A stretch of 64,000 nucleotides of DNA, taken from contig NC_091282.1 of NCBI RefSeq assembly GCF_032444005.1, positions 55,552,001 through 55,616,000 of the forward strand. Reading direction: 5' to 3'. The position numbers and the translations under genes were made by a program. Source of the stretch: Ranitomeya imitator. Its lineage: Eukaryota. The notes beneath the pieces are model-generated. The model saw only the letters and a program-made list of their open reading frames with translations, ran no database searches and was not told the DNA's origin. Positions 1 through 64,000 of this stretch are shown here, piece after piece (positions within the stretch are counted from its first letter, which is position 1; the number at the start of each line of letters is the position of its first letter).

Positions 1-990
1 CACCCCCCACATTCGATCACTGGCTCGCTCTTCTTACCTGCATCTCAAAAACATTTCTAGAATTCGCCCTTTTCTTACTTTCGACTCTGCAAAAACTCTT
101 ACTGTTTCACTTATTCATTCTCGTCTGGACTATTGTAACGCTCTACTAATCGGCCTCCCTCTTACCAAACTTTCCCCACTCCAATCTGTCCTGAATGCTG
201 CAGCCAGGATCATATTCCTCACCAACCGTTACACCGATGCCTCTACCTTGTGCCAGTCATTACACTGGCTACCCATCCACTCCAGAATCGAGTACAAAAC
301 TACTACCCTCATCCACAAAGCACTCCATGGCTCTGCACCACCCTACATCTCCTCTCTGGCCACAGTCTACCACCCTACCCGTGCCCTCCGCTCCGCTAAT
401 GACCTCAGGTTAGCATCCTCAATAATCAGAACCTCCCACTCCCGTCTCCAAGACTTTACACGTGCTGCGCCGATTCTTTGGAATGCACTACCTAGGTTAA
501 TACGATTAATCCCCAATCCCCACAGTTTTAAGCGTACCCTAAAAACTCACTTGTTCAGACTGGCCTACCGCCTCAGTGCATTAACCTAACGATCCCTGTG
601 TGGCCTATTTATATATAAAAAAATAAAAAAAAAACCAGGTTCCTCGCATCATGTTCTCATTCACTTTATGCAGTTAATAGCCCTCTGTGTCTGTACTGCT
701 ACATACTTAGGCAGTTAACTGACTCATGCAGCTTTACATGAACACCCGAGCCTTACACTATGGCCGGTCCGAATAACTAAAGCAATTGTTACCATCCACC
801 TCTCGTGTCTCCCCTTTTCCTCATAGTCTGTAAGCTTGCGAGCAGGGCCCTCATTCCTCCTGGTATCTGTTTTGAACTGTATTTCTGTTATGCTGTAATG
901 TCTATTGTCTGTACAAGTCCCCTCTATAATTTGTAAAGCGCTGCGGAATATGTTGGCGCTATATAAATAAAAATTATTATTATTATTATA
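1..990 (+). mobile_element. L2-clade LINE, 3' fragment (ORF2 C-terminus, 3' UTR, stem-loop and (TAT)n tail); 5' part lies outside the window
   Basis: Frame 2-589 is open and reads HSRLDYCNALLIGLP...LQSVLNAAARI...LHWLPIHSRIEYK...APILWNALP...FKRTLKTHLF, typical of L2/CR1-group RT C-termini. It ends in AAGCGCTGCGGAATATGTTGGCGCT-ATATAAATAAAA-(TTA)n at about 935-990. Confidence 0.9.
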
Positions 991-1611
991 ATAGAGAGAC
1001 AGACATTTTGATCAAACAATTTCTGAATAAAGGGTATGACCATAAATTCCTGACTGAGACAAGAGACAACGTAAGGGAGACACCTAGGGAAAAACTCCTA
1101 TGTGATAGGAATAATAATAATAAGGAAATCCCCCTTAACCAGTAAGGTCAAGTCCTGATACCAATTAATACCCAGCATAGCTCAAATATTCAATTATTGA
1201 AAAAAAATAGTAAATAAGCATTGGGACCTCTTAAAGGAGGACAAAATAATTGGAGGTAAATGACCGAAGCGACCAAGTTTTGTCTTCAGGAAAGCTCGAA
1301 ATCTAGGTTTGACCATTGTGCCCACAGTAAGGAACCCCAAACAGCGAAGTAACTTAAAAGGACCTTATAAACAAACACTAAAAGGTTTCTTTCCATGTCA
1401 AAAATGTAAAATGTAAATCACTATGCCTAACTAAACAAAAATCTGTACTATCCCATAGTGGCACACAGATTGACATTACAAATTTCATAACGTGCACAAC
1501 ACAGGGGGTTATCTATGTTATCGAGTGCCCATGTAGAAAACAATAAATCAATATGTAGGACGCACCAAACGCCCCCTATGCAAAAGGATAAACGAGAACT
1601 TATGCAACATA
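991..1611 (+). pseudogene. Penelope-like element (PLE): RT C-terminus and N-half of GIY-YIG endonuclease, degraded
   Basis: Reads ETDILIKQFLNKGY... and, after frameshifts, ITNFITCTTQGVIYVIECPC...QYVGRTKRPLCKRINENLCNI, the GIY-YIG signature. It is interrupted at TA 1610-1611. Confidence 0.8.
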
Positions 1612-1895
1612 CAGTTAGGGCCAGAAATATTTGGACAGTGACACAATTTTCGCGAGTTGGGCTCTGCATGCCACCACATTGGATTTGAAATGAAACCTCT
1701 ACAACAGAATTCAAGTGCAGATTGTAACGTTTAATTTGAAGGGTTGAACAAAAATATCTGATAGAAAATGTAGGAATTGTACACATTTCTTTACAAACAC
1801 TCCACATTTTAGGAGGTCAAAATTAATTGGACAAATAAACATAACCCAAACAAAATATTTTCATTTTCAATATTTTGTTGCAAATCCTTTGTAGG

Positions 1896-3120
1896 CATAG
1901 TAACATAGTAACATAGTTAGTAAGGCCGAAAAAAGACATTTGTCCATCCAGTTCAGCCTATATTCCATCATAATAAATCCCCAGATCTACGTCCTTCTAC
2001 AGAACCTAATAATTGTATGATACAATATTGTTCTGCTCCAGGAAGACATCCAGGCCTCTCTTGAACCCCTCGACTGAGTTCGCCATCACCACCTCCTCAG
2101 GCAAGCAATTCCAGATTCTCACTGCCCTAACAGTAAAGAATCCTCTTCTATGTTGGTGGAAAAACCTTCTCTCCTCCAGACGCAAAGAATGCCCCCTTGT
2201 GCCCGTCACCTTCCTTGGTATAAACAGATCCTCAGCGAGATATTTGTATTGTCCCCTTATATACTTATACATGGTTATTAGATCGCCCCTCAGTCGTCTT
2301 TTTTCTAGACTAAATAATCCTAATTTCGCTAATCTATCTGGGTATTGTAGTTCTCCCATCCCCTTTATTAATTTTGTTGCCCTCCTTTGTACTCTCTCTA
2401 GTTCCATTATATCCTTCCTGAGCACCGGTGCCCAAAACTGGACACAGTACTCCATGTGCGGTCTAACTAGGGATTTGTACAGAGGCAGTATAATGCTCTC
2501 ATCATGTGTATCCAGACCTCTTTTAATGCACCCCATGATCCTGTTTGCCTTGGCAGCTGCTGCCTGGCACTGGCTGCTCCAGGTAAGTTTATCATTAACT
2601 AGGATCCCCAAGTCCTTCTCCCTGTCAGATTTACCCAGTGGTTTCCCATTCAGTGTGTAATGGTGATATTGATTCCTTCTTCCCATGTGTATAACCTTAC
2701 ATTTATCATTGTTAAACCTCATCTGCCACCTTTCAGCCCAAGTTTCCAACTTATCCAGATCCATCTGTAGCAGAATACTATCTTCTCTTGTGTTAACTGC
2801 TTTACATAGTTTTGTATCATCTGCAAATATCGATATTTTACTGTGTAAACCTTCTACCAGATCATTAATGAATATGTTGAAGAGAACAGGTCCCAATACT
2901 GACCCTTGCGGTACCCCACTGGTCACAGCGACCCAGTTAGAGACTATACCATTTATAACCACCCTCTGCTTTCTATCACTAAGCCAGTTACTAACCCATT
3001 TACACACATTTTCCCCCAGACCAAGCATTCTCATTTTGTGTACCAACCTCTTGTGCGGCACGGTATCAAACGCTTTGGAAAAATCGAGATATACCACGTC
3101 CAATGACTCACCGTGGTCCA
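1896..3120 (-). mobile_element. CR1 LINE, 5'-truncated, with intact ORF2 RT fragment (2006-3121)
   Basis: YLDFSKAFDTVPH, GVPQGSVLGPVLFNIFINDL, FADDTKL. The 8-bp tail repeat appears as (CATAGTAA)n on + at about 1896-1920. The flanks rejoin as Tc1 sequence with GGCA duplicated. Confidence 0.95.
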
Positions 3121-4143
3121 CCGTGGCACCGTGGCAATCACTGCCTTAAGTCTGGAACCCATGGACATCACCAAACGCTGGGTTTCCTCCTTCCTAATGC
3201 TTTGCCAGGCCTTTACAGCCGCAGCCTTCAGGTCTTGCTTGTTTGTGGGTCTTTCCGTCTTAAGTCTGGATTTGAGCAAGTGAAATGCATGCTCAATTGG
3301 GTTTAGATCTGGAGATTGACTTGGCCATTGCAGAATGTTCCACTTTTTGGCACTCATGAACTCCTGGGTAGCTTTGGCTGTATTCTTGGGGTCATTGTCC
3401 ATCTGTACTATGAAGCGCCGTCCAATCAACTTTGCAGCATTTGGCTGAATCTGGGCTGAAAGTATATCCCGGTACACTTCAGAATTCATCCGGCTACTCT
3501 TGTCTGCTCTTATGTCATCAATAAACACAAGTGACCCAGTGCCATTGAAAGCCATGCATGCCCATGCCATCACGTTGCCTCCACCATGTTTTACAGAGGA
3601 TGTGGTGTGCCTTGGATCATGTGCCGTTCCCTTTCTTCTCCAAACTTTTTTCTTCCCATCATTCTGGTACAGGTTGATCTTTGTCTCATCTGTCCATAGA
3701 ATACTTTTCCAGAACTGAGCTGGCTTCTTGAGGTGTTTTTCTGCAAATTTAACTCTGGCCTGTCTATTTTTGGTATTGATGAATGGTTTGCATCTAGACG
3801 TGAACCCTTTGTATTTACTGTCATGGAGTCTTCTCTTTACTGTTGACTTAGAGACAGATACACCTACTTCACTGAGAGTGTTCTGGACTTCAGTTGATGT
3901 TGTGAACGGGTTCTTCTTCCCCCAATTTAGTATGCGGCAATCATCCACCACTGTTGTCATCCGTGGACGCCCAGGCCTTTTTGAGTTCCCAAGCTCACCA
4001 GTCAATTCCTTTTTTCTCAGAATGTACCCAACTGTTGATTTTGCTACTCCAAGCATGTCTGCTATCTCTCTGATGGATTTTTTCTTTTTTTTCAGCCTCA
4101 GGATGTTCTGCTTCACCTCAATTGAGAGTTCCTTTGACCGCAT
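3031..4143 (-). CDS. Tc1 transposase; the native last ~9 codons are displaced to about 1868-1897 by the CR1 insertion
   Basis: Paired-like HTH N-terminus, WTDETKI, QMDNDPK, SPDLNPIE with 34 residues between D and E. The native end AYKGFATKY* is readable on the - strand left of the CR1 tail. Confidence 0.9.
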   Translation of the reverse strand: MRSKELSIEVKQNILRLKKKKKSIREIADMLGVAKSTVGYILRKKELTGELGNSKRPGRPRMTTVVDDCRILNWGKKNPFTTSTEVQNTLSEVGVSVSKSTVKRRLHDSKYKGFTSRCKPFINTKNRQARVKFAEKHLKKPAQFWKSILWTDETKINLYQNDGKKKVWRRKGTAHDPRHTTSSVKHGGGNVMAWACMAFNGTGSLVFIDDIRADKSSRMNSEVYRDILSAQIQPNAAKLIGRRFIVQMDNDPKNTAKATQEFMSAKKWNILQWPSQSPDLNPIEHAFHLLKSRLKTERPTNKQDLKAAAVKAWQSIRKEETQRLVMSMGSRLKAVIATVPRWTTVSHWTWYISIFPKRLIPCRTRGWYTK

Positions 4144-4502
4144 GTTGTCTGCTCACAGCAACAGCTTCCAAATGCAAAACCACACACCTGGAATCCACCC
4201 CTGACCTTTTAAATACTTCATTGATTACATGTTAACGAGGGAGACGCCTTCAGAGTTAATTGCAGCCCTTAGAGTCCATTGTCCAATTACTTTTGGTCCC
4301 TTGAAAAAGAGGACGCTATGCATTACAGAGCTATGATTCCTAAACCCTTTCTCCGATTTGGATGTGGAAACTATCATATTGCAGCTGGGAGTGTGCACTT
4401 TCAGCCCATATTATATATATAATTGTATTTCTGAACATGTTTTTGTAAACAGCTAAAATAACAAAAATTGTGTCACTGTCCAAATATTTCTGGCCCTAAC
4501 TG

Positions 4503-4890
4503 TATGTAACAAATATGATGAACATCCTCTATCCAGACATTTTTCAGTTCATCATAAGGGATCAGTACAAGGAGTAAAAGTAACGGGCATTAAAGTGGTT
4601 CAAAAGGACTGGAGAAATGGGGATTTTATAAAACAAATGTCCCGTAAAGAAACCCTGTACATTTTTGAGATGGACACCTTAAAGCCGAAAGGTCTGAACA
4701 ATGAGGTGGAACTTTTTGCATTTAACTAAACGAAACTACGCAGGATGAGCCGCAAGTATTTAAAGCCACTTAGCACAGGGGGAGCCAACCCTGATGAAGG
4801 AATCCACCGAAACGCGTTGGTTTTTGGCTCCCACTGCAACCCGTACTCTCTTCAGGGGCACCACGTGACTGCTGATCACGTGACCCGAAC
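4503..4890 (+). pseudogene. PLE continuation: C-half of GIY-YIG and 3' pseudo-LTR region
   Basis: Removing the Tc1 and one TA restores the frame LCNI|CNKYDEHPLSRHFSVHH...KETLYIFEMDTLKPKGLNNEVELFAFN*. Confidence 0.85.
4781..4831 (+). ncRNA. Minimal type I hammerhead ribozyme motif (PLE-associated)
   Basis: GGAGCCAACC-CUGAUGA-A-GG(AAUCCA)CC-GAAA-CGCG-U-U-GGUUUUUGGCUCC. It has the canonical core, a 2-bp stem II, a palindromic stem III (ACGCGU) and an extended bulged stem I. Confidence 0.75.
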
Positions 4891-5671
4891 TGTTATATTT
4901 GCTAATGACAGGTGTTATGAAGGCAATCCAGAAACACAGTGTGCTTAGCGATCAGAGCGCACACAGTGATCTGACAAATACCCAAAAATACAAGAACGAG
5001 CTCTGAGACGTGGAAACTCTGTAGACTGCACACCTGATCCTATCCTAAACACAACTAAAAGCGGCTGTGGATTGCGCCTAACAACTACCTAGGCAACTCG
5101 GCACAGCCTAAGAAACTAGCTAGCCTGAAGATAGAAAAATAGGCCTGACTTGCCCCAGAGAAATTCCCCAAAGGAAAAGGCAGCCCCCCACATATAATGA
5201 CTGTGAGTAAGATGAAAAGACAAAACGTAGGGATGAAATAGATTCAGCAAAGTGGGGCCCGATATTCTAGGACAGAGCGAGGACAGTAAAGCGAACTTTG
5301 CAGTCTACAAAAAACCCTAAAGCAAAACCACGCAAAGGGGGCAAAAAAAAACCCACCGTGCCGAACTAACGGCACGGCGGTACACCCTTTGCGTCTCAGA
5401 GCTTCCAGCAAAACAAAAGACAAGCTGGACAGAAATAAAGCAACAAAAAAGCAAAAAGCACTTAGCTATACAGAGCAGCAGGTCACAGGAACAATCAGGA
5501 GAAGCTCAGATCCAACACTGAAACATTGACAAGGAGCAAGGATAGCAGCATCAGGCGGAGTTAAGTAATGAAGCAGTTAACGAGCTCACCAGAACACCTG
5601 AGGGAGGAAGCTCAGAAGCTGCAGTACCACTTGTGACCACAGGAGTGAATTCAGCCACAGAATTCACAACA
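4891..5671 (-). repeat. 3' LTR (781 bp)
   Basis: Matches 9862-10642 with 3 substitutions seen by eye (4897/9868, 5351/10322, 5436/10407). Confidence 0.95.
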
Positions 5672-8600
5672 GTACCCCCCCTTGAGGAGGGGTCACCGAA
5701 CCCTCACCAGAGCCCCCAGGCCGACCAGGATGAGCCGCATGAAAGGCACGAACAAGATCGGAAGCATGAACATCAGAGGCAAAAACCCAGGAATTATCTT
5801 CCTGAGCATAACCCTTCCATTTAACCAGATACTGGAGTTTCTGTCTAGAAACACGAGAATCCAAAATCTTCTCCACAATATACTCCAATTCCCCCTCCAC
5901 CAAAACCGGGGCAGGAGGCTCAACAGATGGAACCATAGGTGCCACGTATCTCCGCAACAACGACCTATGGAATACATTATGTATGGAAAAGGAGTCTGGG
6001 AGGGTCAAACGAAAAGACACAGGATTGAGAACCTCAGAAATCCTATACGGACCAATAAAACGAGGTTTAAATTTAGGAGAGGAAACCTTCATAGGAATAT
6101 GACGAGAAGATAACCAAACCAGATCCCCAAGACGAAGTCGGGGACCCACACGGCGTCTGCGATTAGCGAAAAGTTGAGCTTTCTCCTGGGACAAGATCAA
6201 ATTGTCCACTACCTGAGTCCAGATCTGCTGCAACCTATCCACCACAGAATCCACACCAGGACAGTCCGAAGACTCAACCTGTCCTGAAGAGAAACGAGGA
6301 TGGAACCCAGAATTGCAAAAAAATGGAGAAACCAAGGTAGCCGAGCTGGCCCGATTATTAAGGGCGAACTCAGCCAATGGCAAAAAGGACACCCAATCAT
6401 CCTGGTCTGCAGAAACAAAACATCTCAGATATGTTTCCAAGGTCTGATTGGTTCGTTCGGTCTGGCCATTAGTCTGAGGATGGAAAGCCGAGGAAAAGGA
6501 TAGGTCAATGCCCATCCTACCACAAAAGGCTCGCCAAAACCTTGAAACAAACTGGGAACCTCTGTCAGAAACAATATTCTCAGGAATGCCATGCAACCGA
6601 ACCACATGCTGAAAGAACAAAGGTACCAAATCAGAGGAGGAAGGCAATTTAGCCAAGGGCACCAGATGGACCATTTTAGAAAAGCGATCACAGACCACCC
6701 AAATGACTGACATCTTTTGAGAAACGGGAAGGTCAGAAATGAAATCTATCGAAATATGTGTCCAAGGCCTCTTTGGGACCGGCAAGGGCAAAAGCAACCC
6801 ACTGGCACGAGAACAGCAGGGCTTAGCCCTAGCACAAATCCCACAGGACTGCACAAAAGTACGTACATCCCGTGACAGAGATGGCCACCAGAAGGATCTA
6901 GCCACTAACTCTCTGGTACCAAAGATTCCAGGATGACCAGCCAACACCGAACAATGAAGTTCAGAGATAAGTTTATTAGTCCACCTATCAGGGACGAACA
7001 GTTTCTCTGCTGGACAACGATCAGGTTTATTCGCCTGAAATTTTTGCAGCACCCGCCGCAAATCAGGGGAGATGGCAGATACAATGACTCCTTCCTTGAG
7101 GATACCCGCTGGCTCAGATAAACCCGGAGAGTCGGGCACAAAACTCCTAGACAGAGCATCCGCCTTCACATTTTTAGAGCCCGGAAGGTACGAAATCACA
7201 AAGTCGAAGCGGGCAAAAAATAACGACCAACGGGCCTGTCTAGGATTCAAGCGCTTGGCAGACTCGAGATAAGTCAAGTTCTTATGATCAGTCAATACCA
7301 CCACGCGATGCTTAGCTCCTTCAAGCCAATGACGCCACTCCTCGAATGCCCACTTCATGGCCAGCAACTCTCGATTGCCCACATCATAATTACGCTCAGC
7401 GGGCGAAAACTTCCTGGAAAAGAAAGCACATGGTTTCATCACTGAGCAATCAGAACCTCTCTGTGACAAAACCGCCCCTGCTCCAATCTCAGAAGCATCA
7501 ACCTCGACCTGGAACGGAAGAGAAACATCTGGCTGACACAACACAGGGGCAGAACAAAAACGACGCTTCAACTCCTGAAAAGCTTCCACAGCAGCAGAAG
7601 ACCAATTAACCAAATCAGCACCCTTCTTGGTCAAATCGGTCAATGGTTTGGCAATGCTAGAAAAATTACAGATGAAGCGACGATAAAAATTAGCAAAGCC
7701 CAGGAACTTTTGCAGACTTTTCAGAGATGTCGGCTGAATCCAATCCTGGATGGCTTGGACCTTAACTGGATCCATCTCGATAGTAGAAGGGGTAAAGATG
7801 AACCCCAAAAATGAAACTTTCTGCACACCGAAGAGACACTTTGATCCCTTCACAAACAAAGAGTTAGCACGCAGGACCTGAAAAACCATTCTGACCTGCT
7901 TCACATGAGACTCCCAATCATCTGAGAAGATCAAAATGTCATCCAAGTAAACAATCAGGAATTTATCCAGATACTCACGGAAGATGTCATGCATAAAAGA
8001 CTGAAACACAGATGGAGCATTGGCAAGTCCGAACAGCATCACTAGATACTCAAAATGACCCTCGGGCGTATTGAATGCAGTTTTCCATTCATCTCCTTGC
8101 CTGATTCTCACCAGATTATACGCACCACGAAGATCTATCTTAGTGAACCAACTAGCCCCCTTAATCCGAGCAAACAAGTCAGATAACAATGGCAAGGGAT
8201 ACTGAAATTTAACAGTGATCTTATTAAGAAGGCGGTAATCAATACACGGTCTCAGCGAACCATCCTTCTTGGCTACAAAGAAGAACCCTGCTCCCAGTGG
8301 TGATGACGATGGGCGAATATGTCCCTTCTCCAGGGACTCCTTCACATAACTGCGCATAGCGGCGTGTTCGGGCACGGATAAATTAAATAATCAACCTTTA
8401 GGGAATTTACTACCAGGAATCAAATTGATAGCACAATCACAATCCCTATGCGGAGGTAGAGCATCGGACTTGGGCTCTTCAAATACATCCTGATAATCAG
8501 ACAAGAACTCTGGGACCTCAGAAGGGGTGGATGACGAAATCGACAAAAATGGAACATCACCATGTACCCCCTGACAACCCCAGCTGGATACCGACATGGA

Positions 8601-9749
8601 ATTCCAATCCAATACTGGATTATGGGTTTGTAGCCATGGCAACCCCAACACGACCACATCATGCAGATTATGCAACACCAGAAAGCGAATAACTTCCTGA
8701 TGTGCAGGAGCCATGCACATGGTCAGCTGGGCCCAGTATTGAGGTTTATTCTTGGCCAAAGGTGTAGCATCAATTCCTCTCAATGGAATAGGACACCGCA
8801 AAGGCTCCAAGAAAACCCCACAACGTTTAGCATAATCCAAATCCATCAGATTCAGGGCAGCGCCCGAATCCACAAACGCCATGACAGAAAACGACGACAA
8901 AGAACATATCAAGGTAATGGACAGAAGGAATTTGGACTGTACAGTACCAATGACGGCAGACCTAGCGGACCGCTTAGTGCGCTTAGGACAATCAGAAATA
9001 GCATGAGTGGAATCACCACAGTAGAAACACAGACCATTCAGACGTCTGTATTCCTGCCGTTCAACTCTAGTCATAGTCCTATCGCACTGCATAGGCTCAG
9101 GTTTAACCTCAGGCAGTACCGCCAAATGGTGCACAGATTTACGCTCGCGCAAGCGTCGACCGATCTGAATGGCCAAAGACAAAGACTCATTCAAACCAGC
9201 AGGCATAGGAGATCCCACCATGACATCCTTAAGAGCCTCAGAGAGACCCTTTCTGAACAAAGCTGCCAGCGCAGATTCATTCCACTGAGTGAGTACTGAC
9301 CATTTCCTAAATTTCTGACAATATACTTCTATATCATCCTGACCCTGGCACAAAGCCAGCAAATTTTTCTCAGCCTGATCCACTGAATTAGGCTCATCGT
9401 ACAGCAATCCGAGCGCCAGGAAAAACGCATCGACACTACTCAATGCAGGGTCTCCTGGCGCAAGAGAAAATGCCCAGTCTTGAGGGTCGCCTCAAGAAAT
9501 AATAATCAAAACCTGTTGAATAGGATTACCAGAAGAATGAGGTTTCAAGGCCAGAAATAGCTTACAATTATTTTTGAAACTTAGAAACTTAGTTCTATCT
9601 CCAAAAAACAAATCAGGAATAGGAATTCTTGGTTCTAACATAGATTTCTGATCAATAGTATCTTGAATTTTTTGTACATTTATAACGAGATTATCCATTG
9701 AAGAGCACAGACCCTGAATATCCATGTCCACACCTGTGTCCAGAATCAC
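5664..9749 (-). pseudogene. Single-frame gag-pro-pol polyprotein with two premature TGA stops (9492-9494, 8391-8393)
   Basis: ORFs 9492-9749, 8391-9443 and 5664-8375 share one frame. Motifs: retrotransposon gag, CFYCGDSTHAISDC knuckle, FVDSGA protease, YLDD RT, RNase H (DAS...TDHKNL...ADALSR), HHCC and D-D-E integrase, and a C-terminal chromodomain (EYIVEKILD...YLVKWKGY). Confidence 0.93.
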
Positions 9750-9861
9750 CCAAATGTCTAGGGGAAAAAAAAAAAGTGAACACAGAGCAGAAAAAAAAAA
9801 AAAATGATGTCAGAACTTTTTCTTTCCCTCTATTGAGAATCATTAGTGTGGCTCCTTGTAC

Positions 9862-10642
9862 TGTTATGTTTGCTAATGACAGGTGTTATGAAGGCAATCC
9901 AGAAACACAGTGTGCTTAGCGATCAGAGCGCACACAGTGATCTGACAAATACCCAAAAATACAAGAACGAGCTCTGAGACGTGGAAACTCTGTAGACTGC
10001 ACACCTGATCCTATCCTAAACACAACTAAAAGCGGCTGTGGATTGCGCCTAACAACTACCTAGGCAACTCGGCACAGCCTAAGAAACTAGCTAGCCTGAA
10101 GATAGAAAAATAGGCCTGACTTGCCCCAGAGAAATTCCCCAAAGGAAAAGGCAGCCCCCCACATATAATGACTGTGAGTAAGATGAAAAGACAAAACGTA
10201 GGGATGAAATAGATTCAGCAAAGTGGGGCCCGATATTCTAGGACAGAGCGAGGACAGTAAAGCGAACTTTGCAGTCTACAAAAAACCCTAAAGCAAAACC
10301 ACGCAAAGGGGGCAAAAAAAACCCCACCGTGCCGAACTAACGGCACGGCGGTACACCCTTTGCGTCTCAGAGCTTCCAGCAAAACAAAAGACAAGCTGGA
10401 CAGAAAAAAAGCAACAAAAAAGCAAAAAGCACTTAGCTATACAGAGCAGCAGGTCACAGGAACAATCAGGAGAAGCTCAGATCCAACACTGAAACATTGA
10501 CAAGGAGCAAGGATAGCAGCATCAGGCGGAGTTAAGTAATGAAGCAGTTAACGAGCTCACCAGAACACCTGAGGGAGGAAGCTCAGAAGCTGCAGTACCA
10601 CTTGTGACCACAGGAGTGAATTCAGCCACAGAATTCACAACA
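9862..10642 (-). repeat. 5' LTR (781 bp)
   Basis: Direct repeat of 4891-5671. Confidence 0.95.
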
Positions 10643-11069
10643 CCGAACACCGCGTAGGTCATTCCAAAAACTGCACAAGGATCTCTGAATATAGATTGCG
10701 CGAGCGTCCGTCACCTGCCGCGATGGCGCTCGCTGAAGCTACATAGAAGCAGCTGTTCCTAAATATTTGCAATAGCGCCACTACCATCCAATCTTTCTTG
10801 TTGAATTTCAAAGTTGCTTGTTTTTACATGCACTTTGAAATTTGTACCCATTTACCAAGAATAAAAAAAACCCTATTCTGTAACCAAATAGAATGGGCTT
10901 AGGTTCTGAGATTATGGCTGTGTCCATGAAGAAAACCAACCAGAGTCTAGTGATCAGTAGCAAAGGTTCTGTAGACCCCGATTGGTCCACTCTTTCAAAA
11001 TTGGTGGGTTTGTCCAATATCCATCTCTGTGTATGGCCACTTTAATATCCCTTCTTTTGATACTTTGTT

Positions 11070-11897
11070 ATTCACAAATTAGACACAGCCGTGGTGTTCG
11101 GCTATAATAGCCGACACTGCAGTCAGATCTTCTGAGGCGAAGGTGGTGCAGCAAAGATGGTGCAGCCCTCCCCGGGTAGGGCTAGCCCCAGGGCAGTTGT
11201 AAAGTTAGGTGTTAAGATGGTGGTTGTTATTATGCCAGGCATTTGACGCAGTAATAACTCAAAGGACACAGCAAGGTGCAGTTTCCACTTTTACTCACAG
11301 TTCTTCAGTCCACAAACGCCAGCTGGATGCTGTGTTCTCCGGGTCAGTGGTCCTGCAAACTCCCAGGTAGATTGGGATGCACCTTTCCATGACTCCTTTC
11401 GTATGCCTTTCTCCGGCCATCTCACTACACTGGCTTCCACTTCTCCTGCTCAGCATCTCACCCACAGTGTCCCAAGCCAGCAGTCATGAACCTGGTCGGG
11501 CAACGTCCGCTGCCTTTTTGGCGAGTTATGGGTGGATGTGGCTGTGACTCTTACAGACAACACAGGCTCCGGTTTCTTTCCGCAGAATGTCAATTCTTTG
11601 GGCGGATTCTGCAGCGTTTTACCCCTGCTCCTCAATAGGAATCCGTAGGTGTAAAACCGCAGGTGAAAGCCACACAAAGAACGCAGCAAATTTGCGTTAA
11701 ATCCGCAAGTAAAAATCAGTGCATTTTACCTGCAGATTTTTCAGAAACGGTGCAGAAAAATCCGCACACGATTCCGCAACGTGGGCACATAGCCTTAAAG
11801 TCCTGGGTAGTGCTATCCTCCTTACCTGAGAGTGGGATACCACACTTCTGGATGAGGTGCAGTACCTCTGTGGTGACTGGACCCCAGGGGCGCCACA
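11070..11897. mobile_element. Degraded solo LTR with its left end missing and an embedded MITE remnant (about 11590-11800)
   Basis: Ends in CCCCAGGGGCGCCACA like the LTR at 30551-31681. The start resembles the 'cctgtggtattcggtca' segment of that LTR family. Confidence 0.55.
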
Positions 11898-13109
11898 GGT
11901 GTCTTGAGAACACAGATTCTGCTAACAACGTAGCAGACAAGGCAGCCCACAGCCAGACAGGCCCTTATGGCATTTGCCAGAATTGCCAGATGGCCAGTCT
12001 GACCCTAGCACGTGGTCATGGGGGGCTGTTACAGTTTATGGAAGGGGGTCCAGAAGAATGAAGTGATGGCTCTGGTCAGACAGTATATGAGTTTATGGAA
12101 TCCACTAATGTTAATAGATGCTCTAACAATGAACTGGAAGGCAGAATTGTACCCACTGCCCCCTAAGTGCCAGTGAGTAGTTAAAAAATAGACTTCTCAG
12201 TAACATACTGCTTCCCTATATGAGCTGGGAAAGAAAAGATTATTATTTCCTGATGGCAGCATGCCTCTTTTCGGGTTCTACATTTGTAATTTTTCTGGGG
12301 GTGTTGCTTCATGGGTACACACTTTATCCAGGTAGACCATGTTCCCTTAGACTATGTAGCTACTACAGAAACCCTGACTACACACTTGACTACTGTCTAA
12401 TTGCAGACATCGTTTTGCTCCTTCCGTGTAACCAGTGGTTAGAGATGTAAAAATGCCATGTACTACGCCTGACTTTAAAGCTTCCCATTTGCCGAGCCTT
12501 CATGCGTCACCTCATTGTCTTATTTTAGAAAGTCCTTTTACACTTAGAAAGAAAACCTTTCCCGAGACGACCACGAATCTCATAACATAGGCTGGCGAGC
12601 CGTCATTCCGTCTGTACAGATTGTGTGTCACTGGTTTGTAAATTAAATGGTGGATGAGGAGCAAATTATACTGTCACAGAAATTCTGTGTAATTTTTGAA
12701 GTAATTTTTAAATGCAGTTTTCTTTTATTGTCGGCCAGAAGTGGATTCAACAGAATGGAGAAGATAATATCTTATACGTAACGTTATTTTGAATCCTCTT
12801 TTGGTTTTTGGCACTAAAAACTGCTTCAAAATCGGCCTGAACAACAATAGCTCTGTTCACTGACAGCAAACAGAAAATTTGCCATATGAGGAGGAACTGA
12901 AATCTAAAAAACCATTGCAAAATTAAATAACACGTCGCTATATAATAATTTCGCCACATTACATAAAAATGGAAAATTCCTTTTAATGGCTACTAGTGAA
13001 GATGAGCGAATGTGCTCGGATAAGGTATTATCCAAACATGCTCGGGTGCTAACCCAGTGTCTTCGGAGTGGTCAAAAAATATGTTGGAGTCCCTGTGGAT
13101 AAATGGATG

Positions 13110-13300
13110 GTTGTCAAAAATGGGGGGGACCCCATGCCATTTTTTTTTTAAATTATTTATTTAAATAATTTAAAAAAAACTACTTGGGGACTCCTCAATT
13201 CTTGATAACCAGCCATGGTAAAGGTGAAAGCTGAGGGTGGCAGCCCCCAGCTGTCAGTTTTGTCTGGGCTGGTTATTAAAAATAGAACAGACCTTACGTC
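13110..13300 (-). mobile_element. Internal fragment of the non-autonomous DNA transposon family also seen at about 43.9-44.2 kb and 63.8-64.0 kb
   Basis: Reverse-complement similarity to about 63810-63960 (GGGGACCCCATGC...TTAAATAATT...GCTGTCAG). Confidence 0.6.
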
Positions 13301-15362
13301 AGCCGCAACACATACAGGGATTACCTGCAAATGTTTTACCCATGAGTTTTGGGGCATGACTAGGACTAGGACTTATACAAGTTCATACCAACTAGTCACA
13401 CAACACTAAACAAAATACTATTCATCTATGGCATCAAATATCTGTTTTTACATTATTTTTATTATTATTATTATTATTATTATTTTTATTACTTTCCCAT
13501 GTTTTGCCAGAAATTGCTCTTCAGGATTAATGATAATTTTTTTTTAAAGAAAACGGGCGTTATGTACGATTAAAAAAACATGGCTGCTTTCCTTCAAAAA
13601 CAGCGCCACACCTGTCCATACATGTGCAATATTATACCTCCGCCCTATACAGTTTTCTTGAGGCTGAACTGCATTACCAAACACAACCTATAGACAGGTG
13701 TGGCGCTATTGCAGCGAAAAGAGGAGATGTGCTTTTTGTGATCATGGAAGAGTTATTACTTTACATGCTGCTATTTATATGTCGATGGCACGTCAGCCCA
13801 GACTGGTCCGATGCTCGGAATCAGAAACCACTGTTACATACTGTCCTGAACCCCTTAATCCAGCAATGTAAGAAAGTCAAGACGGTGAGGTCTGATCTTC
13901 CTGGACAATCTCCAGCCACCACTGCGTTTCCAAGTCTGATATGATATTGCCCAGCGCATAAAGGGGAATTTCTTCTTGTAAAAAAAAAAAAAAAGTCAGA
14001 ATTTAGAACTAAAAAGTTTTGGCGATCTCTAATAGACTTTTTTAAAGTAACTTTTCTCTTTCTTTTTTTGCCTTGCAGTGTTTATTGCCTTTTTTATATT
14101 TTTGCACCAAATGCTCAAAAATGGCGCATGCGGGTTGATAAATTCTGTGCAAAATCATAAATCCTTTTTTTTTTGTCATTTTTACCTTTTTAGTGCCTTT
14201 TTAGATGAAATAAGTCACACGATCCTTTAAAATGTTGCAAGTTAGTCTCCAACAGCAAGAAAAGAAAATTAGATTTTATTCTCCAGCTGGATATCAAAGT
14301 ACAATTGTTGCCCCCCCCCCCCCCCCAAAAAAAAAAAAGAATCGAACATTTTGAAAAAGTAGCAAATGAAGCTAAAATATTAGAAAAAAGAGAATCACGC
14401 CTACATTGTCGAACTAAAAAAAGAACAAAAAAAACCAGACAAAACCAAGTGAAAATAATGCAAAAAAAATTTGCAAATTAAATAGTGAATGAAGTAGAAA
14501 ACATAATAGTCACCATTAAAACTGTTTTTACTCCCGAATAAAGCCATAAACAATGATGAATCGAGCACTTTGTATTTAAGCTCTTCACCGTTTTTAGGAT
14601 TTCTTCCCACTGGGAACAAAATTGTTTGCAGAGTTTGCTACAATTGTATCAATATCCTGTGTGAACTAAACAGTCTGGACGCAAAATTAATAAGAGCAGA
14701 CTATCAGGAGAGGGAGCTGTCTGCTCCTATTTATCATGCCAAAAAATTGCATGAACTTGACACAATTTTATCTTAAAAACTTAGAAAAAGTATTTTTTGA
14801 GGTTTTCAAAAATGATGAGTTTTTCAAGCACTCACTGCATTTTTTAGGAGAGATTTGAAGACGTTTTTCCTTTTCTGACGCGATTTCGCAGAATACTGTT
14901 GAAAATTTTCCTGAAAGTTTTTCTTAGTCTTTTGATTGGACCGTATCTATTTTTGAGGTTTCGCTCAGAATCTCCTACAAAGAAGTGACAAAAACTTTCT
15001 TTCCAATAGGTGTTTTATGAAAAAGGAAAAATTAATATACATAAAAAAAACTTTCACATGAACAGCAAAGTGGAATTATCATAGACAGAATTAAAATGAA
15101 GTGTTTTTGAAGCAGATTGTGGAGAAGAAAACTGGTAGTAAAAAACTGTATGAACATAGATTTAAAGGGAGATTTCATCAGGAAGCATTTATACAGGAAA
15201 TTGGTGGTAAATGCCAAATCAATGGTGGTCTCAATGCTAAGATCCTCACTGATCATCCAACCCGTGGGCTGCAGTCTACCCAGACAACAAGATCACTGCT
15301 AGGAGGAGGCTGAGGCTTGTGCTTGGTAAGTGATAAATGCTTCTTACTGAAATACCACTTTA

Positions 15363-15763
15363 GGCCGGTTTCACACGTCAGTGGCTCCGGTACGTGAGGT
15401 GACAGTTTCCTCACGTACCGGAGACACTGACTCACGTAGACACATTGAAATCAATGTGTCTCTGCACATGTCAGCGTGTTTTCACGGACCGTGTGTCCGT
15501 GTGCAAAACACGGAGACATGTCAGTGTTCGTGGAAGCGCACGGATTACACGGACCCATTAAAGTCAATGGGTCCATGTAAAACACGTACCGAACACGGAC
15601 GCTGTCCATGTGCAGTCCGTGTGCCATGCAGGAGACAGCGCTACAGTAAGCGCTGTCCCCCCCACGTGGTGCTGAAGCCGCCATTCATATCTTCTCTCCA
15701 GCAGCATTCACTGGATAGAAGATATGAAAAATCCTTTTTTTTTTTTCGTGTTTAAAATAAAGA
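15363..15763 (+). mobile_element. Left part of a non-autonomous DNA transposon (Harbinger-like GGCCGGTTTCACAC terminus)
   Basis: Near-identical to 50006-50370; the same terminus recurs at 63357. Confidence 0.75.
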
Positions 15764-17863
15764 CAGCGCCCCTTCAGCGCCCCTGCGCTCCTCCAGTGCC
15801 CCTGTTCTCCTCCAGCACTTCTCCGGCACTCCTCCAGTGCCCCTGCACTCCTCCAATGTTCCTCCAGCGCCCCTGCACTGCACTCCTCAAGCACTCCTCC
15901 AGCGCCTGTGCTTCTCCAGTGCCCCTGCACTCCTCCAATGTTCCTCCAGCGCCCCTGTACTGCACTCCTCAAGCACTCCTCCAGCGCCTGTGCTTCTCCA
16001 GTGCCCCTGCACTCCTCCAGGACCCCTCCAGTGCTCCTCCAGTGCTCTTGTGCTCCTCCAGCAATTGTGTGCTGCTCCAGTGCATCTCCAGCGCCCTAGC
16101 GCTCTTGCAGTGCTCCTCCAGCGCCCCTGCGCTCCTCCAATGCCCCTGTTCTTTTCAAACACTTCTTTGGCGCTCCTTTAGCACCCTTGCGCTCCTCCAA
16201 CGCTCCTCCAGCGCCCCTGTGCTCCTCAAGCACTTTTCCAGTGATCCAGTCAGCTCCAATGCCGTATGCGCTCCACCAGTGCCGCATGTGCTTTTCCAGT
16301 TCTCCAGCGCTTCATGCACCCCTCCAGCCCCCTATGTTCCTCCAGCTCCCCTGCACTCTTCCAGTGCTCCTCTAGTACCCCCGCACTGCTCCAGCGCCCC
16401 TCCATTGCCCCTGCGCTCCTCCAGTGTCCCTATGCTCCTCCAGTACCCCTGTGCTGCTCCAGTGCTCCTCCAGCTCCTCTGTACTCCTCCAGCGCCCCTG
16501 CGATCCTCCAGTGCTCCTCCTGCACCCCTGAGATGCTCCAGTGTCCCGCCAGCACCCCTGCGCTCCTCCAGTGTTCCTCCTGCACCCCTGAGATGCTCCA
16601 GTGCCCCACCAGCATCCCTGTGCTCCTCAAGCACTCCTCCATCACTCATCCAGCACCCCTGCGCTCCTCCAATGCCCCACCAGTGCTCCTCCAGTGTTCC
16701 TCCAGCATCCCTGCGCTCCTCCAGTGCCCCACCAGTGCTCCTCCAGCATCCCTGCGCTCCTCCAGTGCCCCACCATTGCTCCTTCAGTGTTCCTCCAGCA
16801 TCCCTGCGCTCCTCCAGTGCCCCACCAGTGCTCCACCAGCATCCCTGCGCTCCTCCTGTGCCCCGCCATTGCTCCTTCAGTGTTCCTCCAGCATCCCTGC
16901 GCTCCTCCAGTGCCCCACCAGTGCTCCTCCAGCGACCCTGTGCTCCTCCAGTGCCCCACCAGTGCTCCTCCAGTGCTCCTCCAGCATCCCTGTGCTCCTC
17001 CAGTGCCCCACCAGTGCTCCTTCAGTGCTCCTCCAGCACCCCTGCGCTCCTCCAGTGCCCCACCAGTGCGCCTCCAGTGCTCCTCCAGCACCCCTGCGCT
17101 CCTCCAGTGCCCCACTAGTGCTCCTTCAGCGTTCCTCCAGCGACCCTGCGCTCCTCCAGTGCCCCACCAGTGCTCCTCCAGTGCTCCTCCAGCATCCCTG
17201 CGCTCCTCCAGTGCCCCACCAGTGCTCCTCCAGCGACCCTGCGCTCCTCCAGTGCCCCACCAGTGCTCCTCCAGTGCTCCTCCAGCATCCCTGTGCTCCT
17301 CCAGTGCCCCACCAGTGCTCCTTCAGTGCTCCTCCAGCACCCCTGCGCTCCTCCAGTGCCCCACCAGTGCGCCTCCAGTGCTCCTCCAGCATCCCTGCGC
17401 TCCTCCAGTGCCCCACCAGTGCTCCTCCAGCACCCCTGCGCTCCTCCAGTGCCCCACCAGTGCTCCTTCAGTGCTCCTCCAGCACCCCTGCGCTCCTCCA
17501 GTGCCCCACCAGTGCTCCTCCAGCACCCCTGCGCTCCTCCAGTGCCCCACCAGTGCTCCTTCAGTGCTCCTCCAGCACCCCTGCGCTCCTCCAGTGCCCC
17601 ACCAGTGCTCCTCCAGCACCCCTGCGCTCCTCCAGTGCCCCACCAGTGCTCCTTCAGTGCTCCTCCAGCACCCCTGCGCTCCTCCAGTGCCCCACCAGTG
17701 CCCCACCAGTGCTCCTCCAGCACCCCTGCGCTCCTCCAGTGCCCCACCAGTGCTCCTTCAGTGCTCCTCCAGCATCCCTGCGCTCCTCCAGTGCCCCACC
17801 AGTGCTCCTTCAGTGTTCCTCCAGTGACCCTGCGCTCCTCCAACGCACCATGAGCTCCTCCAA
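15764..17863. repeat. C-rich hierarchical minisatellite (CTCCTCCAG core; 41/52-bp higher-order units)
   Basis: Unit GTGCTCCTCCAGCACCCCTGCGCTCCTCCAGTGCCCCACCA with or without GTGCTCCTTCA. Degenerate at the left, homogeneous at the right. Confidence 0.95.
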
Positions 17864-18903
17864 TGCTGCAGATACAAAAGTGCCTGTGCTTGCAGTATCG
17901 GTGAATGTACAGTCTGGTCCAGCAGCCCAACATCAATCAAGCAGGTGCGCAGTTGGAAGAGAGCCTGGGCGCCATCAAAACACATTGCATAGAATGCCGA
18001 CTCCTACCAAAATCAAAAGGCTGGAGGAGCATGAGGAAAATCTTATGTTATGAGAGTTCTTGCTGGGAGGCTTCAGGGAGACATTGAGCAGAAAATAGAG
18101 CTTGTCTGTAAGACGCGTGGTCTCTTCAGAGTCCACCTCTCTCAGCTTCTTACACTGATTGCTGCATAATATGGAGTCTCTCATAGGTCACATAGGCCCC
18201 GGAGAGTCTTTTATACAAAGCTGTCTCATCAGCAGGATCCCTGCAGCCGGGCTGTGATGTATAGATGGAGGCAGCTCAAAGCAAGATCCTGAAGATCTTA
18301 AGATGCAAATATTCAGCAGATCACAAAACATCCAGAATGACGCATATACCGCTCCCTGGTCCTTCTCACCGAGCATCTCCTGTATGGATTGTATTGTAAA
18401 TGCGTTTTACCTTGTCACAGGCCCTATGGATTAGAATAGTGACTCCGAAGAGTGTGAGGGAATAACATGGATGCGACACGGAGTGATATCTGGAAGGAAA
18501 GGGGGAACTTGGGAGTAGAAAGATGACAAGGACCCCCCTCTACGTACTATGTGTCCACATTACAGCACCCGTATATCCATCGGCCACCATTAATAATAAT
18601 GGGAACAGTCCAGGACATCACAACATGCAGCACATTGTATTTATGAGCCCCTTCATTAATGCCTTCAAATTACTCCATAGTTCTCGCTAAAGTGTTTTTA
18701 TAAGTGACGGATATTGTAGGCGCCAAAGTGCCGCCATGTGCCGCCACTGTACCTCCAAAACTACCGCCATTGTGAACTCAGAAATGCAGTGATATTAAAT
18801 CTATAAGCACCAGCAGCAGTACTCCTAGAAATGCAGCATTGTATACCTGCAAGTGCCGGCTGTGGTGCCCCCATAACTGCAGCATAGTAATCCTATAAGA
18901 AGT

Positions 18904-21121
18904 TGGAACGCCCAGCCAGGGCAGTGGGGTACTCGGTACCGGGTACGGTCTCAAGGGGGATGTCACGGTGGCTGCGACCCCGGTCCGTGGCCCTGGGGCT
19001 CAACGTTAAAGGGATCGGTCTTTTAAGGGAACAGTGTTTATAAGTATGTCGTGACACCACCTGTGGTGTTCGGTCAATAGTGGGACAGACGCTGCGTTAA
19101 AGGGGTCCTCTGGGGGATGTTATTGCAGCACTGATGAAACACTTCCCACAGGTGAAGCAGGGTCCCCAGGGGTCCTAAGGTGTGTGGCAAGGTGGTGAAT
19201 GCCGATGAATAAATGGAGGAGACAAGTTGTAAGTCTTTACCTGGTTTACTGTAGTTGGCAGGCCACAGTCCAGGGTACCAGGCACGGAAGATGGTGGTCC
19301 GGCTGGCTCAGAGGTAATGGAGGGTTCCCTTTTCCAGTAGAGGTCCATGAGCCTTTCCATCTAGAGCCTGCTGTATATGAAGTCCCTGCTGCCTGAAGCT
19401 TTCTGCAGAGTCCTCTATTCCCCTGTCCTGAGACAGGTACTTGCATGAAGGGCAGCTTGAGCCTTTTTACAGGGACTCTATCATGCCCGGACTCCTCAGG
19501 TGCTGCTGCGTCTCAGGTGTGGTGTGGGCAATATCCATATGATCTTATGCCCTCCGGTTCTGCCAAGTGTTGTACAGTTCCACTAAGGCCTCGGGCTCCT
19601 GGTACCCGGCTTCTGCGCTATGGCTCTGAGGGTGCCTGGTCACAGTTCCCCTCTGAGCCCTGTTCCTCTCATTTGCTCCTTACCTTCCGGCTACTCCACA
19701 TACAACCCTTCCAGGTTATCTGTCCTTTCAGAGGCTGCAGCTCCCTCGTGGCTGCCGGGCCTCTCACGTCTGCTCCAGACATCCTTCCACTTCAGTCTCT
19801 CTCTCCAACTAGCCTCCTTGGTCTCCTAGGACCAACTGCCTAACTCTTCCTCCAGACCAGGACATATATCCATATTTGATGGAAGCTCCCCTGAATCTGG
19901 GTCCTGAGCTCCCCCTCCTGGTCTGGATTCACAATGTGTTGCATGTGTGTGTAATGACCAGAGGTCCGAATAAGATCCAGTGAGTCACAAACCAAGACCA
20001 AGGCAGAAATCTCCAACGGTATTTACTCAAAGGCAAATTAATCAAGGTAATATGGAGAATATTAAGGCAGATGCACCCCAAAGATACACTAATTCAGCAG
20101 CAGCTGAAATCACTGTGCCACTCAAAGGTCTCCTGAGAACTGTGTACTACAACAGACTAGTAAGAAATTTACCTAACAGGCAACTAAAAACAGGAACAAG
20201 TGTAAATTGAATGTAGTGTTATTAAGGGAGCCCCTGGAATGGCACATTGAGTATAACTTACACAACTCTAATATAAGATACACCTCTAAAGTAACAATTT
20301 AACACTCTGAGCAGAGATACCCGGGTATCTATAACTATGGTACCGTATCCTGAGATGGATTTCTTCTCAGGCAGGAATCCGCAGAGGCTGTAGCCAGTTC
20401 ATATCTTCAGCGCCAATAAGTTACAGCAAGCTCCTCTTGTCTTGTCGGCCAATGCCGAGCCCAAACGCCGGGGACTTAGTTAGTGGTCTCACGATGTAGT
20501 CTCTGCTTCTGTAGCTCCTAGGAATGCTTCCACGACAATCCGTCCGTCTCTGTATCAGCAGTCTGTCCAGACTTGTTTCTCCACTCAATGCACAGGGAAT
20601 CCACAGACTTCCAAATTCGTACTGGGTTCTTAGCAAAGTCTCCGTCTTTTCTTAGATAAAGGGTTAGCTCCTCTCCAGGAAACGTTAGCAACACAAGTCT
20701 CTCACAGAGTTAAACAAAAGGTTAGCTCTTCTCCAGGGGAACGTTAGCAACAAAAAGTCTCTCAAAAGCTTCTTTTCCTCCAAAAACACTTGCAGTAAAT
20801 CCACACAGTCTCTTTTTAAGATCTCACAGCAGCTTCTCCTTTCCTTCCCGCCTTTTCTCTCTCAGCTCTCACTTCCTACTTTCACTTTACACTCGAGACA
20901 CTAGACCCCACCCCGCAGCACACATTGTCTCTGGGAGGTCTGTCCTCTGCTGCAACAGGCAAAAACCACAGGGTCCTAGTGCCCTCTCAGTGGGACTACA
21001 GTTCACCCTCTTACATGTGTGCCTTACCTGGTGAAGAGAACTCCATTGCCTCTGAGCATGACATTACCTTCCCCGAAGGAAAAGCAACATCACTCCTCAA
21101 CCGGTTACCTGGGGTGCTGCA
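18904..21121. mobile_element. Solo LTR (same family as 30551-31681) containing a second solo LTR, inserted into a 46-bp minisatellite unit
   Basis: TGGAACGCCC...GGGGTGCTGCA termini and shared blocks with the 30.5-kb LTR (GGGGTACTCGGTACCGGG, CTTCCCACAGGTGAAG). The flanks rejoin as the satellite unit. TSD not resolved. Confidence 0.7.
19950..21015. mobile_element. Nested solo LTR (1066 bp)
   Basis: TGTAA...TTACA termini with TGTGTG on both flanks. The outer LTR sequence resumes across it. Confidence 0.75.
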
Positions 21122-21499
21122 AGACAACTGTAGTGCCCCCATAACTGAAGACACACAAGAGAATAGTAAAACCAAAAACACTCAGTTTGAAAAAAATGTT
21201 GCAGTAATCCGCAAGTGCTAGTAAAAGATGTAAAAAACAGGGTATTTGGTTGATACGTTTTTTGCAAAAAATGTATACTAAGCTGCTCTACCAATCTTCA
21301 CGGTATACCCTTATCAGAGCAGTCCTAACTAATGTATGCAATCCCTATCTGATGTATTTAAAAACCTGATCATCTGTATATTACCTGTGTGAACAGGGTT
21401 CAGAGAGGAAAAATCCATGTGTGCATACAGGGTAGAACAGCTTTTGTGCAGATAGCCCAAGAGGAGTGGTGGGTAGCTCCCCAGTCTGTGCCCCTGTGG

Positions 21500-23045
21500 T
21501 AGTGCCCCCATAACTGCAGCATAGTACTCATATAAGAGACAGCTACAGTGCCCCCATAACTGCAGCATAGTAATCCTATAAGAGACAGCTACAGTGCCCC
21601 CATAACTGCAACATAGTAATCCAATTAGAGACAGACATAGTGCCCCCATAACTGCAACATAGTAATCCAATAAGAGACAGATACAGTGCCCCCATAACTG
21701 CAACATAGTAATCATATAAGAAACAGATACAGTGCCCCCATAACTGCAGCATAGTAATCATATAAGAGCCAACTGTAGTGCCCCATAACTGCAGCATAGT
21801 AATCCAATAAGAGATAGCTACAGTTCCCCCGTAACTGCAGCATAGTAATCCTATAAGAGACAACTGTAGTGTCCCCATAACTGCAGCATAGTAATCTTAT
21901 AAGAGACAGCTACAGTGCCCCCATAACTGCAGCATAGTAATCCAATAAGAGACAGATACAGTGCCCCCATAACTGCAGCATAGTAATCCTATAGGAGACA
22001 GCTACAGTGCCTCCATAACTACAGCATAGTAATCCTATAAGAGACAACTCGTGTTCCCATAACTGCAGCATCGTAATCTTATAAGAGACAGCTACAGTGC
22101 CCCATAACTGCAGCATAGTAATCCTATAAGAGATAGCTACAGTGCCCCCATAACTGCAGCATAGTAATCCTATAAGAGATAGCTACAGTGCCCCATAACT
22201 GCAGCATAGTAATCCTATAAGAGATAGCTACAGTGCCCCCATAACTGCAGCATAGTAATCCTATAAGAGATAGTTACAGTGCCCCCATAACTGCAGCAGA
22301 GTAATCCTATAGGAGACAGCTACAGTGCCTCCATAACTACAGCATAGTAATCCTATAAGAGGCAACTGTAGTGTCCCCATAACTGCAGCATCGTAATCTT
22401 ATAAGAGACATCTACAGTGCCCCCATAACTTCAGCATAGTAATCCTATAAGAGAGAGATACAGTGCCCCATAACTGCAGCAGAGTAATCATATAAGAGAC
22501 AGATACAGTGCCCCCATAACTGCAGCATCGTAATCCTATAGGAGACAGCTACAGTGCCTCTATAACTACAGCATAGTAATCCTATAAGAGGCAACTGTAG
22601 TGTCCCCATAACTGCAGCATCGTAATCTTATAAGAGACAGCTACAGTGCCCCCATAACTGCAGCATAGTAATCCTATAAGAGACAGATACAGTGCCCCCA
22701 TAACTGCAGCATAGTAATCCTATAAGAGACAGCTACAGTGCCCCCATAACTGCAGCATCATAATCTTATAAGAGACAGCTACAGTGCCCCCATGACTGCA
22801 GCATAGTAATCCTATAAGAGACAGATACAGTGCCCCCATAACTGCAGCATAGTAATCCTATAAGAGACAGCTACAGTGCCTCCATAACTGCAGCATAGTA
22901 ATCCTATAAGAGAAAGCTACAGTGCCCCCATAACTGCAGCATGGTAATCCTATAAAAGACACCTACAGAGCCCCCATAAATGCAGCATAGTAATCCAATA
23001 AGAGACAGTTGCGGTGCCCCTATATATTCAGAATAGTAATGCTAT
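21500..23045. repeat. 46-bp minisatellite, roughly 33 units, with a degenerate tail to about 23450
   Basis: Unit GTGCCCCCATAACTGCAGCATAGTAATCCTATAAGAGACAGCTACA. Stray half-units at about 18865-18900 and 21122-21150. Confidence 0.95.
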
Positions 23046-24541
23046 AAGACACCCACAGTCCCTGGACCCTCCAGGAATATCAGTCACACTACCATAAGCG
23101 TTGTCCACAATATCACATAAGTGCCAGCAGTACTAGACTCATAAGTGGCAGACAGAGTACCCCCATAAATATAAACCTAGTCACACAACTAGGAGTATTG
23201 TATTCACAGTACCCCAATAAATGCAGCCACACTAATCCTATAAAGGGCAGCCACAGTGTCTGGTACCTCAATAAATGTTGATCTTTCCCCATAGAAGTAC
23301 CAGCCGCAATATCCTATAAGTATCAGCCACATTATCCTCAAAGTGCCAGCTGTGTACTTCGTGTCAGTCACAACACCGCCATGTGTTTCAGCCACAGTAA
23401 ACCCATAAGTGCAACCCGCTCCCATAAGCACCAAGTAGACTAACTACATAAGTGTAAATGTGGCCGTTCTTTCCTCACTTTCTCACCAATATTGGGGGCT
23501 TTTATGGTATATGCTGTACTCTATAGTACTTCCCTCTCTTCCCGTCTATGAAACTTACCATTATGTTCATCATTTCCATTGAGCCTTTTGTTCTCCGTAC
23601 ATTGACCCTTTTGTTCTCCGCGCGGTCTTTTCCCCTTATCCATTCTTGTGCCAGAACTCATGATGCTAGGAGCGATAAAATGGTGGCACAGATCATTATT
23701 ATGTGTGCTTGGGCCACTCTCCATTCTAGTTTATGCACCTAACTTCTCCGCTGGAGGTTGCTTTTAACTTGAGAGGCTCGGGTCTAAAATCAAAGGTAAA
23801 ATCAGCGAAACACTTTGATTTCTGATCTTTCCCTCTAAATAAGTGCCAACTGGAAGCCTCTTATCTCTTTCACATCCATATAATAATTCCACATTGTTTG
23901 TTCAATACTAATCCTGACCTAGTCCTGAGGTTTCGTTACGGGGTGCGGTGTGTCATGCTGCTCTACGTGCAGGGTAATGACAAGGGAGATACAATAATGT
24001 TTCCATTCACTGACAGCAAGCGGAGATTTATGAAATGGTTAGCAATTCAAGCACAAAGGCCCCGATTCATCCAGACTGGCGTTTTGCACACCAGTCTTGA
24101 TAAAAAGGGTGCTGGATTGAGATGCAATTTGGCCCATGTTATAGCTACCATGTCCTGCCGCAAGAAATATTCTCCAGGCGCTAAAGTAGCATAAACGATG
24201 ATGAATCTGTTGGCCCCTCACGGCGGAACTGATGTAAATGCAAAAAAAGTTGCACATTTTTGGAGTTGTGCAAAAAGTTTGATATTTGAAGTAATTTCAC
24301 AGCAGAAAACTGCTGAAAGAATTAGGGGCAAAGTTTATTAAAAAGTTGCAGTGATCCTAAAAGATATTTTTCATGCTTGGTTCTCTTTAGGAAAGGGAAA
24401 AATCACGGACAATCAATATTATTTACGGACACGTTGGAAAACCATAATAAATGATTATGATTATAAGTGATACGTATCTGCAACCCATAATTCTTTTATG
24501 AAGACATGAGTTGCGTTCCCTGTAAACTGTAAAATGATGCT

Positions 24542-24967
24542 CCAAATAAATGAAGGAAAAAAAGTACATCCGCACCACTGCTATTAGTTAGACCCTAATG
24601 ATACTCCTCTAGTGCACCATATTGCCGTACACAGCCTATAAGGCAAAAAAATCACTTGCCGGGGTGCTGCTCATGCGACAGTTCATGTACATATCAAAAA
24701 AATAAGAAAAAAGAGAAGCGCACTCACCGGTGATGATTCATCAGATTTATTCGGACATGAACATTAAAAGGCAGGGAGGGTAGTGAACACACACGGACGA
24801 CGGCCGTTTCGTGCGCAATGCACTTCAACTGGTCCTGTCATTGCGCACGAAACGGCCGTCGTCCGTGTGTGTTCACTACCCTCCCTGCCTTTTAATGTTC
24901 ATGTCCGAATAAATCTGATGAATCATCACCGGTGAGTGCGCTTCTCTTTTTTCTTATTTTTTTGATA
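24542..24967. mobile_element. PLE-derived insertion containing an inverted pseudo-LTR pair
   Basis: Flanked by the 14-bp direct repeat TGTAAAATGATGCT (24528-24541, 24968-24981). The arms carry a PLE-type end (AATAAA...GGTGAGTGCGCTTCTC) and a GAAACGGCCGTC hammerhead half. Confidence 0.7.
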
Positions 24968-24971
24968 TGTA
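24688..24971. repeat. Perfect inverted repeat with 133-bp arms and an 18-nt loop
   Basis: 24688-24820 is the exact reverse complement of 24839-24971 (checked base by base). Confidence 0.97.
24795..24835 (-). ncRNA. Hammerhead-like fold with a non-canonical core
   Basis: GGAC-CAGUUGA-A-GUGC(AUUGC)GCAC-GAAA-CGGCCG-UC-GUCC. Stems I, II and III and a GUC triplet are in register, but the core reads CAGUUGA rather than CUGANGA. Confidence 0.5.
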
Positions 24972-26777
24972 AAATGATGCTAATTACAGTAAAAAAAAAT
25001 CTCTAGAATTTTCTTCATCTTTAAAAAAAAAAATCACATTTTACATTTTTTAAGGACAGGGTGAAAAAGTGCAGCATTTTTATGGATTGTCATGTAATCC
25101 TGGTCCATCCCTGCTCTCAGACGATCATTCAAAATGTAATGGCCATTGATTGTTTGGGAATCAAATCCTGATGACTAAAAATCTCAGGGGTCAAAATCAC
25201 GTTACGCAGACCCGACGCAGCGATAGGAAGGAGGCGAAATTTTTTTTAGTACCCAATTCACTCAACAATTAGAGATATCACAGAGGATTAAAACATATAG
25301 GTCTCGGTAATTAGCTATTTACAAGTTTACGACAAGCAATCTATACTGATGTTCGTGACGTTTTTCTGGTTTCTACAGATCACTTCCTAGCTTTACTGTA
25401 CAGACTGGAACCAGATGAACCAAGTCATCTCATTATCATTTTAGGGCAGGGGGTAAATGACAGCTGAGAGCTCTATATTGACCTCTGGAGGTCTAGAAAA
25501 GACAGGATAATAACACAATGCACACAAATATGGGCCTGTATGCACCTGTCAAACACTTGTCGTGGAAACCCCTGTCTAGGTAGAGGTTTAAGGGGAGACA
25601 TTTGCCAGTTTTGACGAAATCGGGGAGAATGATCACTCGGTAGATGAAGCAAAAATACGCACGTGTTTGTATGCAAAGTCTGTCTGCTGGGCCCTATGAC
25701 AATCTGGCTTTTATTACCATTTTAGAAAAGGAAGTAAAGGGCAGCATAAAAAAACATAAAAAGGGTATAAGGTGAACATAAAGCATATATTGTAGTAAAT
25801 AACAACTACGCTTATGAAACCAGACAATGTCTCAAACAGTTGTCGGAATTAGCAACCTACACACTGTCTCGTTGTAATGAAACGTATGCTTAAGGAAAAA
25901 TGAAAAACCAAAGTTATTAAAGCTGAATATGTAGACATAAATTGCATAAATGATAATAAAAGCAACCTAAAATTAAAAATTAGACACAAGAAATGCCATG
26001 TTTGTCACCGTAGTTATCTGTAGGTCTAAAGCATGAGTGAACTTCGGCAGCATAGATGGAGAATATTGATGACATTGATAATAATAATTGATTGTAATTC
26101 TGAAGATTCATGTTAATCATGTTCCCAATAACCCGGGGTCCTAAAATAGCTCAGACATTTCTCTTATCTGACAGTCTAAAAATTACCCTGCGTTCAGACC
26201 TGTCAGGGATGACAGATCAGGATATGGATTTAAATCTTCGTCAGTCATTAGTGAATCTATGGGGATGGAGTATTGGGCTCCGCTGATACGACAGCGCGGT
26301 CGCTCATGATAAATACGTGTTTTTGAACAGCAGAGAATTGGCTCGATTTATTTATTCTGCTTGGACGTTGCTTATGTGGACAAGTTACAAAGTATCAATC
26401 AATATGTTCATTTAGATGTCTGAATGACTGGTGGTAGTCAATGATTGCTCGTGATCATACCTCTTACTCAAGATTAGGAGATCTTTTGAAATTTGACTTT
26501 GCCGAACTTGATTTGCAGTGAATACATTTGTGCAAATCACATAATTAAAAAGCCTCTAATTGCCTGGAAAATATGTGTAGAACACTGTGAGGTCTGCTCG
26601 GAGTCAATTGAACATGCTTTGAGGTCTGTAATGCAAATACTGCCTTTTAATATCCAAATGACTTCTACCTATCAGCATATTTCACAACACATTTGCAGTA
26701 TCAGGCTTTTTAGGCTACCTAAAAATTATCTCTTGGGAGGGGGGATGGATACATGTATTGCTTTGGTTTATAGACAG

Positions 26778-27076
26778 TAGTGATGAGCGAGTATACTCGT
26801 TGCTCGGGTTTTCCCGAGCATGCTCGGGTGATCTCCGAGTATTTATGTCTGCTCGGAGATTTAGTTTTCATTGCGGCAGCTGAATGATTTACAGCTACTA
26901 GCCAGCCGGAGTACATGTGGGGGTTGCCTGGTTGCTAGGGAATCCCCACATGTAATCAAGCAGGCTAGTAGCTGTAAATCATTCTAAAACTAAATCTCCG
27001 AGCAGTCATAAATACTCGGAGGTCACCCGAGAGTGCTCGGAAAAACCCGAACAATGGGTACACTCGCTCATCACTA
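26778..27076. mobile_element. MITE with TAGTGATGAGCGAG...CTCGCTCATCACTA ends
   Basis: TIRs include terminal TA; the element is internally palindromic. Same family as 53583-53882. Confidence 0.85.
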
Positions 27077-28578
27077 ATAGACAGGTGTTGCAAACAGAAG
27101 AAACTGTGGCACTTTTACATGATTGGGTGCAACAATTAAACCTGTTTTGGGGGCAAGGGGTATAAATAGCTTTTCACTTTTCTTAATGAAATAGCAATAC
27201 ATTTACAATAAGTCATCCAAAAATTATCCATTTTAGTAGTCAGAAAAAATGGTCTACTGTACAGTTTTGGATGTGAAGAAGTATTGGCTTCTCAAAGAGA
27301 AGTGGAAAAAATGATCCTTTTATGGGGTCCACAACTGGTTTGCTAATCACTAAATAATTAGGCAATTATGTAGGCTTTTTATAATGCTGTCCAAAAATTA
27401 TCCCCTTTAAAAAAAAGAAGTTCTGGGTTGTTGTCATCAAGCCCCTTTTAAAAAATTAGCCCCATTCTCAGATCTGTATTTTGCTGGTACAAAAAATGAG
27501 AGTATATTTCCCAGCATCACAATGAACAGCCATAAGGTGTGTGGGTAGCATGGTTGTGCAGTGGCTGCAGCAGAAGCAGCAAGGTAGAGGGATAAGACAG
27601 GCCAGACCATAAAATGCTTGGAAGTTTAGGTCCAGCAATGGCAGCCCTGGCAGTCAAAGTATTACAATATAGATGGGATGATGGACAGGGATGAGATGTC
27701 TGGCAGAGTTTAGTCCATTAACGGTGTAGATGACAGTCAATAGATAGATAGGCAGGCAGACAAATGGTGCAGCCGATTTAATTATTGACATCATCAGATA
27801 GCGCATTAATGTCTGCACTAATCAATGTCTGATTAGTTTTGACAAATATTAAGTTTTCATGTTTATATCAGATAACCTAGTCTGCTTTGCTGTGAGAAAT
27901 CCAACGGCCATACAGAACTCCCTCTTTAACATTACACTGGGGCTGGATATGATAGTACACCCTTAGTGAACTGGCCAGTTCTTGCCACTGGACCCAGAAA
28001 TCCATGGTATCTGGGTTCAAGGTACCGGCTTGAGAAAGGCCACAATCTAGGTCGGACAGATCTGACTGTTCAGGTCGTGCAACTCTGTTTGCTGATGTGC
28101 ATAAGTTTTGAGCCAGCAGGTAAACTATCTGGTTCATCATGTCCTATATATCGTAATTGGTGCTGCTGCCTTGGAAATTTGTCAAATTATTACATTTGTG
28201 AAAGAATATTGCACGTTTGTTTTCTCAACAATTTGGTATTTTTCGATAATTTTTCCTTCTTTTGACCTGCTCTGCGAAGGGCCACACATCCGGAGACGTG
28301 GTCGCTGTGTGGCGAGTGCATAGTGATCACCTGCTCAACATGCAGTTGGCCACCGTTGGTTGAGCAAAAAAGTTATCAATTAAATAACACAGATTTCCTG
28401 CTAATATGCCAATTTCACTGCCCAAAATATTTCTGAACAATTTTGAAAAAATTAAGTTGAATGTTTAAAAATGTTTAAAGAATTTTTCTCTGATAAATTC
28501 CACAATTTTACGCTTTCTCACAGTCCTCATCAAGGATCCTGATTTAGTCACAATCATTTTTACATTCACCCAAAATTA

Positions 28579-29983
28579 CTGTATTTTTTGGACTAGAAAA
28601 TGCACTTTTTTCCTCCAAAAATGTGGAGGAAAATGGGGGGTGCGTCTCATAGTCTGGCTGTACTGGCTCTGGCTGTGGTGGGGAGGTGGGGGAGCGGCAT
28701 CAGCAGAGCAGCGGTTCACAGGAGGCTTCGGCTAACTCCTGTGACCGCTGCTAAAGAGAAATGAATATTCACTGCATTCCACGCCCATGGGTGTGGAGAG
28801 CAATGAATTAATTTCTCTTTAATAATAGTATTTTGGTATGCATGATTGGCCCCCACCCCCATCCTGTATGCATGGCCCCATCAGAAAACATTGAAAAAAA
28901 ACCATTACACTTACCTTCCCGGCTCTCTTTTGCAGTGTCCTGCTCCGTTGCAAGCAGCTGCTTTATGCTTGTAAGCAGTGTATGGCAGGGACGTCATGTG
29001 CTGTTCACAAGCAGAGCATAGCTGCCGGAATACTTACTGCTCTGCACGTTGGGACTGTGCGCGCAGACAGCCATGAGTATTCATTGCTCTTGAGTAGCGC
29101 GCACAGTGTCAGCTGCAGGTTTTCTGCTGCTACCGGCAGTCACGTGTGCTGCTACTTAAGAGAAATTAATATTCACTTCTTTCCATGCCCAGAGAGGTGA
29201 ATATTCATTTCTCTTAAGTAGCGGCACACGTGACCGCCGGCAGCTGCAGGAAGGCTTCGGCTGACACCATGCGCACTATTGAAGAGCAATGAATACTCTC
29301 TGCTCTCTGCGCGCACAGTTCCGACATGCAGAACAGTGAGTATTCCGGCAGCTGTGCTCTGCTTGTGATCTGTGAGGGAGCGCCGGGAAGGTAAGTGTAA
29401 TGGTTTTGTTTTTTTTAATGTTTTCTGATGGGGTCATGTATACCAGGACTGGGATTGGGGCCAATTATACCAGTATAGGAATGGGGCCATTCATACTAGG
29501 ATGAGATGGGGGCCCTGCATACCAGGATAGGGATGGGGACATGCATACTAGGACGGTATGGGGGCACTGCATATCAGGTTAAGGATGGGGCCATGCATGC
29601 CAGGATAGGGATGGAATCATGCATACCAGGGTAGGGATGAGGATAATCGTTCCTGCCAGGATAGGGATGAAGGAGACCATTCCTACCAGAATAGGGAGGA
29701 GGGGGCCATGCACACCAGGATAGGGATAAGGGGGTCAGCATACCAGGATGGGGATGAGGGGGCCATGCATACCAGGATAGGGATGAGGGGGCCTTGCATA
29801 CCAGGGTAGGGTTGAGGGGTCCATGTGTAAAAGGGTAGGGATGAGGGGACCATATATACCAGGATAGTGGATATTAAGTACAGAATTGACAACATTTTTG
29901 CTTCTTTTTTTTCCCCTAATTTCCTCCTCTAAAACCTGGGTGCGTCTTATGGTCCAGTGCATCTTATAGTCCGAAAAATACGG
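28579..29983. mobile_element. Non-autonomous Tc1/mariner-superfamily (Tc2/pogo-like) element with an internal fold-back and a G-rich ~29-bp tandem repeat (about 29440-29870)
   Basis: Imperfect TIRs CTGTATTTTTTGGACTAGAAAATGCAC / TGCATCTTATAGTCCGAAAAATACGG, with TA on the left and CA on the right. Confidence 0.75.
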
Positions 29984-30550
29984 CAGGAAGGTGAGTTTGT
30001 TGTATTGCACAATCTAATAGTCCCCCTACAATGAAGAAAAGAATTCAGACACATGCGAATCACACATGTACGACTATCCACCACCGCAACCATTTTGGCG
30101 CTATACAGCCTCCTTCACCAAAGGCACGTTTGGCCACAGTCAGACGATGTTTTTAATGCATGACACCTGTGCTGTGAATCACTGATGCCAGTAACTTCCT
30201 CCTCTGATTACGTCAATTCTTTGTCACTCCTGTCTGGTTCCCGGGTTTTGTCCAACACAGAATTATCATCATCATTTCCATCATCATTCATTATTGGTAC
30301 TTCTGTGTGTGACACTGCCAGCGCTCCTTTCCCCCTCCCACTGCCTGACCACCATCCAGATGTTTGCCCTGGCTTAAAGTTCAGCTACCTTGGACAATGT
30401 CCCTACCACCTCGGCTCGCTTGCAACACAGATTGGCATTAGAATCGTGTTGTCCATCCCCTCTGGCACCATGTCTTTGGAGAACAAAGACTGACAGTTCA
30501 TATTTTCCAAAATATCCAAAATGGAAAAAGTTTTTCCTGGTGTAGTTGTG

Positions 30551-31681
30551 AGTAGCCCCACCAGGGCCGTGGGGTACTCGGTACCGGGTCCGGTGTTCAC
30601 AGGGGGATGTTACGGTGGCGACCCGGTCCGTGGCCCTGGGCACCCATGTAAAAGGGAAAGGTCTTTAAAGGGAATAAAGTTTATGTTCATGACGCCACCT
30701 GTGGTATTCGGTCAGTGGGGACCGACGCTGCTTTAAGGGGTCCGCTGGGGTGATGTCGTGGCAGCTAGATGGTATACCTTCCCACAGGTGAAGTATATCC
30801 CCAGGGCTCCTGGTGTGTAGATGGAAGATGGTGAATGGTGCAGTAAAGAATGAGGACACAGGGTTGCAGTCTCTTTACCTTGTTTATTGAAGTCTTCAGC
30901 ATCCACAGTCCAGAGCACCAGATCACAGGGCAGGTAGAGTCCGGCCGGCTTGGAGGCAAGTTAGGAGTCCCCTTATCCAGGTGGAAATCAAAGCCTTCCT
31001 CTAGCGCAGTGGTGTTGTAGTCCCTTACTGCCTATGGCTTCAAATAAGGTCCTCACAGATGTTCTCTCTCTGTCCCCCATATAGGATAGGACACAACCCG
31101 TATGACTGGTGACTTGAGCCTGCTTATAGGGAATCTAGCACGCCCCGGGCTCTAAGGGTGTCACCGTGCCTCCTTGGTATTAAGGCGGACAGGTAACTTG
31201 GAGTTCAGCTGTCCTGCCGGTCTCTGATGTAAGTCGTAGAGGCCCTTACAACCTTGGTGTTCCAGCAACCGGTCTCTGCGCCTCAGAAGGAGGCAGCATG
31301 CTCGTGGCTGGTCTCCCGCTGGTATCCTCTCCTGTGCTTCGCTCTCCTACACGCTCATAGCAATATATTCGGATTTCTGTATGTCTCTTTCCAGGAACTG
31401 CAGCGCTGTGGCTACACAACTCCGTAAATCCTCTTCTGCCTCAGACTGATCCAGTCTGCTTCCTGGCAAGAACTGACTAACTATACCTACAAACTACCAT
31501 ATATATGGGGAGTCACCTAGTCAATAGGATCAAAAGCTCCCCCTGGTGGCCTGGAGTATGAATGTGTTGCATGGTTGTGTTTACCTGGTGATAGTTATCC
31601 TTTCTTGCCTCCAAACGTAACATCACTCTCCCCGTGAGGAAAGCCATGCTACTGTGACGACCAGGACCCAGGGGCACCACA
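30551..31681. mobile_element. Solo LTR (1131 bp)
   Basis: Ends in GGGGCACCACA and starts with AGTAGCCCC (probably a mutated TG end). GTTGTG on both flanks (30545-30550, 31682-31687). Confidence 0.75.
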
Positions 31682-32295
31682 GTTGTGTAACTTAGTCCCC
31701 AGGGTATTGTGGATTAGGGGACTTTTGGGCAGAACAGAAACAGGTGTCATGACAGACTGAAAATGTTGTTGTTTTCAGCATTAACCAATATGGCAGTGAA
31801 GGAGGTGGACTGAGCAGAATGCTGACTCCAGCTGTTGGTGTCGCTGTCAGATGCAACATTATCCTACTATGATGAGTATTGGGACATGTACTCCTTTACA
31901 CCCTCTGCTTCCTCCTCTCTAATGTGTTTGCCAGAATTTGCAAAGGAGGCGAATTGTGACCTGTAGCTAGTATTACTACTGCCAGCATTACCGGTGGTGT
32001 TACAGGTGCTGCTAGAGGCAACCACATTCGTATCCATTTTATTTGTTTTGTTCTATCGCCCTGCCACATCCATGTTTGGGTTTAGCATACATTTTGGACA
32101 AAAGTACATTTAATTTGTTTCTAAACATTGTTAACAAACTTGACAATTTTGTGGTTTAAAATTCTCCCACCCCTGACAAAAAAAACTTAACCCTAAATAA
32201 AGAGGTCACGCATGGAAAGTAACAGCCAGCAGTCTTTTTTTAGCTTATTATTGTTAAATGCGACTAGTCAAACAGTTGCAATCCTTAACCCCTTA

Positions 32296-32717
32296 GGCTA
32301 TTTTCACACTAGCGTTAACTGCAATCCGTCACAATGCGTCGTTTTGCAGAAAAAAACGCATCCTGCAAAAAATTCTTGCAGGATGCGTTTTTTCCCCATA
32401 GACTTGTATTGACGACGCATTGCGACGGATTGCCACACGTCGCATCCATCGTGCGACGGATGCGTCGTGCTTCTGTGGACCGTCGGGAGCAAAAAACGCT
32501 ACATGTAACGTTTTTTGCTCCTGACGGACCGCTTTTTCCGACCGCGCATGCGCGGCCGGAACTCCGCCCCCACCTCCCCACACCTTACAATGGTGCAGCG
32601 GATGCGCCGGAGAAATGCATCCGCTGCCTCCGTTGTGCAATGCGTTAAACGCTAGCGTCGGAATCTCTCCCCGACGCGTTGCGATGGGGAGATTCCGACG
32701 CTAGTGCGAAAGTAGCC
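32296..32717. mobile_element. Palindromic Harbinger-like MITE
   Basis: GGCTATTTTCACACTAGCG...CGCTAGTGCGAAAGTAGCC with TTA on both sides. Confidence 0.8.
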
Positions 32718-33630
32718 TTATTGTTTTTTTTTTTTTTATATAATGATGTACAACCAAAATTTAAAATAAGTTAATGAAGCCTGAAATTCTAGACTGCGGC
32801 GTTTCTACATGACTGGTAACAAATATTAGGCAACAACGGCAGTATGATCCTTTTATATTAAAGTTGCACACTTGCATTTACGTTTCAAGTTTTCAGATTT
32901 GGGAGATTTCCCTTTAAAAAAAAATGGCCGATCTCAGAACTCAGTGACCGATCTTTCGTTTACAAACAGATGCAACCCTTCATTTCTGATTTGGCTAAAA
33001 AAAATCTGCAACAACAATAAACAGCTATTGTGCCGTATATCACAAATGTAATAATTCCCTGTCACTCTTGGTGGGGATGATTAGGCACGTCAACAGAACA
33101 CTGCATATCCCTTACATCTTGCATTTCTATTACTGAGACTATCGCTCCCATTTTCTATATGGTATATCGACACTAAAGTAGGACACCTAAATCACATTAG
33201 ACCGTTGTCTATCCCTATCCTGTGTGCACTGAGCTCCTAACCCTACACAATACAGGCATAAAAGGTTCTTTGGTCGGCCCTTATGTTTCATATTGCCTAC
33301 GATATTCCCCCCTAAATGGCTATGTTACACCATGTGCTTGGATTGCTGTAGGGCATTATGGGGAAGCCTGCGCTGCCATGCCAGGCGCTATTAGCCTACT
33401 CACGGAGCATGCGTGAAATGGCGCTGGCAATTTTTTTTTTCTTACAGCTAACTGCAAATCTAATTGCAGATTATTTGAATTCATGTAAAACTGCGGATTT
33501 GAAGAAATTTGACTCGAACTTGATCCTTCACTGTTCGATCTGCTCACCTCTACTCCAGACTATATAATCCAATCTTGTGGTTTATATGGGGAAAAAAATA
33601 GACCAACCCAGCGTTCGGCGCTCATAGTAA

Positions 33631-33953
33631 GGCTATGTGCACACGTATTCTGGTCTACTGCGAATTTTCCGCAGCAGATTTGATAAATCAGCAGTGTAAA
33701 TCCGCTGCGGATTTATCGCGGTTTTTCTGCGGATTTCACTGCGGTTTTACAACTGCGGATCTCTATTGGAGCAGTTGTAAAATCGCTGCGGAATCCGCAG
33801 AAAGAAGTGGCATGCTGCGGAATGTAAACCGCTGCGTTTTTTTTCCGCAGCATGTGCACAGCGTTTTTGGTTTCCCATAGGTTATATTGAACTGTAAACT
33901 CATGGGAAACCGCTGCGGACCCGCAGCAAAATCCGCATCGTGTGCACATAACC
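33631..33953. mobile_element. Harbinger-like MITE
   Basis: GGCTATGTGCACACG...CGTGTGCACATAACC. Confidence 0.8.
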
Positions 33954-33959
33954 TGAAGC

Positions 33960-35161
33960 CCTGCTATGTGTAGGACAAGCGACCCGATGATCGCAGCTTC
34001 TAGTCTCCCATGGAGACTATTGAAGCAAGCAAAAAGTAAAAAAAAAAAAGTTTTTAAAAATATATATAAAAAAAGATATAAAAGTTCAAATCACCCCCCA
34101 TTCAGAATCCCCGGATCTATCAATATATAAAAATAATTAATCTGATCAGTAGGTAAATGACGTAACGAGAAAAAAATTCAAAATTCAGAATAAGGGTAAG
34201 TTCACACAGGACTTTTTTGCTGCGTTTTTTTAATGCTAATTTTCAGCTGCTTTTTACAGTACCAGCAAAGCCTATGAGATTTCAGAAATCTCATACACAC
34301 ACATTGGTTTTTTGTTTGATCAGTATTTTGTGCTTTGCTGCGTTTTTTTGACATAGAGCATGTCACTTCTTTCAGCGTTTTTGCTGCGTTTTTTCACCCA
34401 TTGACTTGAATGGGTGTTGAAAAAAACGCAGCAAAAAAGCAGCAAAAATGCAGGTATCATTATTTGCTGCATTTTTGCTGCTGAAAATCCAAGGACATTA
34501 GCCTGGAAAAAGAGAAAAAATAAAACGCACCAAAAAACGCATAAAAAACCCCGCACCAAATAATGCACCAAAAGCGCACCTAAATTAGCATAAAAAAACG
34601 CAGCAAAAAAGTCCTGTGTGAACATACCCTTATTTGGTTTTGGTCTCTGCAACATTGCATTAACATGCAATAACAGGCGATAAAAGATTGTATGTGCACC
34701 AAAATAGTATCAATAAAAACGTCAGCTTGATGCACAAAAGTAGCCACAAGTCACTAAGATGCTACGGGTCTCTGAAAATGGCGACTTTTGTTTTTTAAGA
34801 AACTTTGGATTTTTTTTTCACCACTTAAATAAAAAAAGAACCTAGAAATATTTGGTATCTACGAACTCGTAATGACCTGAAGAATCATAATAACAAGTCA
34901 TTTTTAGCATTTAGTGAACATGGTAAAATTACAAAACAAAAAACAACTTTTTTTTGCAATTTCCCAACACTTTGATTTTTTTTTCCAGTGCAATATATGG
35001 CAAAACCAATGGTGTCATTCAAAAGTACATTTTGTTCCGCAAAAAAACAAGCCCTCACATGGCCATATTGGTAGAAAAATAAAAAAGTTATATCTCTGGG
35101 AAGAAGGGGAGCAAAAAACGGAAACTCCGGAACTGAAAAACCCAAGTGGTGAAGGGGTTAA
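33960..35161. mobile_element. Right part of a TTAA-type (piggyBac-like) non-autonomous element with a nested MITE at 34194-34629
   Basis: Ends in GAAGGGG-TTAA. The nested MITE reads GGGTAAGTTCACACAGGAC...GTCCTGTGTGAACATACCC. Confidence 0.6.
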
Positions 35162-35913
35162 ATCAGAGTTTTGTGTTAAATGTATTTTGAAAATATTTTT
35201 GGCAATGTTTTGTTTTCTACATCACAGTCTGTATTAAAATAAAAAAAATAGAAATCTTGTAGTTTTCACACTGAGTGAGTTTTTAGACTAACTTCCTGTT
35301 TCAGGAAACAACACATGTCCATTAGCCACAATCAACAGAACCTTAACCAATGTTTTCTATTGATGCGTCTAATCAGTGTGTGCAAAGGTCATTGTTAAAG
35401 GGAGGAAGAGCGGCAGCTGGCACATTAGCTCTTGTGATTGGTGGATCCTATGTTATCAGCTTTGTATAAAGATGTTACCTGTCATTGTATTCTTGCCTCT
35501 GATGATAATGAGCCTGCTGATAACTATTCCTGAAATAATAAAATGTATACATCTAAAAAAAAAATCATAGCCAATATGAAAACTGTAAGATTAATATATA
35601 CTGTATATACATATAAGTTTTATTTTTTAATAAGGTAGAACAGATCATCCTGTCTGATTAACCACTCAGATGCTGCATCCACGGCACGTTGTAGGTTTTC
35701 TGTGAGCTCATCCGTGCCTCTGCAACTCAATCTGCTGCTCGTTCGCTTCAAGAAAACAAATTTAAGTATAAACAAAAAGATCGGGTCTGAAAGCGGATCT
35801 GTCTGACATAAATATCTCCATAAGCCCTGATGAAGCTGATGTACTTACTCTGAAAATCCACATCAGAATGCTTGAAAGAATCGAAAGTCCAGCTCTATAA
35901 AATGCTCGATTCA

Positions 35914-36355
35914 GCTTATGTTCACACATTGCATTTTTAGCTGCGTTTTTTTTAATGCAAATATTAAGCTGCGTTTTACAGTACCAGCAAAAGCTACGAA
36001 ATTTCAGAAATCTCTCCACACACATTTGTTTTGTTTTTTTTTACCTAACAGAATTGGAAAAGCGCTGCGTTTTTGAAAACCGCAGGATGTCACTTCTTTT
36101 CACCCATAAAAAGCAATGAGTAAGTGCAAAAAAACGCAGGTGTCAGATTTTGGGTGCAAAAACCTCAGGAAGTTGCATCATGTTTTTAAGGAGGGGAGGC
36201 ACTAAACTTTATCAGCATGCACAAGAGACAGGAAAAACGCAGCAAAAAAAAAAATGCTGCAAAATAAAGCAGAAAAAAAAAGAAGTAAAAATGCAGCAAA
36301 ACTTGAGTGGGTTTTGCCTGCGGAAAAAAACAAAACGCAACGTGTGAACATAGCC
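35914..36355. mobile_element. Harbinger-like MITE
   Basis: GCTTATGTTCACACATTGC...GCAACGTGTGAACATAGCC. Confidence 0.7.
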
Positions 36356-37009
36356 TTAATATTAATATTATTCAGATTTTCCTCCAGTCATATTTCATTA
36401 ACATGAGTATATTAGAGGATATGTCAAATGCTCCCTATAACTACGTTGCTGAAATACTCTGCATCAATATACTCGATATCATCACACGATTAGATCAGCC
36501 GCGCACTCTTCTCTTAAACACTCTGTGCTGCTGTTGACCCGTCCCTATCAATACAAAATCAAAGCCAATTCCGGTAGTTCATAGTTTCAGTCCCTGTAAA
36601 AACAGCCGTGACTGTAAAAGTGCCTAATATCTCTCTGGCTTTGCCGCCTCCCACCTGACACGCGCTCGCTGCATTAAATTAACAAGTCGAGTAATTTGAG
36701 CCATGACAGTAATTGCACTTTAAAAAAAAAAAGGTCAATATTGGACGTAATTTACTTGCATTAAGGCTCTGGGAAAAGTGACTTTTGTTTGCATTTTTAA
36801 CATTAAATATTAATTTTTTTCAATTAATTCTAAAGCAAATTCATCTTCAATTCATCTTCAATTCTCTGCAAACGTTATTAGAGGAGACCGGGGGCTTTTA
36901 ATTAGAAGATTAAACATCACTGTTGCTGTAAAAATGTCATTAATGGGTGACATCGAGGAATTCCGTTGCCTTTGCTGAACGGGACTCCAAAAAATCCAGT
37001 CATTTTTAT

Positions 37010-37620
37010 TTAACCCCTTCCCGACACGGCCAATTTCCATCCTTGCGTTTTTTTTTGAGAATTTTTTTTTTAAGATGTACGTTGTGTGTTAAGAATAAAT
37101 TTACGATATGATTCTCCTCATCGGTACGATTACGGCGATACCTAACATGACAAGTTTTTTTATTATTATTATTTTAGTGGTGAAAAAAAAAATCAGGTTT
37201 TTTTAAAAAAAAAAATTTGGAGGGTTATGTCGCCATTTTAGTGACATAACGTTTTCATTTTTGGGTCGATGGAGCCGCGTGAGGGCTTATTTTGTGCGGG
37301 GCAAGATAACGTTTTTTATTGATACTGTTATGGGACCGATATGACGTTTTGCTCGCTCGTTACAGCATTTTTTTTTCGTGGGTTGGTGTTTTGAATTTTT
37401 TTTTTTCCTGCTTACGGTGTTTTCCAGTTGGGTTAATTATTTTTATATTTTGATAGATCAGAGTTTTCCGAACGCGGCGATATCACATATGTGTATTTTT
37501 TTTCTTATCCTTCTTTTTAATGGGGGGAAAAGGGGTAATTTGAACTATTTAATTAGTTTTTCATACTTTTTAAAACATTTTTTTTTACTCCTCACAGTAC
37601 TTTTTAGTCCCCTTCAGAAA
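37010..37620. mobile_element. Left part of a TTAA-type (piggyBac-like) non-autonomous element
   Basis: Begins TTAA-CCCCTTC and has a T-rich body. Confidence 0.55.
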
Positions 37621-39346
37621 GGGGTCAAAGAGTATCTCTCATTTCATTAGTGTATTGCCTGGGTAGGTCCAAAATGAGGTGCTGATCCATTTTATAACAT
37701 TATTATTAGGGTTGGAACACAACCATTGAAATACATGAGAAAGTTCTGACTGTCTGCAACCACCACTAGGGGGAGCTCACTGCAGACAGATTTATTATGG
37801 AGCTCAATGGATTCATCTTCAGAAAGTTCTAAGTGTTTACTGCAGAATTTTATCATTTCACTCTATAAAGGGGGAGATAATCTAAAATTGATATTTTATT
37901 CACTAGTTTTAACTCTCCCGTTATATACTGTCAGACAATGTAGTACATAGGAAAAGAAAACACATCGTTCTTACTATGAGAGGGGCCAAGTGACTGTCAG
38001 TTCTGTCCCTACATCAATCAAATTGGGGGATGTACGACAAGACCCTGGCACTGTGCAGTGAAAATGTCATATCCGAGTGAAAAAATGAAATTCAAGATGA
38101 AAACTAAAAAAAAAACTCTCTTCCTATATAAACAAAGAACAGACCGTCTTAACATCGTCTATCAGTCAAAGTGGCTGCCTGCCAGAAGGTACAGGAAAAG
38201 AGGACAAAGGAAGACCATTTATTTGGTGCATGCTAACCTGAGCCCACTTCAAGTTGTGAAATTAAAATTTTTAATTTTTTTTTTTTATTTTTTTTTTTCA
38301 AATAGTAACCAATTCTTCAGTCCGATCAGTGCTGACTCAGCCACAGAGTGAGCTGCTGTTAGGCAGAGGAGTAGCTCTAAGGTAGCAGAATGTAGAGTCT
38401 GTGTAACCCGCCTACATAGCTGGCTGTCCTGATGATTCTGAAATAGATCCAATAGCACGCTGCTCTAAGATTTTTTTGTCTCTCTCGTTCTGCTCTCACC
38501 ACCTTCCTGTGGCTATCTCTTCCGAGTGTCAGAGACAGCATAAAGAAGGGAAGGAGGATGTACATACTGGAAGAGAATGTGGAAAGGAGGGAAAGCATCT
38601 AAGTCTTCCGGGAGGGTGAATCACACAGTCTGTAAATAGGAAGGAAAGCAAAAGGGAAGGGAGAATCAAGCTCAGGCGGTGCACATGAAAGGGCAGATGG
38701 TCTGAGGTGGACTGTGCAGATGAAGGAAGGGGGAAATCACATAATATTCAGCATCAGTGTCTACCAGCAGGAGGCAAAAAGGATCCATCACAAGTTAGAA
38801 GGGGAAATGATAGGAGATCTATCATACTTGGATACACGACGGCATGTTCTGCAAACAAGCCGCTCTGTTGGCGGTGAGGAGTATATGGGGAATTAACCCC
38901 CCATTATGTCTCACCTGCGGCTCGAATCTGATGGCTGACTCCCAGTACTCATGGGAGTATTCTCCAGTGACATCTCCTATAATTAGCATCTCAATGCCAA
39001 GCAACATGGCAGAGGAGAGACCTGCCCATACCCAGCCACCGTGGCAGCAGATAACTGAGAGACCACCAGATATAGTAACGTTTCGGAACCTGATGCAGAA
39101 AGTCAGTTGCAGTTTTCAGAGTGTTTCCTATTTTCCCGAGTGAGTTGCCGCGCGATCATAACAGCTTTCCTATAATAATGCCTCCTTGCTTCCCTATAAT
39201 AATGACCCCTCATTGGACCTCCTTATAATAAAGACCCTCAGCACCTTTTTACTGTAATAAGGCCCCTGAGCAGGGGCGTACATAGAAATAACAGGTCCCA
39301 TAGATAAACTCCTATCACGTCACAGTCAAAGAAGGACATATCTCGC

Positions 39347-39399
39347 TGCGGAATATGTTAGCGCTATATAAAAGTTATGATTATTATTATATTATTATT
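39347..39399 (+). mobile_element. Extreme 5'-truncated L2 insertion (3' tip only)
   Basis: TGCGGAATATGTTAGCGCTATATAAA followed by (TAT)n, flanked by the 9-bp repeat ATATCTCGC (39338-39346, 39400-39408). Confidence 0.75.
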
Positions 39400-39747
39400 A
39401 TATCTCGCAACTTCAGGAAACGGAGGATATGTATTGCAGCACTTACATTTATTTCCTTCTACTAAAGCCCCTAAGTGGTCTCACCCACTATGATGCCTTT
39501 TTCATGACCCCCGTAGAGTATTATGCCCTCATATGGTGTGATGACCCCACAAACCCTATACAGCGTATGATGCCCCACAGCACCCAACATATCATGAAGA
39601 GCACCACAGCCCCCCATATATTATGGTATTCACCACAGCCCCCAATATTCAGTATGAGATACACCACAGACCCCTATATAGAGTAATGTCCCCCCATAAC
39701 CACCCCATTAAGTTTTGATGCCCTCCTTAACCAGTATACAGGTCACC

Positions 39748-39915
39748 ACATAGCATAATGTACCCCATAGACCTCCACACAGAATAATGTCCACCCCAGA
39801 CCTCACATAGCATAATGTACCCCATAGACCTCCACACAGAATAATGTCCACCCCAGACCTCACATAGCATAATGTACCCCATAGACCTCCACACAGAATA
39901 ATGTCCACCACAGAC
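39748..39915. repeat. 57-bp tandem repeat (dimer of ~28-bp subunits), about 3 copies
   Basis: CATAGCATAATGTACCCCATAGACCTCCACACAGAATAATGTCCACCCCAGACCTCA; gives the 19-aa period in ORF 39708-39920. Confidence 0.85.
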
Positions 39916-40217
39916 CCCAAACACTATCAGTATCCCCCACACACCCCTATATAGTATGATAGTACCCCTATACAGTACAATGGTCCTCCCTTAGGATAGA
40001 TCATCAATGTCGGATCAGTGGGGGTACAGCACCCCCACTATTGGTTTGAACAGGGGGCAGATGTGCAGTACCCGGCCATGGCTACAATACAGCTCTGGAA
40101 GTGAGCAATTCCAGCCGCCAACAACATAGGGTACAACTGGTTGGTGTGGAGACGGGGTGTCATGCCCCCAGTGATCAGACATTGATGACTTATCCTAAGG
40201 ATAGACCATCAGTGTAA

Positions 40218-40410
40218 GGCTGCCGTCACACTATCAGTATTTGGTCAGTATTTTACATCAGTATTTGTAGCCAAACCCAGGAGTGGGTGATAAATACAGA
40301 AGTGGTGCATATGTTTCTATTATACTTTTCCTCTATTTGTTCCACTCCTGGTTTTGGCTACAAATACTGATGTAAAATACTGACCAAATACTGATAGTGT
40401 GACGGCAGCC
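40218..40410. mobile_element. Young MITE with ~70-bp TIRs, nested in an older TTAA-ended MITE (about 39985-40435)
   Basis: GGCTGCCGTCACACTATCAGTATTTGGTCAG... and its reverse complement. A related copy lies at 41871-42065. Confidence 0.85.
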
Positions 40411-41083
40411 TTAAAGTCCCGGACAACCCCTTTAATAATCCATCACCTAATCTCTGCTTGAGCTGGCATTATAAGACCTAGAGCAGAATGCCCCAACTCC
40501 AGTTTTCAAGAGCCAACAACAGATCATATTGTCCGAGAGAATCGGCAAGAACTGCTGCAAAGGGAGGCGGCAATAGTAGAAAGGAGCAAAGCCCGGCACT
40601 GGAGCCGAGACAGGTAAGGAAGAGATAACTGAGATGAACCATGTGGATGATAAGTCAGATCGTCATGTCACAGGTTTCACAATAGCTGGAGATTGCCAGA
40701 CGATGCCCCCCTCACTCATCACATAAAGTAAGCTTATAGTAAATCCTAGGTATAATGCCAAGTATCATGGTAGTCCCAGCCTGCCCTCACCGGGGGGCTT
40801 CACTTCATATCTAGCAAGGTACACACTAAATCAGAGCCCAGGAAAAAACAAACACTGTGATCTATGAAAGTGAAAAATGCTTTTGCTTCACAAATAAAGA
40901 CTCATTCCAAGATATTGATGTAGAACTAAAGGCATTACAGACACGTTACCCTGTGCAACAAGGGACACATTGTTATTCTTCACTCTTATCGCAGGGAGGA
41001 AAAAATCACATCCATTCTGCCAGTCATTGCTGTATGTATGAAGCAATGGTACAGAAACATGGACTACAGTATAATGACATCCA

Positions 41084-41865
41084 CATGGGGCAGTATTATA
41101 GTAGTTATATTCTTGTATATAGGAGCAGTATTATAGTAGTTATATTCTTGTACATAGGAGCAGTATTATAGTAGTTATATTCTTGTACATAGCGGCGGTA
41201 TTATAGTAGTTCTACTCTTGTACATAGGAGCAGTATTATAGTAGTTATATTCTTGTATATAGGGGCAGTATTATAGTAGTTATATTCTTGTACATAGGAG
41301 CAGTATTATAGTAGTTATATTCCTGTACATAGAAGCAGTATTATAGTAGTTATATTCTTGTACATAGGGGCAGTATTATAGTAGTTATATTCCTGTACAT
41401 AGGAGCAGTATTGTAGTAGTTATATTCTTGTTCATAGTGGCAGTATTATAGTAGATATATTCCTGTACATAGGAGCAGTATTATAGTAGTTATATTCTTG
41501 TACATTGTGGCAGTATTATAGTAGTTATTCCTGTACATAGGAGCAGTATTATAGTAGTTATATTCCTGTGCATAGGAGTAGTATTATAGTAGTTATAGTC
41601 TTGTACATAGGGGCAGTATTACAGTAGTTATATCCCTGTACATAGGGGCAGTATTATAGTTATATTCTTGTACATAGGGACAGTATTATAGTAGTTATAT
41701 TCTTGTACATATGGGCAGTATTATAGTAGTTATATTCATGTATATAGGGGCAGTATTATAGTAGTTATATTTTTGTACATAGGGGCAGTATTATAGTATA
41801 GTAGTTATATTCTTGAACATAAGGGCAGTTTTATGGTAATTATATTTGTGTACATTGGGGCAGCG
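41084..41865. repeat. 35-bp minisatellite, about 22 units
   Basis: Unit GTAGTTATATTCTTGTACATAGGAGCAGTATTATA. Confidence 0.95.
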
Positions 41866-41870
41866 ATATA

Positions 41871-42065
41871 GGACCACATTCACACGTTCAGTATTTGGTC
41901 AGTATTTTACCTCAGTATTTGTAAGCCAAAATCAGGAGTGGAACAATCAGAGGAAAAGTATAATAGAAACTCGTCACCACTACTGTATTTATCCCTCACT
42001 CCTGATTTTGGCTTACAAATACTGATGTAAAATACTGACCCAATACTGAGCATGTGAACGTGGCA
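41871..42065. mobile_element. MITE related to 40218-40410
   Basis: TTCACACGTTCAGTATTTGGTCAGTATTTTAC... with a matching inverted right arm. Confidence 0.75.
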
Positions 42066-42944
42066 TTGCAGTATTTTTTTGTTCATACATGTCGCTATGA
42101 TGGCAGTTGCAGCTATAGGTATTTAGCAGAGGAGAGACTGACTATACTGAGGTTTCCTTGTTCCTGGAGGACCCGACGTGCTGATTTCTTACACAGAGTG
42201 CTTACTGAATTTCTGCAGAAAATATGAGTTTTGTGCCCAGGAGATCCAGCTGGACAGTTTGGCCTCTCCACCATTATGATAACGAAGGGGCAAATGAAAG
42301 ATTTCATTTATTTACAACATTTCATTTTCATTTAATCTAATTTGCACCTCCAGGAAATATCACAGGCCATCAGCGACAAATAAATATTCCTTAATGTGCA
42401 AATTCACAGTGCTCCTTCTATTTTCACAAAATTCCTACTAATGCATCAGGAGGTTCAGGATGCGCAGTTCCGTAGAATTTTTGGAAGAACGGCTTTCGTC
42501 ACCTTTCCTGATAATGAGTGCCTTTATGCTGTTGCTGGAAAGTTTTGCAGATTATGTACATACAAAACTAAATAGATTCCTATTGATATGAGAAGGACAT
42601 TGGTTTATGAATGTGGGTGAAGCTGGATTAGGAGCTGAATGGAGCTACTGTCTCTTTAACTTTTGCTGTGCCCTTTAATTGAAGCCAAGTCATTTCCAGT
42701 TGCTCTGCGATTTGTCGTCCAGCAGCTGTTTCTCCGTGTGGCAGGTGCTGCGCTACTTCGTCGCTGTGCCCCACGGATGTAGAGTCCACCGGCTGTAAAG
42801 AGGATCGTGTACCGGCATGTGCAATAATATATTCTAATTTCCAAATAGTGCTGCCATGTGGTGCTGATGTGGTGCACAGTCGTGGCCAATAGTTTAGCAT
42901 TCTCCAAAATGATGGAGTAACGATGTCAAAAGGCAAAAGTGAAA

Positions 42945-43320
42945 AGGAACATGGACCCATCCGTACTAGTAAACTCCCAAGATCTCAGTCCCAACCTGCG
43001 GTCAATCCTCAAAAAGCAGGAGAACAAACAAGACTTCACAAACTGTGATAAGCTCCAAGGACTGATGAGATAAGAATGGGAGGTCATCAATTGGGACTTG
43101 GCCCAGAAGCCGATATCCACCCGCCAGGGTGAAGGGCAGAGATCTTGAAAAATAAATAACATCGCTGTAAATATAGAGTCCTTAAAAAGGTCGTAAAAGA
43201 GTAAAAACTGATAATGTTCCTCAGTAACAGCAACATCTAATAAAAGATCTAAAAACACAAATCGGAAAAAACCATGTGAAATCCAAAATCTGTATCAGTC
43301 TTAAAACTTTTGGCCTCAAG
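42945..43320 (+). pseudogene. Degenerate Tc1 transposase C-terminal remnant
   Basis: Reads NSQDLSPNLRSILKKQENKQDFTNCDKLQGLMR*EW..., resembling the Tc1 NSPDLNPIENLW...KPTN.DKL..LI.QEW pattern. Confidence 0.55.
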
Positions 43321-43361
43321 TAGTTCTGCCAGTGCCTAAATACCATACAGAGCAGATCAGA

Positions 43362-43364
<3 letters not shown>

Positions 43365-43432
<68 letters not shown>
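43365..43432. repeat. (TA)n microsatellite; a second lies at about 45119-45157
   Basis: Uninterrupted TA run. Confidence 0.95.
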
Positions 43433-43436
<4 letters not shown>

Positions 43437-43503
43437 ACAAATACCTACCAGCCCAAGAGCAACCCTCAAACATACTTGTATTGGATATGATCCAAGAATT
43501 CTA

Positions 43504-44220
43504 GGACTCTTTCACATGTCAGTGTGTCTGGTACGTTGGGTGACAATTTTCACACGTACCGGAGATACTTACACACATTGACCCATTAAAGTGAATGGGT
43601 GTGTGAACATATCAGTGTGTTTCCACGAACCATGTTTCCCTGGACAAAATACACTGATATGTCTGTTTTTTAACAGCAACAAAACATCCCGCACACGTGC
43701 AAACTGATGACACACAGATGACATCCGTGTGACACGTACCGACGCCTGGGAAGCAGCGGTACTGTTCTCGCTGTTCCCCGGCGCTGGGTGCTGAGGACAA
43801 TTCACATCACTGTCCCCTGCTCGTGCTGCGATGAGCGCTAGCAGAGGACAATGTTGAGAGAGAAGGCAGTGGATGATGCGAGTATTCATCATCTGCCGCC
43901 TGCGCTATAAAAAAAATAAATAATAAAAAAATGACATGGGTTCCCCTGTGTTTTTGATAACCAACCAGGCAAAACTGACAGCTGCGGGCTGCAACCTCAG
44001 CTGTCAGCATTCCCACGCCGTATTTTTTAATTATTTAAATAAATAATTAAAAAAACATCATGGGATACTCCCAATTTTTGACAACCAGCCAAGCTAAAGC
44101 AGACAGCTGAGGGTTGGTATTCTCAGGCAGGTAAGGAGCCATGGATATTGGCCGCCTCAGCCTAAAAATAGCAGCCCGCAGCCACCCAGAAAAGGTGCAT
44201 CTATTAGGCCATATCTAATA
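43504..44220 (+). mobile_element. Truncated non-autonomous Harbinger-like element
   Basis: GGACTCTTTCACATGTCAG start; shares internal blocks with 15363, 50006 and 63357. Confidence 0.6.
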
Positions 44221-44867
44221 AAAATATTTTTAAAGGGGTTTTTTTTGTACCGTACAGAGCATTAATAAAAGCGTCATATCATGTGCCAGTAACAGAACTG
44301 TCCAACCGTCTCATATATTGTAAAGTAGCCAGATCGTACAGATCATGAAATTCTGGATTACGGTATTATAGATGAAGACATCCTGGGTCATGAGGTTACA
44401 GATTATGTTACTTTCGCATATGCTGATATAGATTATGGTATTATACGGTATGATATTATGGGCTATGATATCAGTTGTGGGTTATAAAATGATGGGTTAT
44501 AGTAGTCTACATTATGATCATATGGCATAAGGCATTATAAATGTCATAAATTACGATGGTTATGGATTATGGGGTTGTGATGTGGATTAAGATTAAATAG
44601 AGTATAATGTAAAAGTGATATATTGTTGTAGCATATGCTATGACATCTCATATTATGAAATATAATATTGAAGATTATGATATCAAGGCCATGTTCCCAC
44701 ATAACTCAAAGATGGCATTTTTTTTGTTGTACAGAAAATCATTAATAGAGTACTGGAATGGGGGCGCGTCATTCTATACTCCCAATCGACATCCCTGTAA
44801 TGCGATGGCGGGGCGCTGATAGTTTTCTATTGTGAGCAGTTTACTTGGACGCAACAGCGCAGACTGA

Positions 44868-45115
44868 GGCTGGCGTCACACTCAGCGTAAGACAATACGG
44901 TCCGTATATTACGGCCGTAATACGCTGAAAAGTCCCCAAAATAGTGGTCCGTAGCTCCTCCGTAGGCAGGGTGTGTCAGCGTATTTTGCGCATGGCATCC
45001 TCCGTATGTAATCCGTATGGCATCTGTACTGCGTGTTTTTCTCGCAGGCTTGCAAAACCGACATACGGCTATACAAGGGATCCATGTGTAAAAAAAAACA
45101 TAAAAACATATATAC

Positions 45116-45165
<50 letters not shown>

Positions 45166-46476
45166 TATATGTCAGTAGACACATATATGTGTATATATAT
45201 TAATATTTCATACAGCGCTAGATAGCTTTAAAGCCGGTAATTCAATTACCGGCTTCTGCTATCTCCTTCCTAAACCCGACATGATATGAGACATGGTTTA
45301 CATACAGTAAACCATCTCATATCACCTTTTTTTTGCATATTCCACACTACTAATGTTAGTAGTGTGTATGTGCAAAATTTGGCCGTTCTAGCTATTAAAT
45401 TAAAGGGTTAAATGGCGGAAAAAATTGGCGTGGGCTCCCGCGCAATTTTCTCCGCCAGAGTAGTAAAGCCGTAAAGCCAGTGACTGAGAGCAGATATTAA
45501 TAGCCTGGAGAGGGTCCATGGTTATTGCCCCCCCCCCCCCGGCTACAAACATCTGCCCCCAGCCACCGCAGAAAAGGCACATCTGGAAGATGCGCCTATT
45601 CTGGCACTTGGCCACTCTCTTCCCATTCCCGTGTAGCGGTGGGATATGGGGTAATGAAGGGTTAATGCCACCTTGCTATTGTAAATTGACATTAAGCCAA
45701 ATTAATAATGGAGAGGCGTCAATTATGACACCTATCCATTATTAATCCAATAGTAGTAAAGGGTTAAAAAAACACAAACACATTATTTAAAAGTATTTTA
45801 ATGAAATAAAAACAAAGGTTGTTGTAATATTTTATTCTACGCTCAATCCACCTGAAGACCCTTGCTCTGTAACAAAGAAAAAATAATAAACCAACAATAT
45901 ACATACCTTCCGAAAATCTGTAACGTCCCACGATGTAAATCCATCTGAAGGGATTAAAATATTTTACAGCCAGGAGCTCTGCTAATGCAGTGGTGCTCGT
46001 GGCTGCAAAACCCCAGGGAATGAAGGTAAAGTAGGTCAATGACCTATATTTACCTTCATTCGCGGTGAGGCGCCCTCTGCTGGCTGTTCCTGGAGTGTGG
46101 GAACTTTCCTAGAAAGCTCCCAGGCTCGAGTTCATATGAGGACAACCAGCAGAGGGCGCCTCACCGCAAATGAAGATAGCTACAGGTCATTGACCTACAT
46201 TACCTTCATTCTCCGGGGTTTTACAGCCACGAGCAGCGCTGCTTTAGCAGAGCTCCTGGCTGTAAAATATTTTAACCCCTTCAGATGGATTTACATCGTG
46301 GGACGTTACAGATCTTCGGAAGGTATGTATATTGTTGGTTTATTATTTTTTCTTTGTTACAGAGCGAGGGTCTTCAGATGGATTGAGCGTAGAATAAAAT
46401 ATTACAACAACCTTTGTTTTTATTTCATTAAAATACTTTTAAATAATGTGTTTGTGTTTTTTTAACCCTTTACTAC
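44868..46476. mobile_element. Truncated non-autonomous DNA transposon with a ~340-bp-arm internal inverted repeat (45753-46091 / 46139-46476)
   Basis: GGCTGGCGTCACAC start. The arms are near-identical, so the same peptide appears in ORFs 45764-46039(-) and 46097-46465(+). Confidence 0.8.
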
Positions 46477-47519
46477 CACCTTCCCTAGTGTTTGGTTCCG
46501 GTTCCCTGACCCCATCATGTTGCACTTAGTCTCCCTTCTCTGTGCGTGACATTGACTGATTAGTGGGGGTCCCGAATGTGAAGGTTCCAGGGCCTCAGTA
46601 GTAGAAGAAACAGGATGCGGAACCGTAGAGCAAGTAAGGAGACTTGCTGAAGAGGACTGCAGAGTTAAAGCTGGGTTGTGACAAAGTATTGCCGTGTTAC
46701 AATACTATGGAATATGGTTAGGTAGCACAGACGATTGAAACCATTCGCATGACCCTGATCCAGTGGACAGGTCAGTATTCCATGGCTGCTGGATAGGAGA
46801 CCTGAGAATCACCCAGATCTCCGTGGCTCCTCTTTTTTGATCAGGTTGCCTGGCACAACATTGTAAGAGATAGCTGCACAGATAAAAGAGGTGCCTGCAA
46901 GTAGAAGGTGGTTTGCAGGGTTCTCATCCAGCAGCCCCGATGCTGCACTGGGGTACTGCAAAATGATTCTCTCATCTCTATTATATAGATGATGATGTGA
47001 CGGAATGTGACAGTCTGAATTATGATATTACATGAAATAATCATATAGAAGATGATAGTATGGATCATGGAAGCATAGATGTTGATATTATTGGTTATGA
47101 CAGTTAGGATAATGATATTACGAGCTGTCGCTTTAGTACCTGACCGTCTGGCACACATGATATTTTCCGCATTATGTTGTCTTCTCTGTAGCTGCGATAT
47201 TACTCTGGATCTGGAAAAGACGTTTCTAGGGGTCATCATTACACATAGACTAACATACAGGATCTTCTGCAGAAAATGGCTTCAAATAACATTCACAAAG
47301 TGGCTCGCTGCTGCACTAGGGCACGGTGGAAACATTTGCTCGGGGCTATGATTATGTTACTGTATGCCCCAGTTTCCTGAATAGTCATGAACTTGCAATA
47401 TTTTATCTTCTCATAGTGCCGGAATACACTGCAGTCCTTCATGTGACCTAGTAGACGCCTTGTTAAGAAGTTGGATTTTTTTTTTTTTATATTTGAGAAT
47501 TTATATATATAAACAGAAA

Positions 47520-48245
47520 AATATTTAGAATTGAGAGTCCTCAGTAGTTGATACCTTTTAATGGCTAACTGAGAAGATGGTAACAAATTGCAAGCTTTCG
47601 AGACTACTCAGGCCTCTTCATCAGGCATAGACTAATAGAAATTCTGAAGAATGCAATGGATAAGACAAGTGACATGAAGCAGAGCTATCATTATGGGAGA
47701 GGGGGATAAACAGTTGTATCCATAAATATTGGAACAGTTCATAGATAAGGAGTGTGAAAGTTTTATTGTCCTCAAATTGGGGTTTGTGTTGTGATGCCCC
47801 CACAAGGTCTGAGGAGCAAATTCCTTAATTGATGTAAAAAGACATAAATCAATGCGACACATTCATTCCTGCACTGAGAGTATCAAAGGTTGTTGTCATA
47901 AATTTATACTCACAGATTCTTCTGTCTCTCTGAGATTTGAAGTTAGCTTTTAATACAAGAAATCTCATGTCTATGGAGATAAAAATGTTTGGCCACAGGT
48001 AGATCCATTATTTTTCTCTTATTGTGTGGCGGTGATTGTTCATCCTTGTTCCTTGTGCCTCCACCACATACAGAATCCCAGTTGGACATTTAGTACATAT
48101 AATTAGGTACACCACATTAGATGTGATGCAGCTGAAGGTACCTGGCATCTTGTAGTCCTGATGTGAGTTGGGGATCTTTATCTTGTCCGTGGTCATTATA
48201 AATGGACAGGCTTACATTTTTTCTGGTTTCAGGGAAAGGTTTCTG
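47520..48245 (-). pseudogene. Second PLE family: GIY-YIG endonuclease remnant and 3' pseudo-LTR
   Basis: FSCITSNVVYLIICTKCPTGILYV...RMNNHRHTI, then DLPVAKHF...RRICEYKFMTTTFDTLSAGMN. PLE-type end CCATTAAAAGGTATCAAC. Confidence 0.8.
47589..47627 (-). ncRNA. Minimal type I hammerhead ribozyme motif
   Basis: UGC-CUGAUGA-A-GAGGC(CUGAGUA)GUCUC-GAAA-GC-U-U-GCA: canonical core, 5-bp stem II, palindromic AGCU stem III. Confidence 0.75.
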
Positions 48246-48508
48246 CTGTTCCTACTGGCTAGCACGGAACAAAGATATTTTTCTTTTCTGTATATATAAA
48301 TATTAATTATTAAATGTCTGATTATCTGAAACCCTAAACTTTATCTCCACTTATTATTTTAAATTTTTGAAATGATCAGAATCTTTCTTTGGGTAAATTC
48401 ATTAGTCTACAATGGTAATGTCCCTATGATTTACAATGAAGATGTAATGCTAGCTCATAATGTCCGACTGCAATATCACTACCTTGTTCCCAAATACCAA
48501 TAGGTAAA

Positions 48509-48912
48509 GGCTCATTCACATGGCCGTATTTTCGGTCTGAACGGAATCGAACAAAAAATCGGATCGCCCTCGGACCAATGTTAGTCTCTGGGGCCGTGCA
48601 CAAGTCAGATTTATTTTCCTCGCTCCAGCTCAAATCGCTGCATGCCCGAGTTTAATCGGATATTGCACTTGGCCATTCAAGTCAATGAGTGCGGGGATAC
48701 CATCCATCGGGCTCCACTCGGATGACATCTGAGTGCAGCTCAATTTCCATGGACTTATAGAATGGAGAAGATGGAGAAATTCTTTTTCTCCACCTTCTGC
48801 TCATCCAAGAGATTCGGAGCATACGCACACTCTGATGAGTTGGATCAGTGTGAATTGTATAATTGACCCGATTGTCTTGGAGGAGAGAATACACGGGCGT
48901 CTGCTCATAACC
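48509..48912. mobile_element. Older Harbinger-like MITE; an adjacent one lies at 48954-49309
   Basis: GGCTCATTCACA...CATAACC and GACTATGTGCACAC...GTGTGAACATGCCC ends. Confidence 0.55.
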
Positions 48913-49531
48913 TTATAGCAACTATATACTGGCGCAGTTTAAATGCCAGATAAGACTATGTGCACACAGCAGATTTTCTTGCACCAAAAATCATTGTCTT
49001 GGCAGGAAAATCACTCGATAAAATACACATTTTGATGCATTTTTTATGCATTTTTACGTACTGTACATTTTTTGATGCATTCGTTCCTTTCTTTTCCTAT
49101 CATTTGAATGGTTAAAAAATGTTGCAAAGAATTGACTTGAAAAAAAAAAATGTTTCGATGGTTCAAATCTGCAAGGAAAAAATTAGTAGCGTGAGAGCTT
49201 AAAAAAAAACCCCAAACATTCGCTTTGATGGTTTTGTAAAAAGTAAAATTTTTTCCACAGTAAAAAAAAAAAAAAAAAACAAGCAAAAACACAATGTGTG
49301 AACATGCCCTAAGTGTCCAAATATTACCGCCTTATACTGCGCAAGTGATCTGATGCCACATTAATACTGCTATGCAGTGCACAAATAATGCCGCTATATA
49401 GTGCAAAAATATTATTTCTCAGATCCAAATGATGACCATTAAATGGTGAAGGCCCTGGAGCCGTGCTGCCCTTCTGTTGAGGGTGGTCAGTCCTGTAATC
49501 CTAATTGGATGTTACCGTTTTTTCTTTTCAG

Positions 49532-49841
49532 GTGCCCCATTTCAGCGATCCCAGCATGGCCACGCTACCTCCTGCCGCCACTTTCATCTGAGCCCTCAAT
49601 CTCAGCTCTCTGACTTCCCTATCCATCCTCACTCGGTTCAGCCACAACAAGGAATGACCTCTCACATGGCCACTGCTCACCAGCATACTGGACCACTGCA
49701 CCAGCCCCTGCCATCTCTGACTGGTCTACAGTTTCAGGAGGTGACGGGACCCTCCTTCCTACCTCAAGCCCTACACCAGCAATACCTTCTCCAGCAACAA
49801 CTCCTGGAGGCCCAGCACCGCAGGCTAGTCACACACCCAAG
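49532..49841 (+). CDS. RNF165: RNF165/ARK2C coding exon (exon 2 by analogy with human), 310 bp, phase 1 to 2
   Basis: tttcttttcAG|GT GCC CCA...CCA AG|GTGAGT. Peptide GAPFQRSQHGHATSCRHFHL...VTGPSFLPQALHQQYLLQQQLLEAQHRRLVTHPR matches the RNF165 N-terminus as I recall it. Confidence 0.93.
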
Positions 49842-50005
49842 GTGAGTCGCTTCATCCTTTTCAAAAATGATCTGGGCCTGGGGAGAAGAGTCTGTTACCC
49901 AGACATCTCCCTGCCCTGCTGGTCTTCACTGATACTCCACTTTAGGCCTCATTCAGACATACCATTTTTTTTTAGTGTAAGAGAAAATATCAAAATACAC
50001 AGCAA

Positions 50006-50530
50006 GGCCGGTTTCACACGTCAGTGGCTCCGGTACGTGAGGTGACAGTTTCCTCACGTACCGCCGGAGACACTGACTCACGTAGACACATTGAAATCAA
50101 TGTGTCTCTGCACATGTCAGCGTGTTTTCACGGACCGTGTGTCCGTTTGGAAAACACGTCAGTGTTCGTGGGAGCGCACGGATTACACGGACCCATTAAA
50201 GTCAATGGGTCCGTGTAAAACACGTACCGCACACGGACGCTGTCCGTGTGCAGTCCGTGTGCCATGCAGGAGACAGCGCTACAGTAAGCGCTGTCCCCCC
50301 CACGTGGTGCTGAAGCCGCCATTCATATCTTCTCTCCATCCTTTTTTTTGGTGGGGGTTCGTGTTTTAAATAAAGATCCCTGTCCCCACCCCCCTCTCAC
50401 CCCCTGTGCGCCCGCCCGCTGGTAATAAAATACTCACCCGGCTCCCTCGCAGCGTCCTGTCCTCGACGCACCTTCTCATGTATGAGTGGTCACGTAGTGC
50501 CGCCCATTACAGTCATGAATATGCGGCTCC
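50006..50530 (+). mobile_element. Non-autonomous Harbinger-like element, left part; a further MITE remnant lies at about 50655-51044
   Basis: Near-identical to 15363-15763. Confidence 0.75.
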
Positions 50531-51556
50531 ACCTGCTTGAGATCACTGGAGATTACTGTGTATTTGGACTAGACCAGGGCAGCTCCATGTGATAGTGTGG
50601 ATCCTGCTGTCCAAGGACGCCAAAGGGTGAGCTGAACATTTTTTTTCTTCATAAGAGAAAATATGGGATCGATTTATCTGATCAGAGTTTGATCAGAGTG
50701 TCTTACGAGTGTCATCTGATTTTCAGTACGTGGAGAAATTTTAAAACAAAAAAAAAACAATTTCTCCATCTTCTCCATTCTCACAGTCCGTCCTTGAAAA
50801 TCGGACCGTACTCTGATGTAATCTGAGTGCAGTCCGATTTTTTTTTTTTTCACGGACTGATTGACTCGCATTACCAATTTTGATCCGACATCGAACATGT
50901 CTCTGACATTTTCCGTGGACAACTTGGCGCTAGGAAAAAAAATCGAACATTTAAATGGCACCATAGTCTATCATAGGTACTGTGCTATCCGTGAAAATCA
51001 TGGATAGCACTCCTGCGCAAAAAAACAGACATCTGGATGAGGCCTGAGAGAGTGATTGGTCAGACAGAAAAAAAGCCAGCAGATGCCACCCGGCGGACTT
51101 TTCTCCTTCTGCTCGGATTCTTCCTCTCCTGCATTGCTCGTTATTAATCCACAACCATTTTAGAATAAAACATTGCATTCGGTATCAAGGGAGTGTTTAT
51201 GAACGTCTTGCAACTGGTGGTTCGAAAACTGTCAGGTTCCCTTTAAATGTGACTCCCAGATACGAGAATAAATAAAATCAAATGTCAGTCCCATGTCAAT
51301 GGGGGGGGAATAATTGTATAGTTAATTATTTTGTGTTGCAAGAGAGGAATAAACATAAATCAATGAGTCCAGCTAGTAATTGACGTCTTCTATTGATACA
51401 ACACTTCAACTGGAGGTGAATACCTGTTTATATACAGTATAAAGCTAATATAAGAATATTACATTGATCACCAAAAAACAGAAATTCAGCTAATAACTAA
51501 CTGTTAACAATATAAATTACTATATTTTTACAACTCTCCGTTGTATGGTCTGACAG

Positions 51557-51676
51557 GCGGACTCCAGAGCAAATGTCTGTGCATCCACACCGGTTACGCC
51601 CAAGCTTTGACTTCAACCAACAAGTACAAATGTCTCAACCTCTGGGTCCCAGGTACTTGGCCGAAGGTACAGACTG
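51557..51676 (+). CDS. RNF165: RNF165/ARK2C coding exon (exon 3), 120 bp, phase 2 to 2
   Basis: tgacAG|G CGG ACT...GAC TG|GTAAGT. Peptide RTPEQMSVHPHRLRPSFDFNQQVQMSQPLGPRYLAEGTDW, in frame with the previous exon. Confidence 0.92.
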
Positions 51677-53582
51677 GTAAGTGTCCATTCCCATTGTGTC
51701 ACACTAATCACGTAGGAAATGAGAAAGGTGAAACTGATGTTAAGCAGAGGTTTTAGAGTGTTAGAGGTTTTTGTAGTTTAGAAAATATTTTCTAGACTCC
51801 CTAATGGGCTGATGGGGTAATCGAAGTGAACGAGGGGAGTCCATCATTCAGGACCTCTATGAATGAGGTGAGCTGCCGCAGAGAGGGTCTCTATTTAACC
51901 TAAAATTTCTGGGCATTACATCATTAACATGCAGGGAAATTGAAATCGTGCTTACAATTTCCCTAGCAGATCACAGTTCTATCAATATAGAAGTAAAATC
52001 ACTGCTGTCTTGTTACCTTAAATAACATTTGTCCTAGAATGTCAGGTGTGAGTATGTACAGAATGACGTTCTACTGCTGTAAGATGGAGATACCTATATC
52101 ATGTATTGTCACTCAAAATGACAGGGTGAACAGCAGTCTGAGCAGTCTCTTCTTACCTCAGCACCCCTGGTATTTCCAGTACTACTTCAGAAAGACAGAG
52201 TGGTATCTCCAGTAGAGGATCAGATAGACATAGTGGACAGCAGTCTGAGCAGCCTCTTCTTACTTCAGCACTTCTGGTATCTCCAGTAATACTTCAGAAA
52301 GAGAGGGTGTACAGCAGTGTGAGCAGCCTCTTCTTACTTCAACACTTCTGGTATCTCCAGTAATACTTCAGAAAGACAGGGTGGACAGCAGTCTGAGCAG
52401 CCTCTTCTTACTTCAGCACTTCTGGTAAATTCAGTAATACTTCAGAAAGACAGGGTGGACAGCAGTCTGAGCAGCCTCTTCTTACTTCAACACTTCTGGT
52501 ATCTCCAGTAATACTTCAGAAAGAGAGGGTGTACAGCAGTGTGAGCAGCCTCTTCTTACTTCAACACTTCTGGTATCTCCAGTAATACTTCAGAAAGAGA
52601 GGGTGTACAGCAGTGTGAGCAGCCTCTTCTTACTTCAACACTTCTGGTATCTCCAGTAATACTTCAGAAAGACAGGGTGGACAGCAGTGTGAGCAGCCTC
52701 TTCTTACTTCAAATCTTCTGGTATCTCCAGTAATACTTCAGAAAGAGAGGGTGTACAGCAGTGTGAGCAGCCTCTTCTTACTTCAACACTTCTGGTATCT
52801 CCAGTAATACTTCAGAAAGACAGGGTGGACAGCAGTCTGAGCAGCATCTTCTTACTTCAGCACTTCTGGTAAATTCAGTAATACTTCAGAAAGACAGGGT
52901 GGACAGCAGTCTGAGCAGCCTCTTCTTACTTCAACACTTCTGGTAAATTCAGTAATACTTCAGAAAGAGAGGGAGTACAGCAGTGTGAGCAACCTCTTCT
53001 TACTTCAACACTTCTGGTATCTCCAGTAATACTTCAGAAAGACAGGGTGGACAGCAGTGTGAGCAGCCTCTTACGTCAGCACATATAGTAACCAGTATTA
53101 GATCAAAAACACAGCACAGACAGCAGTGTTAGCAGCCTTTTCTTACTTCAGCAATCCTTGAATTTCAAGCATTAGATAAAAAAACAGGATGAAGAGTAGT
53201 GTAAGCAGCCTCTTCTTACCTCAGCACTCTTGTATTTCAATCTTTAGATCAAAAAGACAGGGTAGACAGTAGTGCGAGCAGTGTCTTCTTACCTCAGCAT
53301 CCCTGGCATCTCTAGTATTAGATCATACAGGGTGTATAGCAGTGTGAGCGGCCTCTTCTTACCCCAGCACCCCTGGTATCCGCAATATTAGATTATATAT
53401 TGTGGACAGCAGTGTGAACAGCCTCTATCACCTCAGCACATCTGTTATCTTCAATAATAGAGCATTCATGGTGGATAATATTGTGAGCAGCCTCTTCTTA
53501 CCTCAGCACTCCTGTATCTTCAGAATTGCATCAGATAGACAGGGGGGACATCTGTGTGAACATAATCTTATTAACCCAGCAC

Positions 53583-53882
53583 TAGTGATGAGCGACTATG
53601 CTCGTTACTCGGGTTTCTCTGAGCATGCTCTGGTGATCTCCGAGTATTTCGGCGTGCTCAGAGATTTAGTTTATGCCGATGCAGCTGCATGATTTGCAGC
53701 TGCTAGACAGCTTGAATGCATGTGGGGATTGTCTGTTTGTTAAGCAACCCCCATATGTATTCAAGCTGTCTAGCAGCCGCAAATCATGCAGCTGTGTCAA
53801 CATAAACTAAATCTCCGAGCACGCCAAAATATTTAGAGACCACCGGAGTAACCCGAGTAACGAGCACACTTGTTCATCACTA
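53583..53882. mobile_element. TAGTGATGAGCGA-type MITE inside the 74-bp satellite
   Basis: Same ends and body as 26778-27076. Confidence 0.8.
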
Positions 53883-54109
53883 CTCAGCACCTCTGGTATC
53901 TCCAATATTAAAACAGAAAGACAGAAAGGACAGCAGTGTGAGCATCTTCCTTTTACCCTGGCACCCTTGTTATCTCCAGAATTAGATCAGCTAAACAGGG
54001 TGTACAGCCACGTGAGCAGTCTCTATTTATCTCAGCATTCCTTGTATATCCAGCATTAGATCAGATATATACTGTATGGTAGACAGCAGAGTGAGTGGCC
54101 TCTTCTAAA

Positions 54110-54823
54110 GGTACCTTCACACTCAGCGACGCTGCAGAGATACTGACAACGATGTCGATCGCTGTAGCGTCGCTGTTTGGTCGCTGGAGAGTTGTCACAC
54201 AGACAGCTCTCCAGCGACCAACGATGCCGAAGTCCCCTGGTAACCAGGGTAAACATCGGGTTACTAAGCGCAGGGCCGCGCTTAGTAACCCGATGTTTAC
54301 CCTGGTTACCATCGTAAAAGTAAAAAAAACAAACACTACATACTTACCTTCCGCTGTCTATCCCCGGCGCTGTGCTTTCCTGCACTGACTGTGAGCACAG
54401 CGGCCGGAAAGCAGAGCGGTGACGTCACCGCTGTACTTTACGGCTGGCCGTCGCTCACAGCCAGTGCAGAGAAGCACAGCGCCGGGGACAGACAGTGGAA
54501 GGTAAGTATGTAGTGTTTATTTTTTTTAACTTTTACGCTGGTAACCAGGGTAAACATCGGGTTACTAAGCGCGGCCCTGCGCTTAGTAACCCGATGTTTA
54601 CCCTGGTTACCAGTGAAGACATCGCTGAATCGGCGTCACACACGCCGATTCAGCGATGTCTGCAGGGAGTCCAGCGACGAAACAAAGTGCTGGACTTTCT
54701 GCAGTGACCAACGACATCACAGCAGGATCCTGATCGCTGCTGCGTGTCAAACTGAACGATATCGCTAGCCAGGACGCTGCAACGTCACGGATCGCTAGCG
54801 ATATCGTTCAGTGTGACGGTACC
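54110..54823. mobile_element. Palindromic MITE with two internal 72-bp hairpins
   Basis: GGTACCTTCACACT...GTGTGACGGTACC ends. Hairpins at 54239-54310 and 54540-54611. Confidence 0.85.
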
Positions 54824-54948
54824 TTTACTTGAACACTCCTGGTATCTCCAGTATTAAATCAGATAGATATGGTGGACAGCAGTGTTATCAACCTCTTCTT
54901 ACCTCAGCACTCCTGGTATCTCCAGTATTAGGTCAGATAGACAAGATA

Positions 54949-55256
54949 GGCTACGTTCACATTTGCGTTGTTGGGCACAGCGTCGTCGACGCAACCAACA
55001 ACGTAAAACACAACGCTGTGTTTTTTTACGCATGCGTTGCCATAAACTAGAAATGTTCTTGAATTTTGGCGCAGGGAAAACGCTACAAGTAGTGTCTTCC
55101 GCGCCCTGTCTGGTGCGTCAAATTGACGCATGCGTCGTAAAACGTAATACAACGCATACCGGCGCATGTCCATGCGCCCCCCCCATGTTAAAGATAGGGG
55201 CGCATGACGCATGCGTTGGTATGCAACGATAACGCTGCGCAAATGTGAACGTAGCC
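54949..55256. mobile_element. Harbinger-like MITE
   Basis: GGCTACGTTCACATTTGCG...CGCAAATGTGAACGTAGCC with 3-bp ATA on both flanks. Confidence 0.85.
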
Positions 55257-58200
55257 ATAGCAGTGGCACTTAGCACAACTCCAGTGTTAGATCGGAAACT
55301 TGAAGAGATCAGGGCTTACTACATTTGTAATCCTGTCGCCTACTGATATTGAAAGAAACTTTCACTATGGCTAAGAGTTGCTACATGACAGAAATGCATC
55401 AGAAGTTACTGTATCTATGCAGTATATGCAATAAAATGATATGCTGTTTTTTAAATCAAGATGGAAAAAAATGTAATTTTATTTATACAAGGAATCAGGA
55501 TGTGCAGTTTTCTGTACCTTTTTTATTATATCAAAAAGACAGTGTGGACAGCAGTGTGGGCAGCCTCTTCTTACTGCATCACCCCTGGTATCTCCAGTAT
55601 TAGATCAGATAGACAGTGTGGACAGCAGTGTGAGCGGCCTCTTCTTACCTCAGCACTCCTGATATCTCCAGTATTAGATCAGATAGACAGGGTGGACAGC
55701 AGTGTGAGCAGCCTCTTCTTACCTCAGCACTCCTGATATCTCCAGTATTAGATCAGATAGACAGTGTGGATAGCAGTGTGAGCAGCCTCTCCTTACCTCA
55801 GCACCCCTGATATCTCCAGTATTAGATCAGATAGACACTGTGGACAGCAGTGTGAGCAGCCTCTTCTTACCTCAGCACTCCTGATATCTCCAGTGTTAGA
55901 TCAGATAGACAGTGTGGACAGCAGTGTGGGCAGCCTCTTCTTACCTCAGCACTCCTGATATCTCCAGTAATAGATCAGATAGACAGTGTGGATAGCAGTG
56001 TGAGCGGCCTTTTCTTACCTCAGCACGCCTGATATCTCCAATATTAAATGATACATGGTGGACAGCAGTGGGATCAACCGCTTCTTATTTCAGAACTCAT
56101 GGTATCTCCAGTAATACAGTAACTCAGACAGACATGGTGAACAACAATGTGAGCTGTCTCTTCTTACCCTAGCACCCATGGTTTTCTCCTGTATTAGATT
56201 ATACAGGGTGGATAACAATGTGAAAAGCCTATGTTTAACTCAGAATTCCTGCTATCTCCAGTAATAAATCAGACCGATATGGTGGACCGCAGTGACAGCA
56301 ACCTCTTCTTACCTCAGTATTCGTAATATTCTTCAAAATTAGATCATATAGACAAGGTAGACAGGAGAGTGAACAGGCACTTCTTACTTCACAGCCTTGG
56401 TACTCCAGTGTTAAATAAGAGAGAAAGGGTGGACAGCAATGTGAGCAGGTTCTTCTTACCTTTTCACCACTGGTATTTTGGGAAATAGATAAAATAAACA
56501 GGATGGATGCAAGTGTGAGCCGCATTTTTATTCCTCAGCACCTCAAGTAGCTACAGTATTAGATCAGATAGACAGGGTGGAGAGCAGAGTGTGTGGCTTT
56601 TTTTATTTGAACACTCCTGTTATCTCCAGTATTAAATTAGATAGACATGGTCGATAGCAGTGTTAGCAGCCTCTTCTTACCCCAGCACATCTGGCATCTC
56701 CAGTTTTAGATCAGATATACAAGGTGGACAGCAATGTGAACAGCCTCTTCTTTCCTCAGGACAACTGGTATCTATAGCATTAGATAAGATGGACAGGGAA
56801 GACAGCCTTGTGAGCAGCTTTTTTTTTTTTACCTCCCTCGGTATGTCCATTATTAGATCAAATAGACAGGGTGGACAACAGTATGAGCAGCCTCTAGTTA
56901 CCTTAGCACCCCTGGTGTCTCTAGTATTAGATTAGATAGACATGGTGGACAGCAGTGTGAGCAGCCTCTTCTCTCCTCAGCACTCCTGGTGTCTCTAGTA
57001 TTAGATCAGATAGACAGGGTGGACAGCAGTGTGAGAAGCCTCTTCTTACCTTAGCACTCCTGGCATCTGCAGTATTAGATCAGACAGACAGGTTGGACAG
57101 CAGTGTGAGCAGCCTCTTCTTACCTCAGCACTCCTGGCATCTGCAGTATTAGATCAGATAGACAGGGTGGACAGCAGTGTGAGCAGCCTCTTCTTAACTC
57201 AGCACTCCTGGCATCTGCAGTATTAGATCAGACAGACAGGGTGGACAGCAGTGTGAGCAGCCTCTTCTTACCTCAGCACTCCTGGCATCTGCAGTATTAG
57301 ATCAGATAGATAGGGTGGACAGCAGTGTGAGCAGCCTCTTCTTACCTCCACACTCCTGATATCTCCAGTATTATATCAGATAGACAGGGTGGACAGCAGT
57401 GTGAGCAGCCTCTTCTTACCTCCGCACTCCTGATATCTCCAGTATTAGATCAGATAGACAGATTGGACAGCAGTGTGAGCAGCCTCTTCTTACCTCCGCA
57501 CTCCTGATATCTCCAGTATTAGATCAGATAGACACTGTGGACAGCAGTGTGAGCAGCCTCTTCTTACCTCAGCACCCCTGGTATCTGCATTGTTAGGTTA
57601 GTATAAGGATAACACTTAACCTTGACTACTTTGCATAAGGCATTATTTTATGAATGTGTAACTACAGAGGTTGCAACTGCACCCAGGCCCTGGAACCTAA
57701 GGACCCCAAAAGGGAGGCCCTGTTGGAGATTTAGCATTGGGGCCTGTGAGTTTCAAATTACACCACTGGTATAACCCCTATCAAAAATTTTTGTTTAGAC
57801 ATTGTTGCCATAAAATAGATTTCATCAACTGCATCAAATTAGTCCAAACAGATAATTTGGGTTATTGTGCCAGACTCAGGTGAGTTCAGTTACACAGAAG
57901 ACTCCAGTCTTTCCGATTGCATTCATCATCAGGGGATCAGGTGCCGTCTGATGGTCACTTCAAGAAAAATCTGTTGTCTTGTTATGTACGGTGCATGGTT
58001 TTCATCACTAATTGTCTGCGCAGTCGCATATTGTCTGAAGAACACAAACATTCGGGGAAAGGTTGTGGGGTCTTTGTAAGGTAAATGTAGCGATGCGAAC
58101 TCCTGTGTGATCTGAGGCTACTGGTATGAAACAGATGGAGCTTATGCTTCGGAGATGATTTACTGGCACCAGCTGTTCCCTCTTCCCTTCACTGTATGCT

Positions 58201-59236
58201 GTAGTAATAGTGCCATGGCATTTTTTTAACAATCAACTTTCCAGAACATTGAGTGATATGAACTCTATACATATTTTGGAGGAAAGCATTTACAGATTCC
58301 TGGTGAAATGTCAAACAATGGGGCTGGGCTGGCAAATGTCGGTCTACGACACAAGAGCAAGGAAGAAGCCCCCATATTTTCAGCAATGTACCACCATTAT
58401 TTGATCTGATCTAAGGACAAAAATTTTTTCTTCATGATTTTAAAGTGGGATTTCAGAATGCAAATAAGAGGCTTGTGATATAACAGCCCTGGAGGTCTAG
58501 AGTTGCTTAGTCTTGGCTAGGCTAGGTAGGCTAGACTAGACTAGTCTCCAGTAATCTGGGATAGAAAAGGTAGAATATTGATATACATGATCTCCAGTGG
58601 CCTAGGATGACTTTGGGATAATGTTTAATATCCCTGGAGGTCCAAAGTGGATAGGTGATTAAAGAGATTTCCCCCCCCCCCCAAAAAAAAAAAAAAAAAA
58701 ACCAAAAAAAAAAACAAGTCATCCCCTATTCATGGGATCGAGGAAAACTTGCTGATTACCAAGGGTGCAACTATTTGGACTCTTGGTGGTCAGGGCTCTT
58801 TCCAGCCTTCTCCAAAAATCCCATTGACAAAGATTGCAGTGGATGTGCACCTCAGCTCAAATTGTCCTCTACTTTGTGGATAGGGGGTCATTTTCTTTTT
58901 TTGGGAACAACCATTTAATACTTAGTAACTTTAGTGATCTAGGATGTAAAGGAGTAAATACTGGTATATACAGTATTATCTCCGGTGGTCTAGAGTGGTT
59001 GTGAATTAATATTAAATTATCCCTTGAGGTCTACAGAAGCTTGGTGGTTAATATCTATTATCTCTAGTGGTCAAGGGTATAACGTAGTAAATATGTCTAT
59101 ACATTATCCATTGTGATTTGGTATGGTTAAGGGTTAATATATAGTCTAGGGAGATTGTTAGATGATTTAGTGTTTTAATACTTTTTCTACAAAACTGCTG
59201 ATGGATTAATTTTATGCATTTTTTCCCCATTTCCAG

Positions 59237-59366
59237 GGATCTCAGCGTGGATGCCGGTCTGACACATCCTCAGTTCCAAGTGAGACCTGTCCCTCAGCAC
59301 TATCCACACTACTTAACGAGTCCTCGTCTACACCACTTTCCCAGGACCACATCTCTTACACAAATG
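59237..59366 (+). CDS. RNF165: RNF165/ARK2C coding exon (exon 4), 130 bp, phase 2 to 0
   Basis: ccccatttccAG|G GAT CTC...CAA ATG|GTGAGG. Peptide DLSVDAGLTHPQFQVRPVPQHYPHYLTSPRLHHFPRTTSLTQM. Confidence 0.93.
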
Positions 59367-61973
59367 GTGAGGAGACTTCTAGTTGGCTTTTGCTTGTGTC
59401 TTGAAATCCGTCTGTTGTGTCTTCGCTTGCTTAGGCCTAGGAGGTTAGCTTTTTTTGTAGATCTTCGCTTGCTTAGGCCATTGCTTTCTAAGAGGTTAGC
59501 TTTTTTTGTAGAGTTGTGAGTCCTAATATATCTTCTGATTCCCATTTTATGTTTGCTATTGTCCTTTTCGTGTCTAAAGCGAATCTCAACATATCACGGC
59601 AATCAGGCATGTTGTCAAAGTGCGATCTCCGATGGTCCAGCCATTGGGATCTCCATCAATCCCAACAAGTAGAGGCCACATGTGTATAGTTCCTCGCCAT
59701 TAAATGAGTTATTGTGACCACGCACATTAGTTGAATATCGGACAAAGCAGCCAATTTTAGTGAGCCTGTCTATCTAATGTCTACACTGGTTTTCAAAGAA
59801 GGATGGAGCATGTTGAATTTCGATATGCCTGCTCCTTTGTTCTGAAAGGAGGTGACTGGCAGTGCTCTCTTTTTTTGGATCACTTGCATGATTAGCTTAG
59901 CCAAGATAAGGGTAGACATTTTATGAATGTTGGACAAAATACTTTAATTTTGGTGGGACTGGCCAACCATCTAATATGTGTGCTGGGGTTGCCAAGGAAA
60001 GATTGGGCATGCTGAATATGAATAAGCTTTCTCATTTGTTCTGAAGATAAGCATCCAGCAGAGTTCCCTGAAAGAGGCTCACTTTATTGAGAACACAGGG
60101 TACGTTATACAATTGATGGATGCAGACAAAACTCCTAATTTCACTGGGGATGGCCAATATCTAATGTGGACATTGATTTCCCAACTCTCATATGATGTCA
60201 GATGTCCAGGAAAAGAGTCGGACATGTTGAATTTCAATATGCCCAATCCTTTCTTCTCCTCTAACGTTATCTGGCTTTGAACTGTTTACTGAGACTACCT
60301 TTATACTTGAGTCCATGTGTAGACGAGGGTCAGGAGGACGACATCTATCTAAAGTGTGAGGCCAATGGACAGGTAATCTGTGGTCACAATCAGCCCCTCT
60401 TCCCCCAGATTGTTTCTACGGTCATGTTACTCTCTGAAAGCTAATGTAATCCATAGCTTTACTGATACAATCTCTTGCTCCATGATTGAAAAATCAATGT
60501 ATTAATTTATATGGAAAGAAAGTTTAAGTGCTCTGGGTGGGCCAAAGCACTTCTCTTGTCTGTCTCCTCATTTCTAATATCCACCCAGCCTCACCCATCC
60601 TTTACTTGACTGACAGCTCAAAGACTGTGTAGTCAAGCCAACGAGTTGTCAGTCAAGTAGAAGAAGGTGGGGCTGGGCGTGGAATTGCTTGGAAAGTTCT
60701 TTGACACGCCCAGAGCACTTAAGCCTCATTTGCATTTGAATTAAAACTGAGATCTTTTTATTCTTTGAGCAACAAGTCTTTTAGACAAGGATCAATCTCG
60801 AAAGACAGGTGGAATTTATTGTAACTGACTGAGGCTCTATTCCTATATTTCGCATATCTTATTTTAATGGGCTGATCCAATATACATCCAGTTTGCAGAT
60901 CTCGGCGAGATCCAGACTGGTTGAGGCCATTCTTTAATCCCGGGGTTTGATGTTTAGAAATGTTTGCTTATATGCATTTGTGTATTTAGTTTTCCATATG
61001 TCCTAACAGAACGTAAGAAATTAAGAGGATATTGGGTGAAAAACATTTCTCTGTGTGTTTCTTCCCTACATGGCTTTTTAATTGGACATTTTTTGTAAAT
61101 CCTTGCTCGGACATTCTCAGGATATATGTGTTATAAATAGCATTTTACCTTTTATACCCTATTTTGTTATTATAATTATATGGTGGTTTACAATAATCAA
61201 TAAATAATGAAAAGAAATGTAATAAATGCACCAATACTAACTAAACAGCCCCCCCCCCGGGATCCGCAAAATAATCAGGCATCCACATTAGTTAGGAATC
61301 TGTCCTCTCTCCTGATGGAGATAACAATTCTAGAACAACTTTTCTTTGTCTTCCCTTTTTTGTTTCTTCTAGAAAAGCATAAAAAACATTGACAACTGGT
61401 TGTTACCTTGTCAGCAGTACAACTCCCTTAACGCCCTGTCCAGTCCATTACTCCTGATGAAGTTAACAAAACTCACAGTATCTGAAACCCCCTGACCCCC
61501 AACCCCATAGACAGCTACATCTATTTTTTTGTGAGATTTATTTCCATTATTTTTTTAAATACGACAGTGTATGATGGCATATATTGGATATACTGTATTT
61601 AGTAGTGTGTCCTGTGCCATGAAACCCGTATATTTAGTTACTTTTTAACTCGACCCAGTTGCGTATTTGGCGCATCCTCACATGAGCGGGTAGTCTACAG
61701 GGAATGGGGTGGAAGCGAGACCTTTCTTTATCTGCTGTGCCCTCCCATCTCTTTCTGAGCTTGATTTCTTGTGCTTTCTCTTTGAATTGTAAGACATTTC
61801 TGCAGAAAATAATGCATTGCACATTTTAGATCTTGTGGACCTTGTGCCTTCCATGTCTTTTTGGTCCATTGTCTAATAATAACTGGCAGCGTTAAGGTCC
61901 ATTCACACAGACGACTCGGCAGCATAATATGATGGTGATAGGTAAATTTTTAACTAATAGTGGACATTTGACT

Positions 61974-62423
61974 ACCTGTTAACACAGGAGACCAAAGCAA
62001 TGGATGAGCTCTGAGTGATCGATATTACATATAGATTTGACTGCCTGTTTACACAGGAGACCAAAGCAATGGATGTGCCCTAAGTGATCGATATTGCATA
62101 TAGATTTGACTGCCTGTTTAAACAGGAGACTAAAGCAATGGATGTGCTCTGAGTGATCGATATTAGATATAGATTTCACTGCCTGTTTAAACAGGAGACC
62201 AAAGCAATGGATGTGCTCTGAGTGATCGATATTAGATATAGACTTGAATGCCTGTTTAAACAGGAGACCAAAGCAATTGATGAGCTCTGAGTGATCGATA
62301 TTAGATATAGATTTGACTGCCTGTTTAAACAGGAGACCAAAGCAATCGATGTGCTCTGAGTGATCGATATTAGATATAGATTTGACTGCCTGTTTAAACA
62401 GGAGACCAAAGCAATCGATGCGC
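61974..62423. repeat. 69-bp minisatellite, about 6.5 units, inside a MITE starting at 61896
   Basis: TTAAACAGGAGACCAAAGCAATGGATGTGCTCTGAGTGATCGATATTAGATATAGATTTGACTGCCTGT; gives the 23-aa period in ORF 61979-62485. Confidence 0.9.
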
Positions 62424-62762
62424 ACTGAGCTAACTATGGTTGATGGCTCAATGCACATAGGCTGCCATGGTTCTTCACTGAGCAAGTCTTGTTTACACAG
62501 GACGATGCAGCGTCAAGAACCATGATCTCTGCACAAAAGATAATTTCACCTGATGAACCAGTGTTTTGCTCGTTCTTTGGGTGATGGTCAACCTGTTCAC
62601 ACTGCAAGATAATCGTGATATGAGCGGTTTTAACAATAGTACTTGTGTGTAGGGGTTGGAGGGAGTAGCTGTCTGAAGTATTGAATGTGTTTGCACATGG
62701 GGGGGTCACAAGAAAAAAATGCTGCTGGACAAATTCTGTCTTTTTTTGCATTTACAAACAAA

Positions 62763-62810
62763 CAAGCGCCGCAGAATATGTTGGCGCTATATAAATAAAA
62801 TTATTATTAT
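62763..62810 (+). mobile_element. L2 3' tip only
   Basis: AAGCGCCGCAGAATATGTTGGCGCTATATAAATAAAATTATTATTAT, nearly identical to about 935-990. Confidence 0.7.
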
Positions 62811-63356
62811 AACATGTTCTCCACAAGACAAGATGGAGTAAATTGCAGTCCCTTCTGCCCCCACCGAGCCGTCCTTTATGTCGGATGTCATACCTCTTTA
62901 CAAGCCCTCATTTTCCTGGATTACTTTCAGCATAAGTGGTTTAGCATCTCTACTGGTAATAGCTCCATTTACACATCCAGACTGAGACCAATAAAATGTG
63001 GAGTCCACCCGTCCACGACACTTAGTCATATTACATCTCACAGAGGTCAGGCGATGGGGACGTACAACGCCGTTACTATTCACATTACCAGCAGACCTGT
63101 CATGGAACAGGATGAGACAAGGAATTTCCAGTTTCTTGTTTTAATTTCTTCAAACTGAGATGTCAAACAGCCCTCAAGAACATCCTGTCCACTCCGTCAA
63201 ATACAGAATCAATGGCCTCACTCACATTTTACTTTGGCAGAAAAGGATCTGATCGCATCCTCTGAGTAACCCATAACCCAAGATGGAAAATCTGCCATCA
63301 TTAAAGGTCGTTTCTACTTTCAAGAAAGTGGACTGCAAACGCTTTATAATATCTAA

Positions 63357-64000
63357 GGCCGGTTTCACACGTCCGTTTAATTCCAGTACCGGGAAAAAAT
63401 GGTACCGGAGATATCTGTGTCTGTGTGTCCATGTGTGTACTACGTGTGGCAACCGTGTGCGACCCATGTGCCGCATCAGAACCACACGGAAAGCTGCCGG
63501 GGAAGAAGCGTTAGAGTAAGCGCTGTTCCCCGGCGGCTGGTGCTGAAGATGGCTCTCATCATTCTCCCCTGCTCTGCTGCCGAGCAGAGGAGAATGTTGA
63601 GCGCTATTATAAAGTCCGAACGACAGCAGGTGGGGGCTTTTGGGACTCTTACCCCCATCATCCGACACCTGCTGCCGCTAATAAAAGTGACAGTAGATGT
63701 GGATGATCGGGGTATTCCACAGCCGCCGGCTGCAATCTAAGGAAATAAATGAATGAAAAACCCGAAGTGGGTCACCCCTATTTTCTTGAACCAACCAGAC
63801 AAAACTCACAGTTGGGGGCTGCAACCCTCAGCTGTCAGCTTCTGCAAGGTTGGTTATAAAGAATAGAGGGGTCCCCACACTGTTTTTTTTAATTATTTAA
63901 ATAAATAATTTAAAAAAAACTGCATGGGGTCCCCCACATTTTTGACAACTAGCCTTGCTAAAGCTCACAGCTGGGGGCTGCTATTCTCAGGCTGGTAAGG
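63357..64000 (+). mobile_element. Non-autonomous Harbinger-like element running off the window
   Basis: GGCCGGTTTCACACGTC start; shares internal blocks with 43504-44220. Confidence 0.7.

What the first reader, a model, noticed from the sequence alone, without database searches (positions are those of the whole stretch)
24528..24981. Perfect 133-bp-arm palindrome made by snap-back inside a hammerhead, delivered as one insertion with a 14-bp TSD
Seen: the arms have zero mismatches and an 18-nt loop, and the 426-bp insert is bounded by TGTAAAATGATGCT twice. The turn-around falls in stem II of a hammerhead-like motif, so one strand has the whole fold and the other has only the GAAA half. The + strand arm gives the host intron an AATAAA (24908) and a GTGAGT donor (24932). 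Established: PLE insertions often carry inverted pseudo-LTRs. Inference: reverse transcription folded back at the ribozyme hairpin, or a small non-autonomous ribozyme-bearing retroelement is propagating as a hairpin unit. In the pre-mRNA it would form a perfect 133-bp duplex (ADAR, Dicer or dsRNA-sensor substrate); in DNA it could form a cruciform.
Basis: partly seen in the sequence, partly recalled or inferred. Interest (0 to 1): 0.75.

Follow-up and report, generated by a model that had tools for sequence, protein, structure and literature searches.

The report
Head-to-head frog retroelement insertion
The perfect palindrome is real: it is one young insertion of a short non-coding jumping element pasted in head-to-head with a partial second copy of itself, which is the usual way Penelope-type retroelements insert, so it is a clean example of a known kind and not a new mechanism.

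Summary
Observation confirmed. The arms are 24688-24820 and 24839-24971 (133 nt, 100% complementary), with an 18-nt spacer. A 426-bp insert (24542-24967) lies between two copies of TGTAAAATGATGCT. The last 4 arm bases (TGTA) are also the first 4 of the right TSD, a microhomology.

Contigs of a related species stop at 24541 and restart at 24968, so that species has an empty site. The insert's left junction is seen in one and probably two individuals of the same species.

Other genomic copies carry the spacer contiguous with the left arm in minus sense. The unit is therefore a 297-nt non-coding element on the minus strand (24838 to 24542). The right arm is an inverted copy of element positions 19-147.

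Other fold-back copies have different junctions, so the hairpin does not propagate as a unit.

The short arm's outer end lies 3 nt past the element's only internal look-alike of its own 3' end. There is no base pairing at the turn. This favours two separately primed cDNAs over snap-back.

The "hammerhead" has a canonical 3' half but a non-canonical core. Rfam scores it 12 bits against a threshold of 34.

The scan has already described similar fold-back insertions elsewhere in this poison-frog genome.

The parts
24528..24541 (.). Target-site duplication, left copy (TGTAAAATGATGCT). The + strand 3'-OH at 24541 is the inferred primer of the long arm.
   Evidence: The contig of related species X7 ends exactly at 24541.
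24542..24838 (-). Full-length copy of a 297-nt non-coding element, sense on the minus strand (5' end at 24838, 3' end at 24542). It has no poly(A) tail.
   Evidence: Family contigs lie on the minus strand across 24774-24838, spacer and arm contiguous. Ten X1 contigs diverge heterogeneously beyond 24835. There is no other copy in the window, no tRNA and no tandem repeat.
24792..24838 (-). Hammerhead-like motif at the element's extreme 5' end: GGAC | CAGUUGA | A | GUGC-loop-GCAC | GAAAC-GGCC-GUC | GUCC. The predicted cut lies between 24799 and 24798.
   Evidence: Rfam Hammerhead_1 gives 12.0 bits (gathering score 34), E = 1.8, in a different register. The fold z-score is -0.02.
24821..24838 (-). 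The 18-nt 'loop'. It is element positions 1-18, present in the long arm only.
24839..24967 (+). Inverted partial second copy (element positions 19-147, sense on the + strand), 100% identical to the long arm.
24968..24981 (.). Target-site duplication, right copy. Its first 4 nt (TGTA, 24968-24971) also continue the arm, a 4-nt microhomology at this junction.
   Evidence: The X7 contig begins exactly at 24968.
24543..24578 (-). 3'-terminal U-rich motif of the element (positions 261-296).
24932..24964 (+). Internal look-alike of the 3'-terminal motif (element positions 112-144; also at 24695-24727 on the minus strand). The short arm ends 3 nt beyond it.
   Evidence: local alignment score 15, against 7.9 +/- 1.6 for shuffles. 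It is the best internal match. Only 0.08% of the window's 40-mers score as high.
24376..24527 (.). Left part of an unrelated high-copy host repeat into which the element inserted. The right part is about 24982-25080.
   Evidence: depth in the hundreds to thousands in both species, and many paralogous contigs run across the site without the insert.

Best explanation
This is one recent retrotransposition event of a short (297-nt), non-coding element with a hammerhead relic, most likely mobilised in trans by a Penelope-like element (PLE). It is of the 'pLTR-only' or monomeric non-LTR-retrozyme kind. It inserted head-to-head with a partial second copy of itself into an AT-rich site inside another repeat.

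Inferred steps:
1. A 14-bp staggered break gave two 3'-OH ends.
2. The + strand end (24541) primed cDNA 1 at the RNA's 3' end, and cDNA 1 ran to the RNA's 5' end (24838).
3. The minus strand end (...TACA-3') primed cDNA 2 on a 4-nt match (UGUA), just past an internal look-alike of the 3'-terminal motif (element position 147). cDNA 2 stopped at position 19.
4. The polymerase then jumped, without homology, from the RNA's 5' end onto the end of the other cDNA and copied it. This joined the two halves.

The perfect palindrome is a by-product of this event. The 18-nt 'loop' is simply the 18 nt by which the second cDNA fell short.

Shown: the anatomy, the TSD, the empty site in a related species, the family membership and strand, the variable junctions in other copies, and the 3'-motif look-alike.

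Inferred: the PLE enzyme, the order of the steps, and the template jump.
For: - The inverted repeat, TSD and microhomology are.
- One search shows the empty site in related species X7 (contigs end at 24541 and start at 24968, with a joint 24527>24972) and the left junction in X1 and X4.
- One search also shows the insert is repeated in the genome, with family contigs carrying the spacer plus left arm contiguous on the minus strand, and heterogeneous loose ends beyond 24835. Other fold-back copies have a sense arm starting at 24838 and a variable partner (24756; 24596 and beyond).
- the short arm ends 3 nt past the single best internal look-alike of the 3' terminus (score 15; 0.08% of the window's 40-mers reach this).
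- There is no poly(A), and the target is AT-rich (69% against 57% for the window), with ATT beside the + strand nick.
- Literature: an inverted 5'-truncated copy next to the element is the usual PLE structure, and TSD length varies (PMC8557442; PMC3846280, TSDs of 8-10 bp).
- A purified PLE protein cleaves and extends both DNA strands, starts reverse transcription at internal sites of the RNA, and does not need hammerhead cleavage (PMC11167929).
- Animal retrozymes are non-autonomous PLE derivatives with many dispersed monomers (bioRxiv 10.64898/2026.07.22.740005).
Against: - I could not test for sequence homology to a PLE that encodes RT and GIY-YIG. The window holds no homologue.
- The two outer ends differ by 150 nt, not by the 30-40-nt 'tail' described for PLEs.
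- The look-alike of the 3' motif is U-rich and low in complexity, and this is a single case.
- The final structure is also what snap-back synthesis followed by microhomology joining would give.
- The palindrome's centre was not verified in reads.
Confidence: 0.55

Rival explanations
1. Snap-back (self-priming). A single cDNA reached the RNA's 5' end, folded back on itself and copied 129 nt of its own sequence. It was then joined to the other target end through the TGTA microhomology.
For: The short 18-nt spacer and perfect arms are what snap-back gives. Self-priming was proposed for PLE head-to-head repeats with palindromes at the junction (PMC3846280). One copy in the related species has arms meeting at 24798|24862 with 8 filler letters, a hairpin-like joint.
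Against: No base pairing is available at the turn: 24838 T faces 24821 C. The only 2-bp option would need a skipped base. The short arm ends at the internal look-alike of the 3' motif, which snap-back does not predict. Other copies have 'loops' of 82 nt and more. PLE RTs are not known to carry an RNase H domain that would free the cDNA (my own knowledge; not checked here).
Confidence: 0.25
2. Same anatomy, but made by another reverse transcriptase (a LINE) through twin priming, not by a PLE.
For: Twin priming uses the second nicked strand and microhomology, as seen at 24968-24971. LINE or LTR reverse transcriptases occur in the window.
Against: There is no poly(A) or microsatellite tail. Twin priming gives an inversion of adjacent segments, not a duplicated inverted segment (my own knowledge). 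The motif at the 5' end has the PLE minimal-hammerhead layout (PMC4209133).
Confidence: 0.1
3. The hairpin itself is a mobile unit: a small fold-back element that spreads with this junction.
For: The family is abundant, and fold-back copies recur.
Against: Junctions differ between copies, and most copies diverge into unrelated DNA at 24835-24838. The outer ends are not inverted repeats of each other.
Confidence: 0.03
4. Assembly or read artefact (a fold-back chimera).
For: The centre and the right junction were not seen in independent reads. Palindromes are error-prone in assembly.
Against: An artefact would not produce an exact 14-bp TSD, a microhomology junction and flanks that are contiguous in a related species. 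The left junction is present in short-read contigs of one and probably two individuals.
Confidence: 0.03

Closest known systems
Penelope-like element insertions with an adjacent inverted 5'-truncated copy (inverted pLTRs)
   Same: Head-to-head inverted copies, a TSD of variable length, no poly(A), an AT-rich target, a microhomology junction, arms of unequal length, and a hammerhead-type motif in the repeated part (PMC8557442, PMC3846280, PMC11167929).
   Different: There is no ORF and no direct pLTR pair. The whole insert is 426 bp. The outer ends differ by 150 nt, not by a 30-40-nt tail. Homology to a coding PLE is not shown.
Animal non-LTR retrozymes (amphibian hammerhead repeats of about 170-400 nt)
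   Same: The size (297 nt), the lack of coding capacity, low GC (44%), the hammerhead-type motif with a short palindromic helix III, its occurrence in amphibians, and the existence of dispersed monomers (PMC7229834; bioRxiv 10.64898/2026.07.22.740005).
   Different: It is not tandem. The core is not canonical. The unit starts about 40 nt upstream of the predicted cut site, not at it.
L1 twin priming (5' inversions)
   Same: The second target strand primes on the RNA by microhomology, and the two cDNAs are resolved in the middle.
   Different: L1 cases invert neighbouring segments with little overlap and carry a poly(A) tail. Here the same segment is copied twice and there is no A tail.
Other fold-back hammerhead insertions noted by this scan in the same genome
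   Same: Young palindromes with 13-16-bp TSDs and hammerhead or hammerhead-like motifs near the centre.
   Different: This family has its own core variant (CAGUUGA). Its short arm starts at an internal site, not at the 3' end.

Membership tests
Hammerhead ribozyme, type I (PLE minimal form) | Conserved 5' core CUGANGA (C3 U4 G5 A6 N7 G8 A9) | tested here: not met
   The structure-preserving register reads CAGUUGA (U4A, A6U). Rfam's own alignment reads UUGAAGU (C3U, A9U), with 3 of 6 helix I pairs broken.
Hammerhead ribozyme, type I (PLE minimal form) | 3' core GAAA, the A15.1-U16.1 pair and the cleavage triplet GUH | tested here: met
   CGAAAC-GGCC-GUC at 24811-24799 on the minus strand.
Hammerhead ribozyme, type I (PLE minimal form) | Helix I of 4-5 bp, an unpaired base 5' of helix II, and a short helix III with a palindromic loop (PMC4209133) | tested here: met
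   GGAC/GUCC, a bulged A, GUGC/GCAC (4 bp, shorter than the 6-8 bp typical of PLE forms), and the palindrome ACGGCCGU.
Hammerhead ribozyme, type I (PLE minimal form) | Reaches the Rfam RF00163 gathering score | tested here: not met
   12.0 bits against 34, E = 1.8 in a 57-nt search, and nothing in a 701-nt search. Control: the canonical minimal motif at 4791-4818 is not detected either, so this test is weak.
Hammerhead ribozyme, type I (PLE minimal form) | Self-cleavage | not testable with these tools
   The only hint is one low-depth contig of the related species with fold-back arms meeting at the predicted cut site (24798|24862).
Penelope-like element insertion / PLE-dependent non-autonomous element | TSD-flanked insertion with an adjacent inverted 5'-truncated copy (head-to-head) | tested here: met
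Penelope-like element insertion / PLE-dependent non-autonomous element | No poly(A) tail, and an AT-rich target | tested here: met
   The 3' end reads ...CATTTATTTGG. The target is 69% AT against 57% for the window.
Penelope-like element insertion / PLE-dependent non-autonomous element | Sequence homology to the pLTR or 3' end of a PLE encoding RT and GIY-YIG | not testable with these tools
   There is no homologue in the window. No tool here searches the rest of this genome by DNA similarity.
Non-LTR retrozyme | Tandem array of units, each with an active hammerhead | tested here: not met
   It is a single unit plus an inverted partial copy, TRF finds no array, and the core is non-canonical.
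L1-type twin-priming insertion | Poly(A) tail and an inversion without a large duplication | tested here: not met
   There is no A tail, and 129 nt are present in both orientations.
Fold-back DNA transposon / MITE | Terminal inverted repeats at the outer ends and a short TSD (2-10 bp) | tested here: not met
   The outer ends (24542......24967) are not inverted copies of each other, and the TSD is 14 bp.
tRNA-derived SINE | A tRNA-like head | tested here: not met
   ARAGORN finds nothing in 24400-25100.

The most novel reading that the evidence does not exclude
The 5'-terminal motif may be a functional altered-core hammerhead, or a non-catalytic fold kept for the reverse transcriptase, and not a decayed one. 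The same architecture with A6 changed to U (C-N-G-U-N-G-A plus a bulged A) recurs in another abundant family of this genome according to earlier scan notes. The roughly 80-nt 5' segment that contains the motif is the most repeated part of the element in two species. One copy in the related species has both fold-back arms ending at the predicted cut site.
Probability: 0.1. Interest if true: 0.6.

Novelty: new member of a known kind. Interest (0 to 1): 0.3.

Why it matters
How Penelope-like elements produce their inverted copies is still unsettled. Self-priming and priming from both nicked strands are both in the literature.

Young copies with zero decay, an intact TSD and an empty site in a sister species preserve every junction. 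They can therefore be read as records of the reaction. This copy adds one data point: there is no pairing at the turn, and the second arm starts at a look-alike of the 3' end. That favours two primed cDNAs.

By itself it is one case of a pattern the scan has already met several times in this genome. A perfect 133-bp palindrome with an 18-nt spacer may also be a fragile or dsRNA-forming site. That was not tested.

Tried and rejected
- **Rfam, whole window at gathering thresholds:** no hit.
- **Rfam at E <= 10 over 701 nt:** only generic miRNA-hairpin hits caused by the palindrome.
- **In-window BLAST of the insert:** no other copy.
- **In-window BLAST of a modelled empty site:** no paralogue of the host repeat.
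- **Metagenome scan with a 25-mer of the motif:** one hit, a chance match in a GC-rich bacterial contig (L001).
- **Viral-contig scan:** nothing.
- **tRNA and tandem-repeat scans:** nothing.
- **The CUGAUGA box at 24914-24920:** no downstream GAAA in the element sense strand, so I take it as coincidental.
- **Test of whether the two halves of the element (1-147, 148-297) are duplicates:** similarity is confined to the last 40-50 nt and is not significant over the whole halves.
- **Search for a RING-finger exon, to check the 'RNF165 intron' statement:** none in the window, so the host gene and its strand stay unverified.
- **Pfam on ORFs near the canonical hammerhead at 4791:** no GIY-YIG domain found.
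- **TSD search around the other palindromes of the window:** none of 11 nt or more.
- **RNA runs:** none of the listed holders is RNA, so expression, editing and small RNAs could not be examined.
- **Limits of read laying:** it had only short-read contigs, so depth is not copy number and the palindrome's centre could not be bridged.
Full report
**1.

The repeat finder gives arms 24688-24820 and 24839-24971: 133 nt, 100% complementary, 18 nt apart. It also gives an exact 14-nt direct repeat, TGTAAAATGATGCT, at 24528-24541 and 24968-24981. The insert is 24542-24967 (426 bp).

The outermost 4 nt of the right arm (TGTA) are also the first 4 nt of the right TSD copy. So 129 nt of that arm are insert, and the junction carries a 4-nt microhomology.

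As RNA, either strand folds into the long hairpin (-277.7 and -283.6 kcal/mol, z about -30). AATAAA (24908-24913) and GTGAGT (24932-24937) are present.

**2. It is a real, young insertion**

I laid Logan contigs of four public runs on 23800-25700.

- In the best holder of the same species (X1), a contig spans 24075-24587 and bridges the left junction.
- In a second individual (X4), a contig covering the unique left flank runs to 24563. That is 22 nt into the insert, suggestive but under the tool's 31-nt rule.
- In a related species (X7), the orthologous contigs end exactly at 24541 and begin exactly at 24968. Another contig joins 24527 to 24972 with 3 other letters between. That species therefore has the empty site.

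The flanks 24376-24540 and about 24982-25080 are themselves a high-copy repeat. Many paralogous contigs cross the site without the insert.

Short-read contigs cannot traverse a perfect palindrome. The centre and the right junction therefore remain unverified by independent reads. Even so, an artefact would not produce a TSD, a microhomology junction and an empty site in a sister species.

**3. What the unit is**

The insert is repeated in the genome. Summed contig depth is in the hundreds to thousands, against about 10 on the unique flanks. The tool warns that this is not a copy number. The window itself holds no second copy.

Contigs of other copies lie on the minus strand over 24774-24838. 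This means the 18-nt 'loop' is contiguous with the left arm in minus sense. Ten X1 contigs run into mutually unlike sequence just beyond 24835.

The element is therefore a 297-nt unit on the minus strand, with its 5' end at 24838 and its 3' end at 24542. The right arm is an inverted copy of element positions 19-147.

The unit has no long ORF, no tRNA-like part, no tandem structure and no poly(A) tail. Its GC content is 44%.

The 5' 80 nt are highly repeated in both species. The 3' half is repeated only in the species of the window.

**4. The junction is not a family trait**

Other fold-back copies appear in the contigs:

- 24756 joined to 24838 on the opposite strand (X1).
- 24596... joined to 24838 (X3).
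- 24814 joined to 24923 (X7).
- 24798 joined to 24862 with 8 filler letters (X7).

In two of these the sense arm again starts at 24838, the element's 5' end, while the partner varies. So the hairpin does not spread as a unit, and the turn is not tied to stem II. The constant feature is the RNA's 5' end.

**5. Snap-back or two primers?**

Both routes give the same product. Two details favour two separately primed cDNAs.

First, nothing pairs at the turn: 24838 T faces 24821 C. The only 2-bp alternative would require skipping a base.

Second, the 3'-terminal 36 nt of the element (24543-24578) have one clear internal look-alike, at element positions 112-144. The local alignment score is 15, against 7.9 +/- 1.6 for shuffles. 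It is the best-scoring place inside the element, and only 0.08% of all 40-mers of the window score as high.

The short arm ends 3 nt past this look-alike, just as the long arm ends 1 nt past the true terminal motif. A random stop of copy-back synthesis would land within a few bases of that point only about 3% of the time.

This fits what is published for a purified PLE protein (PMC11167929). It cleaves and extends both DNA strands. It starts reverse transcription at defined internal sites of the RNA. It prefers AT-rich targets with an ATT motif, and it does not need hammerhead cleavage. Here the target is 69% AT, and ATT lies beside the + strand nick.

Caveats: this is a single case, the motif is U-rich, and self-priming has been proposed for exactly such PLE palindromes (PMC3846280). 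I therefore put the two-primer route at roughly twice the odds of snap-back, no more.

**6. The 'hammerhead'**

On the minus strand the element begins with GGAC, CAGUUGA, a bulged A, the hairpin GUGC-AUUGC-GCAC, GAAAC-GGCC-GUC, and then GUCC.

The 3' half is canonical, as are helix I, the bulged base and the short palindromic helix III. These match the PLE minimal hammerhead layout (PMC4209133).

The 5' core is not canonical. It has U4A and A6U in this register.

Rfam's type I model appears only when 57 nt are searched alone. It scores 12.0 bits against a gathering score of 34, with E = 1.8. It chooses another register (UUGAAGU: C3U, A9U) with half of helix I broken. The motif is no more stable than shuffles (z = -0.02).

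The Rfam null is weak evidence, because the canonical minimal hammerhead at 4791-4818 in this window is not detected either.

I read the motif as hammerhead-derived, with catalysis doubtful and untested. One low-depth contig of the related species has both fold-back arms meeting at the predicted cut site (24798|24862). That is a hint, not evidence.

The geometric statement that the turn (element position 19) falls in the 5' strand of stem II is correct. By section 4, it is incidental.

**7. Comparison with what is known**

An inverted 5'-truncated copy directly beside a PLE, TSDs of variable length and microhomology junctions are standard PLE features (PMC8557442, PMC3846280).

Amphibian non-LTR retrozymes are units of about 300 nt with dimer-type hammerheads (PMC7229834). 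A 2026 preprint derives them from PLE pLTRs and reports many dispersed monomers (10.64898/2026.07.22.740005).

This copy works like those. Membership in a PLE-dependent family is likely but unproven, because homology to a coding PLE could not be tested. It fails the retrozyme definition (tandem units, canonical ribozyme). It also fails the L1 twin-priming signature (A tail, inversion without duplication).

Earlier notes of this scan describe several similar fold-back insertions with 13-16-bp TSDs elsewhere in this poison-frog genome. I used them as leads only.

**8. Not tested**

I could not examine the host gene and strand, expression, A-to-I editing, small RNAs or cruciform formation. No RING exon is in the window.

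**Verdict**

The structure is an ordinary, very clean product of Penelope-type insertion. The specific 'snap-back inside a hammerhead' mechanism is not supported as stated.

Noticed in passing
window 4776-4836 (+): A canonical minimal hammerhead (CUGAUGA ... GAAAC-GCG-UU) enclosed by a long helix I (inverted repeat 4776-4788 / 4824-4836). Rfam does not detect it even in a 59-nt search.
   Followed up: partly
window 45753-46476; 29005-29368; 53628-53848; 40183-40445; 41874-42063; 26778-27076; 54237-54613: Seven more short-spacer palindromes in the same 64 kb, with arms of 67-335 nt at 85-98% identity and spacers of 12-191 nt. None has the CGAAAC...GTC half-motif, and none has an exact flanking direct repeat of 11 nt or more. 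Whether they are older fold-back retro-insertions or MITEs is open.
   Followed up: partly
window 24376-24540 and 24982-25080: The target of the insertion is itself a very high-copy repeat in both frog species (summed contig depth up to 7,599). Its family is not identified.
   Followed up: no
window 5664-9443 (-): A Ty3/gypsy-type pol ORF (RT, RNase H, integrase, chromodomain; 903 aa) with an upstream gag/protease-like ORF.
   Followed up: no
window 2006-4143 (-): A reverse-transcriptase ORF fragment (RVT_1) overlapping a Tc1/Sleeping-Beauty-like transposase ORF (HTH_Tnp_Tc3_2, DDE_3). The inverted repeat 1607-1663 / 4451-4507 looks like the Tc1 terminal repeats.
   Followed up: no
window 47585-47624 (-): Another CUGAUGA...GAAA pattern match (CUGAUGA-AGAGGCC...UCUC-GAAAGC) that could be a hammerhead-type motif. 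Not examined.
   Followed up: no
run X7, contig joint 24798|24862: In the related species, one copy of the family is a fold-back whose two arms meet at the predicted hammerhead cut site, with 8 unrelated letters between them.
   Followed up: no
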